DNA from: Octopus vulgaris
Lineage: Eukaryota
Length of the DNA stretch: 64,000 bases
Direction: 5' to 3'
Assembly: GCA_951406725.2 (NCBI GenBank)
Contig: OX597835.1
Coordinates: 27,218,001-27,282,000 of the forward strand
Positions 1 to 64,000 of this stretch are shown piece by piece. The notes under the pieces were generated by a model. The model saw only the letters and a program-made list of their open reading frames with translations. It was not told where the DNA came from and made no database searches. Position 1 is the stretch's first letter. Every line of letters starts with the position of its first letter. The translations under genes were made by a program, and so were the position numbers.

Positions 1-343
1 CACACAGCCTACATATATATATATATATACAAACATATACAAATATATACAAATATATATAAGACGCTGTACATCTTATAACTTAATTCAGTTAAACGAG
101 GCATTTTACCACTAAGAGTGCTCTGCGACTAATTGAGGTTGTTGGGAGTATGACTAATCCCCGTGTCAGAAATAAACAGCGAATAAATCAAATGAAGAAC
201 ATCAGTAAATATTTACTTACAAATACGTGTGTATATAAACACAAACACACTTATTTATACATATATATATATACACACATAATATATATATATATATATA
301 TTTATGTATATATTATATATGTATATATATATATATATGTATG

Positions 344-407
<64 letters not shown>

Positions 408-991
408 TGTATATGTATGTATGTGTGTATGTATAGGGTTACGTTATATTTATTCTCCCGAGGCATCATTATAGTTTCGACAACTATATAATTTTCTCTG
501 ATGTTGCGATGGTGATAAAGAAAAAAATTTAAGATTTGCGTACTGTAGAAGTACTATGAATAGCAGTTGGCCACGAGGGGTAAAATTTAATACGACCTGG
601 GACGAACAAAGGCAAAGAAGCGAGTTATTTTTATACATAAATTTTTAAAAAACTGCCATAAAGAGTTAGTGTAAGTCTTCTAGGATACTCTTCAGGGATA
701 TTATATTAACTGAGGGCACTTAAAATATCCAGGAGCTATATTAGGTGGTAACTGGACCCACAGGTATAATCCGTTTGTGCGTGTATATGTCTATATATAT
801 ACACAGACATACATGTATATATACGCTTGTATGCACGTATATATATATATATACGTATATATATATGTGTGTGCGCGTATCTATATACGTGTGTGTGCGT
901 GTCTATATACGTGTGTGCGCGTATCTATATACGTGTGTGTGCGTGTCTATATACGTATGTGCGCGTATCTATATATGTGTCTGCGCGTGTC

Positions 992-1022
<31 letters not shown>

Positions 1023-1512
1023 GCGTGTCTGAATATGTGTGTTTGCGTGTGTGTCTGTCCCTCTGTTTGTGTGTGTGTATATACATATAGAAATATGCAT
1101 ACATACACAAACATAAGTACATACATACACACGCATATACTTACATACATACATACATACATACTCACACATATACATACGCATACACATACATACACAC
1201 ACATACATACATATACATTAATTTATGTCTACTTACCTCATAGAATTGATCCTGGATATTTTTATAGCTTAAACTTCATAGATTTCCCAATGGCGCACGC
1301 TGCGGTTTCATTTGCAGCCTCATTAAGACTGAATTTTTTTTTCATTTATACGCAAAGTGCAAACACGTACGTACGTATGTACGTACGTGTGTACGTACGT
1401 AGTCTGTGTATGAGTGTGTGCGTATATATGTTATATAAATATATGCGTGTGTATAATATATATATTTATATATATATATTATGTATATTAGATATACGTA
1501 TTCATATATCTA

Positions 1513-1551
<39 letters not shown>

Positions 1552-1628
1552 GTATATCTAATATATGTATATCTATATACATATATACACAAACGCAAAC
1601 ATAATTGTGCATATTTGATATACGTATA

Positions 1629-1676
<48 letters not shown>

Positions 1677-2242
1677 GTTGACCTCGGCGGAATTTGAACT
1701 CAGAACGTAGCGGAAGACGAAATACCTATTTCTTTACTACCCACAAAGGGGATAAACACAGTGAGGACAAACAAGGACAGTCAAACGGATTAAGTCGATT
1801 ATATCGACCCAAGTGAGCAACTGGTACTAATTTAATCGTTCCCGAAAGGGATGAAAGGCAAAGTCGACCACGGCGGAATTTGAACGCAGAACGTAACGGC
1901 AGACGAAATATTTCTAAGCATTTCGCCCGGTGTGCTAACGTTTCTGCCAGCTCAGAAGCTTGAATTTTTTTAACAAAACAAAATATTATAACCTGAGATT
2001 TTTTGAATCGTAAATTCTGATTTTCACTACGCATGCGCGCGCGTGTGTGCCTATGTTATAAATGCTATATGTATTGTATTTCGTTCTCTCTCTCTCCCTC
2101 TCTCCCTCTCCCTCTCTGAGCGCATGAGGTGTATCTACCCCCTTTTTTTTATCTTCGCGGAATTCTAATCAGTGTTTTCCATTCTACCTCTTTCCTTGCA
2201 GATCCAGTTTCAGACACTAAAATCCTGAATCCAAAACTAAAA

Positions 2243-2351
2243 ATGCAGTCTTGGTCGGCAGCGATTCTCTTCCTATGCCTCACAGGAGTCTACCTTGTCC
2301 AAGCTCAGATTTCAGAAGCTACGGCAGACACTGAAGATTCCACGGATCATG
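2243..2351 (+). CDS. Coding exon 1 of a putative small secreted/GPI-anchored S/T-rich protein: MQSWSAAILFLCLTGVYLVQAQISEATADTEDSTDH
   Basis: Acceptor with CTAAT branch-like motif and pyrimidine tract (tttccttgcag, AG 2200-2201). ATG at 2243 in AAAATG context. Hydrophobic signal peptide ending VQA/Q. Phase-1 donor G|GTTGGT at 2352. Non-repetitive island. Confidence 0.72.
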
Positions 2352-2378
2352 GTTGGTAGTTTACTGTACCTACATACA

Positions 2379-2447
<69 letters not shown>

Positions 2448-3498
2448 ACACACAGACACGGGTTTGGCTTTACAAACTAGTTCCATATTTTTATCCATTT
2501 CAAGCGCTTTCCTTTTAATGTTGCTCTTGTTCTTACTCAGCTGGAATCAGCCCTGACGAAACCGTTCCAAATCCGTGACCATCTCGTCATATTCAGGTTT
2601 CTCTCCTTCCCCACTTCTCACTCTCTATCTTCTTTCTCTCTGATGGTAGTAGTGGTAGTGGTGGTGACGGTAGCGGTGGCAGCGACGTTGGTAGTGTTGG
2701 TGTAAGAATGATAAAAAAAAAAGAAGAAAAAGAAGTAATTGTAGTAGTAGTAGTAGTTAGATTCTTTGTTTCGCCAATCACGTCGCAATCCAGATTCGAT
2801 CTCCCTTCATTTCGTTTCGCGGCACTACTTTGGGGGAAGTTCCCCACCATCAACAACACCTTCTCCTTTGATATCAATGTACTTTTATATTCGGTTTGAA
2901 GTATAATTGGACAAAAAAAAAAAAATCGATCGATCGAACGAACGAACGAAACCTATTGGACTTTGTGTTTAATAACTAAACAAGATTTTAGAAATCGATA
3001 AATCTTATTTATCTTCACACGTTCTGTGACAATAACTTTAGAATTATATCGTTCGTTTCTTCGGGTTTAACTCAGAAACGAGATACCAAACTCAATGTTT
3101 GAAAAAAAAAAATAGACATTTTCAAAGATCTTTCACCCTGGGTCAATCGGACATTTTTCATCGTTTCTAGATAGAAAAATTGCGTCGAAAATAAAGTAAA
3201 GCGTTCCATAAAAACAAATTTCCTTCTCGGAGCTCATATCTATAATTTTCATCTATGTGTTATTCAACTGCGTTAGCAGACACGAAACAACGTGGAGGCG
3301 CAAGTGAAAGCCTATCAACAGGATTATATGGGGAATCGCTTACAATGCTATCACCATGGAAATCTTTGAACTTCTCTCCTTAGTATTGCGACTTGTGCGG
3401 AATTTCATTGACAATTTATCCGATATTAATGATTTATAACACACATACACACACATACGCAGAAACGCCCAAGTGCAAACCGTGTGTACGAATATGTT

Positions 3499-3539
<41 letters not shown>

Positions 3540-3543
<4 letters not shown>

Positions 3544-3833
3544 CGTGATCACCGTGACTGACCAGGCTATCAGATGTTGCAACACATCGCTGGTCACAAT
3601 GCGCTTCGCATTGTTTTGGCCTTCAAATGACGCCACCCCGCCGGCTAAGCAAGCAGGCCAACGGAAGAAAGAGAGAAAGTTGTAGCGAAAGAGTACAGCA
3701 AGGATCGCCACCACCCCTGCCGGAACCTCGTGGAACTTTAGGTGTTTTCGGTCAAGAAACAATCACAACGCCCGGTCTGGGGATCGAAACCGCGATCCTA
3801 CGACCGCTGCCCTAACCACTGGGCCATTGCGCG

Positions 3834-3835
<2 letters not shown>
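3540..3835 (-). mobile_element. tRNA-derived SINE sharing head and body with family 6 but with a different tail
   Basis: Minus-strand tggcccagtggttagggc...ggtttcgatcccc-agaccgggcg. Shares the acaactttctc block. Tail ends in cacggtgatcacggtgat. Confidence 0.75.
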
Positions 3836-3914
<79 letters not shown>

Positions 3915-4165
3915 CGTTGCTATTATGTTAAACTGTCGTATGTCCTAATTTGACCAAATGCGTTTTTTTCCATATTTATTTTTGCTTGCAATAGCCGGTC
4001 TTTTGGTCAAACTATCGTATCTCCAGCTGCTTCAGATGCCAAGATGTCAAAAATTGTCAAAATGTAGTACAACGGTCTTGCTATGGAATAGTTAAATTAT
4101 TTTTCCGTTTTCTAAAGAAAAAAAAGCATCGTTTTGGACTTACGATATTTTTGCATAATAACAAC

Positions 4166-4256
<91 letters not shown>

Positions 4257-4277
4257 GGATGGATGGATGGATGGATG

Positions 4278-4357
<80 letters not shown>

Positions 4358-4791
4358 TAGATGCTAGCGTAGCTGTGTGGTAAGAAGTTTGCTTCCCAAC
4401 TACATGGTTCCTGGTTCAGTCCCACTTCGTACCACCATGCGCAAGTGGCTTTTGTGAGACGGAAACTGAAAGAAGCCCGTCGTATATATGTTTATGAGTG
4501 TGTGCGTGTGTGTGTATGTATGTGTCTTTGCGTCTGTTTTAGACCCCACTACTGCTTAACAATCGATGCTGGTGTATTTACATCCCCGTAACTTAGGCGT
4601 TCAACAATAGTGAACGACGGAATTTGTAACAAGGCTTTACCAAAACAAAATAAACAAGTACTGGGATAGGCTTCGTTCGACCCAACTTCTCCAAGACGGT
4701 ACCAAAACATGGTCACAATCTAATGGCTAAAACAGGTAAAGAATAAAAGACGTATGCATGTATGTCTTTGAGTATGAATGTATGTATTTGG

Positions 4792-4826
<35 letters not shown>

Positions 4827-5747
4827 CTGTGCTTGTATGCGTGTATGTCTGTATATATGTGTATATGTATATATGCATGTTCGTGTCTCTGCCTGAGTGT
4901 GCGTATGTGCGTGCGTGCGTGTGTGTGTATTTGTGTGTGTGTGCGCTGGTTCAGCAAAGTCGAAAGAATTTGATTCACTTTACAACTACGAGATCGCAGG
5001 ATCGATCTTACTATAAGACATCTTGAACAAGTGCCAGGTTCCTTATCCTCTGCTCGATTTTTATCTTGTGAATGAAATTGCGGAGATGGAAACTATGAGG
5101 AAGCCCATCGAATGGTTTGTACCTGGCATTTAAAGGCTCGGACTTATTAGATACTGTATCATGCTGATTCTTGGTAAGAATGGAAGACTCGTTAAAGCGT
5201 TGGAAAATATACCTTGCGGTACTTTTTCTTACCCTTTACGCCCTGGGTTCAAATCCCGCTGAGTCGACTTCGCTTTCATCTTTTCTAGATCGATAAAATA
5301 ACTGTACTAGCCAAATGCTGGGGTTAATATGATCCACTGTTCCCATCTAGGAAAAGCAACAAACAAAAACAAAAGGATAATACAGGAGGAACAAATTTTG
5401 TATCAATTTAATGTATAAAAGGGAAGGGAAAGAGTCGCAACGTTTCGGACGCGACTTCTTCATCAGAAGAACGGTATAGAAGAAAAGAATAGGGAGAGGG
5501 TACTTGAAAGAAAAAAGATAAGCGTAAGATTAGGGTCCGATGGTAATGCAGTTCTGTGGGTGGAGATAAGAAAGGGGAGGGAGTCGGTGCATGTTTTCAC
5601 ATATAAGAATATATTCATGCTTTGGGGGAGTGTTGTATGTATGGTATGTATGGTTTTATATATGTGTGTATATATATGTATGTGTGTATATATATACATA
5701 TATAAATATATATTACATATATATTATATACATACATATATATTTTT

Positions 5748-5778
<31 letters not shown>

Positions 5779-6035
5779 GTGTATATATATATATATATAT
5801 ACATAAATGTCGAACAATTTCTTGACACAGCATTAATGGATAACGAATCTTTATTTGTGTATTAAGGCCACCATTGGTTTCATGTTAAGAAAATATCTTT
5901 ACATCTTAAAAAAATTTTCAAGCCAATCACATAGAGGAATGGTGTTCGTCTCCGTTTTGGATTAATACGGAGACGAACACCATTTCTCCATGTAATCGGC
6001 TTGAAAAACTGTATTAAGATATTTAATACACAAAT

Positions 6036-6095
<60 letters not shown>

Positions 6096-6916
6096 ATCTG
6101 TCTGTGTATGTCTGTGTCTGTGTTCGTCTGTCTGTGTGTGTCTGTGTCTGTGTGTATTTGTGGGTGTGTATATTGTGTGTGCGTATATTGGTATGTATGT
6201 ATATGTGTATGAACCTATGTGTATCTATATCTTGAGGGAGAGACATAAATCGTTAAAGTAACTAACTAAATGATTTTCGACATTTCGTAGCGTACCTTTA
6301 CTCTGAGTTCTAATCACGCTGAAGTCGATATTAACCTTTCAGGTTCGATAAAATATATACCAATATTTTATCGTGGATTCTCTATAGTCGATCATACCCA
6401 TGTCCAACGTTTGAGGTCTTGTATCGATATCAGAAATTGATATTGCGATTGAGAACGCAATTACGATTGAGCAGCAAACCAAATGACAGGCGGGGTTTCG
6501 TTGTTTTGTTGCTTTTGTTTTTGATTTGTTCTGTTTTTTTTTATTTGTTTTTTTTGTTTTTTTTTTTTTACATTATGTACTCATTTCGAATTCTGCAAAA
6601 TTTAGTTTTGCGTTTCATCCTTCTGGTGGGGTGGTCGATAATATTGATTAAACATACCCCCGCCTCCTCTTTAAAAAATGTCTGGAATTGTCCTGTCCCT
6701 ATGGTAGAAATCAATATTATAATTGAATCCATCGCTCCTGGAAAATTAGACAAACTTATCTGTGTCTGTGAGGCATGTGTGTGAGAAGGGAGATAGGATA
6801 GATAGACTAAGAGAGAGAGAGAGAGACAGACAGACAGAGACAGACAGACAGACAGACAGACAGAGGGAGAGGTTGGGAAGAATAGATGTAGGTAGATAGG
6901 TAGGTGGGTAGGTAGG

Positions 6917-6991
<75 letters not shown>

Positions 6992-7075
6992 GGAAAACCT
7001 GAGGTATTTTAATAGATAGACAGACAGGGAGACAGACAGACAGATAAATAGATAGATAGATAGATAGATAGATAT

Positions 7076-7144
<69 letters not shown>

Positions 7145-7230
7145 GAAGTGAGGTATTTTGATAAACAGACAGAGAGACAGACAGGAAGACAGGGAGACAG
7201 ACAGGGAGACAGGGAGACAGACAGGGAAAC

Positions 7231-7305
<75 letters not shown>

Positions 7306-7706
7306 GAAACCAACAGGCAAACATAAAAACAGAGAGACAGAGGAGAGAGAGAAGGCAGAAGATTAAATCAATACGGTGGTTTCATTTCGCAAGAACCAGC
7401 AGGCATGAAGCAGAGTTGGGTACGAGATGGATTTCATAACATAGTTACCTCCACACACGAACATGAGCGAACGAGAGAGCCTCGATAAAGTCACTCGACC
7501 GTCTAAAAATAGCAACATAATACATCTTCATTAAATCTCACACAGACACACGCGCGCGCAACCATTTCAAGGAAAATTGGTGAACGCGTTGTATAATATA
7601 TGTTAGAAGAGAAATGCCGGAGCACATGGTATATATATATATCTGAAAAAGTAATTGGTTGAATTCATTAAATACGTCTGAAGAAGAAAAAGAATATATA
7701 TATATA

Positions 7707-8120
7707 GGCGCAGGAGCGGCTGTGTGGTAAGTTGCTTGCTAACCAACCACATGGTTCCGGGTTCAGTCCCACTGCGTGGCATCTTGGGCAAGTGTCTTCT
7801 GCTATAGCCCCGGGCCGACCAATGCCTTGTGAGTGGATTTGGTAGACGGAAACTGAAAGAAGGCTGTCGTATATATGTATATATATGTGTGTGTGTGTTT
7901 GTGTGTCTGTGTTTGTCCCCCTAGCATTGCTTGACAACTGATGCTGGTGTGTTTACGTCCCCGTCACTTAGCGGTTCGGCAAAAAGAGAACGACAGAATA
8001 AGTACTGGGCTTACAAAGAATAAGTCCCGGGGTCGATTTGCTCGACTGGAGGCGGTGCTCCAGCATGGCCGCAGTCGGATGGCTGAAACAAGTAAAAGAT
8101 AAAAGATAAAGATAAAAGAT
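7707..8120 (+). mobile_element. tRNA-derived SINE family 2 with internal TA/TG microsatellite, full copy. Other copies near 4365, 8190, 8625, 16595+17935, 18455, 21875, 24340, 26995, 48575, 52543, 52948, 55758, 56315, 60365
   Basis: A-box-like ggctgtgtggt and B-box-like gggttcagtccc, body (c/t)cttgggcaagtgtc, tail gaaacaagtaaaaga. More than 12 copies in the window. Confidence 0.9.
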
Positions 8121-9158
8121 AACTGAACGCATGTAAGCCTGGAAAATAGGATCGGATACATTCTATCATAAATATTTGAAGAAAAAAAAACGGGTGTGGC
8201 TGTGTGGTAAGAGGTTTGCTTCCCAGCCACACGGTTCCGGGTTCAGTCCGACAGCGTGTCTTCCGCTGTAGCCTCGGGCCGCCCAAAGCCTTGTGAGCGG
8301 ATTTGGCAGATGGAAACTGAAAACAGTGTATGTGTGTGTATGTGTATATGTGTGCGTATATATATATATTTCTTTATTGCCAACAAGGGGCTAAACACAG
8401 AGGGGACAAACAAAGACAGACAAAGGGATTGAGTCGATTAAATCGACCCCAGTGCATAACTGGTACTTTATTTATCGACCCCGGAAGGATGAAAGGCAAA
8501 GTCGACCTCGGCGGAATTTGAACTCAGAACGTAGCGACAGACGAAATACTGCTGAGCATTTCGCCCGGCGTGCTAACGATTCTGCCAGCTCGCCGCCCTG
8601 TGTGTGTGTATATATATATCAATACGACAGGCTCCTTTTAGTTTCCGTCTAGCAAATTGGTTGACCCGAGATCATAGTAGAAGGTGCCACGCTGTGGGAC
8701 TGAACGCGGTACTATGTGGTTTGAGAAGCAGGCTCCTTAACTACACAGTCGCGCCAGGACGATCAGCTCAGGTCTGAAACATTTTCGATCGATGACCTTC
8801 TTTTCGATCAAAGCTGATGTTCATATATCGTAAATTATAGCTAGAATATATGTGCATGCATGCGTATATTTGTGTGTGTGTATGTGTGTGTGTGTGTGTG
8901 TGTGGAATGCATGCAAGATTGTATACATAAATGTATAGAGAGAGAGAGAAAGGAGGGGCAAGTTCGTGACTGTGGAAGATTTGGTGTAGACAAAGTTATG
9001 TCTCATTGATGAAGTCGCAATTGACGATGAAAGAACTCTGACAACCAACAGAATGACTGATCAAACGATTGGTCAAGCAATTAATTAGTTAATTGGTTAA
9101 TTAGTCGACTAATTGGCTAATAATAATAATAATAATAATAATAACAATAATAATAATA

Positions 9159-9205
<47 letters not shown>

Positions 9206-9262
9206 AATAATAACAACAACAACAATAATAATAATAATTGGTTAATTATTCGACTTATTGGC

Positions 9263-9304
<42 letters not shown>

Positions 9305-9398
9305 TGATGACGATGATGATGATGATGATGATGATGATAATAATAATAACAACAACAACAATAATAATAATAATTGGTTAATTATTCGAATTATTGGC

Positions 9399-9449
<51 letters not shown>

Positions 9450-9471
9450 CGATGATGATGATGATGATAGA

Positions 9472-9668
9472 TACCAGGAAGTATCTCTCATGGCTTCTAA
9501 TCTTCATTGATTGGAAGTGTTATCATGTACATTGTTTTGTCTTGGTATAAAAGATGGGCTGCAGCAAATATTCAGCTCAATACCACAGATTTGCTTGTCA
9601 GTTGTTTGACCTTAAATAGATGAGCATGTCTCTTAGTGGCTGGCTATATGTGCATCTTTGATCCTGAA
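9472..9668 (+). mobile_element. Diverged opposite-orientation fragment of the same (TAA)n-associated element
   Basis: Reverse complement of 23345-23540. Confidence 0.7.
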
Positions 9669-10576
9669 CTTGTTTAGTGGACAAGTAACATAGCCATACA
9701 GAGAAAACAAGGGTGTGTCATTCGGAGTTTTCTTTCCTCAGTCGAGTTCCAGATTATCTTTGCAATTTCGGCTGGTTAGTTTTCACTTCACTGTGTCCTT
9801 GTCCCTTTTGCTCGCCCCTTCTTAATTCTTATCTCTCTGCCTCTACTGCTCTCTCTTCTCTTCCCACGTGACCGGCGTTCGGCCAAGCCTGATCTTTCTT
9901 TCTTGGTCTGGCCGTTGTCCGTGCAACATCGATATTCCTCCCTGTGCCTGTGAAATTTTATATCCCTGCCGTAAGGCTTCATTTCCACACACGCTAGCTT
10001 AATTTAATTCGTCCTTAGTTGAAAGACACCTGTTGTTATGTCCTGTTATTATTTTTATTGTATTTGTGTAACATTGTCCGTTTTTTTTGCGTCCTTGTTT
10101 TTGTATACATTCACTGCTTTCTACCCAGCTCTTAGCTTAGTTTTTTTGTTTGGGGCTGGCCAGATTGGTGCAATCTCGAGTATAATCAGCCGAAATGGCG
10201 AAGATAATCTGGTACTCGACTGAGGAAAGAAAAGTTCGAATGACCTGTCCTTGTTTTCTTTGTATCGTCTATCTAGATGTTTTGTTGTACCATTTTGTAC
10301 AACAAAACATCTATAGAACATATATATATATAAATTAGAGAAAAACCACTATTATGTAATTCAAACAGTGATATACATAAAACATATCATACAGAAAAAG
10401 TAAAATATATTATAAAACATATATCTAGATCACAAAAAGTACATGATGATAAATAAACAGTATATAATAATGCTTTTTCTCTAATTTATATATATTATAT
10501 ATTTATATAGTTAAATTTGATTTAATACTAAATTGAATTTTTCCCTGTAAGTTAGGAGCTATACTCCCTAACATTA

Positions 10577-10649
<73 letters not shown>

Positions 10650-10650
<1 letters not shown>

Positions 10651-11100
10651 GAGTGAGCGAGCAGAGCATGCCATCAAAGTGACACTGGGGTAAAATATAC
10701 GAAGCCCAGTATACCCATCATGACTACCCGTCTGATTAGGGTACACCAGGCACATGCATCACAACCATATGTGCGCGACATGGTGATCTCATATCAAGAT
10801 AAACAGCACATGACCTTGCAGGTGGAGCCCAGTTAGAATTTTCTTCAGATCGAGTAACCCATCCCGCTCAAAAGGTCCCTGAATAAGGGTTGTTTAAGGA
10901 CGTTGAACGAAACACCCATGTTTCCAGAGGTGAATTATCCAAACCCCAAAGAATCCTTCTCAACACATGGCTATGATGCTCCCCCACTACTTCTGCTCGT
11001 AATCAGAGATGCACATATCGTCAGCCACTAAGGGACATGCTCAACTGGTTAAGGTCAAACAACTAACAAGCAAATCTGTGGTATTGAGCAGAATATTTGC

Positions 11101-11101
<1 letters not shown>
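10650..11101 (-). mobile_element. (TAA)n-embedded retroposon, truncated copy
   Basis: Matches 22995-23445, with TTA arrays on both sides. Confidence 0.85.
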
Positions 11102-11191
<90 letters not shown>

Positions 11192-11764
11192 GGTGTAATT
11201 TTCATAAAATATTCTAATCGAAGGAAAAGTGCCAAGTGCAAAGGGTGGTTAGCAGTTTTAAACTATCATCAGAATTTCATTAAATATTTCTCTCGTTTGG
11301 GATACGCAGAGATAGACAGACGGACGGACGGATGGATGGATGGATGGACGTACAGACGGGGAAGTTTCCAGAAGAAATCTGCTAACCTTCTTGCCATCGA
11401 AAAAGGGGGACAGAACAATAATAAAAGACCAGAGTACTGGCATTGATTAACGTGACAGACGCATCTGATATAAATAGTGGAACGGACAGGGAAAGTTGTT
11501 CGAAATACAAAAGAACTCGAAATGGTGATCGCAGAAAATGTCAATAATAATCTAAGGCCTTTGTGTTGCTCAAGCTTATCTCCTTTTATACGACTTATTA
11601 CTGACTTAAGTTGCTGTCTTAGAATATATCCAGCCTGTCACAGCGGGAAGTGGGTTTGGCGTTATTTATTTATTTATCGATATCAAACCTTTAAGGCAGA
11701 ATTGGCAGACGGGTGATGGAGAGATCGGGAAAGTTTGGCAATTTCAGAAAAAAAAGTTGCTTTG

Positions 11765-12230
11765 GATGTTGTTGTGATGGTGATGGTGGTGGTGGTGGTG
11801 GTGGTGGTGGTAGTGGTAGTGGTGGAGCTGGTACTGGTAGTGGTGGGGATGACGGTAGTAGTATTGGTGGTAGTGGTGGTGGTGATGGTTGTAGTAATGG
11901 TTGTTGTTGTGGTAGTGGTAGTAGTAGTAGTAGTGATGATGGCGGTAGTGGTGGTGGTGGTGGTGGTGGTGGTGGTGGTGTTCGTGGTGGTGGAGTTGGT
12001 ACTGGTAGTGGTGGTGATGACGGTAGTAGTATTGGTGGTTGTGGTGGTAGTGGTGGTGGAGTTGGTACTGGTAGTGGTGGTGATGACGGTAGTTGTATTG
12101 GTGTTGATGGTAGTGGTGGTGGTGATGGTTGTAGTAATAGTTGTAGTAATGGTTGTTGTGGTGGTGATGGTGGTAGTGGTGGTGGTTTGGTGGTGGTGGT
12201 GGTGGTGGGGATGGTTGCGGTTGTGGTGAA
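11765..12230. repeat. Compound GGT/GTA trinucleotide repeat with a higher-order unit
   Basis: ggtggag(c/t)tggtactggtagtggtgg(g/t)gatgacggtagt(a/t)gtattgg occurs three times. Confidence 0.9.
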
Positions 12231-12551
12231 CTAGGAGTCGGAAGAAATACTTATCTATTTGTTTACCTTGTTTGCTGTTGTTCAACTGGGACTTATTTTA
12301 TCGACCCCGAAAGGATGACAGGCAAAGCCAGTAATTTCGGGGATGGGTTAAGTTAAATTATATCGATCCCAGTATTCGACTGGTACTTACCTTATCGATC
12401 CCGACAGCTTGAAAGTCAAAGTCGACCTCGGCAGACTTTGAAATACTTCAAATGGCTTCAAGAATTTTTTTTAAAAATCCAAAATTGTAGACTGTTATTT
12501 CAGGAAACATTAGCTGCCATTTCTAGCTAGTTGAGAAACTAAGTTGATAGA

Positions 12552-12607
<56 letters not shown>

Positions 12608-12911
12608 AAGACAGACAGACAGACAGACAGAAAGACAGACAGCTAGACAGACAGACAGACAGATATTCATCTACGTCTCTACATGGCATACGAAACTTGT
12701 TTATAAATACAGACTTCAGTAATTAATTAAAATAATTAACCATCAGTCGGGTCGTTTTATTTCAGCCACTATTAAAATGTTATTTATTATTTTCTTTTCA
12801 TAATTGTTTTTAACGGTTGTCTTTCTTTTTTTTTCTTTTTTTTTTACTCTTTTATTTTGTCTCACCATCCATCTCTCTAACTCTCTCTCTCACTTTCTTT
12901 AATTTATTCAG

Positions 12912-13141
12912 ATATAACCGAAAAATCGATCACAGCGGCCAACAAATCCGAAATACTAACAACAAGCCCAAAACTGGAAACCGGTGTGAAAGCTGAACCG
13001 GAATCAAGGCCTGATAATGGGACAAACACCCAGACAGCTGGGGTTGAAACCGTACACCTCAGCACCACTGTTGTGACTGCCACCACCATCACTGCCTTAA
13101 CTGTCATTTCAGCCATTACAATTTCCGGCCGGTTTTATTAA
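12912..13141 (+). CDS. Terminal coding exon of the same gene: (D)ITEKSITAANKSEILTTSPKLETGVKAEPESRPDNGTNTQTAGVETVHLSTTVVTATTITALTVISAITISGRFY*
   Basis: Long pyrimidine tract, CTAAC at 12877-12881, ttcag acceptor (AG 12910-12911). Phase matches exon 1 (G+AT=Asp). Open to TAA at 13139-13141. Sequons NKS and NGT; hydrophobic C-terminus. Confidence 0.68.
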
Positions 13142-13232
13142 CAAATTCATTATGTACAAGTATCATATTACTAAGCTTTTATTACGATTTTATTATTGAA
13201 CATGTATTATTAAACATCTTTTAATATTATTA

Positions 13233-13287
<55 letters not shown>

Positions 13288-13521
13288 GGTTATTACTACT
13301 GAGGCGGCGGAGCTGACAGATTCGTTAGCACGGCGGGGCGAAATGCTTAGCGGTATTCCGTCCGTCTTTACGCTCTGAGTACAAATTCCGCTGGGGTCGA
13401 CTTTGCCTTTCATCCTTTCGGGGTCGATAAAAGAAGTACCAGTTGAACACTGGGATCGATCTAATCGACTAGACCCCCCCTCCCCGCAAAAACTCCAGGC
13501 TTTTTGCCTTTAGTAGAAAGG

Positions 13522-13590
<69 letters not shown>

Positions 13591-13819
13591 ATTATTATAT
13601 AAACATGGCGAGGAGGCAGAATCGTTTGTGCTTAGAGAAAAAATGCATAACAGCATTAATTCAGGCTTTTTGCGTTCTGAGTGTTAAAATCCTGCCGAGG
13701 TCGACTTTGCCTTTCATCCTTTCGAGGTCGATAAAATAAAGTACCAGTCAAGTACTGGAGTCGATGTAATCGACTAACTTCCTTCCCTCAAACTTGCTGG
13801 CCTCGTGCCAAAATTTGAA

Positions 13820-13879
<60 letters not shown>

Positions 13880-14210
13880 TACTAAATATTATTTTTAATT
13901 AATTTTCTAACGAAATTAATAAATGTTTTTTAATTGTACACACATACACACACACATATATATATATGTATATATATACATATATATATATATCCATATA
14001 AAATATGTTGTATGTAATATTTATATGTATATGTGTGTATATATATGTATGTGTATGTGTATGTGTATGAATATATATATATATGTATCGATATATCCAT
14101 ATGTAATATATATAGTATGTAATAAATATATATTCATATATATGTGTGTGTATATATACATATATATAAATATATATATATAATATTATATAATATTATA
14201 TTATATACTA

Positions 14211-15481
14211 TTATGTCGTCAAATATGAAATTTGTAGAAAATAAAAAAGGTTGGTAATGTTTTATAAATACAAGGAAGAGTTTTATTCATCAAAGTATGC
14301 GCCTATATTGTCAATACACTTTTGCCATTTCAGCAATAGCTTGTCCAGCCCGGTACTGTAAAAGCCTGGCAATTTAGGGGTCAATAAAATCTTGGAAGGC
14401 CTGTTTTACAGCATCGTCGGGATTCAATTTTTTCCTATCAGAAAGTTATCCAAATTCTGGAAGAAGTGGTAGTCAGTGGGGGCAAGATCAGGTGAGTATG
14501 GTGGATGATGGAGAACTTCCAACTCCAACTCTTGTGGTTTCGGCAATGTCATTTTGCGTATGCGGTCTGGCGTTGTCTTACAATAAAATAGGAGTGGATC
14601 TATTGACTAATCTAGGCTAATTTTTGTAAGTTTCTGCATCATTTGGTCCAGTTGGCTGCAGTATACTTCGGCCGTGATTGATGAGCCAGGTTTAATGAAA
14701 TCATAATGGATCACACCTACACCAAACCACCAAACACACACCATCAGCTTCTTTTCATGAATTTTGCTTTTTGGACTGTGTTTTGGTGGCTCGTCTTTGT
14801 CCAACCATTGTGCTGAACGTTTACAGTTATTGTATTGGATCCATTTATCATTACATGTTACAATTCGATTCAAAAATGATTCATTTTTGTGACGAGAAAG
14901 TAGCATAATGCAGGCTTCCAAACATTGCTGTTTCTGATTTTCATTGAGTTCATGTGGAACCCATTTATCCAATTTTGTCACTTTTCCGATTTGAACTAAG
15001 TGAGTCAATATCATTTGCTTGCTAACACCAAACAACAATGATAATTGACGGGCACTTTGAGATGGATCTGACACGACGGTAGCTTTCAGTTTGTCATTAT
15101 CCACCTTCGTTTCTGGTCGACTGCGTTGCTCGATTGTGAGATCAAGGTTACCAGAACGAAATTTTGCAAACAAATTTGATACTATCTGCTGTGTAATAAC
15201 ATTAGAATGAAATACTCCAATAATATTCTGAGCCGTCTGTGACGCTGTATTTCCAAGAAAATAACTTATATTTCAGAACTCTACGAACTTCCGACTTAAC
15301 CATCTCTAAACAAAAATAGCAAAAACGATTTATAAAATACAATATGAATTAGAATAAAGAAATAGATGTGTCAGCTTTCTAACAAAAAATAAAGATTGTC
15401 AAAATATAATAATGGCGCAAAATGAGCCGCTGTCAAAGTTTACCATATACCTTACTACAAATTTCATACTTGACGACCTAA
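14211..15481 (-). mobile_element. Full-length decayed mariner (DD34D) transposon, family A
   Basis: About 30-bp TIRs (ttatgtcgtcaaatatgaaatttgtag / ctacaaatttcatacttgacgacctaa) in TA context. Transposase motifs WVPHEL, VTCNDKW, *DNARPH and HPPYSPDLAPTDYH, with stops and frameshifts. Confidence 0.93.
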
Positions 15482-15527
15482 ATATATATACATATAATAT
15501 ATATATATAATACATATATATAATATA

Positions 15528-15590
<63 letters not shown>

Positions 15591-16748
15591 CATATATTTG
15601 ATATATCTTATATGACATATATATATACACATACATATATATGCGTTTTTTCATTGTGCTATCAGCAAATTTGTCTTTCTAGAAATTTCGTACGTCTGCT
15701 TTTAAATGAAAAAAAAAAACAAATAAAAATAATTAATAAAAATAAAAGTAATTTGTTTCGGGGTGGGATCATGGAGGGAATATGAAATAATAATTTTAAA
15801 GGAAAAATCTAAAAAAAAATAATAAAATAAAATAACCAGAGGCGTAGGACGGTAGAGATGAGACTAAGGTCCTTTTTTTTTTTTGTATTTTTTTATGTGT
15901 CAGTTTTGAATTTTGAATAAGGGTTTGATTTACCTTGTTTTTCGTAATAACTGGGGTTAATATACCATTGAGGAGAAGAACTTGGAATTCAACTAAATAA
16001 GGAAAGACATGCTATATAACTACGACAAAAATATTCTCTTGAACGAAACAAAATTTCAAAAAGTAAAAAAAAAAGAAAATAATACCATTTTTTTACAAAA
16101 AAAAAATAATTTTAAATAATTAAATAAAATAATTGAATGGATAAATAATTATGTAATGGATTTAATGTAATTTTTATTTCATTTCTGGGTTTTATTAAAA
16201 AAATAATAAAGATATGAAAATAATAAATCTGCGTTTTTCGTGTTTTTTTTGTGTGTATGTATATGTACATCTATGTATGTGTTTATATATATATATGTAT
16301 GTGTGTGAGCGTCTGTGTGTGCGTGCGCAGACATTTGATTATGTGTGTGTGTGTGTGTGTGTGGTGTCAGTCATTTCAGTCATGTGACTGCGGCCAAGCT
16401 GGAGCACCGCCTTTAGTAGAACAAATCGACTCCAGTAAATACGAGAACTGTAACATGAGCTTTTAAAAAAATTAGCTGCTTTCAATGCCTCCTCCAGAGT
16501 CGTCTTCATTTTTCTTTATATCTTTTTCGCAACCACTGTTTCTTGATATACGCAGTAATGGGTTCTTTCGACATTTCTTCATGTATCTTGAGCAGGCGTG
16601 GCTGCGTGGTAAGAAGCTTGCTTCCCAACCACACGCTTCTTGGTTCAGTCCCATTGCGTGGCACGGGTCGACCAAAGCCTCGTGAGTGAATTTGATAGAT
16701 GGAAACTGAAAGAAGTTCGAGCAGTGTGTATATATATATAAATATATA

Positions 16749-17929
16749 TTGGGTCATCCCATAAATAATGCGTTTTTTATACTTCGTTTCATTTTTCAAA
16801 ATTAAGGTAAAGTACTTTTTTAATGTAAAATATACTCTCCTTCATTTTCTATAATGCTCTTCCATCTATCTGGTACACTTGCAAGACCTCTCTTCCAAAA
16901 TTCACTTGTCCGTGACGAAAAATACTCCTCCATTACTGTTCTGACCTCGTCTACAGAATTCATATTTTTTCCGTCCAAATGATTTTGAAGATTGCGGAAT
17001 AAATGATAATCAGACGGAGCAATGTCCGGCGAATATGGTGGGTGGAGCATCATTTCCCACCCATCCTCCCTATGTGTGGTCGAGCATTATCCTGATGGAA
17101 GAACACTTTTCGTCTTGAAACCAAAAATGGTCGTTTTTCTTATAGCGCTGACTTAAGCCGCTCAAGCTGCTCTCAGTAGATCTCCTTTGTTATCGTTTGC
17201 TTTGGGTTGAAAAGTTCAAAGTGGACTAAACTTTTCATATCCCACCAAACAGATAGCAATACCTTACGTGGGTGAAGACGTTCTTTAGCTTGGGGTGCCG
17301 GTGTTTCTCCTTTCCCTATCCACTGTCTTCGGCGCTTGACACTTTTACAGCAAACCCATTTCTTGTCACCAGTCACCATTCGGTCCAAAAACGGTTCATT
17401 CGTAAGATGTGACAGCAAATGAGAGCACACATTCACCCTCTGTGCGCGATTACACTCGGAAAGTTTGAGGGACCCAATTTGCTGACTTTTCCGATGGCAC
17501 GCAGGTGTCGATGAATGGTTAAATGACCAAATCCAAGCTTCTCTGCTAGTTCCTCAACAGTTACGATGAGATTTTGTTCCAGCAGGGTTTGCAGGTCGTC
17601 CTTGTCAAGCTCTACAGATCTTTCGGGACGAGGCTTGTGCTTATTGTCCGATCCCCATATACTGCATTAATATTCCTCACATTTTCCGTTGCGTTGTTGC
17701 CTTTATTGAACTCATAAAGCAAAATACGCCGAATATGCTCCTTCGTCACTTCCATTATAACTTTGAAAATAACTGATAAAATCGAACTGCACTCTTCAAA
17801 ACTTGCACTAAGAATAAGGAAAAATTTCCTGCTTTTATATAGCAAGTCGATGCAGGTAGTTTAACTCGTTCCCCTTTGACTTTTAGTTCATGCAATTGAA
17901 ACAAACGCATTATTTATGGGATGACCCAA
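16749..17929 (-). mobile_element. Full-length decayed mariner (DD34D) transposon, family B, nested in a SINE
   Basis: TIRs ttgggtcatcccataaataatgcgttt / aaacgcattatttatgggatgacccaa with TA on both sides. Motifs HIRRILLYEF, VTGDKKW, HQDNARPH and HPPYSPDIAPSDYHLF. Confidence 0.95.
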
Positions 17930-17930
17930 T

Positions 17931-17975
<45 letters not shown>

Positions 17976-18454
17976 TGTGTGTTTGTGTGTGTGTGTGTGT
18001 GCGTGTGTGTGTGTCTTTGTATTTGTGTTTGTCCCCTCCACCCAACCACTTGACAACCGGTGTTGGTGAGTTTACATGCCCGTAACTCAGCGTCTTAAAA
18101 CAAAACAAAAAAATTAAGTCCTAAGGTCGATTCATTCAACTGAAATTCTTCAAGGCGGTGCCCCAGCATGGCTGCAGTCTAATGACTGAAACAAGTAAAA
18201 GATAACAGGTTTAAAGACTTGCCTTGACTCCTCCGTATGTTCCTGACATTAAATGAGTCTCGTCACGACTCTTGACTCCTACGTGTTCTGACTACTTTGT
18301 TTCATTATTCAATTACAGAATCATTAAATCTGTTTAAAATGGATTTACCAGTTGTGTGTGTTGGCACCAAATGGCAAAACAGAAAATCTTCACTAATGGC
18401 ACCATTCACTTCATACCGTATGACTGCAGGCAACTCGGCGTAGTCAGAAATATC

Positions 18455-18744
18455 TTTTAGCTTTTACTTGTTTCAGTCGTTTGGACTGCGGCCATGCTGC
18501 AGCACGGTTTTGAAGTGTTTAAGAACAAATCGACCCCCAAGTACTTTTGTTTATTTTGTTTTGTTTTTGTTGTTTTTTTTCTTTGGTGGGGCGAGGAAGC
18601 TCGTCTAATACTACTATCGATATCTTTTGCCAAACCGCTAATTTACGGGGATGTAAACAAACCAGTGCTGATTGTCAAGCGGTGGAGGGAGACAAATACA
18701 AATACAAACACAAACGCACATACATACACATGTGTGTGTGTGTG

Positions 18745-18775
<31 letters not shown>

Positions 18776-18935
18776 TGAGGACCTTTTTCAGTTTCCGTCA
18801 ACCAAATCCATCCACAAGGGTTTCGTCAGCCCAAGGCTATAGCAAAAGATATTTGTCCAAGGTGCCACGCAATGGGACTGAATCCAGAATTATGTAGATG
18901 TGAAGCAAACCTCTTACCACGGCCACATCTGCACT
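18455..18935 (-). mobile_element. SINE family 2, diverged full copy
   Basis: Colinear with the reverse complement of 7707-8120. Confidence 0.8.
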
Positions 18936-19077
18936 TCCTGTGAAGACACTGGACAAAGGCTGAACTGAAATGAGGCAAGTATGCGCCCCCCCTCGATGTG
19001 TAATGTTAGTGTATGAGCGCAACTACCTATAAGCTTTATCGATTCCCCTCCCCACCCGTGGTTATTCATTAGCAACA

Positions 19078-19637
19078 ATAGGAGCACTCCGTCGGTTACG
19101 ACGACGAGGGTCCCAGCTGATACGATCAACGGAACAGCTTGCTCGTGAAATTAACGTGCAAGTGGCTGAGCAATCCCCAGACATGTGTACTCCTAACGTA
19201 GTTCTCGGGGAGATTCAACATGACACAGAGTGTGACAAGGCCGGCCCTTTGAAATACAGGTACAACTCATTTTTGCCAGCTGAGTGGACTGGAGCAACAT
19301 GAAATAAAGTGTCTTGCTCAAGGACACAACGCATCGCCGGGAATCGAACTCACGACCTTACGATCGTGAGCCGAATGCCCTAACCTATTTCTTTATTACC
19401 CCACAAGGGGCTAAACATAGAGGGGACAAACAAGGACAGACATAGGTATTAAGTCGATTACATCTACCCCAGTGCGTAACTGGTATTTAATTTATCGACC
19501 CCGAAAGGATGAAAGACAAAGTCGACCTCGGCGGAATTCGAACTCACAATGTAACGCAGACGAAATACCGCTAGGCATTTCGCCCGGCGCGCTAACGTCT
19601 CTGCCAGCTCGCCCTAACCACTTAGCCACGCGCCTTC
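19078..19637 (-). mobile_element. tRNA-derived SINE family 5 (other copies about 29845-29970 and 30270-30560)
   Basis: Minus-strand head ggcgcgtggctaagtggttaggg...gagttcgattccc followed by gtgtccttgagcaagacacttt. Confidence 0.8.
19386..19610 (-). mobile_element. SINE family 1 nested in SINE family 5
   Basis: Flanked by a GCCCTAACC duplication that splits the host SINE head. Confidence 0.85.
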
Positions 19638-19789
19638 ATTAGCAACAATAACAGCAATCTAATTAACTCACTTTCCGCCACAAGCTCCAGATCGAACCCG
19701 GGTCCATGTGGCTGCGAAACAAGCTTTTTACTACACACCATGCATCGAAGCAATAGGATTCTCTTCTTATCACTCATTTCACGATCCGG

Positions 19790-20110
19790 TTTTTAACATT
19801 ATCAAACATGTCTTCCATTCGTCGTTTCACAGAGTTGTTTTATAATGGAATCGTACCATAATTCCTAGCTATTTTGTCTCCATGTATTCTAGAAACAATT
19901 GCTTTGGCAGCAGGTAGAATTAGTTCCTCCGTTGCTGTGTGTGATTTTTTCCCATTTTTAGTTATTAAAAGAGACACATCATGCGATGCAAACACGGCGT
20001 TTTCATTATCAAAAACACTTTCTATTTTTTCTTATTGACTTTCGACATGAATGTCGTTCTTACCGTCTTCTTTTGAAAACATCCAACAAGTCTGCTCTTA
20101 ATGCTTCGTT
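19790..20110 (-). mobile_element. hAT (Buster/Charlie, ZBED5/FAM200-like) transposase fragment
   Basis: Minus translation ASHDVSLLI...KKSHTATEELILPAAKAIVSRIHG...IPL*NNSVKRRMEDM matches the K.HT.GE.LILPA...PLS..TV.RRI motif. Confidence 0.8.
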
Positions 20111-20315
20111 TTTAAATGTCAGCTATGTTTGGCCGGGTTCATGCTTTCCTCTCACATTGTTTCATTACACGAAACACACTATGGCTTCTCTTCACCTTCA
20201 AGCTAGCTATATATAAATTCGAGCAACATGTTCTCATCTAAATATTTCCGAGTTTTCAATTTTCAAACTTGAGCCAGTTTATATATAACTTATAATGTGT
20301 GTGTACTTGTATATG

Positions 20316-20364
<49 letters not shown>

Positions 20365-20443
20365 CATTATATAAAAGGGCTTAGTAAAATAAATTACTTT
20401 GCCACATACTGAACTCATTAATTAATTTTACCCTCAATTGTTG

Positions 20444-20549
<106 letters not shown>

Positions 20550-20550
20550 C

Positions 20551-20629
<79 letters not shown>

Positions 20630-20858
20630 TATATACCGGAGTAAACACAGAAATGTGAAACAAGGTGGAAAAAAGAGTACTCAAATACCAGTGGTAGAGT
20701 AATATGCTTTATTTAAAGCAGCAGAAAATTCAAGAAAACCTGTTACTCTGAGTTTCACGTTCCCGTTCGTCGGACAGTGTTTTTGCAAAAACTGTCCGAA
20801 CGGGAACGTGAAACTCAGAGTAACAGGTTTTCTTGAATTTTCTGCTGCTTTAAATAAA

Positions 20859-21575
<717 letters not shown>

Positions 21576-21812
21576 CACACACACACACACATATATATAT
21601 ATACAAATAAATGAAAGAATGGAGTTGAACGACGAATTAACGTTCAACTCCATTCTTTCATTTATTTGTATTTAAAAAACACACAAATTTCCACACGAAA
21701 GCACGTGATCTCTGCCCTTGGCATGTAGCTTCAACCGTGTTTTTCTGACGTGAATTTGCTACCCAGGTATCGGTTAACCGAATTATCCATAATAAGATAA
21801 TTCATTCAACTA

Positions 21813-21874
<62 letters not shown>

Positions 21875-22608
21875 ACGAGCTTCTTTCAGTTTCCGCCAAC
21901 CAGATTCATTCACATGGTATTGGTCGACCCAAAGCTATAGTAGAAGATATTTTCCCAAGATAACACGCATTGGGACTGAACCCGAAACCATGTGGTTTGG
22001 ACGCAAATTTCTTACCAGATAGTTTATATAGATACATAGGTCTATATAGATATATAGGTCGACAGAGTAGGAACGGGAGAAAAAAAAACGGAGGCGAAAT
22101 GCCAACAACGGCCTGTGTAGTGGCAAAGATGCAAACAGAGAATGCAATATACAGTGAGAAATAGAGTGATCAAAGAGAGATAGCGTGGAAAGAAAGAAGA
22201 CGGATCTCTACTTGTGAGAAGAGCAATCAGAGAGGTAACGTGATACAATAACAAAAATCTATGAACAGTGATAGAAAGATAAAATAACAGAAATAGAAAG
22301 AGGGAAAGGGAGTTGAGTGGAGAATTGAAACCAATAACATTAGTAAACTTCCTAAGAGTGCCTTTTCCATGAACAACGTGTCGTTAAGTACAGACTATCA
22401 TATTCAATATAGGGAGCCGAAAATATTTCGCTCCTCAGTTGAAATTACATCGGCTACGTGAACATATGCCAACAATACCAATAAAATTTCCTGTGGTGTG
22501 TTTGTGTGTGTGTGTGTTTGTAACCAAGAGAAAAATGGGGTTTGTGTATGTTTATGATATATACATATATGTATGCATATGATGTGTAATATATATATAC
22601 ACATGTGA

Positions 22609-22643
<35 letters not shown>

Positions 22644-22675
22644 AAATTTCAGACCTTATGCCTTCGTAGAAAGGA

Positions 22676-22742
<67 letters not shown>

Positions 22743-22994
22743 GATTATGATAAAGGCGGCGAGCTGGCAGAATCGTTAGCACGCTGGACGAAATGCTTAG
22801 CGGCATTTCGTCTGTCTTTACGCTCCGAGTTAAATTCCGCCGAGGTCGACTTTGCCTTCATCCTTTCGAGGTTGGTAAATTAAGTACCAGTCAAATATTG
22901 GGACCGATGTCATCGACTTGTCTGCTTCCTCCAAATTTCGAGCCTTGTGCCTATAGCAGAAAGGATTATTATTATTATTATTATTATTATTATT

Positions 22995-24338
<1,344 letters not shown>

Positions 24339-24725
24339 TTTTACTCTCTTTACTCTTTTACTTGTTTCAGTTATTTGACTGTAACCATGCTGAGCACCGC
24401 CTTTAGTCGAGCAAATCGACCCCAGGACTTATTCTTTGTAAGCCTAGTACTTATTCTATCGGTCTCTTTTGCCGAACCGCTAAGTTACGGGACGTAAACA
24501 CACCAGCATCGGTTGTCAAGCTATGTTGGGGAGACAAACACAGACACACAAACATATACACACACATACATATATATATATACATATATACGACGGGCTT
24601 CTTTCAGTTTCCATCTGCCAAATCCCTTCACAAGGCTTTGGTCGGCCCGAGGCTATAGAAGACGCTTGCCCAAGGTGCCATGCAGTGGGACTAAACCCGG
24701 AACCATGTGGTTCGTAAGCAAGCTA

Positions 24726-25075
<350 letters not shown>

Positions 25076-25367
25076 TATTATTCTTGTTGGTGTATCTGGG
25101 GTTTGCTTTGGTTGGCCCTGTTTGGAGGTTCTCCTGTGTCAGGCGCACTGCATCATCGATGCTATCACATATTTTGCATACTACGTGTACTCTAGTCTCA
25201 CTTCAGCACCCTTTCCTTTCTTCCCCCTCATCTTTTATGTAAATGTATAAACCAACACACACAAACTGTAAGCCATCTTTGCAATTTCGCCCCCGTCCCT
25301 CTTCTGATACTTCTGCGGCTAATAACAGGAATTATCATCATCGTCGTCATCTGTAGCAACAGCGGCG

Positions 25368-25448
25368 GCAGTAGTAGTGGTGGTGGTGGTGGTGGTGGTG
25401 GTGGTGGTGGTGGTGGTGGTGGTGGTGGTGGTAGTGGTGGTAGTAGTT

Positions 25449-25483
<35 letters not shown>

Positions 25484-25524
25484 GGTGGTGGTGGTGGTGG
25501 CGGAGGTGGTGGTGGTGGTGGTAA

Positions 25525-25558
<34 letters not shown>

Positions 25559-25575
25559 GGTGGTGGTGGTGGTAC

Positions 25576-25651
<76 letters not shown>

Positions 25652-25712
25652 GGTAGTGGTGGTTGTAGTAGTGGTGGTGGTGGTAGTAGTAGTAATAGTA
25701 GTAGTAGTAGTT
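25368..25712. repeat. (GGT)n/(GTA)n microsatellite
   Basis: Direct inspection. Confidence 0.97.
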
Positions 25713-25825
25713 CCAGTCAAGTGAACATCACTGGTGTATCATCGTATCATTCGTCACCTACAATCCATTTCCGCATCCTCTGTTTTGTGTAATGGACCGA
25801 AGACTTGTTTCATTCGGACAGGCAG

Positions 25826-25884
<59 letters not shown>

Positions 25885-26337
25885 CACACACTAACACACA
25901 CACACACACACACTCGGGCAGGTCACTCAGGATCTAACAACTCAGTCACAGAGCAACAACTTGCATGACTTGAAATTCCAGCCAGGATTCTATAAGTTCA
26001 GTTTGGCGGCGGCTGCGGCGGCGGTGGCGGTGGCGGCGGCGGTGGTGGTGGTGGTGGTGGCGGTAGTGTTTATCCTTTAGTCATCTCTGATCAAAGAGAC
26101 CCATTGTTCAGAAGCAATCCATCTATGACTGTCCCTCTTCATCTTCTTCCCCTTTTTTTAATTTTTTTTTTTTTTTTGTTACGCATTGTTTGTGTACTTC
26201 AAACTAACATTCACTATCCATAGTGTTCTATCTCTTGAAAAACCGGTAGGGCTTAGGAATTGGATGCAAATCTAGTTTCTATTTCCATCAATTGAGCGGT
26301 CACTTTCAGGTTTCTCTGTTACTGATAAAGAATAGCG

Positions 26338-26414
<77 letters not shown>

Positions 26415-27216
26415 AATGATGGCGATGTTGTCGTTGGTGTGGTTGTTGTTGTTGTTATTGACGGTCATGTGGTAGTGTGTTGTTTTATTCAAATGAAATA
26501 GCCGATAGATAAGCAGATAGGTGGGGAAAGCGACAGAGTGAGAAGAAGAAAGACATAGCCAACAGGCAGTAGCTTGATTACAGGCAATCATGCGAGCAGA
26601 CAGTGAAATACAGGGAGGGCGGGATTGAAAAACGAACTTGAGGCACTTAATACATTGAATAAGTTTTCTTGTTTTTGGGGGGTTATTTTTTTATTGGAAA
26701 TTATACTTACTTTATACCATCATAGTTTATTTATTTATCTATCTGTTTATTAATTTATTCATAAATTTGCCTGTTTCTTCGTGTTTTTATCCTTGTTTCA
26801 TTTTCCCCTGGATTGGAAGCGTGGACGAATAGTGAAAAAGTTCATTTCGCAACCAAGTTATTTAGAGTTCAGTCCTATACTGTGCAATTACAACCCGGGT
26901 ACGTGTCACCTACCATATTAAAGACAAAATCGAGATTAGCTTTTCAGAGGTGATATCTGCGTGAAAAAAAATGCGTAACATTGTGTGTAACATCTTTTAT
27001 CTTTTACTTGTTTCAGCCATTGAACTGCGGCAATGCTGGAACACCACATTGAAAGGTCTAGTCAAACAAATCGACCTCAGTGCTTAGTTTTTTCAAATCT
27101 GATAATTATTAGATCGATCTCTGTTGCTCAACCACTAGGTTTACCAATTGTCAGGTGGTGGTGAAGAACAAGCACAAATACACACAAACACATACATACA
27201 TACATACATACATACA

Positions 27217-27288
<72 letters not shown>

Positions 27289-27296
27289 AACATATA

Positions 27297-27350
<54 letters not shown>

Positions 27351-27354
<4 letters not shown>

Positions 27355-27930
27355 ACCCAAGTTATTCTCTGGTAATTGAAAACGAAAGTGGGACTGTGTA
27401 TCATATACGATGCATGGATGCTAGGGAACTATGCCCTGTCTGTCCAAAATGCCCAAGCTTTTTATCAAACTTTTTAGTTAGCCCTTGTTTCATGTTCTGA
27501 GTAACATAAAGCTTTCCTTTCATAAGACCCAAGGTATTCTGGTGATTGAAAAAAATATATATATCAGATATGAAGCATGGACACCGGGATATATGCCCTG
27601 TATATCACATGTAATATACAAGACATGCCTCTCCAAAGCATTTTCATAAATTTGCACTAAACATCCTTGCTTATTTTCAGATTTTAGTTGGCCCTTGTTT
27701 CATATGTTCTGAATAATATAAAACTTTCTTTCCATAAGCCCCAAGTTACTCTGGTGATTGAAAAAACAAAATTTCGCTAATGTATATCATGTATGATGCA
27801 TGGACGCTAATAAAATAAAAAGATATATAGCCTGCGTATCACATGTGATACTTAGGAGAGTCAAAATCGACAAAAGTGCATCATATATAATGCAATGATC
27901 GCCTGGGGAATACGTCCTTTTTATCACATG
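27351..27930. repeat. Diverged tandem repeat, 3 units of about 170-210 bp plus a partial unit
   Basis: taag(a/c)cccaag(t/g)ta(t/c)tct...attgaaaa at about 27351, 27523 and 27735. Confidence 0.8.
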
Positions 27931-28305
27931 CAACAGAAAGGACAGACAGGCAAAGGGTTAACTGAACAGCTGGTATAGCTATTCGTAGAAACGGAGGTCA
28001 ACTGTTGTCATTTCTCAACAACTGTTCCTCACGTTGCTTCCAACGAAATCCTATCGCGAAACACACCTAAACCGTATGTCACACGGGACATATCAATTCT
28101 AAATCTATCCACCCATCCATCAGCTCATCATTTTTAATTTCCTTCTTTCGTGTTATTTTTCTGGTTGTTGTTGTTGTTGTGGTGGTGGTGGAGGTGGTGG
28201 TGGTGGTGTAGGTGGTGGTGGTGTTGGAGGTGGTGGCGGCGGTGGTTATTTGTATTTTTGTTTTGGCTTTTATTATTCACTGCCTATTAGCATCAGTTTC
28301 TTCAA

Positions 28306-28314
<9 letters not shown>

Positions 28315-28366
<52 letters not shown>

Positions 28367-28455
28367 TGCGTGTGTATGTGTGTGTGTGTGTGTGCGTATA
28401 GCTACGTATATAAGTATGCAGCTGTGTATGTATGTATGTATGTATGTATGCATGC

Positions 28456-28488
<33 letters not shown>

Positions 28489-28540
28489 TGTATGTATGCA
28501 TGTATGTATATATATATATATATATATGTATGTATATATG

Positions 28541-28571
<31 letters not shown>

Positions 28572-28754
28572 ATATGTATGTGTGTGTATGTATGTATGTA
28601 TGTATGTATGTATGCATATATGTAAGTATGTATGTACATATGTATGTATTATGTATGTATGCATGTATGTATTATGTATGTATGTATGTATGTATGTATG
28701 TATGTGTGTGTATGTATGTATGTATATAGGTATATATGTATGTATGTATATATG

Positions 28755-28788
<34 letters not shown>

Positions 28789-28898
28789 TGTATGTATGTA
28801 TGTATGTATGTGTGTATGTATGTATGTATGTATGTACGTATGTGTGTGTATGTATGTATATAGGTATATATGTATGTATGTATGTATATATATATATG

Positions 28899-28932
<34 letters not shown>

Positions 28933-28990
28933 TGTGTGTATGTACCGATTTATGTATCAATGTGTATATGTATATGTCTGTGTAGGTTTG
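28315..28990. repeat. (TG)n/(TATG)n microsatellite block (similar blocks at 780-1670, 41890-42635, 54810-55450)
   Basis: Direct inspection. Confidence 0.95.
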
Positions 28991-29161
28991 TGCGCGCGCA
29001 CGTGAAGTGTGTGTATGTTTGCAGCTATGTACATATGTTTTCTACTATGTACGTAGATATATATACGTATGACTGTATATATGTATGCATCAATGCATAT
29101 ACGTATTTTGTACATATACGCACATAATATATATATACATGCATGTGTATATGTGTATGTG

Positions 29162-29694
29162 AGGTATAAGGACTTGCTGAAGGCTTCCTTAAGAGATGCT
29201 TGCATCTCTCCTGACACATGGGAGGGCATAGCTATTGATCGTAGCAGGTGGAGAAGGATTGTGCACGAGGGGACAGCTACTTTCGAGAAATCTCGAGTTG
29301 CGCATGAGAGAGTAAGGAGGGATGTCAGGAAGGGCATCGCTGTTACACTTCCAGATGGGAAGGGTCTTCCTATGATGCTGACATGCAGGGTCTGTGCTAG
29401 ACCCTGCCTCAGTAAAGCTGGACTCAAGAGTCATCTTCGTAGTCATAAAGCGAGACAGATGAGTGACAACCTGGCCACTGGTGGTGGTGTTACGCATCAT
29501 ACTAATCATATCTGCCATCATGTAGAAGAGAGTGTAATTCAGCAGGAGTACTTAAACGACATGCAAAGGTACATGAAGCTCAGTTACAACTACAGCTGGC
29601 TATTGCCGGTAAAGGTTTTAGCTGCCAATTCTGTACAAGACATTGTAGATCTTTGGCTGGGCTAAAAAGTCACATTCGATCACAGCACCAGTAA
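29162..29694 (+). mobile_element. RTE-clade LINE ORF2 C-terminus with three C2H2-type zinc fingers
   Basis: RYKDLLKASL...WEGIAIDRSRWRRIV (RTE C-terminal motif), then CRVCARPCLSKAGLKSHLRSH, then across a 1-nt frameshift CH(x)CRRECNSAGVLKRHAKVH and CQFCTRHCRSLAGLKSHIRSQH. Confidence 0.8.
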
Positions 29695-30019
29695 CAGTTA
29701 AGCTTCGTGCAATGGCCATACTCGATAACGAGGTAAGATAGAGAGTGGAATTCGGCTTGTAGGTGTGCATAAAGTGAGTAGGAGAGCGGTGGTGCTGCTG
29801 ATAATCTGGGCCCAGCAGAGTGCAGGGTCATCGACATTTCGATGGTACCCTCGATTCAGAAAACTGATACTCTGTCGGTTACGGCGACAAGAATTCCAGT
29901 TGATCCGATCAACGGAACAGCCTGCTGAGCACTTCACAGTCACGTGTGCCTTTAATGTAGTTCTCAGGAATATTTACCAAAATTGCATTAAAATATCTTG
30001 AATTACTAAAGAGTAAATT

Positions 30020-30268
30020 TATTCAATAAAATAGCCTTTGGCTGCAACCACGGCTTCTAGACGACTTCAGAATCTCCTGCAACTCTTCTGGACGGTCTCC
30101 TTGTTTAAGCTGGTGAATGCTGCTCTAATCCTTGCATTCAGTTCATCTTTGGTGTTACAAGGAGTTTTGTTGGTCTGTCGCTCAACTGCACCCCTCGCAT
30201 AATAATCGAGAGAATTGCAGCCTGGGGAGTTAGGTGGCCAGATGTTAGGGGTAATGTAATCGCAGAAT
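30020..30268 (-). mobile_element. Tc1/mariner (DD37D/maT-like) transposase C-terminal fragment
   Basis: FCDYITPNIWPPNSPGCNSLDYYARGAVER...NTKDELNARI...CRRF*SRLEAVVAAKGYFIE. Confidence 0.8.
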
Positions 30269-30569
30269 GGTACCCTCGAGTCAGAGAACTGGTACTCTGT
30301 CGGTTACGACGACAAGGATTCCGATCAACGGAACAGCCTGCTGAGCCTTTATTGTAGTTCTTAGGGATATTCAGCATGACACAGATTGTGACAAGTCTGG
30401 CGATTTGAAATACAGGTGCAACTTATTTTTGCCAGGTGAATGGACTGGAGCAACGTGAATAAAATGTTTTGCTCAAGGATTCAACGCGTCGCCGGGAATT
30501 GAACTCACGACCTTATGATCTTGTGCCGAATGCACTAACCACTAAGCCACGCGCTTTCACCGATTCGGG

Positions 30570-30885
30570 AGGAAATGTTTCATCATCTCTCATTTGGTTT
30601 CGAAATCTGAATCAATGTTGTGAAGTAAGCGAAGCTGGAGGAATTCAGAGAAGGGATATGGCAGATTTAGCGTGCTTAGAATGAGAGGAGGATTAGTGGA
30701 GGGAGAGAGGAGTGGGAGTCAGTAGGCTTGTGGTGGATGTAGGTGGACAGATGGATATTGTTTAGAATGATTGGAAAATCGAGAGAAATCTAACCGAGGC
30801 GTCGGATACGTGGGAGGTAACTTCTAAGGTGGGGTGGCAGGAGTTAACGGAAGAGATGAAACTATCGAGCGGTTGTCCATCCTGG
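30570..30885 (-). mobile_element. Penelope-like element RT C-terminal fragment
   Basis: LDSFISSVNSCHPTLEVT...SVRFL, then across frameshifts LSTYIHHKPTDSHS and SSHSKHAKSAI.FSEFLQLR. These match PLE motifs N.FHP.L.FT, YKPTD and SSHP.H.K.SIP.SQFLR. Confidence 0.72.
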
Positions 30886-30893
30886 GGTTCTGT

Positions 30894-30977
<84 letters not shown>

Positions 30978-31158
30978 TGTGGGTGTACGCGACGGCATGT
31001 TTATAGATATCTGCGTAATTTACAAAGATAAATAATCCCAATAATAAATAATTGCTGAAACATAATTAGACATGCACATATCAATTATCAGAATCTACGG
31101 CTAATGAACAGACAAATAGCGGCGGGAAGGAGACAGAAAATATCATGGTTTCAGTAAT

Positions 31159-31223
<65 letters not shown>

Positions 31224-31224
31224 G

Positions 31225-31263
<39 letters not shown>

Positions 31264-31342
31264 ACGCACACGCACACACACAAACATACACACACGCATA
31301 CACACACACACACAAACATACACACGCACAAACACACACACA

Positions 31343-31382
<40 letters not shown>

Positions 31383-31544
31383 TGCATGCATGCACATACG
31401 TATAACAGTATGCTGCAAATAATAGCTGGTCATCACACCAACACCAATCGCAACAACAATTCTGAAGGTGTATCCCTGCTGGAATTTCAAGTCATGCAAG
31501 TTTGTTAGATTTTTACTGAATTAACTACATGTTGGTCAGTGTGG

Positions 31545-31603
31545 AAGGATGGTTGGCGGGCTAGATGGATAGATGGATGGATGGATGGATGGTGGACGGA
31601 TGG

Positions 31604-31639
<36 letters not shown>

Positions 31640-31957
31640 ATGGATGGATGGATGGGTGGATGGATGGATGGATGGACGGACGGATGTATGGATGGGTGGT
31701 AAGTTTACGGACGGACAGATAGCTAACTGGATAGATCGACGGACGGATGGACATGTTGACAGATAGACGGGCGGCGGGTGGACGATCTGATGCACGGATG
31801 GATGGATGGACAGACGGACGGACGGACGGGCGGACGGATGGATGTATGGATGGATGGTAAGTTACGGATGGACAGATAGCTGGCTGGATAGATGGACGGA
31901 CGGATGGACAGACAGTTGGACGGGTTGAGAGACGGACAGACAGGGAGACAGGCAGGC

Positions 31958-32014
<57 letters not shown>

Positions 32015-32182
32015 GGCAGATAGACAAACAGACAGGTGGATGAACTGATGCACGGATGGATGAACAAACGGATGGACGGACAAACAGACGGATGAGTGGA
32101 TGGATGAATGGATGGCTGGATGGCTGGATGGCTGGATGGCTGGATGGATGGCTGGCTGGATGGATGGATGGATGGATGGATG
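31545..32182. repeat. (GGAT)/(GGAC)/(GACA)n tetranucleotide block (GATA/GACA blocks also at 4165-4360, 6790-7305, 12545-12665)
   Basis: Direct inspection. Confidence 0.95.
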
Positions 32183-32631
32183 CCAGGAACAAACTTCGAT
32201 GAGAAAACGGATTTCAGATGATGATAAAATAAATAATGCGTCGAACTGGCAGAGTGGTTATAGCATCGGACAAACTGCCTACAAAATTCAAAAGATTGAG
32301 AAGGGATTTTGCGTGTTGGAGGGTATTTTTTGAGTGAGGTCCCTGTCAGATGTTTATGGAGCCCTCACATAGCTCCTACAAACCTCTGGCCAATGTAGCG
32401 GTTGTAGCCTGTAGAAGATACGGGAGCAGTAACAGTTGCAGCAGCAGCAGCAGCAGCTTCCGTATCATCACCAAATCCAAGGCCCTCACCTTGTGGTTAC
32501 CAAATCTACAGTAATCCGCAGTCGTATTTTCCTCGTGTTCTGGACGGAAGTGTAGCTCCTGGGCCTCTGCTCTACACCGCCACACATCCACTCGCACAAC
32601 AGATCATACGTCCAGAACAGCCTTGTGATAA

Positions 32632-32862
32632 GGTGGCAAGCTGGCAGAAACGTTAGCACACCGGGCGAAATGCTTAGCGGTATTTTGTCTGCCGCTACGT
32701 TCTGAGTTCAAATCCCGCCGAGGTCGACTTTGCCTTTCATCCTTTCGGGGTCGATTAAATAAGTACCAGTTACGCACTGGGGTCGATGTAATCGACTTAA
32801 TCCGTTTGTCTGTCCTTGTTTACCCCCTCTGTGTTTAGCCCCTTGTGGGCAATAAAGAAATA
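32632..32862 (+). mobile_element. tRNA-derived SINE family 1 with Deu/Nin-like domain, full copy. Others near 1675, 5195, 6265, 8368, 12285, 13302, 13606, 19386, 22755, 33316, 36228, 37738, 44290, 45155, 49366, 50375-51055, 55895, 59513
   Basis: Head ggcggcgagctggcagaa...gagttcaaat(t/c)cc. Central gcctttcatcctttcggggtcgat(t/a)aaataagtacc resembles the Deu/Nin domain. About 20 copies. This copy is flanked by a repeated agccttgt. Confidence 0.88.
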
Positions 32863-33029
32863 AGAATAGCCTTGTGGTCGTCAATGGTCATCAAGTCTTT
32901 ATAAGTCTGTGCAGATTCACCCTACCATATATTCCTGGAATCCTTTCAGACCAGAGTTTAAGGCCAATTTCTAAAAGATCCTTTACCCAGCTGTACAACA
33001 ATTGAGTGGGATTTGTCAGAAAGGCATAA

Positions 33030-33310
33030 GCCTATCCGATGTGCTTAGAGGGTGACGAAACCGTCCTGCATACCCTCATTCGGTGTCTATGTATTGCTAT
33101 GCAGGATTATATTGAGCATTTAGTCTCATGGCTCTTGAACGCTTACGGACCAGGTAAACCAATCGTGAAGATGGACTTGCCGCCTTCCCTTATCACGGCA
33201 GTCTTTCTGCGTTTGGTGGCTAAGGCGAAGGAAGATACGGGTTGGACGATGCTGAAATGTTTGAGGGCAGAACTTTCCTTCTCAAGCCAAGCATTTGCCA
33301 ATTCACTCAA
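33030..33310 (+). mobile_element. Possible L1/Tx1-type LINE ORF2 C-terminal remnant
   Basis: PMCLEGDETVLHTLIRC resembles the CxxC...ET..H...C knuckle. The remainder is decayed. Confidence 0.4.
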
Positions 33311-33964
33311 ATACCTATTTCTTTACTACCCACAAGGGGCTAAACACAGAGGGGACAAACAAAAACAGACAAACGGATTAAGTCGATTACATCGACCCCA
33401 GTGCGTAACTGGTACTTAGTTTATCAACCCCGAAATGATGAAAGGCGAAGTCGACCTCTGCAGAATTTGAACTCAGAACATAACGGCAGACGAAATACGG
33501 CTACGCATTTCGCCCAGCGTATTAACGTTTTTGCCAGCTCGCCGCCTATTCGCTCAAATACCACTTCAAGAAAAAGGTGAGGGTAGAAAGTTCCTGTAAA
33601 TTTCATGAAAGGTGGATGAGAGTAACGAAACTGACGCAGCTAAACAGGCCTCCTCTGACTATGCGGCCGTTCATTAGAAGCAAGACTTCGTGTATCAGAA
33701 TAATACGAGGTTGCGTAGTGGGGTGCCATGAATTACTCTTTGCAGTTCCATCCTTTCAATATCGAAAAATCTAGCTGTTATTTTTTTGGTATCCTGTTTT
33801 GTTATTGTTATTTATTGCTGCTTAATATCTTTAATGTTCATCAAACTCTTCTACTCTCTATAAATCCTTCCCTCGCTGTTGCTTGTCGTTTTTCTTTTTT
33901 GTATTTCACCTTCATGTAGTCTTCAGAATTTTGAGATATTGCTAGCAAACGATAACGCCATTTT

Positions 33965-34022
<58 letters not shown>

Positions 34023-34219
34023 TAATAATAATAATGATAGTTATTGCTGTTGGTGTTGTTGTTGTTTTGATGGTGGTAGAGGTGGTAGTGTTGTTGTATA
34101 ATAAAAAAAATACCACTGAATCATTCCTTCATATAACCATGGCCTGATACGGCAAGGCATGATCGTATCACAAACTCACTCCCTCATACCTGCCATGAAA
34201 CAACGAGCCATTGATTGAC

Positions 34220-34889
34220 ACGCTCTCCTCTTCCCTCCCCTCCACCTCCCCCCTTGCTTATGTCATTGACGATGGCCCTTATTTTTCATTTCACTGTTTC
34301 TCTCTCTCTCTTTCCTTCTCTCTCGCTTTCCCTCTCTTCCCTTTCTTTTCCCTTCTCTTTCTCTCTCACTCTTTGTCTCTCTTCCCTCTCTTCTCAATCT
34401 CTTTCTCGGTCGTCTGCTCAGGGTAACTTGTACCAATGAAACAATCGTGCTCTCTCCCTCTCTTTCCCATCCTTTCTGTTTATCTCCACTTCTCTTTCCC
34501 GCTTTCACTCTGCCTTTCTCATCCTCTCTCACCCTCCCACACACACACACTCTCTCTTTTTGTCTACCTCACTTGCTCACCCTTCTACCCTTCCCCTTAC
34601 TCTCTTCATCACAGTCTCCACTCTCTTTCTCTTACACATGTATTTTTTTCTCCCCTTGTTTCTCTCTCATGTTCTCTCCCTCATATCACTGAGTCTTTCC
34701 CACTCAATCTCTCTCTATATCTCTCTGTCTCTCACTTTGTCTCTCCATCTTTCTCTTTCCCTCTCTGTCTCTCTCTCTATCTCTCCCTTTCTCTCTCTCT
34801 TTCTCTCACTCTCTTTATCTATCTATCTTTTTCTATATCCCTTTCTCTCTTCTAGTCCGTTTCTCAATCTCTCTCTCTCTCTCTCTCAG

Positions 34890-34934
<45 letters not shown>

Positions 34935-35181
34935 TCTCTGTCTTCCTCTCTCTCTGTTTCCATCTCCTCTATCGTTTGCTGTGTCTCTCCTTCGTCTCAC
35001 TAAGCGTATTACTTCCTCTCTGTCTCTCACTCTTTATGTCCCCATCACACTTCATGTCTCTCTAGGTTCCTGTCTCTCTCCCCGTCATTCCTTCAGTCTC
35101 CCTCAACCACTCTCACACCCTCTCACTATCTCTTCCCTCCCTCTCTTTCTCACTATCTCTCTCCCTCTCCTTCTCCCTTAC

Positions 35182-35219
<38 letters not shown>

Positions 35220-35525
35220 TCACAGTTTCTCTCTTCTGTATTGCCTATTGTGTCTTTCGTATTTACATCCCCCCCTTTCTCTCTACCTCTTTCTTTCTTT
35301 CTTTTTCTTTCTATGTTCCCATCTCTTTTCTTATTTCATTCACAATCTCTCTCTCTCTCTCTCTCTCGCTCTTTCACACACACACACACACACACGCATA
35401 CACACACACACTCACACACGTACACTCTCTTTTTCCCTGTCTTTCTTCCTCTCCCTCTGTTTCTCCCCTTCTATATTCCCCTCCCCTTTCTTCCCTTCCT
35501 TCATGTCGTCTGCTTTTTCTTCCAT
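34220..35525. repeat. 1.3-kb pyrimidine-rich (CT/CA) low-complexity tract
   Basis: Strong purine/pyrimidine strand asymmetry. Confidence 0.9.
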
Positions 35526-36063
35526 ATCACTTGAATCAGACGACCATTCTTTTCTACGTGAATCATTGAGTTACAGACATTGAATCACTGTCCTTATCAA
35601 TGAATCATTCCGACATATCTCTCCCGTATTACCGAATTTCCACCGCTTGCTTGTGTTGAGCAACCTGCCTGTAGATGGGCGCATGGTTAAGATGTCAGTC
35701 TGCAAGCTAAAAGGTCAGCAGTTCATATCCCATTACTGGCAATACATCGTATCTCCAACAAAGATCCTGCACACTATAAAAAGCCGATACACTAATCCTA
35801 CAAAAGCCTCGATGCAATAAATGTCACATTTAGTACATTACTCCCAAGGACGATTATTAATCATTCGGTTTCAGTGTAACAACCCCCCCACACACACACA
35901 CACACTTGCACATACATACATGCACACAAAAGTACACACACGTACACACACGTACACACACAAAAACACGCGCGCGCATGCAACTTTTTGTAACATATCT
36001 GTAATATTCTGTCGTCAATCGTCTTATTGACAAATAAAAATTGATATTCTTGTTGTTGATGCA

Positions 36064-36206
<143 letters not shown>

Positions 36207-36699
36207 CGTTGTTGTTGTCGTCGTATAAGGTGGTGAAGTGGCAGAATCGTTAGCACGCCGGGCGAAATGCTTAGCGGTATTTCGTCTGCCGCTACGTTCT
36301 GAGTTCAAATTCCGCCGAGGTCGACTCTGCCTTTCATCCTTTCGGGGTCGATTAAATAAGTACCAGTTCCGCACTGGGGTCGATATAATCGACATAATAC
36401 CTATGTCTGTCCTTGTTTGTCCCTTCTGTGTTTAGCCCCTTTTGGGTAATAAAGAAATAGGTATTTCGTCTGCCGCTACGTTCTGAGTTAAAATTCCGCT
36501 GAGGTCGACTTTGCCTTTCATCCTTTCGGGGTCGATTAAATAAGTACCAGTTATGCACTGGGGTCCATGTAATCGATTAATCTCCTCGCCACAAAATTCC
36601 AGGCCTTGTGCCTACAGTAGAAAGGATTATTATTATTATTATTATTAGGTGCTAGTATAGTATGCGGTATACCACGGTGTCAAACAGGGTTATCTTCCT

Positions 36700-37215
36700 C
36701 AGCTTTTAGATATTTCTAGATACTTCAGAGAGAAAGTATCGACTATCTGAGTCTTGATTGAGACCAAAAACCCACGGGCCATCAATTCTACGTCCATGGT
36801 TCCTGTTGTTTCGTTGTTCTGCATCGCTGTCTTCGAAGTAAGGAACGTTGTCGCTATTCGACATTCTTCCTCACTTGTATTTTCGTCGACCAGCAAATCT
36901 TACTTCGTCGATCTGAATGGGGTTATCGTCGTACATGATAAACTATAGCTCTACACACCTCGCTCACATATTGTACCAGTCAGTTACTGTATTTTTAGAT
37001 TTTCCTGTTAGAATCACTACAGTGGTCATGGGTATATCCAAAACAAAGAAAAATATTAGTTCTAAAATCTCACTCAGGCTCACCTTGCAGTTGAATTTGT
37101 TGGTAATGTCCGTACAATGGTAAAACTGGTTTCCTTTACAAACTGAACGCTTAAGGTAGCTAACCCTGGCTATACTGCTTGACAACGTGGTAGGTTTGTA
37201 GGTCGCATACTATAC
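36700..37215 (-). mobile_element. Merlin/IS1595-like (ISXO2 domain) DNA transposase fragment
   Basis: SKNTVTDWYNM*...PIQIDEVRFAGRRKYK*GR...NHGRRIDGPWVFG matches the (V/I)(E/Q)IDE..F..RKY.RGR...WVFG signature. Confidence 0.8.
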
Positions 37216-37222
37216 TAGCACC

Positions 37223-37292
<70 letters not shown>

Positions 37293-37621
37293 GAGTGAGA
37301 GAGCAGTGCATGCCATCTAAGTGACACTGGGCTAAAATAAACGAAGCCCAGTATACCCATCATGACTACCCGTCTGATAAGGCTACACTAGGCACATGCA
37401 TCACAACCATATGTGAGCGACATGGTGATCTCATATCAAGATAAGCAGCACGTGACCTTGCAGGTGGGGCCTAGTTAGAATTTTCTTCTGGTCAAGTAAC
37501 CCATCCCGTTCAAAAGGTCCCTGAATAAGGGTTGTTTAAGGAGGTTGAACGAAACACCCATGTTTCCTGAGATGAATTATTCAAACCCCAAAGAATCCCT
37601 CTCAACACATGGCTATGATGC
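37293..37621 (-). mobile_element. (TAA)n-embedded retroposon, truncated copy
   Basis: Matches 22995-23325, with TTA arrays on both sides. Confidence 0.85.
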
Positions 37622-37645
37622 TTATTATTATTATTATTATTATTA

Positions 37646-37736
<91 letters not shown>

Positions 37737-37959
37737 AGGCAGCGAGGTGGCAGAATCGTTAGCATGCTGGGCGAAATGTTTAGCAGTATTTTTCCTGGCT
37801 TTACGTTCTGAGTTCAAGTTCCGCCGAGGTCGACTTTACTTTTCATCCTTTCGGGGTCGATTTAAAAAGTATCAGTTACGCACTGGGGTCCATGTAATCG
37901 ACTTAATCCCTTCCCACAAATTTCAGACCTAGTGCCTACATTAGAAAGGGTTGTTATTA

Positions 37960-38695
37960 TTATTTTTTTTTTTTCTTCTTTCAAATTTGCTTCCATTTCT
38001 TGCCGAGTGTCTTCCCGACTCCTAGGGCAAAGAAACTCATAGTATACATTGGTAGGCCATTAAACCAAACTCAATAGTTCGTTCATTTTTTTTTTTTTTT
38101 AATTAAAATACATGAGCAGCAACAGTTCTCACATCGACAATGCTCTTCTCAATACGTGTGATGTACCAGTTAAGACAATCTTTTGCACTTCTTGCAGGGA
38201 TGGTAAGCCAGGGATCATTCTCACATAATTTTCGGTTCCCTTCTTGATCATTCCTAGTGCTCCTACGATCACTGGTATTGTAACCGCCTTGAGATGCCAC
38301 ATTTTCTCAATTTCAATGAGTAGGTCTTTATATTTTCTGAGCTTGTCAAACTCTTTCGCTGAGATATTATGATCACAGGGGATGCTCATGTCGATCAATA
38401 AGCAAACTTTATTGTTTTGGTCTTTCACAACAATATCTGGTTTATTGGCCTTGATGGTTCGGTCTGTATGTACTGGAAAGTCCCACAGAATGGTTACATT
38501 TTCTCCTTCAGTTACAGCCTCAGGGTGGTGATTATACCACTTGTCGGCAGTTTTGATATTGTAATGCCGACTTATTAGCCAGTGGAGATATTGGCCAACT
38601 CTGTCATGTCTTAATTTATACTCCACTGGTGCTAAGACTTTACATCCAGAGATTAGGTGGTCCACTGTTTCAATCATGTCGTTGCAGAATCGGCA
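37960..38695 (-). mobile_element. 5'-truncated R4/Dong-like LINE with an uninterrupted C-terminal ORF
   Basis: CRFCNDMIETVDHLISGC knuckle, RHDRV, WDFPVHTDRTIKANKPDIVV, LIDMSIP, KLRKYKDL and VGALG. No stop from 38695 to 38129. TAA repeats on both sides. Confidence 0.92.
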
Positions 38696-38707
38696 TTATT
38701 ATTATTA

Positions 38708-38771
<64 letters not shown>

Positions 38772-39529
38772 CATCATCATCATCATTATTGTTCTTCTTC
38801 TTCTTCTTCTTCTTCTTCTTCTTCTTCTTCTTCTTCTTCTTCTTCTTCTTCTTCTTCTTCTTCTTCTTCTTCTTCTTCTTCTTCTTGTTTCAGATTTTGA
38901 TACAAGGCCAGCAATTTTAGGGAGTGGGTGTCAATCAAATACATCTACGCCATTACTTGATTGGTAGTTTATTTTATCGACCCAAGTAAGAGGAGAGGCA
39001 AGGTCGACCTTCACGAGATTAGAACTTTATAGTTAATTAGTAAATAGTAATTTATTGGTATTAATGAGTTAAAAATTTCATATATTTTCAATGTGCTAAT
39101 AACCTTAGAATATATCTCTTGTATTATAAAGTAGATAGTGAAATATATCAGTATGGTTCTGTATTGGCTGAGTGTGAACTCAATAGAAATGTATTATCAG
39201 TAAAATGATATAGTGGGGAAATAAGTAAGAAAAAATGGTTTAAAATTAAAGTAAAGGAATTTAAATGAGTATATTGAAAAATAAATATAAATTTTTGTAG
39301 AATATTATAGATAAGGGGTAGAATAGATTTGTGTTCTAAAAACTTATTATAGAACATACCTAGTAAAATCAATGATAAGCAGTGTCTTCCTGTGATAAAA
39401 TATCAGTTACTACTATGATACTGTTAACGAAACTTGTTTTTTGTCTACCTACTTACCCTCTTTGTGATTTTGGTTAATGTATTAACTATAAAAATGAATC
39501 TTTTGAATTTAACTAAATTCTATATTTTT

Positions 39530-39619
39530 ATGCAGCTGAAAATTGCTCTACATTTTAAAACTGATGTAATATTTGCATTGTTCAATTAAATGGAGTCGCA
39601 TGAAACGATCGTACTGCAT
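39530..39619 (+). ncRNA. Degenerate type I hammerhead ribozyme-like motif
   Basis: Stem I ATGCAG/CTGCAT, core CTGAAAA (G8>A), imperfect long stem II, GAAAC-GATC-GTA. Confidence 0.55.
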
Positions 39620-39752
39620 TACCTCTGGATATCCTTGTTGCTTATCTTGATTGTAATCACCCCATTTTGAATTATATGGATAATACCATACCAAATTCTG
39701 GTGCCTTTAACTTAATTACCATATTCAACTGAATCTAAATTTTTACTGAACT

Positions 39753-39831
<79 letters not shown>

Positions 39832-39838
39832 GTGTGTG

Positions 39839-39870
<32 letters not shown>

Positions 39871-40408
39871 AATGTATGTATGTATGTATGTATACATACA
39901 TGCATATATATTTGAAATTTCGTGAATGCTATCATTTATCATCATTCCTGCTTCGAGATTCACCAAAGTTTATAAATTTTTATGACATTAACTACATACA
40001 GCTCTAGCTGGTAAGAATACAGTTTGAAAATGGAGAAAGCAACTGGGGAAAACTACTTTGGCCCAATAGTAGAACGTCTGTTATACTTCAAGTAGATTTG
40101 GGTTCGAATCCCTTTGCCAGCCGTCATTTCTTTTTCTTTTTAACCCAATATTTACCCGCAATTGTTTGTAGCCTCATATGCTTCGAAAGTTACCGTTCCA
40201 AAAATTATATATCATTCGCCATGATAGATCGGTAGCCACTACACATTCTTTATTTTCTTATTTTCTCTCCTTGTTTCTTTCTGTGATCCTTTCTGTGATA
40301 GAGCGTAGGCTCGAAACGTTAAAGACTTTTTCACTTCCCGAGCGTTAAACTAATACATCTGTTTGTTTTCTACACCACCTGTCTTCGTCTTTTGTTTTTG
40401 TGAATTCG

Positions 40409-40485
<77 letters not shown>

Positions 40486-40489
40486 ATAT

Positions 40490-41463
40490 AAATATATGAA
40501 TATATACATATATGTACATATATGTACATACCTACATATATATGTATATATACATGCATATACGGGTACAGGACATCAAAAAGATGAACAAATGAGAAAC
40601 GAGAATATAAAAAAACAAAAACATAGAAAACTAATTTTTTTTTCGAACGAAAGAAACAAATAGAGAAACGAGATAGGCAACATAAAGAACATTCCCTTCA
40701 GCAGTTGTCCCATGTTTTATCTACTCCGCGTTTCGAAGGTAGGGTCAAGACGCGACTTCGTTAAAACAATCCTTCCCACAAAGCAAATTAAATAAAATCA
40801 GGGATTTTTTGCGGAGGCTTAAAGTGGTAACAAAAACAGGATAGTAAGAACAAAACAGTAAAAACAAACGGTGAGGGTTGTTAAGCTAAGACGATGTGAA
40901 GTGGAAAACGCTGGAAAAACGAGTTTTGAGAAGCGATAGGTAAAAGCACGTCTTGTCTTTAGGAAGGAAGTGGAAGAAAGAAAGAAAGATAGCCGTTGGT
41001 CACGTGTGAGCAACGAGAGTCAAGGAGGAAGAGTGAGAGAGAGAGAACGGTGAAGGGGAGAGGAGAAGAATAGGGAAAGGGTGGGATAGAAAAACAGGAA
41101 GGAATAAAAACAAGACTGGGAGATAGATAGAAAGAATAAGAGTGCGCATCGGAATTATTAAGATAAAACTTATTTGGAAATGGATGCATGGCGTTCGATC
41201 ATACAATAATATAAATAATATATATGCATATATACATACATATATGTACATACCTACATATATATGTATATATATATACATGCATATATGGGTACAGGAC
41301 ATCAAAAAGATGAAGTAATGAAAAACGAGAACATAAAAAAAGGAAAAATATAGAAAACGAAATTTTTTACGAACAAAGAAAAAAACAAATAGAGAAACGA
41401 GACAGGCAACATAAAGAACATTCCCTTCATCAGTTGTCCCCTGTTTTACCTACTCCACGTTTC
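40490..41463. repeat. About 245-bp direct repeats (40490-40735, 41220-41463), probably Penelope-like tandem pLTRs
   Basis: gggtacaggacatcaaaaagatgaa...gcaacataaagaacattccc...ctactcc(g/a)cgtttc occurs twice. Confidence 0.7.
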
Positions 41464-42934
41464 ATTTATTTATATATATATTTTTTAAATACCTTGTTTT
41501 AAAAAAGAATAATTAGGTTAATGATTAAGTAATTAGTAAGAGAACATTCTTTATTTAGAGAAAGGTGTCCCCACGGAGAACGGTATAAAATATTTATGGC
41601 TTATTTATAGTTCTAGAGAAATGGAAATGAATTTCATTTTATGTCTATCTTTATTTTTAATTTTATTTTTCAGCATACTTGGAAATTGTTAAATTCCATG
41701 ACTGCTAGACTAAACCAAACAATCTTTCGCCATATGTGCACGTACACGTGTGTGTCAGTGCGCGTGTGCGTATGCAGGCGCGCATTCGCTATGTGTGTGT
41801 GTGTGTTTGTGTGTGAGTGTGTGTGTGTGTCTCTGTGTGCGTGTGTGTGTGTATGTTTGTATATAAATACACATAAATGCCTTCACTCACACCTACATAC
41901 ACACAAACATACACACAGATACATATATACATACATACATACATACATACAAATACATACATACATACAAAAACATACATACATACAAAAACACATACGC
42001 ACACATACATACATATACATACATACATATATGCATACATATACACATACATACACACATACATATATACATACTAACATACACACACATATAGATATAC
42101 ATACATACACATACATACACACACGCACACACATACATACATACTTACATAAATACATACACACACATACATACATACATACATACATACATACATACAT
42201 ACACAGATACATACACACACATACATACATACATACACAGATACATACACACACATACATACATACATACATACATACATACATACATACATACATACAT
42301 ACACACACACACATACATACACACACACATATACATACACACATACACACATACACACACATACATACATACATACACACACATACATACACACATACAC
42401 ACACATACATACATACATACATACATACATACATACATACTTACATACATACATACATACATACATACACACACACATACATACATACATACATACATAC
42501 ATACATACATACACACACACATACATACATACATACATACATACATACATACATACATACATACACACACACATACATACATACATACATACATACATAC
42601 ATACATACATACATACATACATACATACATACATGTGCGACCAGCAAGAAAAATTGTCCTACTATAGAAATTAGGATATTTTTGTATAAGATTAAAAATA
42701 CAAATGAAAATAATACTACTAAATTCTACCCCAGTTCCTCCCTCCTGGCCATAAATTACACCCAGGGGGAATCAAGTGCCATTCCGGTTGAGGAAAATTC
42801 TTCGCTAACCAGAACACGCTTTCCTCCATTTGATAATCACCGATAACTCATAGCAGATCAGCTCACATCGATGACTCACTTCGTTTTTCATGCTTTCCAT
42901 GGCGTTGAATCATTCTCTAACCGTTTGATATATA

Positions 42935-42996
42935 ATATCATCACCACCATCGCCAACACTGCCATCATCATCATCATCATCACCATCATCATCGTT

Positions 42997-43027
<31 letters not shown>

Positions 43028-43128
43028 CCATCAACATCATCATCATCATCATCATCTTCATCGTCGTCATCATCATCATCATCATCATCATCATCGTCGT
43101 CATCATCATCATCATCATCATCATCGTC

Positions 43129-43203
<75 letters not shown>

Positions 43204-43261
43204 TTCATCGTTATCATCACCACCATCGCCAACACTATCATCATCATCATCATCATCGTCG

Positions 43262-43305
<44 letters not shown>

Positions 43306-43373
43306 TTCATCATCATCATCGCCATTATCATCTTCATCATCATCATCGTTATCATCATCATCGTCATCACCAG

Positions 43374-43411
<38 letters not shown>

Positions 43412-43415
43412 CCAG

Positions 43416-43468
<53 letters not shown>

Positions 43469-43472
43469 CCAG

Positions 43473-43521
<49 letters not shown>

Positions 43522-43628
43522 GTCGTCATCATCATCATCATCATCATCATCGTCATCATCATCACCGTCATCATCATCATCGTTATCATCATCGTTTTCA
43601 ACAACACTTCGTCGCCATCATCATCATA
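42935..43628. repeat. (ATC)n microsatellite, about 690 bp
   Basis: Direct inspection. Confidence 0.97.
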
Positions 43629-43746
43629 GCATAGCATACTCGCCTTCTTTTTATCGCTGAGTCATTCAATCATCCTGTCGTTGCGAGTCATTGGCTAACT
43701 GCTAATGTGACGTCACGGATGCTCACCTACACACTCCGTCAACACT

Positions 43747-43809
<63 letters not shown>

Positions 43810-43858
43810 CCTTTCTACAATAGGCAGAAGGCCTGGAATTTGTGAGGAGTAGTATAGT

Positions 43859-44288
43859 CGGATCTTTTCGGTTTGAACGCCAGTTTTTAACATAATTTCT
43901 AGGTAACTAAAAAATTTTAAACTTCGTATACTTGTAGAATGTGTTTATAAAACATCTTTTTCTCTTGGCTTTATTGAGAAAATTATATAGTTTGTAAGAT
44001 ATTTGTTGTTGTTTTTTTCTTCAATTTCTACAATTTCAACCAATCAGTGACGTCTATTGAGTTAAAAAGCATTCTGTGCCGTATGAATATTCCCTCGTTT
44101 AAGAAACAGATTGGATTTATTTGCATTTGTGAAGAAAAAAAGATACCCTTCCCCCCACTCCTAACCCTAACTCTAACTAACCCGAAAAGAGATTGAAATG
44201 CCATAGATCGATTCTAGGGTCATAATTATGGGTGACAATTTCATATGACACCGCTAGAAAAAACTGCCGTTCAAACCGAAAAGATCTG
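43859..44288. mobile_element. Non-autonomous TIR element with 6-bp TSD (TATAGT), inserted in a SINE
   Basis: About 30-bp TIRs cggatcttttcggtttgaacgccagttttt / aaaaactgccgttcaaaccgaaaagatctg. tatagt at 43853-43858 and 44289-44294. Confidence 0.85.
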
Positions 44289-44448
44289 TATAGTCGATTA
44301 TATCGACTGCTATTTATTTTATCGGCCCGAAAGGATGAAAGGCAAAGTCGACCCCGGTGGAATTTGAACTCAGAACGTGAAAGTGGACGAGATGCCTCTA
44401 AGCATTTCGCCCGACATACTAACGTTCTGCCAGCTCGCCGCCTTAATA

Positions 44449-44515
<67 letters not shown>

Positions 44516-44622
44516 GAGCAATCAGAGAGCACAAACCTCTGCCAAGGCAACACCAACATCCTTTCAATGATTAGCCAGAGATGATTTTTAAAATGAGAAT
44601 ATCTGAAATAAACTTCACTTGG

Positions 44623-44918
44623 TGGAGGCACATGGCCTAGTAGTTAGAGCAGCAGACTCACGGTCAAGGGATCGTGGGTTCGAATCTCAGACCGGGCGAT
44701 ATGTGTGTTTATGAGCGAAACACCTAAGCTCCGCGTGCTCCGGCACAAGGTAATGGCGAACTTCTGCTGATCCTTTCACCACAACTTTCTCTTACTTTTT
44801 CCTCCTGCATCTTGCAGCTCACCTGCGACAGACCGGCGTCCCGTCCAGGTGGGGAACCTATATGCCAAGGAAACCAGCCCTTATGAACCAGGCATGGCTT
44901 GAGAAGGAACAAACAAAC
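44623..44918 (+). mobile_element. tRNA-derived SINE family 6 (second copy 47185-47478 on minus)
   Basis: A box tggcctagtag, B box ggttcgaatc, and aacaaac tail. Confidence 0.85.
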
Positions 44919-45337
44919 TTGACTGGTCTCACAAAGAGAATACTCTCGACCACCGAAAAATAATCCAGAATATTTGTCCGTTTCCGAATCGATCCCAAGA
45001 TCTAATCAGTTCATGGCAGTCATGAGGCCAAACATCCCTGAAAGTTTCATCCGAATCCATCCAGCGGTTCTTGAGATATCTTGTCTACGGACAAACAAAC
45101 AAACAAACACGACTGAAAAGAATCTCTCCGCCTTCGCTAAGGCGGAGATAATAATCCTTTCTACAATGGGCACAAGGCCTGGAATTTGTGGGGAGGGGAC
45201 TAGTCGGTTACATGTACCCCAGTATGTATCTGGTACTTAATTTATCGACCCGAAAGGATAAAAAGCAAAGTCGACCTCGGCGGAATTTTTAAAGTTTCAC
45301 TTGGAAAGGAACGTGAGAGTGCAGAAGGGAGTGTTCG

Positions 45338-46128
45338 GGTTTAAAAGTTCAAAGTGGACAAAACATTTCACATCCCACCAAACAGATGACACCTTACGTG
45401 GGTAAAGACCTTATTTAGCTTGAGATGCCGGTGTTTCTCCTTTCCCTACCCACTGTCTTCGATGCTAGACATTTTAATAGAGAACCTGTTTCTCGTCACC
45501 AGTCACTATTCGGTCCAAAAAAGGTTCATTGGTGAGATGTGACAGCAAAGGAGAGCACACATTCACTCTCTGCGCGCGATTAGACGGGGAAAGTTTGTGA
45601 GGAACCCATTGACCCAATTTGCTGACTTTTCTGATGAAACACAGATGTCGGTGAATGGTTGAATTACCAAATCGAAGATTCTCTGCTAGTTCCTCAACAG
45701 TTACGATGGAATATTTTCCCCCAGAGTTTTCTGGACGTCCTCGTCGAGCTCTACACATCTTCCAGGACGAGGATCGTCTTCTAGGCTATAGTTTCCGGCT
45801 CGGAATTTCTAGGACCACCGTTTATACTGTCTTACGTTCATTGCCCGAGCCCCATATACTGCATTAATATAACTCGCACTTTCCTTTGCGTGTAATTGCC
45901 TTTGTTGAACTCATAAAGCAAAATATGCCGAATATGCTCCTTTGGCACAGCTTTGAAAAAAAAACTGTTAAAATCGAACTGCACTCTTCAAAACTTGCAC
46001 TAAGAATAAGGACAAGGTAAAATTACTACCTGCTTTTATAGCAAGTTGATGCAAGTAGCTTATCCCGTTCCACTCCGACTCTTAGTTCATGCAATTGAAA
46101 AAAACGCATTATTTATGGGATGACCCAA
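45338..46128 (-). mobile_element. Truncated mariner family B copy (5' TIR plus N-terminal half)
   Basis: Same TIR (atttatgggatgacccaa) at 46128. WVPHKL and VTGDEK motifs. Colinear with 17200-17929. Confidence 0.9.
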
Positions 46129-46205
46129 TGTATGGTTCAAATGTACAGAAGTCAAAAGATAAAGGCAGGTGAAGGAACAAGCAGGTGTGTTGGTTTGAAA
46201 CCCAT

Positions 46206-46255
<50 letters not shown>

Positions 46256-46664
46256 CTTACTTGGAGAAAAGAAACGAAACGACGCGATGGCGCTCAGTCA
46301 TACAATAATTTAATAAATAAAATACATGCATACATACATATATGTACGTACCTACATCTACATGTATATATACATGCATATATATATATATATGAATACA
46401 GGACACCACAAATAAACGTAGAACACAACGAGAAACGAAAGCATAAAAACAACTAGGAAACGGACTTTTTTTAACAACGAAAAAAATCCGTTTCCTAGTT
46501 GTTTTTATGCTTTCGTTTCTCGTTGTGTTCTACGTTTATTTGTGGTGTCCTATTCATATATATATATATGCATGTATATATACATGTAGATGTAGGTACG
46601 TACATATATGTATGCATATATTTTATTTATTAAATTATTATATATATATATATATATATATATA

Positions 46665-47180
46665 CTAGCAGTATCGCCCGGCGTTGCTCGGGTTTGTAAA
46701 GGAAATAACTATATAAGCATTTTTAGAGAGTTACTTCCCTTATAGATGCCAATTCGGGCTTTCTTAGCCATTTCTGTTTTGGTGTCTTCAAGCCATGAAG
46801 TCGTTGTTCTAAAAGAACGCTGGTCTCCTTGACAACGCATTACGACGTTGATTTCCTGAAACTCCCTTCCCCACAGCTTCACGAGGGAGGGAAGAAGGGG
46901 AGAAGCAAACACAGGTGCAGGTGTTTGAGCGTGGACGCCAACTCCGCCGCCATCGACACACGAAAAATTATGCATTAAAATGGAATAAAAAATGATGTTA
47001 AATTATTTTTAAAATCGTAGACTCATCGTAGACGCGCGCTAATAGCCAGACGGGCTTGATATTAATCACGACTATAAGATACCCGAACTTGGTTAAACTG
47101 CACCGCAAAATGTGGGAGTAGTTAGGAATCTAAATCGAAGGGGACAGACACTCACACAACTACAGTTTTATATATATAGA
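46665..47180 (-). mobile_element. Non-autonomous Helitron-like element, copy A
   Basis: On minus: A|TC start, 3' hairpin cccg-agcaacgc-cggg and CTAG|T end. No TSD. Confidence 0.85.
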
Positions 47181-47184
47181 TAAT

Positions 47185-47478
47185 GTTGTTGTTGTTTGTT
47201 TCTTCTCGAGCCACACCTAGCTCATAAGGGCCAGTTTCCTGGTTTCCTTGGCGTATAGGTTCCCCACCTGGACGGGACGTCGGTCTGTCGCAGGTGAGCT
47301 GCAAGAGGAAAGAGTGAGAGAAAGTTGTGGCGAAAGAGTCGGCAGAAGTTCGCCATTACCTTCTGCCGGAGCCGCGTGGAGCTAAGGTGTTTCGCTCATA
47401 AACACACACATCGCCCGGTCTGAGATTCGAACCCGTGATCCCTCGACCACTACTCTAACCACTAGACCGTGTGCCTCT
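47185..47478 (-). mobile_element. SINE family 6 between inverted Helitron copies
   Basis: Reverse complement of 44623-44918, with (aac)n tail. Confidence 0.85.
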
Positions 47479-47488
47479 ACATTATATA

Positions 47489-47994
47489 TCTATATATATA
47501 AAACTCTAGTTGTGTGAGTGTCTGTCCCCTTCGATTTAGATTCCTAACTCCTCCCACATTTTGCGGTGCAGTTTAACCAAATTCGGGTATCTTATAGTCG
47601 TGATTCATATCGAGCCCGTCTGACTATTAGCGCGCGTCAACGATGAGTCTACGATTTTAAAAATAATTTAACATCATTTTTTATTCCATTTTAATGCATA
47701 AAATGCATCGTATGTCGATGGCGGCGGAGTTGGCGTCCACGCTCACAGCTGCACCTGTTTGCTTCTCCCCCTTCCCTCCCTCGTGAAGCTGTGGGGAAGG
47801 GAGTGTAAAGAAATCAACGTCGTAATGCGTTGTGAAGGAAACCAGCGTTCTTTTAGAACAACGACTTCATGGCTTGAAGACACCAAAACAAAAATGGCTA
47901 AGAAAGCCCGAATTTATAAGGGAAGTAACTCTCTAAAAATGCTTATATAGTTATTTCCCTTACAAACCCGAGCAACGCCGGGCGATACTGCTAG
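47489..47994 (+). mobile_element. Non-autonomous Helitron-like element, copy B
   Basis: A|TCTATATATATAAAA start and cccgagcaacgccgggcgatactgCTAG|T end. Confidence 0.87.
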
Positions 47995-47998
47995 TATA

Positions 47999-48510
47999 TC
48001 TATATATATAAAACTGTAGTTGTGTGAGCGTCTGTCCCCTTCGATTTAGATTCCTAACTCCTCCCACATTTTGCGGTGCAGTTTAACCAAATTCGGGTAT
48101 CTTATAGTCGTGATTCATATCGAGCCCGTCTGAGTATTAGCGCGCGTCTACGATGAGTCTACGATTTTAAAAATAATTTAACATCATTTTTTATTCCATT
48201 TTAATGCATAATTTTTCGTGTGTCGATGGCGGCGGAGTTGGCGTCCATGGTCACACCTGCACCTGTTTGCTTCTCCCCCTTTTTCCCTCCCTCGTGAAGC
48301 TGTGGGGAAGGGAGTTTCAGGAAATCAACGTCGTAATGCGTTGTCAAGGAGACCAGCGTTCTTTTAGAACAACGACTTCATGGCTTGAAGACACCAAAAC
48401 AGAAATGGCTAAGAAAGCCCGAATTGGCATCTATAAGGGAAGTAACTCTCTAAAAATGCTTATATAGTTATTTCCCTTACAAACCCGAGCAACGCCGGGC
48501 GATACTGCTA

Positions 48511-48511
<1 letters not shown>
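47999..48511 (+). mobile_element. Non-autonomous Helitron-like element, copy C (head-to-tail with B)
   Basis: Same termini as B, separated from it by only TATA. Confidence 0.87.
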
Positions 48512-48553
<42 letters not shown>

Positions 48554-49799
48554 CATACATACATACATACATACGACCGGCTTCTTTGTTTCCACCTATC
48601 AAATCCACTTACAAGGTTTTAGTCGGCCCGAAACTACAATAAAAATAACTTGCACACGGTAACATTCAATGGGATTGAACCCAGAACGATTTGGTTGAGA
48701 AGCAAACTTCTAACCACACAACCACATCTGCGGCTATTTCAATTTTATAACATTAAGTAACATTGGATTAATTCTATTAACGAAGCTGTTATTTAGTAGT
48801 AATTTAATAATTGTCTCCCTTAGCTGCTAAGGAACACCAATAGTTATTTCCCTTGTTGTCATTCGTTTTATAAGGGAAATAATTTACGATTTTAGGAGAA
48901 TAAAAATATGAAAAGAGTGGAAATTTTACCGGTGTGTGTGTTACATTGTAAGGCACAAAAAGAAAACGACTCTCCCCAGACACAACAGAATTTACATTAA
49001 AAAAATATAAAATGTTGACGATCGGGAAGAAGATGTGCGACTGTATGAGTTAAAAGAATTCAGATATTCCTTAATGATATCAATGTTGGTCAGGGAATAT
49101 CTTCTGGAAGGAGCGATAATATCGGAAAGTTCCAAAAGCTTTGTGATTCCTAATCAAAGTTAACGAAGAGAATGTCCTACAGGAAATTAATCATAGATAC
49201 ATGGGTGTTTTTCAGCATTCTGTAAGACCTGTTCGAGCAGACGATGATCAGAACATTGGCCTTCGTTCTTTCCTTTACCAACTGCTGGCTTCCTTGAGCA
49301 TATTGCTAAACACGACGCCGTCGCCGCTGTCTTTGTTGTCGTCTGCTTCATCATCGTCATCGAAAGGTGGCGAGCTGGCTCGGCCCAACCGTTACCATGC
49401 CAGACAAAATGCTTAGTGATGTTTCTTTTCACCTTTATGTCCTAAGTTCAAATCCTTTCGGGTTCGATTAAATAAGTACCAGTTGAGCACTGGGGTCGAT
49501 ATGATTTGATTATTACACACTAAAAATTATCCAAATATTTTTAGTAACACCTTCAATTACAATTGGGTCAAATTTGAGGAAAATTTTCTTGGAGAAAAAA
49601 AAAAAAATTAGGGTAGGTTACCTGTCACCTGACTATGTTCCAAACTCTCAACTTCACCGATAATTATGCTGACCGATTCTCACTCCTGAAGACGACGCAA
49701 CAGTACAAAATGGTGGTGCAATGCTTGCAAAATATAATAGTTTCAAACAGACAGCAAGAAACTAACACGAAATCAAAAGTTACTCATTTTCCCCCTATT

Positions 49800-49940
49800 T
49801 TACCATTTCATCAACCAAGAGGAGGTGGAAGCTTCAGTAAAGGAGTTCTTTGCCTCAAAGAACAAGAACTGGTATCAAAGAACTGACAAAAAAGGTGGCT
49901 TCAAATGGTGCAACACAATGACCCCTACTTCGAGCGCTAG
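49800..49940 (+). mobile_element. Mariner transposase C-terminal remnant
   Basis: FINQEEVEASVKEFFASKNKNWYQ...KEL.KRWLQMVQHNDPYFE. Confidence 0.7.
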
Positions 49941-51058
49941 GCTGCTTTTGCTGTAAATTGATGAATGAAGCAAATAAGCCACCAAAAAACAAAAATTTTT
50001 TATTTTTTTCATTACAAATGGATTTTTTTTTAAATAAGAAATATTTTTAAATAATTTTTTTTTAAATTTTCAAAATTTTTTAAATAAAAAAAAAACTTTT
50101 GACTCAGCACAACACACTGGATTAATAAAAACATGAGACTTTTTACTTTCATTTTTTTATTTTATTCTTTCCAAAAAAGTTTTTTATTACAAAAGAATCA
50201 GTAACAAGTTCTAGTGGTATTTCCTGTGCTTTTTTAATTAATTAATTTTTTTTCAATTTTTTCAATTTTTCATTACAAATGTTTTTTTTTAAATAAAAAA
50301 TATTTTTAAATAAATTTTTTTTTAATTTTCAAAATGTTTTAAATAAAAAAAAAATTATTAAAATGGTCTCTCTAACATGGGCACAAAGCCACAAAGTTTG
50401 TTTTTTATGGAAAAGGGACAATCGGTCAGATTAAACCCCTGCCTACCCAACACACTTGCCCCAACATCAGTATTTGTACACAGGTACCCATTTTATTGGA
50501 CCCAGAAAGATGAAAGGCAGAAATTGAACCCCACAAGGATTTGAACTCAGAATGTAAAGAAGTATAACTAAACACTGCAAGGCATATTGTCCACCAATCC
50601 ACTGCTCTAATAATAATAATAATAACAATAATAATAATAATCCTTTCTACTATAGGCACAAATGCCCAAAATTTTGTGGGGAAGGAGCGAGTTAATTACA
50701 TCAACCCAGTGCATAGCTGGCACTTATTTTATCAACCCTTAAAGGATGAAAGGCAAAGTGGACCCAGGTGGAATTTGAACTCAAACATGAGGACAGACGA
50801 AATTCCATTAAGGATTTCACCTGGCATGCTAACCATTCTGTCAGCTCACCGCCTTGATAATAATAGTAATTATAATAATAATAATAATCTTTTTTACATC
50901 GACCCCAGTGTTTCACTGGAACTTAATTTATCAACCCCCCAAAAGATGAAAGGCAAAGTCGACCTCAGTGGAATTTGAACTCAGAATGTAGTGACAAGCA
51001 AAATGCCACTAACCATTTCGCCCAGCACACTAATGATTCTGCCAGCTCACCACCTTAA

Positions 51059-51279
51059 CCCTTTAGCATTTAAACCGGCCATATCTGACCAAAAGTATTC
51101 TACCTGTTTTATGTTCAAACTGGCCAGATCTGGTCTCTCACACCAGCCCCACAATATCGTTTTAAAAATCAACAGCTACCTCGTCAAAATCTCATAGGTA
51201 CAAGATAATGCACGATTAGTTCAAAACAATTTGGATGAAAAAGCATTAATTTTGGTAGAATAATGCGAACACTAAAGGG
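51059..51279. mobile_element. piggyBac-like MITE (related copies near 59276-59476, 61040-61240 and partial 53425-53550)
   Basis: TTAA|CCCTTTAG ... CTAAAGGG|TTAA. Internal sequence recurs elsewhere in the window. Confidence 0.8.
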
Positions 51280-51360
51280 TTAATAACAGTAATTAAAATA
51301 ATAATCTTTTCTGCTATAAGGACAAGGCCTGAAATTTTAGATGGGGAGGCTTGCCAATTA

Positions 51361-51603
51361 TACAGGGGTGGCCAAAGATCAACTGACAGCAAATCGAAAC
51401 CATTTAAAACAAAAATTTATTTTAAATAAGACTTCGCTAATAAATAGACAAATGTTGAAAAAAGAAAAAAAAAAAAAAGTGGTGATTTTAACTCACAGCA
51501 TTCAATTATTAAACATTCAGAATTGGAATGAATAAATAAAATTGAATATTAAGTATTTATTGAAATTTGATTTACTGTCGGATGACTTTTGGTCAGCCCT
51601 GTA
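51361..51603. mobile_element. Tc1/mariner-type MITE nested in a SINE
   Basis: Imperfect TIRs tacaggggtggccaaagatcaactgacagcaaatc / gatttactgtcggatgacttttggtcagccctgta with TA ends. Confidence 0.75.
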
Positions 51604-51782
51604 TAATCCCAGTGTATCACTGGTACTTATTTCATCAACCCCGAGGGAATGAAAAGCAAGGTTGATTTCAGCAGAATTTGAATGCAGAACAAAATCACAC
51701 AAAATGCCTCATGCTAACGAATCTGTTTAATTGGTTCTTTATGTTGTCAACCTTAAGAGGATGAAAGGCGAAGTGGATCTGT

Positions 51783-52001
51783 GACGGGGTGCTGGCAAGT
51801 TCCTATCTTCAATAGTATCGCAAAAGGCCTGGTTGGAGGCCCGACCTTCCGAGTTCTTTTACAGGACTTAGAAAAGCTGAAGGGCTGCTGTAATAAATGT
51901 GTGAACCTGAGAGGGGAATATGTTGCATAAAATCATAATTATCCAATCTGTCCATATTTTCTTTTACCCAAAGCCAAGAACTTTTCAGACACACCCTCGT
52001 A
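51783..52001. mobile_element. Mariner-derived MITE (about 215 bp)
   Basis: Ends acggggtgctggcaagttcct / gaacttttcagacacaccctcgta. Homologous to 54590-54809. Confidence 0.7.
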
Positions 52002-52858
52002 CATAGGATTTGAATACACGACATCAAAAACCGTAAGAAGTACTAAAAGGCAAATTTGTCCAATGTTCTCAGAATTCTGTGAATCCACCACCACCACCCT
52101 AAATAATAAGGAATGTTGCTAATATAGGCACAAGACTAGAAGTTTGTAGAAAAGAGAACAAAAGGTTATAACCATCTTAGTACTTGACCGGCGCTTAATT
52201 TTATCAATTCCAAAAGGATGAAACGTAAAGTCCACCTTGGCAGTATTTGAACTTAGAATGTTACAGGAATTATGAAATGCAAACAGAGAAATGGAATGAC
52301 AATAAATAAATAGCAAATGTCAGCAAAAGAGGCGAAAAATGATGACATGAAGGAAATGAAGGCGGTGGGGAAGAGAGATGGTGGGAACAGGGCAAGAATA
52401 TAAACAAGGTACTTTGCCTGGTGTGTGGGGTCTGTTTAGGTTGAATTTAACCATTAATGTATTGCCAATTTTATATGCCTTCCCTTATTTAACATCCATT
52501 TTCTCATGCTCAATTGGGTTGAGATGTGTGTGTGTGTGTGTGTGGCTGTGAGGTAAGAAGCTTGCTTCCCAACCAACCACATGGTTCCGGGTTCAAGTCC
52601 CACTGTGTGGCACCTTGGCCAAGTGTTTTCTACTATAGCCTCGGGCTGACCAAAGCCTTGAGTGGATCTGGTAGGCGGAAACTGAAAGAAGCTTCTCGTA
52701 TAAATATGTGCATATATGTGTGTGTGTGTGTGTGTTCCCAAACACCACTTGACAACTGGTGTTGGTGTGTTTATGTCCCCATAACTTAGCAGTTCAGCTA
52801 AAGAGCCCAATAGAATAAGTATCAGGCTTTAAAAAATTTTAATATTGGGGTGGGTGGG

Positions 52859-52922
<64 letters not shown>

Positions 52923-53629
52923 CATACACACACACACACACACACAATGGGCTTCTTTCAGTTTCCGTCTACTAAATCCATTCACAAGACTTTGGTTGAT
53001 CCAAGACTATAGTAGAAGACACTTGCCCAAGGAGCCACACAGTGGGACTGAACCCAGGGTCATGTGGTTGAGAAGCAGGCTTCTTACCACACAGCCACAA
53101 TGTTTTTCAAAATGGTGTGTTATGATCTGAGGTAGATTTGGCAGCTATTTCTAGCAGGTTAAGTGACTACACATGGCTCGCTTTCATATGATGTGAATTA
53201 GCAGGTGAATGTAGGATAAAGAGTAGACTAGGTCCTTAAATATTTAGGGTGGGGCTGGAATGTCTAGGACTGGAATATAAAGACAACCCCTCCAATGGTC
53301 TCCAAAGTGACACCCTAGGGCAAATATCCCCAACCATCAGGCCATAAACCAGTACTAAGCTGTGGATCATTTTGGTACTGGGCCACACAGAAAGAAAAAA
53401 ATTTTTAAACTTTATTTCTATTTTAACGCTATAGCATTTAAACCGGCCATATTCGGCCTAAATATTCTACCAGTCTTATGTTCAAAACAGCTAGATCTGA
53501 CCTATCACACCTACCGTACAATGTCATTCTAAAAATAAACGATCATATCATTTGTTGTCTGTAAAATATAAACACTGGATAATGTAGTACTAGATCTACA
53601 AAAGATGAAAGACTCCTTAGTTATTTTGA

Positions 53630-54238
53630 GTTTTAGCTGCTATTTTTAGGACCATCAATCAGCCCCATAGAGGTTGCCTCGTTGTCTAAAGATTTGGCTG
53701 ATATTTCTAACAGATCAATACACCATGTAGAGGCTCCTGCATTGCATCAACATTTGGCTGCTATTTCTATTAGGTTGAGCAATAATGTAGAGCCTCCTTC
53801 AATACAATATTTGGTTATTATTTCTAGCAGGTCAATCAACCATGTAAAACTCCCTCATTGCCTCGAAATACGGCTGCCCTTTTTATTATGCTGATCAAGC
53901 ATAGAAAGGATCGATCAGCACAAAATTTGGCTGCTATTTCTACCAGGTCAATTAATCATGTAGAAGCTCCCCCCATGTTACCTTGAGACACTGCTGCTGC
54001 TATTTCTAGCAAGTTAACCGATCACACAGGCACTCTCTCTCACTGCCTTAAGATCATATAGCACAATATTTACCTGCTATTTCTACCTGCCTAATTAAAC
54101 ATGTAGGAGGTCCCATATTGGGTTGAGATTTAGCTGTTATTTCTACCAGATCAATCAGCTACATTCAAACCCACACATTGACTCCAGCATTGGCTGCTAT
54201 TTCTAGCAGGTTGAGCAACCATGTAGAGGCTCCTCAGT
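53630..54238. repeat. Diverged tandem array of about 10 units of about 57-60 bp (tttggctgctatttctagcaggtcaatcaaccatgtagaggctcc)
   Basis: The core gctgctatttcta recurs at about 60-bp spacing. Confidence 0.85.
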
Positions 54239-54306
54239 TTGACTCGTTAGTGAGTTAATCAATTGTTCAATACGTCACCCATTTAGCTATTTTTTTTAGA
54301 CATTCT

Positions 54307-54366
54307 TTTATTTCAAAATGGATTTCATTAAGGAAGTTCTTTGCATTTTTCTTCTTTTTTTTTATT
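54307..54366 (-). promoter_or_regulatory. Candidate polyadenylation signals (two AATAAA on minus) for ARL14EP
   Basis: tttatt at 54307-54312 and 54361-54366, about 1.1 kb past the stop. AATAAA is common in AT-rich DNA, so this is weak. Confidence 0.3.
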
Positions 54367-54589
54367 TTCGAAAAAAAAAACAAAAAAAACAGTGAGTGGG
54401 AAGAATTTTTAACGGCACCAAACTGGTCATATTTAAAAATGTATGAAGAAATGGCAAGAGAAAAAAGCCCCTGAAAATTGTGTTTAACTAGCCCTTTCTG
54501 GGCTGAAACAAGAAAAAAAAAAATTCTGAATATTTAATCTGTGCGTCCCCTTTAAAAAAATGAACTAAACACACACACAAACACATATA

Positions 54590-54806
54590 AATGAAGGGGT
54601 GCTGAAAAGTTCCTGACTTTAAGGGTATTGCAAAAGGCTTGGTTGGAGGCTCAACATTCCAGGTTCTTATACAGGGCTTAGAAAAGGTGAAGGGCCGCTG
54701 CAATAAGTGTATGAATCTGAGAGAGGAACATGTTGAACAAAACCATAATTAACTGATCCTCCTGTATTTTCCTTTACCCAAAACCAGGAACTTTTCGTCA
54801 CCCCTC

Positions 54807-54809
<3 letters not shown>
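54590..54809. mobile_element. Mariner-derived MITE in the putative ARL14EP 3' UTR
   Basis: TIRs gaaggggtgctgaaaagttcctg / caggaacttttcgtcacccctcgta. Internal remnant of a transposase C-terminus. Confidence 0.75.
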
Positions 54810-54849
<40 letters not shown>

Positions 54850-55181
54850 TACATACATACACAAATATATGCTATTAAGTTAGACATGGCCTGGGCCAAT
54901 AATAGCCGAAACCTATCAAAGTATGTATATATAAATACATACACACACACAAATACATACATGCACATACATACACACACATATATATATATACACACAC
55001 AAATACATACATGCACATACATACACACATATATATATATATACACACTCAAATACATACACGCTCACAAATATACACGCTAAATATATATATATATACA
55101 CATACACACACAAACACATACACGCACGCAAATATATATATATATATATATATATACATACACACAAATACATACACGCAC

Positions 55182-55216
<35 letters not shown>

Positions 55217-55289
55217 CACACAAATACATACACGCACACAAATATATATATATATATATATATACATACACACAAATACATACACGCAC

Positions 55290-55332
<43 letters not shown>

Positions 55333-55458
55333 AACACATACACACACACAAATATATACACACACAAATGCATACACGCACACAAATATATATATATATA
55401 TATAACATACATACATGCAAGCATACACACACACATATATACACACAATTGACTAAAG

Positions 55459-55681
55459 TTATGGTAGGGAAGAATTGCTTATCACTAAATTGGTACCTTC
55501 AATTTCTACCAACTCATACACCCATTTACGATTGCAACGGCACTCTGTGCCACATTTTTCGGAGCCACACTTGCGGCAAGGAAAATGACAACCGGGACAG
55601 TCCTCATCCAAGCAGTCGCAGACGTCTTTGCTGTTATCAAGAAGCCGCCCTGCTTCATCATACATCTGGTTCTTTTTCACA
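55459..55681 (-). CDS. ARL14EP: ARL14 effector protein, terminal exon with ARF7EP C-terminal Cys-rich domain (YDEAGRLL...CDCLDEDCPGCHFPCRKCGSEKCGTECRCNRKWVYELVEIEG)
   Basis: Recognisable CDCL-x3-CxGC-x3-CxxCxSxKCGxECRCxRKWxY signature. Acceptor cttttcag. Phase compatible with the 61740 donor (AA+T=Asn). Stop codon ends at 55459. Confidence 0.93.
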
Positions 55682-57127
55682 CTGAAAAGAAAGGAAAAAA
55701 AGGAAAAAAAAAAAGTGAAATGAATAAAAATTAAAAACAGAAAATAAAATTAAATTAGGCATGGCTGTGTGGTAAGAAGCTTGCTTCCCAACCACATGGT
55801 TCTAGGTTCAATCCCACTGCAGAGCACCTTGGGCAAATATTTTTCTCTATAGCCTCAGGTCAACGAAAAGCCATGTGAGTGGATTTGATTTGGTACAAAT
55901 TCCGCCAAGGTCAACTTTGACTTTCATCCTTTCGGGGTCGATGTAATCGACTTAATCCATTTGTCTGTCCCCTCTATGTTTAGCCCCTTGTGGGCAATAA
56001 AGAAATAAGATGGAAACTGAAAGACACCTGCAGTATATAGTGTATGCACGTGTGTGTGTATGTGTGTGTGTCTGCATGAGTACATATGCATATGTGTGTG
56101 TGTGTGTGTGTGTCCCACCACCACTTGACAGTCGGTGTTGGTGTGAAGCACTGAGCTCAATTCATTCATTCAACTAAGAAGTTCAAGGCGGTGCCCCAGC
56201 ATGGCCACAAGTAAAAGACACAAACTGACATCAGTGTCATCAGCCTCTCCTTAATGGCCCCTTTTCTCCCAGGCTTTGCTTGGCTCAAATGGAATTTGCT
56301 GGGACAGATTTTAGATTCTTTTATTCTTTTACTTGTTTCAGTCATTTGACTGCAGCCATGCTGGAGCACTGTCTTTAGGCGAACAAATCAGCCGCAGCAC
56401 TCATTCTTTGTAAGCCTAGTACTTATTCTCTCGGTCTCTGTTGCCGAACCGCTAAGTTACAGGGACGTAAACACACCAACATAGGTTGTCAAGCGTTGGT
56501 GGAGAAACAAGCACAGACATACAAATACACACATATACATACATACACTATATATACATATATCATCATCATCATCATTTAGCATCCGTTTTCCATGCTA
56601 GCATGGGTTGGACGGTTCAACTGGGGTCTGTGAAGCTGGAAGGCTTCGTCAGGCCCAGTCAGATCTGGCAGTGTTTCTACGGCTGGATGCCCTTCCTAAC
56701 GCCAACCACTCCGTGAGTGTAGTGAGTGTTTTTTACGTGCCACCTGCACAGGTGCCAGACAGAGCTGGCAAACGGCCACGAACGGATGGTGCTTTTACGT
56801 GTCACCGGCACGGGGCCAGGCGATGCTGGCACACATACATACATATATATATACATATATATACATACATACATATATATACACATACATACATACATAC
56901 ATACATACACGAGGGGTGTATGAAAAGTCTAAAAATCAAAACATGGTACAAGACTTCTTTGACCAAATCCACAAGATTATGGTAGAAAACACTTGTCCTG
57001 GGAGCCACACAGTGGTTGAGCCCAAAACTATGTGGTTAGGAAGCAAAACTCCTTAAGCACAGTCATGCCTGCATCAATCTGTACTACATTTATATGAATT
57101 TGGTACTGCTGTTAAAAAGCTCCAGGG

Positions 57128-57695
57128 GTGATGTTTCACATGGCACAGGTGATTTTCAAGTGGAAAAAGTATGGGTGCTTTTTTACGTGACACCAGCACA
57201 GCAGGTGCTTTTTACGTGGCACCAGCACAGGCGTTTTCTACATGGCACCAGCACAGGTTCTTTCTACATGGAATCTGCACAGGTGCTTTTTACATGGCAC
57301 CAGAACAGGTGCTTTTCACATGGCACCAGAACAGGTGCTTTTCGCATGGCACCGGAACAGGTGCTTTTCGCATGGCACCGGAACAGGTGCTTTTCGCATG
57401 GCACCGGAACAGGTGCTTTTCGCATGGCACCGGAACAGGTGCTTTTCGCATGGCACCGGAACAGGTGCTTTTCGCATGGCACCGGAACAGGTGCTTTTCG
57501 CATGGCACCGGAACAGGTGCTTTTCGCATGGCACCGGAACAGGTGCTTTTCGCATGGCACCGGAACAGGTGCTTTTCACATGGCACCGGAACAGGTGCTT
57601 TTCACATGGCACCAGCACAGGTGCTTTTCACATGGCACCAGCACAGGTGATTTTTATGTGACACCTGCATGGGTGCTTTTTACAAGGCACCAGTA
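57128..57695. repeat. 26-bp minisatellite (ggcaccggaacaggtgcttttcgcat), about 20 units
   Basis: Homogeneous centre at 57330-57590 with diverged edges. Confidence 0.95.
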
Positions 57696-57879
57696 CCCGC
57701 AAGCTTGCAAAACAAAGACCACTCGGCTGAGAGGGGGAATGAAACCGAGAGATTAAAATATGACAGCAGTAGCCCTCTTGCTATCGAGGTGGTACTCAGC
57801 CAGTACATATGGATGGGTGGAGGTACACTTGCACTCAGTGATTCAGAAAAGAAAAATGTATGGCAGAGCTACTAGGAAA

Positions 57880-58187
57880 TTAAGTCTATTAAATATGGAG
57901 AATGCACGGGAGAGAAAGGTTTTATTAACTTAGAACTCAACAGAGGAACCAGCTATTCTAGTCAACTGAAGTAGGATAGATAAAGCAATTAACTTCTTTA
58001 TTTATTATGCCTCTGCCAGCCAGTATTCAAAGACAGGGAATTATTGCTGAGAGGCTTAAAATATCTGCTAGCAAAGGATATGGCCTAGATAGCCTTATAG
58101 TCCATTATGCTGAACAGGAAAGTGTTATTCTCAATGATTTGTGTGGCAGCATCAAAGTCAATTGTTACAAGAGTAAAGATGAAGCAT

Positions 58188-58235
<48 letters not shown>

Positions 58236-58745
58236 AAATTACAGAAGTATCATATTGCACCAGGTCATGAAAGTTACAGAAAACATCATAGCTTGGTTAA
58301 TTAAGGAGAGAAAGAGAGGGGGCAGAGAGGGAGGGAGGGAGAGTGAGTGAGTGTGTGAGTGAGTGTGTGTGTGAGTGAGTGTGTGTGTGAGTGAGTGTGT
58401 GTGTGAGTGAGTGTGTGAGTGAGTGAGTGAGTGTGTGTGTGAGTGAGTGAGTGTATGAGTGAGTGAGTGTGAGTAAGTGTGTGTGTTTGTGTGTGTATGT
58501 GTGTGTGTTAAGCGAGATGAGATGCAGTTTGGTTTTGTGCTAGTGGAAAATGCTACAGATGCCCTCTTCGTGATTTATGCAGTAACAGAGGTGAGACAAT
58601 ATAATAGATGCTGTGTAATCACAAAAGAAGTATTTGGCATTAGTCAGCATGACAAAAAAAACTTCCACAAGGTCCCTCATTCTGTGATCTGATGTTTAAT
58701 GACGAAAATAGGGTCAACAAATAGTTTGCGAGAGCCATACAAGTT
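57880..58745 (+). mobile_element. Decayed RTE-like reverse transcriptase region, split by GA/GAGT microsatellites
   Basis: GIIAERLK...VILNDLCGSIKVNCYKSKDEAL[ER]n..NYRSI..HQVMKVTE, then EMQFGFV..ATDALF and K.FHKVPHSVI, matching RT domains 0-3. Confidence 0.75.
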
Positions 58746-58859
58746 TCAAATGATTTAGGTTCAATTCCAGTGGCATTCAGTGTTGCTTGAGTTGGTCCTT
58801 GATTCTTTGAAAAGGACAACCCCATGGCCTTTTCGCTGAAGTGAGTTTGCTAAATAAGA

Positions 58860-59140
58860 CTTAGCGTGGGAACTTTGGCTCTTCCATTCTTGTTACATGT
58901 CCTGACTAAGTGGCAGTGTTCCATCAACATAGGAACCAAAAACTTTGAAACTACCAGAAGAGTAAAGGAAGAAATCAAACAGCAGGAAAGAAAGGCTCGA
59001 CAAAAATCAACCTCTTCCTCCATTAACATTACCATGCAGTAAATATCATCGACTCTTCTATGAAAGAATTGGTCTACAGAGCCATCAACAGTATCATCAT
59101 AAAGGAAGCATGGATACGAGACAGAGCCAACGATGACAAG
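58860..59140 (+). mobile_element. RTE-like LINE 3' end with a single degenerate finger
   Basis: KWQCSINIGTKNFETTRRVKEEIKQQERKARQ...PCSKYHRLFYERIGLQSHQQYH. Confidence 0.6.
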
Positions 59141-59275
59141 CCATGTATAAAGGTGCTGCCAGTAAGGTGAGAACTAACAAGTACAACAATGAATTTAGAG
59201 AGTAGGTATTCTTCACAGTGCAACTCTTAGTCCTCGACTATTCAAAGTCCTTCAGGCCATAAAAGGAGGTCTTAA

Positions 59276-59476
59276 CCCTTTAGAATTCAGTGCTTATGTA
59301 TTCATATTGTTTTGAATTAATCAGGAATTATCTTGTAGCTTTGAGATTTCAGTGGGGTAACTGCTTATTTTCAGAATAACATAGCTGGGTAGGTGTGAGA
59401 GGATGGATCTGGCCAGTTTGAACTTAAAACAGGAAGAAAATTTGGGCCAGATATGGCCAATTTAAATACTAAAGAG
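59276..59476. mobile_element. piggyBac-like MITE, inverted relative to the 51059 copy
   Basis: TTAA|CCCTTTAG ... CTAAAGAG|TTAA. Confidence 0.75.
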
Positions 59477-59789
59477 TTAAGATGGTTGCTTGTAGTTTTC
59501 ACAGTTATATAATCCTTTCTACTATACGCACAAGGCTGGGAATTTGAGGGGAGTGGGGGATAGTCAATCACATCAACCTCAGTTTTTGACTGGTACTCAA
59601 TCTATCGACCCTGAAAGAATGAAAGGCAAATTCAACCTTTGCGGAATTTGAACTCAGAACGTAGCAGCAGAAGAAATACCGCTAGGCATTTTGCCCCGCA
59701 TGCTAACGATTCTACCAGTTTGCCCCATTAATGGTGAGATGGTATGGATATATTTTCTCAGTAAGCTTCCCTCACAATTATTATATAAT

Positions 59790-60165
59790 GACACCTGCTT
59801 GCGAAGACCTGTTGAGGCAAGTGAAATCGGAATCGACATCGCTCAAAATCAATGGAAATTGTAGTTGTAATACCAGTGCCGGTGGCACGTAAAAGAACCA
59901 TCCGAACGTGGCCGTTGCCAGCGCCGCCCCGACTGGCCTCCATGACAGTGGCATGTAAAAAGCACCAACCGATCATGGCTGTTGCCAGTCTCGCCTGGCA
60001 CGTAAAAAGCACCCACTACACTCACGGAGTGGTTGGCGTTAGGAAGGGCATCCAGCTGTAGAAACTGGGCCTGATGCAGCCTCCTGGCTTCCCAGACCCC
60101 AGTTGAACCGTCCAACCCATGCTAACATGGAAAGCGGATGTTAAACGATGATGATGATGATGATG
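59790..60165 (+). mobile_element. SINE/RTE-tail-like element ending in (GAT)n (second copy 56563-56830 on minus)
   Basis: gttggcgttaggaagggcatccagc...ccaacccatgcta(a/g)catggaaa..gttaaacgatgatg. Confidence 0.8.
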
Positions 60166-60364
60166 ACATCATAGTTATAATGTGTGCTTCACACAGTTTC
60201 ATTTTTGCACAGACAGAAATGTTTGTTGGCCAACAAATGCAGCTATTTGAACCACTTTCCCTACATCAAACCATACATGCTGTACAAGCTAAGGAAGATA
60301 CCACTATGTAGCCATATATCCAGTAAATTTACCCTCCTTCACCACAGGGAAAGTTCACTCTCTC

Positions 60365-60770
60365 TCTTTTTACTCTTTTACTTGTTTCAGTCATTTGACT
60401 GCGGCCATGCTGGAGCACCGCCTTTAGTCGAGCAAATCGACCCCGGGACTTATTCTTTGTAAGCCCAGTACTTATTCTATCGGTCTCTTTTGCCAAACCA
60501 CTAAGTGACGGGGACGTAAACACACCAGCATCGGTTGTCAAGCAATGCTAGAGGGACAAACACAGACACACAAACATACACACACATACATATATATATA
60601 TACATATATACGACAGGCTTCTTTCAGTTTCCATCTACCAAATCCACTCACAAGGCTTTGGTCGGCCCGAGGCTATAGCAGAAGACACTTGCCCAAGATG
60701 CCACGCAGTGGGACTGAACCCAGAACCATGTGCTTGGTTAGCAAGCTACTTACCACACAGTTACTCCTGC
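60365..60770 (-). mobile_element. SINE family 2, full copy in ARL14EP intron
   Basis: Reverse complement of 7707-8120. Confidence 0.9.
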
Positions 60771-61389
60771 GAAAATTTGTGAAAATTTTTTGACATAATT
60801 TTTCAACTTCAATTTTTCTAGTGTTTTGGGGGTCTTTTTTAATAAAATAGTTTCCAATGGTGAGAGTCTTCTCAGTAAACTTTCCTTGCGGTGAACTTTC
60901 CCCATGGTGAACTTCCTTCACAATGAATTGATGGCGGTGAGCTCTCCTACAAAGAATTGATAGCAGTGAACTTACCTATAATCATGTGGCCATTCCACTA
61001 GCTAGAAATAACAGCTAAAGTTCACTCAAATTACACCCTTACCCCTTTACGCTTTCTGATTATTCTGTCAATTGTAATGCTTATTTATTCCTATTGTTTT
61101 GAATTAATCATGCATAATATGACTGTTTACTTTTCGAATGGCATTGTAGGGTAGGTGTGAAAAGCAAGATCTGGTCAGTTTGAACATAAAACAGGAAAAA
61201 TATTTGGACTGGGCTTGGCCAGTTTAAATGTAGAAGGGTTAAGGTCTTTCAAAGAAATGTACATGTTGGGTAATGTTGTCTCTGATATACAAAATGACAA
61301 GGGCAGTCATGGTTGGAATGCCTTAGGCCATGAGCTTGTTCAATCAGAAAAGAGTGCACTCTCATTACATCTTCTACCTCTATCTTGGA

Positions 61390-61632
61390 TTAACAGACAG
61401 AAATTAGCTCCTCCTTCTCTAGCATATATTAACAGACAGAAAACTAGCTCCTCCTCTTCCATCATAGATTGACAGAGTCAAAAACTAGTTCCTCCTCCTC
61501 AATTATACATCAAGAGATTTAATAAACAGAAATTAGCTCCTCCTTCTCTAGCAAATATTAACAGAGACAGAAAACTAGCCCCTCCTCTTCCATCATAGAT
61601 TGATAGAGTCCAAAGCTAGTTCGTCCTCCTCT
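61390..61632. repeat. Tandem duplication (about 130 bp) built of agctcctcct subrepeats in ARL14EP intron
   Basis: acagaaattagctcctccttctctagca...ccatcatagattga occurs twice. Confidence 0.85.
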
Positions 61633-61739
61633 TTCTCTATTATACCATAAGAGAACCAGAAATAAACGCCACCATTGAACTTTCAATAATTAATTAAAAG
61701 TGAAACAAGTATGAAATGATAACGAGAGCAAATGCTTAC

Positions 61740-61861
61740 TTCTCTCTGTATATTCTGCGATTCATCTTGCGCATTTCTCTCGCACTCCGTTCAGGATCAA
61801 AATCTTCCATAAACTTACCAGGATTTGCAAAAGAGAGCATTTTTAGTTGTTTACTAACACT
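61740..61861 (-). CDS. ARL14EP: ARL14 effector protein, internal exon SVSKQLKMLSFANPGKFMEDFDPERSAREMRKMNRRIYRE
   Basis: Minus-strand acceptor cttttgcag and donor GTAAG. 122 nt, ends in phase 2. The LxFxNPG...F.PE...RE.R motif resembles ARL14EP upstream of its Cys-rich domain. Upstream exons were not identified in the window. Confidence 0.85.
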
Positions 61862-62120
61862 CTGCAAAAGAAAGAAAGAAAAAGAAGAAATTGAGAAATA
61901 AATAGAGAGACACAAAGATGGATTTCGCATTGGTTCTGATGAAAAAAAAAACTATTTGCTACACCAACTCCTTGTACTAGAATGGTATAACTGGCTGAGT
62001 AGCCCACAGAAGATAGTAATTGCAATATAGCATCAAGACAGACTCAACATGACACTGTATTTAATAAAACAGGATCTTTGAATTACAGATACAGTCTATC
62101 TCAAAAACATACATATACAG

Positions 62121-62168
<48 letters not shown>

Positions 62169-62591
62169 GTAAAAAAAATACAAACTGGTACAAGAACGCA
62201 AAACATTTAGAAGACGATACAAAAAACACGGACGGGACATTCAAAGCTTTCAATCTTCAGTCAAGAACCGGATCATCCTCGCAATTTCAGCTGATATATA
62301 TAAGTACCTTATTTTCAACTGCCTATCACCTCAATACACTTGACTTATATAGGCACAATGAGTCACTATTATCTATAGGCTGAAACAGCTGTAAGTGATT
62401 TTAATAATTCATATTCACATTTTTTAATAACTACTTGTATTCTTATCTTATATGCATTGAATAATATATTATATGTATGCATGTTATTATGGTCGTCGTT
62501 TTGATAAATAAATAAGTCAATATTTTAATGTCCTAAAGTTGATGAACCAACTAATGTGCTTCTCCATTTTCTTATTTGTAATATATATATA

Positions 62592-62961
62592 CTAGCAGTA
62601 TCGCCCGGCGTTGCTCGGGTTTGTAAGGGAAATAACTATATAAGCATTTTTAGAGAGTTATAGCCAAAAAATAGCAAAAAAATGCATTAAAAATGGAAAA
62701 AAAATTATAGTAAATTTTTTTTTAAATCGTTGACTCATCGTAGACATTTTTAGAGTTACTTCCCTTATATAATAGCGAAAAAATGCATTAAAATGGAAAA
62801 AAATGATGGTAAATTTTTTTTTAAATCGTAGACTCATCGTAGACGCACGCTAATACCCAGAAGGGCTCGATATGAATCACGACTGCACCGCAAAATGTGG
62901 GAGTAGTTAGGAATCTAAATAGTAGGAGACAGACACACAACCTTACTTTTATATATAAAGA
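62592..62961 (-). mobile_element. Non-autonomous Helitron-like element, copy D (shorter variant with internal duplication)
   Basis: Same CTAG/hairpin end and TC start. Lacks the middle GC-rich segment and duplicates aatgcattaaaatgg...gactcatcgtagac. Confidence 0.8.
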
Positions 62962-63226
62962 TATATATATATTTAGGGGGAGAATTCACGAAAAAAACAA
63001 AAGATGAAGAAAAGTGGTGTAGAAAACAAACAGATGTATTAGTATAAGGCTCGGGAATTGAAAAAGTCTTTAATGTTTCGAGCCTATGCTCTTCCACAGA
63101 AAGAAATAAGGAGAGAAACAAGGAGAGAAAAAAAAATGTGTGTAGTGGCTACCAATCTATCATTTTAGCAGCTTCTCTTTTCCATTTTAAACAAGTTTTA
63201 TGGGATATGAGTTTTATGAGTTTTAA

Positions 63227-63264
<38 letters not shown>

Positions 63265-63282
63265 AATATACACAAACACACG

Positions 63283-63313
<31 letters not shown>

Positions 63314-63501
63314 TATTTTTTAATAATATATTACTATTATTAATATAAGGAAATCAATATTGAACTCAACATAAAGATGTACCTGTGTGAAAGACCTTAT
63401 TGTATTAAAAATATATATAAATAAATAAATAAACATAAAAAAATAAATATAATGTATAAGATAAATTTGGTAGTTTAAAAGTTTTGAATTGATTTTTTAA
63501 G

Positions 63502-63595
63502 CATGTTACGATCGTTTCACAGAAGAATTGTCCCTATAATGAAATCCTATATTGATAAGCATTTATAGACAACCCTTCTGCTCTTCAGAGATATA
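63502..63595 (-). ncRNA. Type I hammerhead ribozyme-like motif
   Basis: CTGAAGA (63588-63582), 14-bp stem II with GU pairs, GAAAC-GATC-GTA. Stem I is weak with one C-C mismatch. Confidence 0.6.
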
Positions 63596-64000
63596 AAATA
63601 TGAATATTGTATAATATATCAAATGATATATTACCACACAGCCACACCTGTGCTTATAAGGGACATGAAAAATCCAATTAGAAATAATTATGCAATGAAG
63701 TAAAAAAAGTTTTTTATTATTATAACCATTTCAACCAGTATGGGAGACAACTCCATACATGTTTTACCCTTTATGACATCATCAGCATTTACTACCTCAC
63801 CTCTATTATTGCATAAAATCAATGTTCCACTCAATTTCTTGCCCTTCTCCCTCTCTCTCTCTCTCTTCTTACAACTATTCTACCAATCAACACTTGAACC
63901 ACTACGCTTCTCAAAGAACAACGAGAAGCTTCAACAAGGTCGTTTGACCTGCTAGAAATAGCAATCAAATTTCTCTCAAATCACACCATATCACCTTAAC

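What the first reader, a model, noticed from the sequence alone, without database searches (positions are those of the whole stretch)
2202..13141. Hidden orphan gene: 112-aa signal-peptide, S/T-rich, probably GPI-anchored surface protein
Seen: two non-repetitive islands 10.5 kb apart, each with a branch-like motif, pyrimidine tract and AG, splice in matching phase 1 (CAT G|gttggt...ttcag|AT ATA). The product has a signal peptide (cleavage VQA/Q, so mature N-terminal Gln), an acidic/Thr-rich stalk without Cys, two N-glycan sequons (NKS, NGT), small residues (TAG) and a V/T/A/I-rich tail. The second exon's sense frame is absent from the ORF track. Known: this architecture is that of tiny GPI-linked glycopeptides such as CD24/CD52. 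Inference: a lineage-specific cell-surface mini-mucin; I recognise no homolog, and extra internal exons cannot be excluded.
Basis: partly seen in the sequence, partly recalled or inferred. Interest (0 to 1): 0.72.

Follow-up and report, generated by a model that had tools for sequence, protein, structure and literature searches.

The report
Small octopus surface glycoprotein gene
This is a real, spliced, single-copy octopus gene, already listed in public databases as a hypothetical protein and with one relative found (in the argonaut), whose 112-residue product is predicted to be a small sugar-coated protein likely tethered to the cell surface by a lipid anchor, resembling human CD24 in layout without shown kinship.

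Summary
The gene is real. The 2351/12912 junction appears in assembled contigs of 6 of 7 runs laid, from six studies. The seventh, a large DNA-like run, stays collinear with the genome. No extra coding exon lies between them in these contigs. A third, non-coding exon lies 93 kb upstream, outside the window. The gene is not hidden: the identical 112-aa protein is in NCBI as an Octopus vulgaris hypothetical protein (CAI9738983.1). It is not a strict orphan: Argonauta hians has a 62%-identical, 112-aa ortholog. No paralog, Pfam family or structure match was found. Both proteins keep the signal-like N-terminus, Ala/Gln cleavage site, two N-glycan sequons, acidic Ser/Thr-rich Cys-free core and marginally hydrophobic tail. 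The core is better conserved (43/57) than signal plus tail (26/54). A GPI anchor is the likeliest reading (about 0.6), at A79/G80 or S87 rather than T78. No predictor or experiment confirms it, and a type-I membrane or secreted protein remains possible. It is CD24-like in layout only. Verdict: an ordinary lineage-restricted surface protein, modest interest.

The parts
2165..2201 (+). Branch-like CTAAT, pyrimidine tract and acceptor AG (2200-2201) ending the 93,102-nt first intron. Its donor lies outside the window at G000:C22:27127100 (L005:1533).
   Evidence: Sequence; loose end before this exon in X1 and X17 maps uniquely to C22:27127068-27127092; intron length
2202..2351 (+). Exon 2 of 3 (first coding exon): 41 nt of 5' UTR, then codons 1-36 and the first base of codon 37
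   Evidence: single copy
2243..2305 (+). Predicted signal peptide, residues 1-21; predicted cleavage after Ala21, leaving N-terminal Gln22
   Evidence: Hydropathy peak at residues 6-16, KD 2.5; Ala-Gln kept in the ortholog; in-frame stop 60 nt upstream in the inferred leader; no signal-peptide predictor run
2352..12911 (+). Second intron, 10,560 nt, GT...AG, phase 1; microsatellites and dispersed repeat-like elements
   Evidence: Joined form in 6 of 7 runs laid
12877..12911 (+). Branch-like CTAAC, pyrimidine tract and acceptor AG
   Evidence: Sequence; contig break point
12912..13141 (+). Coding part of exon 3: residues 37-112 and stop TAA
   Evidence: single copy; identical to P0001
12941..12949 (+). 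N-glycosylation sequon N47-K-S, identical in the ortholog
13016..13024 (+). N-glycosylation sequon N72-G-T (N-E-T in the ortholog)
13037..13045 (+). Preferred candidate GPI attachment region A79-G80-V81 (G-G-A in the ortholog), followed by a polar 7-residue spacer
   Evidence: Omega scan against the PredGPI layout; inferred
13061..13069 (+). Alternative candidate attachment site S87-T-T (S-S-T in the ortholog)
   Evidence: inferred
13067..13123 (+). Uncharged, marginally hydrophobic T/V/I/A stretch, residues 89-107, followed by S-G-R-F-Y
   Evidence: KD 19-mer 1.79 (ortholog 2.02)
13142..13250 (+). 3' UTR, minimum extent; ATTAAA at 13209-13214 is a possible poly(A) signal; true end unknown
   Evidence: Contigs cover to 13220 and run 30-32 letters further; motif

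Best explanation
A three-exon, single-copy octopod gene is spliced across 93-kb and 10.6-kb introns to encode a 112-residue protein that is predicted to enter the ER by a cleaved signal peptide, likely has its weakly hydrophobic tail replaced by a GPI lipid anchor, and would sit on the cell surface as a short acidic glycopeptide that likely serves as a ligand in cell recognition. Shown: exon structure, splicing, single copy, ortholog, conserved layout. Inferred: cleavage after Ala21 (Gln22 possibly cyclised), N-glycans at N47 and N72, O-glycans on the 17 Ser/Thr of the core, GPI transfer at A79/G80 (or S87), and a mature chain of about 58 residues (6.1 kDa, net charge -7). Most speculative: a specific receptor or lectin partner, suggested by the core being the most conserved region.
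For: Junctions in contigs. The Argonauta ortholog has the same length and keeps the Ala/Gln site, both sequons, the charge (-7/-6) and the Ser/Thr count (17/17). With omega at A79 (G80 in Argonauta), a polar linker precedes it, omega+3..+9 is polar (mean KD -0.13/-1.21), and the best hydrophobic 19-mer starts exactly at omega+10 in both species, matching the four-region layout in PMC2571997 (passages). The tail is marginal for a stable membrane helix: an unweighted sum on a recalled Hessa scale gives +0.93/+0.48 kcal/mol. At most 3-4 residues would remain cytosolic. The genome has a multi-exon Gaa1 transamidase-subunit gene (7 of 9 matches over the cut-off, all at one C3 locus). Core identity is 43/57 versus 26/54 for signal plus tail, Fisher p=0.0036. 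CD24 is among the top Atlas feature hits for both proteins (0.85, 0.86; leads only).
Against: No GPI or signal predictor could be run. A79 is 33/32 residues from the end, beyond the 'about 20-30' of PMC2571997, and Ala is not in that paper's experimentally seen omega set (C, D, G, N, S). G80 is in the set but has Glu at omega+2. S87 is at the usual distance (25/24) but its 'spacer' is hydrophobic (KD +1.8/+2.1). The tail has one Leu and eight Thr in 22 residues, whereas PMC2571997 lists C-terminal Leu as a discriminating feature. A conserved Arg just after the hydrophobic stretch also suits a type-I helix. Core versus tail alone is not significant (p=0.06), and there is only one ortholog pair. 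Keeping both sequons is expected about 30% of the time at this identity. There is no tissue, localisation or partner data.
Confidence: 0.6

Rival explanations
1. Type-I single-pass membrane glycoprotein: residues 89-107 stay in the membrane as a helix with a 3-5 residue cytosolic stub, and the whole 22-88 segment is a short glycosylated stalk.
For: A 19-residue uncharged stretch with KD 1.79/2.02, followed by an Arg kept in both species. The AlphaFold model has a C-terminal helix at 79-110, but only at mean pLDDT 54. The C1orf54 clusters rank above CD24 in the Atlas (0.88/0.87; leads only).
Against: Insertion estimate is positive (+0.93/+0.48; recalled scale, no position terms). There is almost no cytosolic tail, and the ortholog has Asp before the Arg. 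The segment is rich in Thr and Ser.
Confidence: 0.2
2. Fully secreted glycoprotein (mucus, matrix or glandular): the Thr-rich C-terminal segment is too weak to anchor, passes into the lumen and is O-glycosylated or self-associates.
For: The tail is Leu-poor and Thr/Ser-rich (10 of 22 residues in O. vulgaris), with mean KD of the last 20 residues only 1.15/1.24. No omega site fits every rule.
Against: An uncharged hydrophobic block at the extreme C-terminus is kept in both species by like-for-like substitutions, with a polar spacer and small residues at the expected spacing before it.
Confidence: 0.15
3. Precursor of a peptide hormone or neuropeptide: the conserved, Gln-initiated core is cut into signalling peptides.
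For: Signal peptide, N-terminal Gln and a core more conserved than its flanks; single Lys/Arg residues are conserved.
Against: No dibasic site in either protein. The C-terminal Gly-Arg of O. vulgaris is Asp-Arg in Argonauta, so no shared amidation signal. The conserved sequons and hydrophobic tail are unexplained under this reading.
Confidence: 0.04
4. Not a protein-coding gene: a spliced non-coding RNA with a chance ORF, or an assembly artefact.
For: No run is on record as RNA. No protein-level evidence.
Against: Two canonical GT-AG junctions are seen in contigs. The 112-codon frame is kept at 62% identity with mostly conservative changes in another octopod family.
Confidence: 0.01

Closest known systems
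Its own database records: CAI9738983.1 / UniRef100_A0AA36FM64 (Octopus vulgaris, hypothetical; P0001) and GAB1607811.1 (Argonauta hians, hypothetical; P0002)
   Same: P0001 is letter for letter the spliced product. P0002 is 62% identical, 112 aa, same layout.
   Different: Neither carries a function. No paper in the searched library names either accession.
CD24 (PMC9990587, passages) and CD52 (recalled)
   Same: Short, heavily N/O-glycosylatable peptide between a signal peptide and a GPI-type tail; CD24 is in the top four Atlas feature hits for both proteins.
   Different: No Pfam CD24 match at E up to 10. The predicted mature chain is about 58-66 aa versus about 30 for CD24. The tail is Thr/Val/Ile/Ala-rich. 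The anchor and partners are untested.
C1orf54 (PF15465 DUF4634) and LLCFC1 (PF15838) clusters
   Same: Small proteins of similar size that score 0.83-0.88 by language-model features.
   Different: Below the tool's 0.9 lead level, at most 160 of 256 features shared, no Pfam or HMMER match; chordate clusters.
Squid Thy-1-like and Ly-6-like glycoproteins (Williams et al. 1988; title seen in a reference list only; the rest recalled)
   Same: Small cephalopod cell-surface glycoproteins; GPI anchoring is recalled, not read here.
   Different: Those folds need cysteines; this mature region has none in either species.
obimac0019980, marker of immature optic-lobe neurons in O. bimaculoides (PMC9815951, passages and Methods S1 supplement)
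   Same: Cephalopod-restricted; signal peptide plus a predicted transmembrane segment; largely disordered with two helices.
   Different: Probably a different, longer protein: its reported ortholog E-value (about 3e-88) is stronger than this protein's best possible self-hit (2e-82; about 1e-77 at proteome size).

Membership tests
GPI-anchored proteins (layout per PMC2571997) | N-terminal signal peptide | tested here: met
   By hydropathy and inspection only (KD 11-mer 2.5/3.0; small residues before a conserved Ala/Gln); no predictor available
GPI-anchored proteins (layout per PMC2571997) | Small residues at omega-1..omega+2, about 20-30 residues from the C-terminus | tested here: inconclusive
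   A79/G80 fit the residues partly but lie 31-33 from the end; S87 lies 24-25 from the end; T78 is not conserved
GPI-anchored proteins (layout per PMC2571997) | Spacer at omega+3..+9, then hydrophobic tail from omega+10 to the end | tested here: inconclusive
   Met for omega=A79 (spacer KD -0.13/-1.21, tail 1.25/1.40). For S87 the spacer is as hydrophobic as a tail (1.8/2.11)
GPI-anchored proteins (layout per PMC2571997) | Host has GPI transamidase | tested here: met
   One subunit tested: Gaa1 (PF04114) exons over the cut-off on C3
GPI-anchored proteins (layout per PMC2571997) | Covalent GPI on the mature C-terminus / PI-PLC release | not testable with these tools
   Needs an experiment
CD24 / CD52 | Sequence homology to the family | tested here: not met
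   0 Pfam families at E up to 10 for P0001; only a sub-cut-off Pro-rich hit for P0002; 1 hit (the ortholog) among 1.84 billion representatives
CD24 / CD52 | Very short mature peptide (about 30 aa for CD24, PMC9990587) | tested here: not met
   Predicted 58 aa (omega 79) to 66 aa (omega 87)
CD24 / CD52 | N- and O-glycosylation sites on the mature peptide | tested here: met
   Sites only: two sequons and 17 Ser/Thr of 58 residues in both species; occupancy not tested
CD24 / CD52 | Binding to Siglec, selectin or L1-type partners | not testable with these tools
   No partner known
Ly-6/uPAR or Thy-1-like Ig proteins | Disulfide-bonded folded domain | tested here: not met
   0 Cys in the mature region of both proteins; low-confidence model, pLDDT 42-49 over residues 41-90
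Type-I single-pass membrane proteins | Stable transmembrane helix with a cytosolic tail | tested here: inconclusive
   19 uncharged residues with marginal insertion estimate; 3-5 residue tail with a conserved Arg
Neuropeptide / peptide-hormone precursors | Dibasic cleavage sites or a conserved amidation Gly | tested here: not met
   No dibasic site in either protein; Gly109 is Asp in the ortholog

The most novel reading that the evidence does not exclude
Octopods independently evolved a CD24/CD52 counterpart: a lineage-born, GPI-anchored glycopeptide whose conserved acidic core, and not only its sugars, is read by a dedicated receptor as a self or cell-identity signal in immunity or neural wiring.
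Probability: 0.15. Interest if true: 0.6.

Novelty: new member of a known kind. Interest (0 to 1): 0.3.

Why it matters
If GPI-anchored, it would be a small, antibody-accessible, enzyme-releasable surface marker for octopus cells, and a test case for convergence on the CD24/CD52 design outside vertebrates. The conserved core suggests a binding partner worth finding. As it stands it is an already annotated hypothetical gene of a familiar layout. Other notes from this scan report further predicted GPI-type surface proteins of no known family in the same genome (unchecked AI notes), so a specialist would not be very surprised.

Tried and rejected
No RNA holder listed: reported only as such. The RNA nature of the runs is inferred from the spliced contigs. 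Contig depth was not used as an expression level, and no tissue labels were available.

Extra coding exons between 2351 and 12912: not seen, since 30 letters on each side join directly. Rare isoforms would be dropped by contigs.

N-terminal extension from the upstream exon: rejected because of an in-frame stop 60 nt before the ATG.

Alternative 5' exon suggested by X5's contig starting 7 letters before the exon: could equally be an A-run length variant; not resolved.

Retrocopy or repeat: one locus per exon.

Local paralogs: tblastn over 184 kb found only the two exons; the next best E-value was 0.18 (first 40 rows printed).

Longer fused relatives: 0 of 5854 candidates scored (weak evidence). 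Proteins under 41 aa were not searched.

PDB by sequence: 3 hits at E 4.2-6.7, treated as noise. NCBIfam SosA at 17.7 bits versus a cut-off of 60: noise. Pfam Pro-rich at 15.1 versus 30: noise.

AlphaFold on a 2-sequence alignment gave pLDDT 54 and pTM 0.22, so no fold search was run. Atlas structure rows rest on an equally poor model and were ignored.

Identity with obimac0019980: rejected on E-value grounds, not by direct comparison.

Region identities used a signal boundary off by one; the corrected values are.

dN/dS could not be computed: there was no ortholog DNA, and the laid runs showed no differences in the exons.

Literature: accession search 0 papers; one conserved 7-residue motif 0 papers; topical searches listed nothing on this gene. 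Galian 2012 was not held (title seen only). The larger supplements of PMC9815951 and PMC9712504 could not be read and may list this gene as a cell-type marker under another identifier. The three readable PMC9712504 supplement files were listed but not read.
Full report
Observation. Joining 2243-2351 to 12912-13141 gives a 112-codon frame with a phase-1 GT-AG intron of 10,560 nt. Branch-like motifs and pyrimidine tracts precede both exons. The rest of the interval is microsatellite and dispersed-repeat-like sequence. Each island has a single match in the 2.8-Gb genome by DNA and by protein or two-sequence profile. Those searches score only the best candidates, so distant paralogs could be missed. 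A permissive tblastn over 184 kb around the gene found nothing else better than E 0.18.

Splicing. The run search listed 24 runs, 20 of which hold the second exon; none is on record as RNA. I laid 7 distinct runs of the 24. On the second island, contigs of X1, X5, X13 and X20 (4 of 4) stop at 12911 and continue with the last 30 letters of the first island. On the first island, X1, X7 and X17 continue past 2351 with the first 30 letters of the second. X16, a large run read to about 76%, is collinear with the genome across both exon edges. So 6 of 7 runs, from six coded studies and three coded organism labels, carry the joined form. The assembly holds no intron-less copy. I infer spliced mRNA. 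No extra exon lies between the two in these contigs, though contigs drop rare forms.

A third exon. X1 and X17 also have a loose end before the first coding exon. It maps once, to G000:C22:27127068-27127092, directly before a GT donor at 27127100, giving a 93,102-nt first intron. If the unseen part of the longest contig (X13) is collinear, it reaches L005:1180, 37 nt after a TATAAAA at L005:1143. The inferred leader has two short upstream ORFs in one frame and an in-frame stop 60 nt before the ATG, so the N-terminus is complete. The exon is unique apart from a CT-rich middle. The 3' end is unknown: contigs run 30-32 letters past 13220, where a (TTA)n array begins.

Known records. The exact protein is in NCBI and UniRef as an Octopus vulgaris hypothetical protein, CAI9738983.1, in a cluster of one. 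Its record lists a contig as long as G000:C22, so it is probably not independent evidence, but it shows the gene is not hidden. phmmer over 1.84 billion representatives gave one hit, P0002, E 8e-36, 62% identical, 112 aa: GAB1607811.1 of Argonauta hians, a different family within Incirrata. The profile of the two found only themselves among 169 candidates of 61-196 aa and none among 5854 longer ones. No other octopus, squid or cuttlefish protein appeared. That may reflect missing annotation of a small gene; I could not search those genomes directly. Pfam, NCBIfam and PDB sequence searches gave only noise.

Anatomy. Both proteins have a hydrophobic N-terminus ending in small-X-Ala then Gln; a Cys-free, aromatic-free core with 17 Ser/Thr and 12 Asp/Glu in 58 residues; both sequons; and an uncharged T/S/V/I/A stretch ending just before a conserved Arg-Phe. 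Identity is 8/21 in the signal, 43/57 in residues 22-78 and 18/33 in 79-112. Core versus the rest gives p=0.0036, core versus tail alone p=0.06, from one pair only. Sequon retention alone is not significant (about 0.30). AlphaFold gives a low-confidence model (pLDDT 54, pTM 0.22) with terminal helices and an unstructured middle.

Mechanism. Against the four-region GPI-signal layout in PMC2571997 (passages), omega at A79 (G80 in Argonauta) gives a polar linker, a polar spacer and a hydrophobic block starting at omega+10 in both species. But it lies 32-33 residues from the end, and Ala is outside that paper's experimentally seen set. G80 has Glu at omega+2. S87 has the usual distance but a hydrophobic spacer. 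The tail is marginal for a stable helix on a recalled Hessa scale without position terms (+0.93/+0.48). The link between marginal hydrophobicity and GPI addition rests on a title seen in a reference list and on recall. A Gaa1 gene is present. I put a GPI anchor at 0.6, a type-I helix at 0.2, a secreted protein at 0.15, a peptide precursor at 0.04 and non-coding at 0.01. The most likely working picture is a roughly 58-residue, acidic, glycan-bearing peptide on the outer leaflet, acting as a recognition or adhesion ligand. The ligand role is inferred only from the conserved core.

Comparison. It likely works like CD24 (about 30-aa mature, N/O-glycosylated, GPI-anchored; PMC9990587 passages) but fails membership on homology and size. 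Atlas feature scores for CD24, C1orf54 and LLCFC1 are 0.83-0.88 for the whole proteins, under the tool's lead threshold; the C-terminal half alone gives 0.76-0.81. It lacks the cysteines of Ly-6 or Thy-1-like proteins. The cephalopod-specific immature-neuron marker obimac0019980 has a similar description (PMC9815951, Methods S1 read), but its reported E-value exceeds this protein's self-hit, so it is probably another gene. Searches by accession, by motif and by topic found no paper on this gene in the held library. Large supplements of the two octopus single-cell papers (PMC9815951; PMC9712504, passages only) could not be read and might list it. Earlier scan notes had nothing at this place or for this sequence but list other predicted GPI-type surface proteins in this genome.

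Verdict. Observation confirmed, interpretation partly supported. This is a real, annotated but uncharacterised octopod gene of a known architectural kind. Interest 0.3.

Noticed in passing
window 55459-55749 (-) and 61736-61951 (-): Two exons of an ARL14EP-like gene (PF14949 ARF7EP_C; 95.7 and 27.1 bits, cut-off 27), converging on the gene studied here; a useful synteny anchor.
   Followed up: partly
window 14607-15272 (-), also 16820-17860 (-): Mariner-type transposase fragments just downstream (Transposase_1 and HTH_48 hits for the first; the others by eye).
   Followed up: partly
window 23727-24239 (-), 38129-38695 (-), 29057-29665 (+): Open frames that look by eye like 3' ends of non-LTR retrotransposons; no Pfam hit for the first two, a sub-cut-off zinc-finger hit for the third.
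   Followed up: partly
L019:1423-1876 (G000:C22:27209423-27209876), inside the 93-kb first intron: A roughly 320-nt single-copy island open on both strands (151 codons +, 127 codons -), between a repeat-like element and a CT-rich tract. No Pfam or PDB match. It could be an exon of a nested gene; unexplained.
   Followed up: partly
L005:1143-1532 (G000:C22:27126710-27127099): TATAAAA followed by a 5' exon of at least about 350 nt (inferred) with two short upstream ORFs (18 and 6 codons, same frame); possible translational control.
   Followed up: partly
window 57040-57756: An array with a period of about 26 nt, seen as repeating frames.
   Followed up: no
window 47702-47950, 48177-48467 and 46709-47002 (-): Three near-identical copies of a few-hundred-nt element, seen as matching translations.
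   Followed up: no
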